From contig JBDREQ010000023.1 in assembly GCA_043819555.1 (NCBI GenBank), forward strand, positions 1 to 13,508: a stretch of 13,508 bases of DNA, in the 5' to 3' direction. A program made the position numbers and the translations under genes. Source of the stretch: Candidatus Zixiibacteriota bacterium. GTDB lineage: Bacteria; Zixibacteria; MSB-5A5; GN15; JAAZOE01. The notes under the pieces were generated by a model that was not told the origin of the DNA, did no database searches, and saw only the letters and a list, made by a program, of their open reading frames with translations. This document shows positions 1 through 13,508 of the stretch, piece after piece. The first letter of the stretch is position 1. Each line of letters starts with the position of its first letter.

Positions 1-138
1 GATTTGGCTACACTTACTGATGATCGCTTCTTCAAACTCATTTGCGCTTATAATAACACTCCAAGGAAATGTCTGGACTTTCGAACCCCAGCTGAGTTAT
101 TTGGAGATAAACTGTTGCACTTCAAATGTGAATCCACC
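1..138 (+). mobile_element. IS30-family insertion sequence, right end (partial; continues beyond the left edge)
   Basis: Frame +1 encodes an IS30-type transposase C-terminus (YNNTPRKCLDFRTPAELF). 113-138 read inward is GGTGGATTCACATTTGAAGTGCAACA, a 26-bp IS30-like terminal IR (GATTCA...GCAACA). TolC-like sequence stops at the 138/139 junction. Confidence 0.88.
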
Positions 139-162
139 TCCCAGTCAGAACCGGTACGGTAA
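1..162 (+). CDS. IS30-family transposase, C-terminal fragment (not in the ORF track)
   Basis: Manual translation: DLATLTDDRFFKLICAYNNTPRKCLDFRTPAELFGDKLLHFKCESTSQSEPVR*. It carries the N-x-x-P-R-K-x-L-x-F-x-T-P motif typical of IS30 transposases. Stop TAA at 160-162 lies outside the IR. Confidence 0.85.
   Translation, partial: DLATLTDDRFFKLICAYNNTPRKCLDFRTPAELFGDKLLHFKCESTSQSEPVR
113..138. repeat. Right terminal inverted repeat of the IS30-family element
   Basis: TGTTGCACTTCAAATGTGAATCCACC: length and motif resemble IS30-family IRs. The partner IR is outside the window. Confidence 0.8.
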
Positions 163-1046
163 CTATAAGCCCCATAGCCTGAAATCTCTGGCCAGAACAC
201 TCGAGACGCTAAGGACTTGGAGGCATTCGCCTTCTTTGCTCGCGCCTCTGAAAGACGAACAGTCGGACCCACTATGTGAGTGTTCCCAGACTCTTCTCGA
301 GGATACAACCTCCTCAAAAGTCCCATATCTAATGTGTTAGAAGAGGCTGCTGGTACAACGAGATTCTCCGTTCCAAGGAGAGATGAAAGTCGGATGCTAA
401 GTTGAAATCGCGAGTGAGCTACGGCGCTTGAGTCTGATCTGGTAGATGCTATCAAAGAGGAAACCAGAGCAAGGTCACCTTTCGATACCCGCCCTTCAGT
501 TGCCAAAACCTGCAAGTCCTGCATTTGCTGGTATAGTGTGGCCAGTCGTTTGTTTATCAACAAAGATTGATCATCCATCTGACGGGCATAGAGAAATATC
601 TCAGCAACTTGTTTCAATATTTCATTTCGCACGAGATCATTAGTTGCTTTGCTCTCATCGACATTCGTCGTGGCAATTTTACGTTGAGTTAAGCGTCGAC
701 CCCCGTCGAAAATTGGGATGGACAATTGTAGGTTTGCCTCATAAAGCTCCTCATCAAGAGGTGGAAATACGCCCTGTTGGTGTATTGGAGTAACGATATT
801 GGGTTCTTCATAGAGCGTATACCCAGCAGTTGCGTATAGCTGTGGTAGAAGTGATCCTGTTGCTTGACTGACTGCGGACCTGGAAGCACTAACTTGCGCC
901 TTGGTCATTGAGAGCCGTGGATTGATAGCCAAAGAGGAATCTATCGCCTCAGAGATTGTCACCTGTCTTTGGCCGAAAGTTGATCCGGTAGATGCTAGTA
1001 GGATGAAGCTGACAATCCAGACAACTGATTTATGATTAGTTTTCAT
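139..1046 (-). pseudogene. TolC-family outer membrane efflux protein, interrupted by IS30 after about 302 codons
   Basis: N-terminal signal peptide and OEP motifs (AIDSSLAINP, LLPQL, LSIPIFDGG, second-repeat FWPEISG). After ...GSDWE the ORF (48..1046) runs into antisense IS sequence (VDSHLKCNS...). The start overlaps the TetR stop (ATGA, 1043-1046). Confidence 0.85.
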
Positions 1047-1654
1047 TTTTCGGTCCTCCCAGTCCTATCCACTTTATTGAGGCTGTTCACGACAAAAGGG
1101 AGAAGCGATCCTGACATTTCCTGATGGGCCGGATTGGCAATGCCTAAACGACTCTGGATTGCCACCGCAGTTGCCATACCAAAAAACAGCGTCGAAATTT
1201 CGTTGGCTGATGGCTTGGCGTCGACTCCAACTATATCTGAAACGAGTTTCTCCAAAATCTCTTGATAACCCCCGATAATTGCCCTGATGTGCAGAACCAG
1301 TTCTTTCTGATTGCCCGAGGCAATCTCAGCCATAAACACTAAGGGAAGACCGCCACTATCGTTTACAAACTGTAAATGAAAAGTAACAACCTCTTGAAGT
1401 TTTACTTCGGGATCGAGTTCAGACCCGAGTATCTGCTTCATGGGACCCAGTAGATCACCTTGGATCTTCTCGATTATTGCTGTAAGCAATGCTGTCTTAT
1501 CGGGGAAATACCGATATGCGGTTGCCTCATTTATTCCCACAACGTCAGCAACTTTCCTCATAGTCAAAGCCTGAATACCCCCCTCACGGATGAGGGACAT
1601 TGCTTCAGTCACAATCTGCTCTTGTCTTTTCTTACCTTTTCTTCCAACAACCAT
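1043..1654 (-). CDS. TetR/AcrR-family transcriptional regulator
   Basis: N-terminal HTH: IVTEAMSLIREGGIQALTMRKVADVVGINEATAYRYFPDK. 203 aa. GAGGT RBS at 1661-1665. Confidence 0.93.
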   Translation of the reverse strand: MVVGRKGKKRQEQIVTEAMSLIREGGIQALTMRKVADVVGINEATAYRYFPDKTALLTAIIEKIQGDLLGPMKQILGSELDPEVKLQEVVTFHLQFVNDSGGLPLVFMAEIASGNQKELVLHIRAIIGGYQEILEKLVSDIVGVDAKPSANEISTLFFGMATAVAIQSRLGIANPAHQEMSGSLLPFVVNSLNKVDRTGRTEK

Positions 1655-1677
1655 ATCTTCACCTCATCTATATAATC

Positions 1678-1693
1678 AAGCAAGTACTTGCTT
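1678..1693. promoter_or_regulatory. Putative TetR operator (perfect 16-bp palindrome)
   Basis: AAGCAAGT|ACTTGCTT lies between the -10 box and the tetR RBS, covering the predicted transcription start. Confidence 0.7.
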
Positions 1694-1695
1694 AT

Positions 1696-1724
1696 ATTAT
1701 CGGTAATTGGATTAGTCTTGTCAA
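1696..1724 (-). promoter_or_regulatory. Sigma70-type promoter of the tetR-tolC operon
   Basis: Minus strand TTGACA (1724-1719), 17-bp spacer, GATAAT (1701-1696). Confidence 0.7.
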
Positions 1725-1956
1725 GAGATTTTTTTAAATAATCTTGGTCAACCTTGTAATCTGTTGTTCTACAATAGAATAGTTGAGCGGCTCACAACCA
1801 TTTGTGATATTAGAATGGATAGGATCTCTTTTAATTAGATCAACATGAGTCCTAAAGAATTCGACTGGTTTCAACAATATGGCTGCTAGATTACTACCAA
1901 TAAATAAGAAAGGAGATTCTCTAAACTATTATATAATAGCACCATACAAAAATAGC

Positions 1957-1995
1957 AAATTGTTGTGATTGTAATATGTTACCACACAACAATTT
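1957..1995. other. Inverted repeat/hairpin next to att-like core 1
   Basis: AAATTGTTGTG (1957-1967) pairs with CACAACAATTT (1985-1995), with inner GTAA/TTAC pairing. It may be a terminator or a protein-binding dyad. Confidence 0.4.
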
Positions 1996-2172
1996 ATATT
2001 AATGCGGAGGAGGTAGGATACGAATTAGGCCATTTCGTATAACTTTTTGCAGCCCCTTTAATTACGCTTAATTCGCTGAGTCAACATTGGTTAAGTTACT
2101 TCAAGTTGCGTCAAGTTGGAGCAAGTTAGTGGGTAGTTGGATATAGTTCGCGGTTAGAAAATGGTTAGAAAA
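1972..2172 (-). repeat. att-like junction copy 1 (tRNA 3'-end fragment, dyads, phased repeats, paired arm-type repeats)
   Basis: Core GCGGAGGAGGTAGGATACGAA at 2004. CCATTT at +26 and TAACTT at +36. AGTT at 2094, 2104, 2114, 2124, 2135 and 2145. GGTTAGAAAA at 2152 and 2163. Co-linear with copies 2 and 3. Confidence 0.8.
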
Positions 2173-2194
2173 TCATTGACCGCAGCCTTTTCAT

Positions 2195-2221
2195 AAGTGG
2201 CCAAATTGTGGCCACTTTTTT
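2195..2221 (+). terminator. Hairpin with T-tract (possible intrinsic terminator; alternatively an 11-bp-period direct repeat)
   Basis: AAGTGGCCA-AATTG-TGGCCACTT followed by T run, about 160 bp beyond the hypE stop. Confidence 0.35.
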
Positions 2222-2375
2222 ACAGAAGGAACATCTAATACCTGGTGATGCTGTACAAGGCTATCGTCGATTTGATCTGTTTTGAAGGTTTTTGAATTTT
2301 TGTGGACAAAAATAGGGCACTGGAATTATTCAATTTCAAAAAGTATAATTGAATCTTGATCAATTTCTGCCATAA

Positions 2376-3434
2376 TTAGCATATCCTGGGCAATTGCTCT
2401 CCGGCGGGAGCAGTTATTATTCGCTCGGTTCCCAAGTCGGTTTTAAGAGTCACCAGGCTTTTTTCATTATCGGCTACCTGACCAATAATCGATGCATTTT
2501 TCCACCCCAATTTTGTTTTTAATATATTTAACGTATTATCTGCTTCAGGTGTAGGGACAAATAAGACAAACGTCCCTTCATTGGCGACCTGCATCGGATC
2601 ATACCCAAGGATTTCGCAGGCATTATTTACTTCAGGTGATATTGGAATTCCATTTTCTTCTAATGCAAAATGTAATTGAGAAGAGGCGGCCAACTCTGTC
2701 AGTGCCGATGACAACCCGCCTCGAGTCAGGTCGCGAAGACAGTTGATATTAACACCGTTATTAATCAGTGTCATAACCGTATCAGCCAAAGGCGCGCAGT
2801 CACTTTCTATTAAAGATTCAAATTGAAATCCTTCCCGAACTGACATAACTGCAATACCATGACAGCCAATGTCACGATTAATAATAATGGCATCTCCGGG
2901 GCTAATTGTTTCAGGTGAAATATTCAACTGATGGTTAATTATTCCCACGCCTGAAGTATTTATATAAACGCCATCACCCTTACCATGTTCAACGACCTTG
3001 GTATCTCCCGTCACTATTTGAACTCCAACCTTATCAGCCGCTTTTTTCATCGATTGAATTATCTGAGTCAGTGTCTCAATTGAAAATCCTTCTTCGATGA
3101 TTAATCCAACACTTATAAATAGAGGTTTGGCACCACACATTGCCAGATCGTTAGCGGTACCAATAACCGAAAGCGAACCAATATCACCGCCCGGGAAAAA
3201 AAGCGGATTAATTACAAATGAATCTGTTGTAAAGGCATAACGACCGTTTTGACTGTCATATATTGCACCATCATGTCTCTTCCTTAGCTCAATGGTATCA
3301 AGAGTACTAACAAATACGTCTTGAATCAATTTATTCATCTGACTACCCCCGCCGCCGTGCGCCATAGTTATTTTGCTTTGTGTCTGAACGGGAATCGGGC
3401 ATTGGATGTAATAACCACGGTCATTATTTTTCAT
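2376..3434 (-). CDS. hypE: Hydrogenase maturation carbamoyl dehydratase HypE
   Basis: Motifs MAHGGGG, FTTDSFVINPLFFPGGDIG, TGDTKVV, RDLTRGG, ANEG and C-terminal PRIC. Start moved to ATG 3434, which has AGGAG RBS (3440-3444) and overlaps the hypD stop. Confidence 0.96.
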   Translation of the reverse strand: MKNNDRGYYIQCPIPVQTQSKITMAHGGGGSQMNKLIQDVFVSTLDTIELRKRHDGAIYDSQNGRYAFTTDSFVINPLFFPGGDIGSLSVIGTANDLAMCGAKPLFISVGLIIEEGFSIETLTQIIQSMKKAADKVGVQIVTGDTKVVEHGKGDGVYINTSGVGIINHQLNISPETISPGDAIIINRDIGCHGIAVMSVREGFQFESLIESDCAPLADTVMTLINNGVNINCLRDLTRGGLSSALTELAASSQLHFALEENGIPISPEVNNACEILGYDPMQVANEGTFVLFVPTPEADNTLNILKTKLGWKNASIIGQVADNEKSLVTLKTDLGTERIITAPAGEQLPRIC

Positions 3435-4518
3435 AATTGCTCCTGTATTTATAATAAGCAGAGCAGACACCTTCCGATGACACCATCATGGGCCCCAGGG
3501 GATGTTCCGGTCGACACTCACTCGTGAATTCAGGACATTGATCCGGTTTAGCCCGACCGCTCAGGATGTCGGCCATAATACATTTGCTTTTGCTATAAGG
3601 TTTTTCGTGATAGTTATTTAGATAATGCTCAGCATCGTATTTTGTGTACTTATTCTTTAAAGTATAACCGCTTTCTTTAATAATTCCCAAGCCTCGCCAT
3701 TCACGATCGGTCACATCGAATACTTCGTTTATTATCATTTGAGCATGTCTATTACCGTCTTCGTTGACTGCCCGTCCGTATTGATTTTTGAGACCGGCGT
3801 GTCCTGCCTCAAGTTGTTCAACCGCCATATAAATACCCTGTACCAGATCAGCCGGTTCAAAACCCGTAGCGATGATCGGTATTTGGTATAGAGAAACAAG
3901 CTTTTTATAATCTTCTAACCCGGTAATAGTACAGACATGCCCGGGAGCAAGAAGGGCATCGATACGGCAATCAGGACTGCCAAGTAAGGAATTGACAGCT
4001 GGCGGAATTCTCACCATTCCGCATAATATTGAATAATTATTTATTTCAAGTCTGTCAGCCACTAAGACAGAATATCCGTTACCCGGTGCAGTCGTCTCGA
4101 ATCCTATGGCAAAAAATACGATATTTTTCTCTGGAGTTTTTTGCGCCAGTGCTACTGCATCAAGCGGAGAATAAACGATTCGGATATCGGCACCCTCTGC
4201 CCGGGCCGACAGCAAATCACCATGTGATCCCGGGACGCGCATCATATCACCAAATGTACATAATATTGTATCCGTATTAAGAGACAACGATGTGGCCTGA
4301 TCAATCAACTTCATCGGAGTGACGCAAACCGGACAACCGGGGCCATGCAACAAATCTATATTTTGAGGTACCAATCGATCAATTCCGAATTTGAAAATAG
4401 CATGAGTCTGTCCCCCGCATACTTCCATGATATTCCAATTGTCGGTTGTTATTTGCCTTACAATTGATAAATATTTATTAATCAGTTCCGGTGTACGATA
4501 TTCGCTTAAGTATCTCAT
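3424..4518 (-). CDS. hypD: Hydrogenase maturation protein HypD
   Basis: Motifs MEVCGGQTH, GPGCPVC, GFETT, PGHV and C-terminal C-x14-C-x6-C-x16-C cluster ligands. Confidence 0.96.
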   Translation of the reverse strand: MRYLSEYRTPELINKYLSIVRQITTDNWNIMEVCGGQTHAIFKFGIDRLVPQNIDLLHGPGCPVCVTPMKLIDQATSLSLNTDTILCTFGDMMRVPGSHGDLLSARAEGADIRIVYSPLDAVALAQKTPEKNIVFFAIGFETTAPGNGYSVLVADRLEINNYSILCGMVRIPPAVNSLLGSPDCRIDALLAPGHVCTITGLEDYKKLVSLYQIPIIATGFEPADLVQGIYMAVEQLEAGHAGLKNQYGRAVNEDGNRHAQMIINEVFDVTDREWRGLGIIKESGYTLKNKYTKYDAEHYLNNYHEKPYSKSKCIMADILSGRAKPDQCPEFTSECRPEHPLGPMMVSSEGVCSAYYKYRSNYEK

Positions 4519-4520
4519 AC

Positions 4521-4757
4521 CTATAGTTCTTGTTCAATAATTTTATCTAATTCTTCTAGAGTCTGCTGAGCGACTCTCTCATCAATTATACTAATGGCAA
4601 AACCGGTGTGTACTAGAATATAATCATCGACCTCAACATCGGGTACAAAAGCAAGATTTACAGTTTTGATGATACCGCCGAAATCCGCTTTTCCGGATGG
4701 CATCAGGTTATCTTTCTTCTCAATCCATATTACTTTTCCGGGTACAGCAAGACACAT
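4521..4757 (-). CDS. hypC: Hydrogenase assembly chaperone HypC
   Basis: N-terminal MCLAVPG and DYILVHTGFAI. 78 aa, located between hypF and hypD. Confidence 0.96.
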   Translation of the reverse strand: MCLAVPGKVIWIEKKDNLMPSGKADFGGIIKTVNLAFVPDVEVDDYILVHTGFAISIIDERVAQQTLEELDKIIEQEL

Positions 4758-4758
4758 A

Positions 4759-7047
4759 TTAATCCTTTTTGCTTAGATGAACACCAGCCATTATTTGTCC
4801 GGCACTGATTCCGCCGTCATTGGTTGGTATCCGTTGATGCCGAAAAGGTTTGAAATTTTCCTGCCGAAGACGAATAATCGCTCTTTCGGTTAAATATTTG
4901 TTCTGAAAACAGCCGCCCGTAAGAGCAACCTGCTTAATCCCTGTCAGTTTTGCCACGGTTAAAATTATTTCTGCAAGCGTATTGTGGAATTTCCCTGAAA
5001 TCGTTTCAGGCTTTATGTTATCGCGTAAATCATTAAGGACACTCTTTATTATGGGATGCCAATTGACAATATATGTATTTTTAATCGTATCGACTTCAAA
5101 ATCATATGATTCCTCTGTCAACAATGAACCTATCACCGATTCAAGAGCAATTGCGGCTTCAGCTTCATAATCAGATTTTTGACAAAGATCGAGTAGTGAG
5201 GAAACGGCATCGAATAGGCGCCCCATACTTGAAGTCAGATGGCAGTTTATTTTTTGCCTTAACATTTTTCGGATAATTGGGAGCTCGTCTTTGTTAAATG
5301 CTGCGATAGCATGACAATCACTCAAAGAAAATGCGCCGTTACCATATATATCATGAAGTATTGCTATTGCAGAGCGGCGAGGTTCACGGGCAGGCATATC
5401 TCCGCCCGGAAGCATAAATTGTTTTAAATGTCCCATTCGTTTTATTTGTGTATCATCAACGGCCAAAAACTCTCCACCCCAGATAGAGTTATCCTCTCCC
5501 AAACCCGTTCCGTCCCAGACAATCCCAAGGACAGGCGGTTTTAAATTATTATCTAGCATACAGGAAAACAGATGAGCATAATGATGCTGGACGGACATTG
5601 ATGGTCTATTAAGCGGATTTGCATAACTGCTGGACAGATAGTCGGGATGTAGATCAGTAATAATCAAATCCGGATGCAGCCTATAAAGTGAACTTAAAGA
5701 GTTAATCGTATTATGGTATAGGTCAAACGTTTGTTTTGCACGCAAATCACCAATATGCTGACTGACAATACATTTGTTTCCAGATTTTACAGCTATTGTA
5801 TTTTTCAGATCAGTCCCGGTTGCAAGAATGCTTTCACCTTCGTGCTCGACTTCGAATTCTGCCGGTGCATATCCCCGAGCGCTCCTGATGACCGATGGTT
5901 TACCGGCAATAAGTCTCACCACCGAATCATCGACCGGCCGAACAATCGGACGGTTATGAACTAGAAAGTAGTCAGCAATAGATCCCAGACTGTTAACCGC
6001 TGCACGTTCGTCGATGATTATTGATTCATTTGAAATATTACCGCTTGTGCATACGGCAGGAAAAACTATCTCTCGCATTAATAGATGATGCAGGGGAGTA
6101 TAGGGCAGCATAATACCAATTGTGGAGTTATTTGGAGCGACGTTTGGAGCAATTGATGAATTACTTTTCCTTTTTCTTATAATCACTATCGGGGATTGCA
6201 TGCTTCGCAGGAGTTCTATTTCATCATCTGTAGGTTTGCAATATAATTTCAGTTCCTGAACATTTCTAACCATTAAGGCCAACGGTTTTCTTTCCCGGTG
6301 TTTCCTTTTCCGAAGTAGTTGGACAGCATCCTCATCAAGAGCATTCACCAAAAGCTGAAAGCCACCCAGCCCTTTCAAGGCCAAAATCTTCCCGGCCTTG
6401 AGAAATTCGGCACTTCTTTCAATAATATCTTTATTTGAGCCCAGGAATTTGCCGGAATTATCCCATAATTCAAGGTTGGGTCCGCAATTCGGACAGGCGA
6501 TCGGCTGGGCATGGAATCGTCTATCAGCAGGATTCTCGTATTCGGCACGGCATTGCTCACACATTTGAAAAGTCTTCATGGCAGTGTTAGCACGATCATA
6601 TGGAAGTGATTCGATAATGCTGTATCGCGGTCCGCAACTGGTGCAGTTGGTGAATGGATAACGAAACCTTCTATTTTTTGAGTCAAGTATATCGTCCAGG
6701 CAATCCTGGCAGATGGCGATATCGGGGATTATTGAAATCGATCCGTTAACTGATTCAATACTGTCCGTAATTGTAAATGAATTGTAGGTCCCGGATGCAG
6801 ATTCGTTTATGGTCAAATTATTAATTTGAGAAAGCGGAGGTCTGTTTTGTTGCATTGAATTGACAAATCCGTCAATTAAATCTTCAGAACCGGTAATCTC
6901 GATCACAACACCGTTGGCAGTATTAGCCACATATCCATTTAACTGCGACTGACGGGCTAGGTTATAGATAAATGGACGAAAACCGACTCCCTGAACTTTG
7001 CCGCTAATTTCGATTTTGACGTTTTTTATATTATCAGTTATCTGCAT
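4759..7047 (-). CDS. hypF: Carbamoyltransferase HypF
   Basis: Acylphosphatase domain (GKVQGVGFRP), two zinc fingers (CQDC...CTSC; CEQC...CPNC), KGLGGF, QHHYAH, DGTG, SSMGRLFD, PTNDGGIS. Confidence 0.97.
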   Translation of the reverse strand: MQITDNIKNVKIEISGKVQGVGFRPFIYNLARQSQLNGYVANTANGVVIEITGSEDLIDGFVNSMQQNRPPLSQINNLTINESASGTYNSFTITDSIESVNGSISIIPDIAICQDCLDDILDSKNRRFRYPFTNCTSCGPRYSIIESLPYDRANTAMKTFQMCEQCRAEYENPADRRFHAQPIACPNCGPNLELWDNSGKFLGSNKDIIERSAEFLKAGKILALKGLGGFQLLVNALDEDAVQLLRKRKHRERKPLALMVRNVQELKLYCKPTDDEIELLRSMQSPIVIIRKRKSNSSIAPNVAPNNSTIGIMLPYTPLHHLLMREIVFPAVCTSGNISNESIIIDERAAVNSLGSIADYFLVHNRPIVRPVDDSVVRLIAGKPSVIRSARGYAPAEFEVEHEGESILATGTDLKNTIAVKSGNKCIVSQHIGDLRAKQTFDLYHNTINSLSSLYRLHPDLIITDLHPDYLSSSYANPLNRPSMSVQHHYAHLFSCMLDNNLKPPVLGIVWDGTGLGEDNSIWGGEFLAVDDTQIKRMGHLKQFMLPGGDMPAREPRRSAIAILHDIYGNGAFSLSDCHAIAAFNKDELPIIRKMLRQKINCHLTSSMGRLFDAVSSLLDLCQKSDYEAEAAIALESVIGSLLTEESYDFEVDTIKNTYIVNWHPIIKSVLNDLRDNIKPETISGKFHNTLAEIILTVAKLTGIKQVALTGGCFQNKYLTERAIIRLRQENFKPFRHQRIPTNDGGISAGQIMAGVHLSKKD

Positions 7048-7065
7048 TTCAAAACCGCTTGATCC

Positions 7066-7323
7066 TTAAATCTCGACACTTTCCAGGATAATATCCTGAG
7101 CATGAGGATCATTAATATCTTCTGAGTTTATAACCTCCAGTTCGGCATTTTCTGCGTTTGTTCCTTTAGCCGCTTCATAAAAATGTTCGCTAAAATGATC
7201 GGATGAAATATGCGACAATGCTCCCAGTCTGATGGTTACCTTTTTTATTGAGGCGCCGCCTTTTTCTTCTGAGATTGACTTCAGTTTTTTGAAAATATCT
7301 TTTAGCAGTGACAGTTCATGCAT
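7066..7323 (-). CDS. hypA: Short HypA-like nickel metallochaperone lacking the zinc-binding domain
   Basis: N-terminal MHE Ni-binding motif, V-x-I-x-L-G-x-L-S, and C-terminal IILESVEI strand. 85 aa with no cysteines. Confidence 0.85.
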   Translation of the reverse strand: MHELSLLKDIFKKLKSISEEKGGASIKKVTIRLGALSHISSDHFSEHFYEAAKGTNAENAELEVINSEDINDPHAQDIILESVEI

Positions 7324-7801
7324 CTTTATTAACCTTTAGAGTTTCGATGATTTCCATTATTAGTTTCTTTGCAGACGTTTCAACCGTTTTGCTCAGTTTA
7401 TTACCCGGTTTAAATTTTTCACCCTCGATACCATAGATAGTCAATTTTTGAGGTAGCTTTCCAAGCGCTTTGCCAAGTTTTATCGTTTCTTGGATATTTA
7501 ATGAATGAGTAGAAAATGCTGTGAACAAATCTTCAGATATATTCTCTGACAGACCGTCAAACTTATATAAATAGCCGGGCGATTGATTGGGACTGACAGC
7601 ATCAATAAGTATTACATGATCTTTGCCATCCCAATAATCCAGCAGGGATGTACCATCACTTATACCATTGATCACTGAAACACCTCTTATTACATTCTGC
7701 TCAATACAGCGGGATACATACAGGCCGATTCCGTCATCACTGCGGTAATCATTCCCTAATCCGATGATTAAGACACCGGATTCTTCCTTGATTTCCGACA
7801 T
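7316..7801 (-). CDS. Hydrogenase maturation endopeptidase (HycI/HybD family)
   Basis: IIGLGNDYRSDDGIG, ILIDAV, STH. Directly downstream of the large subunit gene. Confidence 0.93.
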   Translation of the reverse strand: MSEIKEESGVLIIGLGNDYRSDDGIGLYVSRCIEQNVIRGVSVINGISDGTSLLDYWDGKDHVILIDAVSPNQSPGYLYKFDGLSENISEDLFTAFSTHSLNIQETIKLGKALGKLPQKLTIYGIEGEKFKPGNKLSKTVETSAKKLIMEIIETLKVNKDA

Positions 7802-7804
7802 AAT

Positions 7805-9094
7805 CTAATCTCTACTGATTTTAAGCTTAAGGAAATGACAGGAGCATGAGATGCATGGGTCGTAATTTCGAATAGTTTGTTCGCACAGCCAGGTAATTTT
7901 CTCATCAGAAAGATGAAGATTATTATCAACAGATTGCCGAAGATCATTTTCGATTGATTTTTGATTCTGGGACGTTGGTGGTATTATTCTCGCCTCTTGA
8001 ATAATTCCGTCTTTATCTATTTTATACCGATGATACAATATTCCCCGCGGCGCTTCCGTGCATCCTTGTCCGACACCTTCAATGGGAACACATTCAATAC
8101 AAGATTTTTCCGGTGGTTCATATCTTTTAATTAGTTTTATCGCTTCCTCACATACAAAAATCAGTTCGATAGCCCGGACGATTATACTCTTGTAAGGATT
8201 TAAACAGGATTTATCTAATCCAGCCTTTTTGGCAGCCTCTCTTGCAGATGAGGGCAGCATATCGAAGTTATTATGAAATCTGGCCATCGGTCCAACCAGA
8301 TAATCGCCTCTTTCTTTAATCCGTGCATGAAGCGAGGTTGAATGTTTGACCTGATACTCTTCAAAAAAATCAAGGAACTTGTCGATTGGAATATCTATAC
8401 CTTTGTTGGAAACAATATCCCCCTCACAGATAGGATATTCATCAGAATGTCTTAATGATACAAATTCATAATCGCGCTCCAAATTGGGAAATTCAAATCC
8501 TGAAACAATTTCCACTGTTTCATGCGAGAATTCCAGGGCCCATTTGAGAGGAGCGAGAAAACTCCCAAGGTCCTTTCTTGTAGGGACCTTGTAAAATCCT
8601 CCAACTCTTACGTTAATAGGATGTATTTCCCTTCCGCCCAGCTTTATCATCAGATCATTACCAATTTTCTTTAACTTCAGAGCTCTTTTAACAATATCAG
8701 GATGATCTTTGGCCATCTTGATAGCATCATCATACCCGAGAAAATCGGGCGCGTGTAGCATAAAAATATGCAGAGCGTGTGATTCAATCCATTCTCCGCA
8801 ATACAGTAATCTTCTTAAATCTCTAAGCGGACCATCAACCTTTACACCGCAAATCTGTTCCATTGCATGCGAGGAACTCATCTGGTAGGCGACCGGGCAA
8901 ATACCGCAAATCCGCGCCGTTATATCAGGGGCCTCGGTGAATTTTCTATTTTTTAAGAATCCTTCAAAAAAGCGGGGAGGTTCAAAAACATTAAATTTTG
9001 ATTCAACTACCTTTCCGTTTTTAAGGCTTATAAATAATCCGCCTTCACCTTCCACTCGGGCCAGATAATCAACTTTGATAGTCTTATTTTTCAT
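7805..9094 (-). CDS. hydA: Group 3b [NiFe]-hydrogenase large (alpha) subunit
   Basis: ARVEGEG, L1 motif RICGICP, EAPRG, L2 motif DPCISCSCH plus a cleavable tail (FLKLKISRD). Likely start ATG 9094 (MKNKTIKVD), overlapping the hydD stop. Confidence 0.95.
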
Positions 9095-9866
9095 AAGCTT
9101 CGCTTTCTTTCCTGAACGGTTCGGAAAAAGCATTAAATCCTCTAAAATATCTGACTATATCTTCTCTGGACATCTCTATCTTTTCCAGTTGCGCCGCCAG
9201 TGATGATGTATTTGGTGCGTCCATCGGTCCGAAACAGCTGTAACATCCCCGATTATAAAATGGGCATATTGCTCCGCATCCGGCCAGCGTTACCGGCCCA
9301 AGGCAGGGCGTACCATGGACTACCATAACACATATGTTACCTTTACGCTTACATTCTAAGCAGAGACTGTAACCGGGAATATTAGGTTTACGCCCGTTTA
9401 GCAGCGCACTTATCACTTCAATGAGATGATATTTATTTATCGGACATCCTTGTAGTGCAAAGTCGACAGAAACATGGTCAATGATAGGAGTTGATTTATT
9501 AAGGGTTTCAATATATTCCGGATTTGGATAGACGGTTCTGATGTAGTCATTGACATCGCCAAAATTCCTGATAGCCTGGATGCCGCCTGATGTAGCACAG
9601 GCTCCAATTGTGATAAGCAATTTTGATTGACGGCGAATTTTATGAATTCGCTCGGCATCATGAGAAGTCGTAATCGATCCTTCAACCAGCGAAATATCGT
9701 AGGGTCCTTTTATATACACACGGGATGCTTCCGGGAAATTTGCTATTTGAACTGCATCAGCTACTGTTAGAAGTTCATCTTCGCAATCAAGTAATGATAG
9801 TTGACAGCCATCACATGATGCAAATTTCCATACCGCGAGTTTGGGTTTTTTATTGATTTTTGACAT
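9084..9866 (-). CDS. hydD: Group 3b [NiFe]-hydrogenase small (delta) subunit
   Basis: [24 protein letters not shown], and distal CLECK...[15 protein letters not shown]...CYSC motifs. Confidence 0.94.
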
Positions 9867-9868
9867 TT

Positions 9869-10729
9869 CTACATTTCACGCTTCAAGAAAACATCTTTCA
9901 TATCGGTATATCTAAAAACCGGACCATCTTTACAAACAAAATATGGGCCTAACTGGCAGCGCCCACATAACCCAATACCGCATTTCATATTTCGTTCCAT
10001 TGAAATAAAAATATTTTCGTAGGCGACACCTTTTTTTTGAAGTTCAAGAATTGTAAAACGCATCATTATTTCAGGTCCGCATATCATAACCGTGCAATGT
10101 AATGGATCAAACTGGGCTCGAGGAATTAACCGGGTAACTACACCAACATTCCCCCGCCAATTATCAGGGGCTCGATCCACTGTAACCAAAATCTCCATAT
10201 CAAAACGTGACCGCCATTTTTCCAATTCCTTTTTATATAAAATGTCATCGGGTGTTCGGGCGCCATATAATAAGGCGACCTTACCATAATCTCCCCGGTT
10301 CCGCAATAAATGATAAATAACCGGGCGAAGCGGCGCAATACCAATACCACCCGATATAATTAATACATCCTGCGTTTTACTTTTTTCAACCGGCCAGGAC
10401 GTACCATACGGTCCGCGGACGCCAACAATATCGCCTTTTTTTAGATTACATATAACATTAGTAACTGAGCCTACTTTCCGGACAGTATGAATGATCTTAT
10501 TCGTTTCGTCGCGATCGCCACTTATCGATATCGGAACTTCGCCGGCGCCGAAAATATATAGCATATTAAACTGCCCCGGAAGAAAGGCAAAAACCTGCCG
10601 ATTATCGGATTCCATTTCCAGTGTATAGGTATCACCAGTTTCTTTGATGATCCTTTTAATATTATAAGGGTAAGGGATCATCGGGCTTTCTGTTTGAGCA
10701 TCATTATTTTTATTTATTGTTTTGACCAT
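9869..10729 (-). CDS. hydG: Group 3b hydrogenase gamma subunit (FAD/NAD(P)-binding, 2Fe-2S)
   Basis: [45 protein letters not shown]...CKDGPVF. Confidence 0.93.
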
Positions 10730-11174
10730 AAATATCCATCAGTTGCATTCTTGTTGCTTCCAGCCGTTCGGCAATAATAAGGTTAAAGCGTTTCATAAGC
10801 TCATAACCAAGATCATGATCCTTTTCACATTTGCCCCGCAAACACTTGCCATCAAGAGCGATTGCCCGAGTAACTTCTATTGCGCGGGCATCAAAATGCC
10901 ATTTATAAGGCGGAACCAGCCATGACCAGCCGAGAATCTCACCGGCATCGCGAGTATTTATTAAAATTGCTCCCTGGTGAGGGACAAAGGTTTCAATTAC
11001 TATTTTGCCGCTTCTGATAAAATAAAATGAATCGGCATCTTCGCCTTCCCGAAATATATATTCGCCCACCTTGAAAACAACGTTGGAAGCACAACCGGTA
11101 AGCAATTTAATTTGACCGGTATCCATTCCGTGAATGAAAGGATGTTCCTCTAAAATACGTTCCAGGTTTTCCAT
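10710..11174 (-). CDS. Stand-alone cyclic-nucleotide-binding (CAP_ED) domain protein
   Basis: F-x-x-GEYIFREGEDADSFYFIRSGKI...GEILG beta-roll signature. 154 aa with no C-terminal HTH. GAGGT RBS upstream; overlaps the hydG start by 20 bp. Confidence 0.88.
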   Translation of the reverse strand: MENLERILEEHPFIHGMDTGQIKLLTGCASNVVFKVGEYIFREGEDADSFYFIRSGKIVIETFVPHQGAILINTRDAGEILGWSWLVPPYKWHFDARAIEVTRAIALDGKCLRGKCEKDHDLGYELMKRFNLIIAERLEATRMQLMDIYGQNNK

Positions 11175-11198
11175 CTTGATACCTCAAGATTAAATAAA

Positions 11199-12311
11199 TT
11201 AAACATTTTTACAAATACGTGTCGCTTCTTCGGTAATGTCTATTCCAACAGGACACCATGTAATACAGCGACCACAACCAACACATCCTGATAAATCAAA
11301 TTGATTGTTCCAATAGGAGAGTTTATGCATTAACCACTGCCTATACCGGGATTTGCCCGATTGGCGAATACAGCCCCCATGTATATTTGAAAACTCCCGA
11401 TTAAAACAAGAGTCCCACTTGCGCAGTCGCACAGCCGTTTTGCCCTGAATATCAGTTTCGTCTTCAAAGTTAATGCAAAAACATGTCGGACATACCATAG
11501 TACAATTACCGCAAGTAAGACACCTTCCGGCAATCTCATCCCAATCGGGATTATCGAATTGCCCGTTGAGAGAATTCCCAAAAAATCCCAGCGACAATTT
11601 TCTCGACATTTTCGATTTTGCTTTTTCCAATGTCGATTTTTCATCGGATAGTTGTTTGTCTGAGGCGGTGGAAAGCGATAATGTCTGAAGCAATTTATGT
11701 CCCTTCTCCGATCCGACGGTAACTACGAAATATGAATCATTATCTATTTCAGTAAGAGCAAGATCAAATCCTTCAGAAACGACCGGACCAGTATTCATCG
11801 ATTCACAGAAACAGGTATTTCCAGGGCTGCTACAATTTACGGCAATAACAATCATTTTTTGGCGAAATTGAAGATAGTCATGGTCAACATAAGCTCCCTG
11901 AATCAGAATCTTGTCCAGTATTTTGATCGCCGCCAGCTCACAGGCCCGTAATCCGATAAAGGCTAATTCCGGAATATCATTTTCCTGTGTGTCGATCCTG
12001 TAATTATTATTTTTCTTTAAAAATTTGAAAATTGTTTTTACGGATGGATATATAAACTGTTTTACGGAGTTTTGACCAACCGTATAGCCGGAAAAGATAG
12101 TGCCATTGTTGGTTTTTTTTATTCTGTAATACCCATTGTTTTGATCATCGTAAATGCCAATCGGAAAATCTTCAAAATGATCTATAAATTCATAGACAAT
12201 GGCTTTATCTCTGACTGTAGGCCCAACTACTTCGTATTTATTCTTTTGAAGAGTTTTAAGAAGAAGTTTCATACTACCAAATTCAAGAAAGAATTTTGGA
12301 TAGCCTTCCAT
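11199..12311 (-). CDS. hydB: Group 3b hydrogenase beta subunit (4Fe-4S, AsrA-like)
   Basis: GLRACEL, CFCESM, CLTCGNCTMVCPTCFC, WDSC, CVGCGRCITWCPVGID. Confidence 0.93.
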   Translation of the reverse strand: MEGYPKFFLEFGSMKLLLKTLQKNKYEVVGPTVRDKAIVYEFIDHFEDFPIGIYDDQNNGYYRIKKTNNGTIFSGYTVGQNSVKQFIYPSVKTIFKFLKKNNNYRIDTQENDIPELAFIGLRACELAAIKILDKILIQGAYVDHDYLQFRQKMIVIAVNCSSPGNTCFCESMNTGPVVSEGFDLALTEIDNDSYFVVTVGSEKGHKLLQTLSLSTASDKQLSDEKSTLEKAKSKMSRKLSLGFFGNSLNGQFDNPDWDEIAGRCLTCGNCTMVCPTCFCINFEDETDIQGKTAVRLRKWDSCFNREFSNIHGGCIRQSGKSRYRQWLMHKLSYWNNQFDLSGCVGCGRCITWCPVGIDITEEATRICKNV

Positions 12312-12321
12312 AATCCCTACT

Positions 12322-12339
12322 TTGTGATAAATTTCACAA
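12322..12339. promoter_or_regulatory. Rex-like (or CRP-like) operator
   Basis: TTGTGA-TAAATT-TCACAA: one mismatch to the Rex consensus TTGTGAA-N4-TTCACAA, and an exact CRP core TGTGA-N6-TCACA. It lies between the promoter and the hydB RBS. Confidence 0.7.
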
Positions 12340-12353
12340 TTTTTCTTAATGAA

Positions 12354-12382
12354 AAGATATAATTCCTTCGTTATTTTGTCAA
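12354..12382 (-). promoter_or_regulatory. Sigma70-type promoter of the hydrogenase operon
   Basis: Minus strand TTGACA (12382-12377), 17-bp spacer, TATCTT (12359-12354). Confidence 0.65.
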
Positions 12383-12465
12383 TAAGTATATTGATTTATC
12401 TGAAAGTAATAATAAACACTCGCCACTGTTTTTCGAGAGTCAAGCACTCATTCGCGTTTTGTATC

Positions 12466-12706
12466 GGTAGAAATCGAGTAGAAAACCTTCTAACCCACAA
12501 TGCTAAAATGTTATACAACAATAGGTTATAAGTTCAAAGCGGGGGAGGTAGGATTCGACGAACGCCATTTTAGCTAACTTCTTAATACACAGCTAAATAC
12601 GCATAATTTGATGCCTACTATTACCTTAACAAACTTGTAGTTCCGTGTACTTCGATGTAGTTGCGTGTATTTCCAGGTAGTTCCCGGTTAGAAAATGGTT
12701 AGAAAA
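12466..12706 (-). repeat. att-like junction copy 2
   Basis: Left arm GGTAGAAATCGAGTAGAAAACCTTCTAACCCAC. Core GCGGGGGAGGTAGGATTCGA at 12539. Five 10-mers at 12636-12685 (TGTAGTTCCG TGTACTTCGA TGTAGTTGCG TGTATTTCCA GGTAGTTCCC). GGTTAGAAAA at 12686 and 12697. Confidence 0.85.
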
Positions 12707-13366
12707 TTACCCTCGAATTCCAAAAAATATTTATTGAACGTCATTAAAAACTTTTCGCCTTTTCAAGCCATAATATAAGAGGAACTTTAAATTTGGCAAA
12801 TGGCTTGAGACGATATTATGACGCACTTGCCAATTGTAAGGGTTTTCTTTTTTCTTAATAACTGCATTTAAATAGCTACATGGTACCATGCTGTCCATGA
12901 ATGTAAATGTGAGTTTGAGTTCAGAAAAAACCCGGGGCATCCCGCAAAAACACAACGGCCTAAAATTGGCGTGCCTTTGTTAATGATCTTTGAAATTATT
13001 TAAGGCAAGCGGCTTGATTAAATATTGGCGATATTCTTTCCTATTTTAAAAACAACTCACATAAGCTCGGGAAATCGAACTCCCTATTCGCATTGTGGAA
13101 CAGCAACTTATACCCTATTGTGGTCAAATCGCGACCTTTTTTGGGAAAATATAATGCTGTATTTGAGTGCTTGTGGACACCGCCAATGCTTAGTATCTAG
13201 CGCCCAATTTGTTTCCAAATCAGGCGCCAATGGATTTCCGGTGTTGATCCCCCATATGACATTCGGTAATCTGTTCAATTGCTGTGCATTCCACCTTAAC
13301 TCTCCGAGTAAAAAACTTCGAACCCACGGTGTAAAATAATGCCACGCAACATCTTACGTGAAATAT
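12539..13366. mobile_element. Putative 828-bp minimal non-autonomous integrative unit
   Basis: Interval between cores 2 and 3, with the same two end types as the hydrogenase unit. No recognisable gene in the interior. Confidence 0.5.
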
Positions 13367-13508
13367 GCGGAGGAGGTAGGATTCTACACGATCCATTTTG
13401 GTTAACTTTATGACATGTAGTTATTTACGCGCAATTTAATGCCCGTGCGCATGTTAACTTACTTGTAGTTCCGTGTAGTTCGATGTAGTTGCGTGTAGTT
13501 CCAGGTAG
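13305..13508 (-). repeat. att-like junction copy 3 (truncated by the window edge)
   Basis: Left arm CGAGTAAAAAACTTCGAACCCAC. Core GCGGAGGAGGTAGGATTC at 13367. 10-mers from 13464 (TGTAGTTCCG TGTAGTTCGA TGTAGTTGCG TGTAGTTCCA GGTAG), at the same +97 offset as in copy 2. Confidence 0.85.

Follow-up and report, generated by a model that had tools for sequence, protein, structure and literature searches.

The accretion literature asks if islands that lack an integrase are mere wrecks or can also form a separate mobile class, and a stretch of 13,508 nt from a Candidatus Zixiibacteriota bacterium bears on it (GCA_043819555.1, JBDREQ010000023.1, positions 1..13,508; this whole stretch is called the window and its source genome G000, while related genomes are numbered G001 etc. 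and contigs are given as C plus a number). The window was predicted to hold three same-strand copies of a core derived from tRNA-Ser, and these were confirmed, starting at 2004, 12539 and 13367. With at most one mismatch allowed, three matches were found on the plus strand and none on the minus strand, and 200 mononucleotide shuffles of the window gave none either. G000's own tRNA-Ser(TGA) ends in the 18-nt core, which runs from half of the T-loop to the discriminator, and by match to this genomic tRNA the copies were annotated on the minus strand at 2004..2021 (core 1), 12539..12556 (core 2, differing from the tRNA end by one mismatch) and 13367..13384 (core 3). The predicted fixed spacing of CCATTT (+26) and TAACTT (+36) is present at all three cores, as is an additional box, TACGC, at +59. 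Pairs of GGTTAGAAAA follow at +148/+159 and +147/+158, the third pair being lost to the contig end. No tRNA and no Rfam family was found in the window; the intact tRNA-Ser(TGA) lies at C79:55-142 and at the overlapping start of C1, and the assembly gives no physical link between this tRNA contig and the window.

The att-arm anatomy proposed around the core was borne out by arm comparisons, which also revealed a conserved short arm missed by the original prediction; it is situated 71-73 nt to the left of cores 2 and 3 and is absent at core 1. G000 contains nine modules, seven of them full junctions (short arm, core and long arm), with nine long arms and eight short arms in total; they are spread over six contigs, with just four joined in one run, and wherever a contig has more than one copy (C23, C36 and C55) all its copies point the same way. 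Four fully delimited G000 units keep both arms, and the tRNA 3' end is duplicated at the far boundary of units. Full junctions bear paired GTTAGAAAA boxes, whose spacing shifts only in steps of about 10 bp: of 42 distinct modules, 35 have the box 146-149 from the core, and in the remaining seven this distance is 128, 138-139 or 178. The box pair was found in 78 of the 285 genomes of the class, and the reversed control gave none. G106, a complete genome, has three modules separated by hundreds of kilobases. The short arm (71 or 73 nt in 9/9) is unlike the integrase-linked arm (92-93 nt in 36/36) in length and inner sequence, so that its recognition by the integrase family is an assumption. It forms a conserved type of its own in six genomes of three families and is no randomly shortened version of the integrase-linked arm; no integrase was found beside it (14 copies, six genomes), after it at ten relative or re-fetched loci, or in the G000 cargo scanned. 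Neither attC-like hairpins (z-scores of single-stranded DNA folding lay between -1.6 and +2.2 for both strands of six modules, 12 strands) nor, among the top pairs in the window, terminal inverted repeats were detected.

Two complete units are delimited in the window, both on the minus strand. The larger, a 10.5-kb integrase-free cassette by arms, Pfam scan and tblastn (2022..12538), begins with a long arm, "P" (2022..2172), with the CCATTT, TAACTT and TACGC boxes, AAGTT repeats phased at 10 bp and the terminal box pair. About 20 nt outside this arm is fused a remnant box pair of a tmRNA-type att arm (2194..2213), which has an equivalent position in G010 and G073. Maturation genes follow at 2376..7801 (HypE-like, HypD, HypC, HypF, a short HypA-like protein and HycI protease), and at 7805..12311 the genes of a sulfhydrogenase-like NiFe hydrogenase (beta, a cNMP-binding protein, gamma, delta and alpha), whose top NCBIfam matches score under curated cut-offs and which we take to be of group 3b. 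The short arm, "P-prime", is of the integrase-free type (12465..12538). Small precise units would be a way for an uncultured phylum to gain entire metabolic modules, in this case a complete NiFe hydrogenase together with its maturation genes. The long arm belongs to a group with G001, G010, G073 and G186 (77-88% identity), being 88% like that of G010 and at most 73% like others in G000; both ends of the unit resemble those of G010 and G073, yet the cargo is different. The hydrogenase operon family is widespread (150 of 285 genomes), and Ser-type arms were found within 1.5 kb at 0 of 29 other best hydB loci, so that the idea of the hydrogenase as a cassette elsewhere was rejected.

The smaller unit (0.8 kb, 12557..13366), near-empty by arms and Pfam, has a long arm (12557..12706), a short arm (13296..13366) and between them a degenerate tmRNA-type att arm with a truncated tmRNA core (13069..13143); none of its four ORFs tested had a Pfam match, and it is probably an emptied cassette. 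Its short arm includes a 14-nt copy of the 5' side of the T-arm of tRNA-Ser itself. The long arm of the next unit (13385..13508, minus strand) ends at the contig edge and resumes in C36:1-102, a 76-nt overlap with C36 completing the third module. A promoter and terminator scan of 12300-13508 gave chance-level results. As had been claimed, the Pfam search of window ORFs found no integrase in the units, and integration and transfer genes were likewise absent from the window and cassette ORFs. The idea that the island truly ends at core 1 was rejected, because positions 1-2003 are unmatched in G001 and the distal core genes of G001 map to C11 of G000.

Comparison with relatives bears out the idea of variable cargo at one tRNA. 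G001, of the same genus as G000, has one unit at the tRNA, different from those of G000, and no hydB match. A TolC+AcrB unit is common to G010 (family f1) and G073 (family f3), with 81% nucleotide identity over 5.5 kb; AcrB is 92% identical in amino acids versus 76% for RecA, the one control gene, and the values at fourfold sites are 0.57 versus 0.35. G073 has one filled and one precisely empty allele differing by a single unit, which supports the entry of new units next to the tRNA; four site differences and one gap upstream mean that the alleles may come from two strains and not from ongoing excision. The distal flank in G073 was ruled out as native chromosome and looks like an older degenerate unit. 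A single public read run, which contained 6% of words in fragments and no joints, was uninformative on circles. None of the three observations that would have refuted the original prediction was made in G000: no genomic tRNA with the core at its end, modules scattered in random orientation, or gene content between modules that is invariant and syntenic in relatives without modules.

A candidate for the missing recombinase is a lambda-like integrase family. Of 42 loci examined, 30 have it next to tRNA-Ser, and it uses the four tRNA-Ser isoacceptors as well as tRNA-Gln. The arms at the ends of its elements fit the long-arm profile, and the G122 locus has a core identical to that of the window. 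The association of integrase-linked arm and integrase in 43 of 43 loci is circular, since the loci were retrieved via the integrase. The structure model has an N-terminal domain of three strands and a helix, predicted to be arm-binding-like, and matches lambda Int (E 3e-11); R233, H323 and R326, residues of catalytic type, are invariant across 29 sequences. The family, which occurs at tRNA-Ser with the same long arm, could act in trans, as was proposed; that one resident integrase runs the array was not established. The sole family copy in G000 is on C53, detached from any tRNA and broken by the contig end, with no excisionase seen beside it. No integrase adjoins the target tRNA in G000, G001, G010, G073 or G186, and cassette-bearing G010 and G073 gave no family match at E<=1e-60; the two tyrosine recombinases of the G010 assembly are both Xer-sized, the cassette being present nonetheless.

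Other recombinases of G000 were considered. The integrase on C6 has the common box pair, but it is at tRNA-Met, beside the sole HTH_17 match in G000, and at E<=1e-30 nothing matched it in the 13 family genomes searched; it was rejected as the main family and is a second helper candidate only. Two Xer-sized recombinases on C7 and an IS-like one on C18, whose neighbouring ORF is presumably a zinc-binding transposase-like protein, have no link to the modules. A phage vehicle was also set aside, the viral contigs having no integrase relative or arm pattern, which is weak evidence of absence.

The window is thus likely part of a stack of integrase-free cassettes at tRNA-Ser(TGA), which would be mobilised in trans by the lambda-like integrase of related elements. 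This reading of the sequence builds on what is directly established: arms, cores, cargo, units without integrase and a tRNA-Ser-linked integrase family using the matching long arm. The GTTAGAAAA pairs are putative arm-type sites for the integrase N-terminal domain, while bending or directionality proteins may bind to the IHF-like boxes and the phased AAGTT repeats. Excision would give a circle with a junction of long arm, core and short arm. The circle might then enter either an existing junction or the T-loop of the intact tRNA; the tRNA would be restored in the process and older units displaced outward. The helper could be a visiting autonomous element or the detached copy on C53, and cargo may be swapped inside a shared end pair, being partly captured from a parallel tmRNA-targeted system. 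With two arm types, a core, a candidate integrase and filled and empty alleles, the system is testable in a laboratory strain, and an integrase family with four tRNA-Ser isoacceptors and tRNA-Gln as targets may serve as a tool.

Could the units instead have decayed in place? ICE/IME-like elements would then have integrated by their own integrase and lost it by deletion, to be now fixed or moved in cis with a neighbour (classic CIMEs), a published model (PMC5704250). Decayed integrases do occur in arrays of relatives (G079 C14, G159 and G001 Ser(CGA)), a 45-aa remnant persists in one G002 unit, and cis-mobilisation could likewise carry a unit between genomes. No integrase trace was found by HMM or tblastn, however, in 14 of 16 hand-picked delimited units, and both the short arm as a conserved type across families and the precise presence or absence of a single unit in G073 argue against decay, which we judge unlikely. 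A dispersed repeat of MITE type, or a structured RNA with a chance tRNA fragment, is hardly credible: copies do occur on several G000 contigs and far apart in G106, but the orientation is constant on each multi-copy contig, the module begins exactly at the intact tRNA, terminal inverted repeats, marked folding and an Rfam match are missing as described above, and single units are anchored at the tRNA in G001, G010, G073 and G186.

It is also conceivable, if quite improbable, that the C53 integrase, its tRNA core lost, is a permanent host gene serving the array as IntI serves an integron. Its arm is retained, but where the core should be stands a piece of a dispersed repeat, joined at an identical point in G000 and G001; the two proteins are 92% identical, their codons differing synonymously at 62 and non-synonymously at 27 places, and G000 tops the 285 genomes in core copies (10 matches versus at most 4 in any other). 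Against this, the two genes are not syntenic, with different upstream neighbours, and at 91% they are more alike in nucleotides than core DNA is (83-85%), as would suit a gene that moved recently; moreover, G001 has the integrase gene yet only one unit at tRNA-Ser, and detached copies account for only 3 of 42 loci. Beyond trans-mobilisation by related elements, we hold as a tentative and rather doubtful possibility that Zixibacteria possess a purpose-built integrase-free shuttle, a lambda-type arm shell with swappable cargo partly drawn from a tmRNA-targeted cassette system, which moves from family to family and which a grounded host integrase loads at tRNA-Ser. Its cargo would comprise a hydrogenase, an efflux pump and a potassium transporter, and such a shuttle, if real, would be the equivalent of an integron made from wholly different parts.

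Integrons and CALINs hold recombinase-free cassettes with variable cargo and the newest unit nearest the anchor, and these features are shared by the Zixibacteria array. The description "integron-like" holds as an analogy, but the array is not an integron, because it has no attC hairpins and no IntI: candidate integrases score 46-65 bits against the IntI model TIGR02249 (cut-off 265). It also has no adjacent platform integrase, its anchor is a tRNA, and each unit comprises several genes and has an upstream region of its own. The definition of integrons and CALINs used here comes in part from PMC4119200.

Tycheposons build tRNA-anchored polar islands in Prochlorococcus, with partial tRNA copies and transient integrase-bearing visitors (bioRxiv 10.1101/2020.12.28.424599), and among the additive flexible islands of Alteromonas, fGI1 has a hydrogenase cassette (PMC4119200). 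In the accessible parts of both sources, polar growth from a tRNA, partial tRNA copies between units and transient integrase-bearing visitors recall the present array, and no conserved integrase-free arm type is described; tycheposons have their own integrase and often replication genes, whereas the Zixibacteria units have no integrase of their own. The ssrA islands of Dehalococcoides, according to McMurdie 2011 (PMC3146451), lie in tandem behind a t(m)RNA with a mid-T-loop crossover and a conserved motif by the repeat, and 15 of them lack an integration module; respiratory cargo is among their features. In all these respects (tandem islands at tRNA or tmRNA, T-loop crossover, islands without an integration module, respiratory cargo) they resemble the array, but in Dehalococcoides the enzyme is the serine recombinase DsiB and its target tmRNA, whereas in Zixibacteria a lambda-like tyrosine integrase, tRNA-Ser and arms of about 150 and 70 nt are found. 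The three PF07508 matches in G000, sought as a sign of a DsiB-type module, are all on contigs without modules.

CIMEs, as described in PMC5704250, are decayed ICEs or IMEs mobilised in cis, which keep attL and attR but have lost the genes for integration and transfer; they pile up behind the 3' end of a target gene, and the junctions between them are chimeric. The retained att ends, the absence of integration and transfer genes, the stacking and a tyrosine integrase are likenesses on that account. The Zixibacteria units differ by a dedicated short arm, by being small and clean, free of integrase remnants in 14 of 16, by outnumbering autonomous elements at tRNA-Ser of G000 by at least nine to none and by one cassette that crosses families. 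CIMEs and tandem accretion of ICEs and IMEs in streptococci are said to have been treated by Pavlovic in 2004 and Bellanger in 2011. A literature search, with few subscription journals and no supplements, found no description of the Zixibacteria system, and the array is a variant of known tandem accretion as represented by CIMEs and the Dehalococcoides ssrA islands.

The window carries a genuine stack of att-bounded cassettes, which are probably non-autonomous units mobilised in trans. Its three modules were confirmed at the predicted positions (cores starting at 2004, 12539 and 13367), all on one strand and with fixed motif spacing, and the 18-nt core (<=1 mismatch) occurs three times in the window and in none of 200 shuffles of it. 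The suspected tRNA-Ser origin of the core was borne out by ARAGORN, as the core is the 3' end of tRNA-Ser(TGA) (C79:55-142). The window is the entire contig C23 of a 3.35-Mb genome in 79 contigs; its right end shares a 76-nt overlap with C36, C1 shares 141 nt with C79, and the assembly does not link the tRNA contig to the window.

This genome has four units with both boundaries defined: the hydrogenase unit (window 2022..12538, 10.5 kb), a near-empty unit (window 12557..13366, 0.8 kb), a CsgG/OmpA unit (C36, 4.0 kb) and a KefB-like unit (C55, 2.2 kb). GC3 of the hydrogenase unit is 0.36 vs 0.44 in core contigs. Its HypA-like ORF (7066-7323) encodes no more than 85 aa, which cover positions 1-66 of a Pfam model 112 positions long, and no HypB gene is found among the ORFs of the cassette. 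Positions 1-140 are the end of a repeated element, likely an insertion sequence, which is identical at the ends of about ten other contigs and cuts off an outer-membrane efflux gene (48-1046).

The long arm was named P and the short arm P', after their lambda counterparts. A genome scan with the long-arm profile gave 10 matches, corresponding to 9 modules because C36:1-102 continues a module of the window, and the short-arm profile gave 8 copies, one directly behind the intact tRNA; the short arm is absent from core 1 and from one C55 module. Of 42 distinct modules across all fetched loci, 35 have the core 146-149 nt from the box pair (GTTAGAAAA); in the others the distance is 128, 138-139 or 178 nt. 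In all nine copies caught by pattern the short arm is 71 or 73 nt long, some two helical turns shorter than the integrase-linked arm (92-93 nt in 36/36). AAGTT repeats in the modules have a 10-bp period, and IHF-like boxes occupy preferred positions in both arms. In 41 distinct junctions the match to the tRNA starts at GAATCC, placing the crossover in the T-loop. The long arms of this genome are 64-88% alike with no identical pairs, so the stack did not arise by recent duplication. The 5' side of the tRNA's own T-arm is copied inside 13296-13366 and in other short arms (an exact 14-nt match in the 0.8-kb unit), possibly providing extra core-type sites; what recurs in the integrase-linked arm is a portion of the acceptor strand.

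The genome has five PF00589 matches, and the one on C53, a lambda-like tyrosine integrase, is preceded by a box pair. Its family is present in 55 of 285 class genomes (E<=1e-60), a count that takes in a more distant sister group. Among 42 integrase loci, tRNA-Ser lies directly upstream in 30, with all four anticodons represented; the others have tRNA-Gln (two), tRNA-Ala (one, a distant match) or a core with no intact tRNA called (three), are coreless (three) or are cut off (three). In the relative G122 a family integrase with 62% identity to the G001 ortholog of C53 lies at tRNA-Ser(TGA) with an identical core. At tRNA-Ser(GCT) of G133 (C1:1468-4067, L064), the tRNA by the integrase is seemingly split, with about 2.5 kb of intervening DNA, and an intact-looking copy lies further on. 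The integrase-bearing elements are about 5-50 kb long and end in the same long arm as the cassettes; the contents of the four that were scanned include genes for restriction-modification, Sir2-like proteins, HerA/TraG-like ATPases, ArdC, an HTH_17 protein or a hydrogenase cluster. An Mvh/Hdr-like hydrogenase cluster lies in an integrase-bearing family member of G079 (C14:25000-43700, L128), and thus hydrogenases recur as cargo. The predicted structure of the complete G001 integrase (pLDDT 88) has an N-terminal domain of three strands and a helix and aligns with lambda Int over its length. In G000 (the genome of the window) and G001 the C53-type gene retains the arm, but in place of the core stands the right part of a repeat dispersed through the genome (about 60 nt, about 20 copies, e.g. 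C53:56080-56112 in G000). Since the genes upstream of it differ between the two genomes and its nucleotide identity, 91%, exceeds the 83-85% of core DNA, this gene looks recently moved rather than anciently fixed. On C6 a second integrase, accompanied by an HTH_17 gene, sits at tRNA-Met; the 3' end of this integrase overlaps arm and tRNA and contains the same box pair, and the element also carries a TraD/HerA-like ATPase. It belongs to a third array using that box pair, at the initiator tRNA-Met (G000 C6:4911-13495, L008, and C20:140551-145090; G001 C44, L033).

The short arm was found in 14 copies in six genomes of three families, and none of 10 loci tested had an integrase after it; of 16 units chosen by hand, 14 gave no integrase trace by HMM or tblastn. 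It is assumed that a C53-family integrase would act on this arm, and G010 and G073 have units while the family is missing from their assemblies. G001, of the same genus as G000, carries just one unit at tRNA-Ser(TGA), a potassium-channel unit of 2.2 kb, and has no match to hydB, the hydrogenase beta gene. A TolC+AcrB unit, 81% alike end to end, is common to G010 and G073, which belong to different families; their identity is 92% for AcrB vs 76% for RecA, the one control gene, with fourfold-site values of 0.57 vs 0.35. Another G073 contig precisely lacks this unit, with 127/127 nt identical beyond the junction, and the two alleles may represent two strains. The next gene on that empty-allele contig is 61% identical to the KefB-like cassette gene of G000, in the same position and orientation, which means that the newer unit went in beside the tRNA. 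The ends of the hydrogenase unit are closer to those of the TolC+AcrB unit than to its own neighbours': the shell is the same and the cargo is not. In G106 the modules are scattered. Neither circles nor recombination were observed, the one public read run yielding fragments only. No transfer vehicle was found among viral contigs searched for integrase relatives and the arm pattern.

The genome also contains a parallel array of small cassettes (C71:31395-31905, C60:1857-6562, C10:298-11668), whose modules are built on the tmRNA end and bear a box pair of their own; no tyrosine integrase was found beside it. Remnants of tmRNA type occur near 4 of 18 Ser-unit ends (among them 2194-2213 and 13069-13143 in the window), the background being about 0.02 per 400 nt. 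Of the two hydB relatives closest in sequence, the one in G172 (70% at nucleotide level) follows a tmRNA-type site. From these sequence comparisons we infer cargo exchange between the two systems. A sister integrase at tRNA-Ser(TGA) of G159 (C38:104735-106034, L186) has box pairs resembling the tmRNA-type arm, and it may account for hybrid junctions such as the one in G001, where a tmRNA-type arm comes after a Ser core.

The integron-like reading of the original prediction holds as an analogy of function, yet the stack does not qualify as an integron: the C53-family integrase is not an IntI and the modules fold no better than shuffles. No account of a Zixibacteria tRNA-Ser cassette system was found in the literature covered. 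Tandem accretion at tRNA and tmRNA ends, integrase-less members included, is described in PMC5704250, PMC3146451, PMC4119200 and bioRxiv 10.1101/2020.12.28.424599, and the overall pattern is thus known and not rare. The present stack is a variant of such CIME-type accretion, set apart by its dedicated integrase-free arm, apparent cross-family transfer, a filled/empty pair and swapped cargo.
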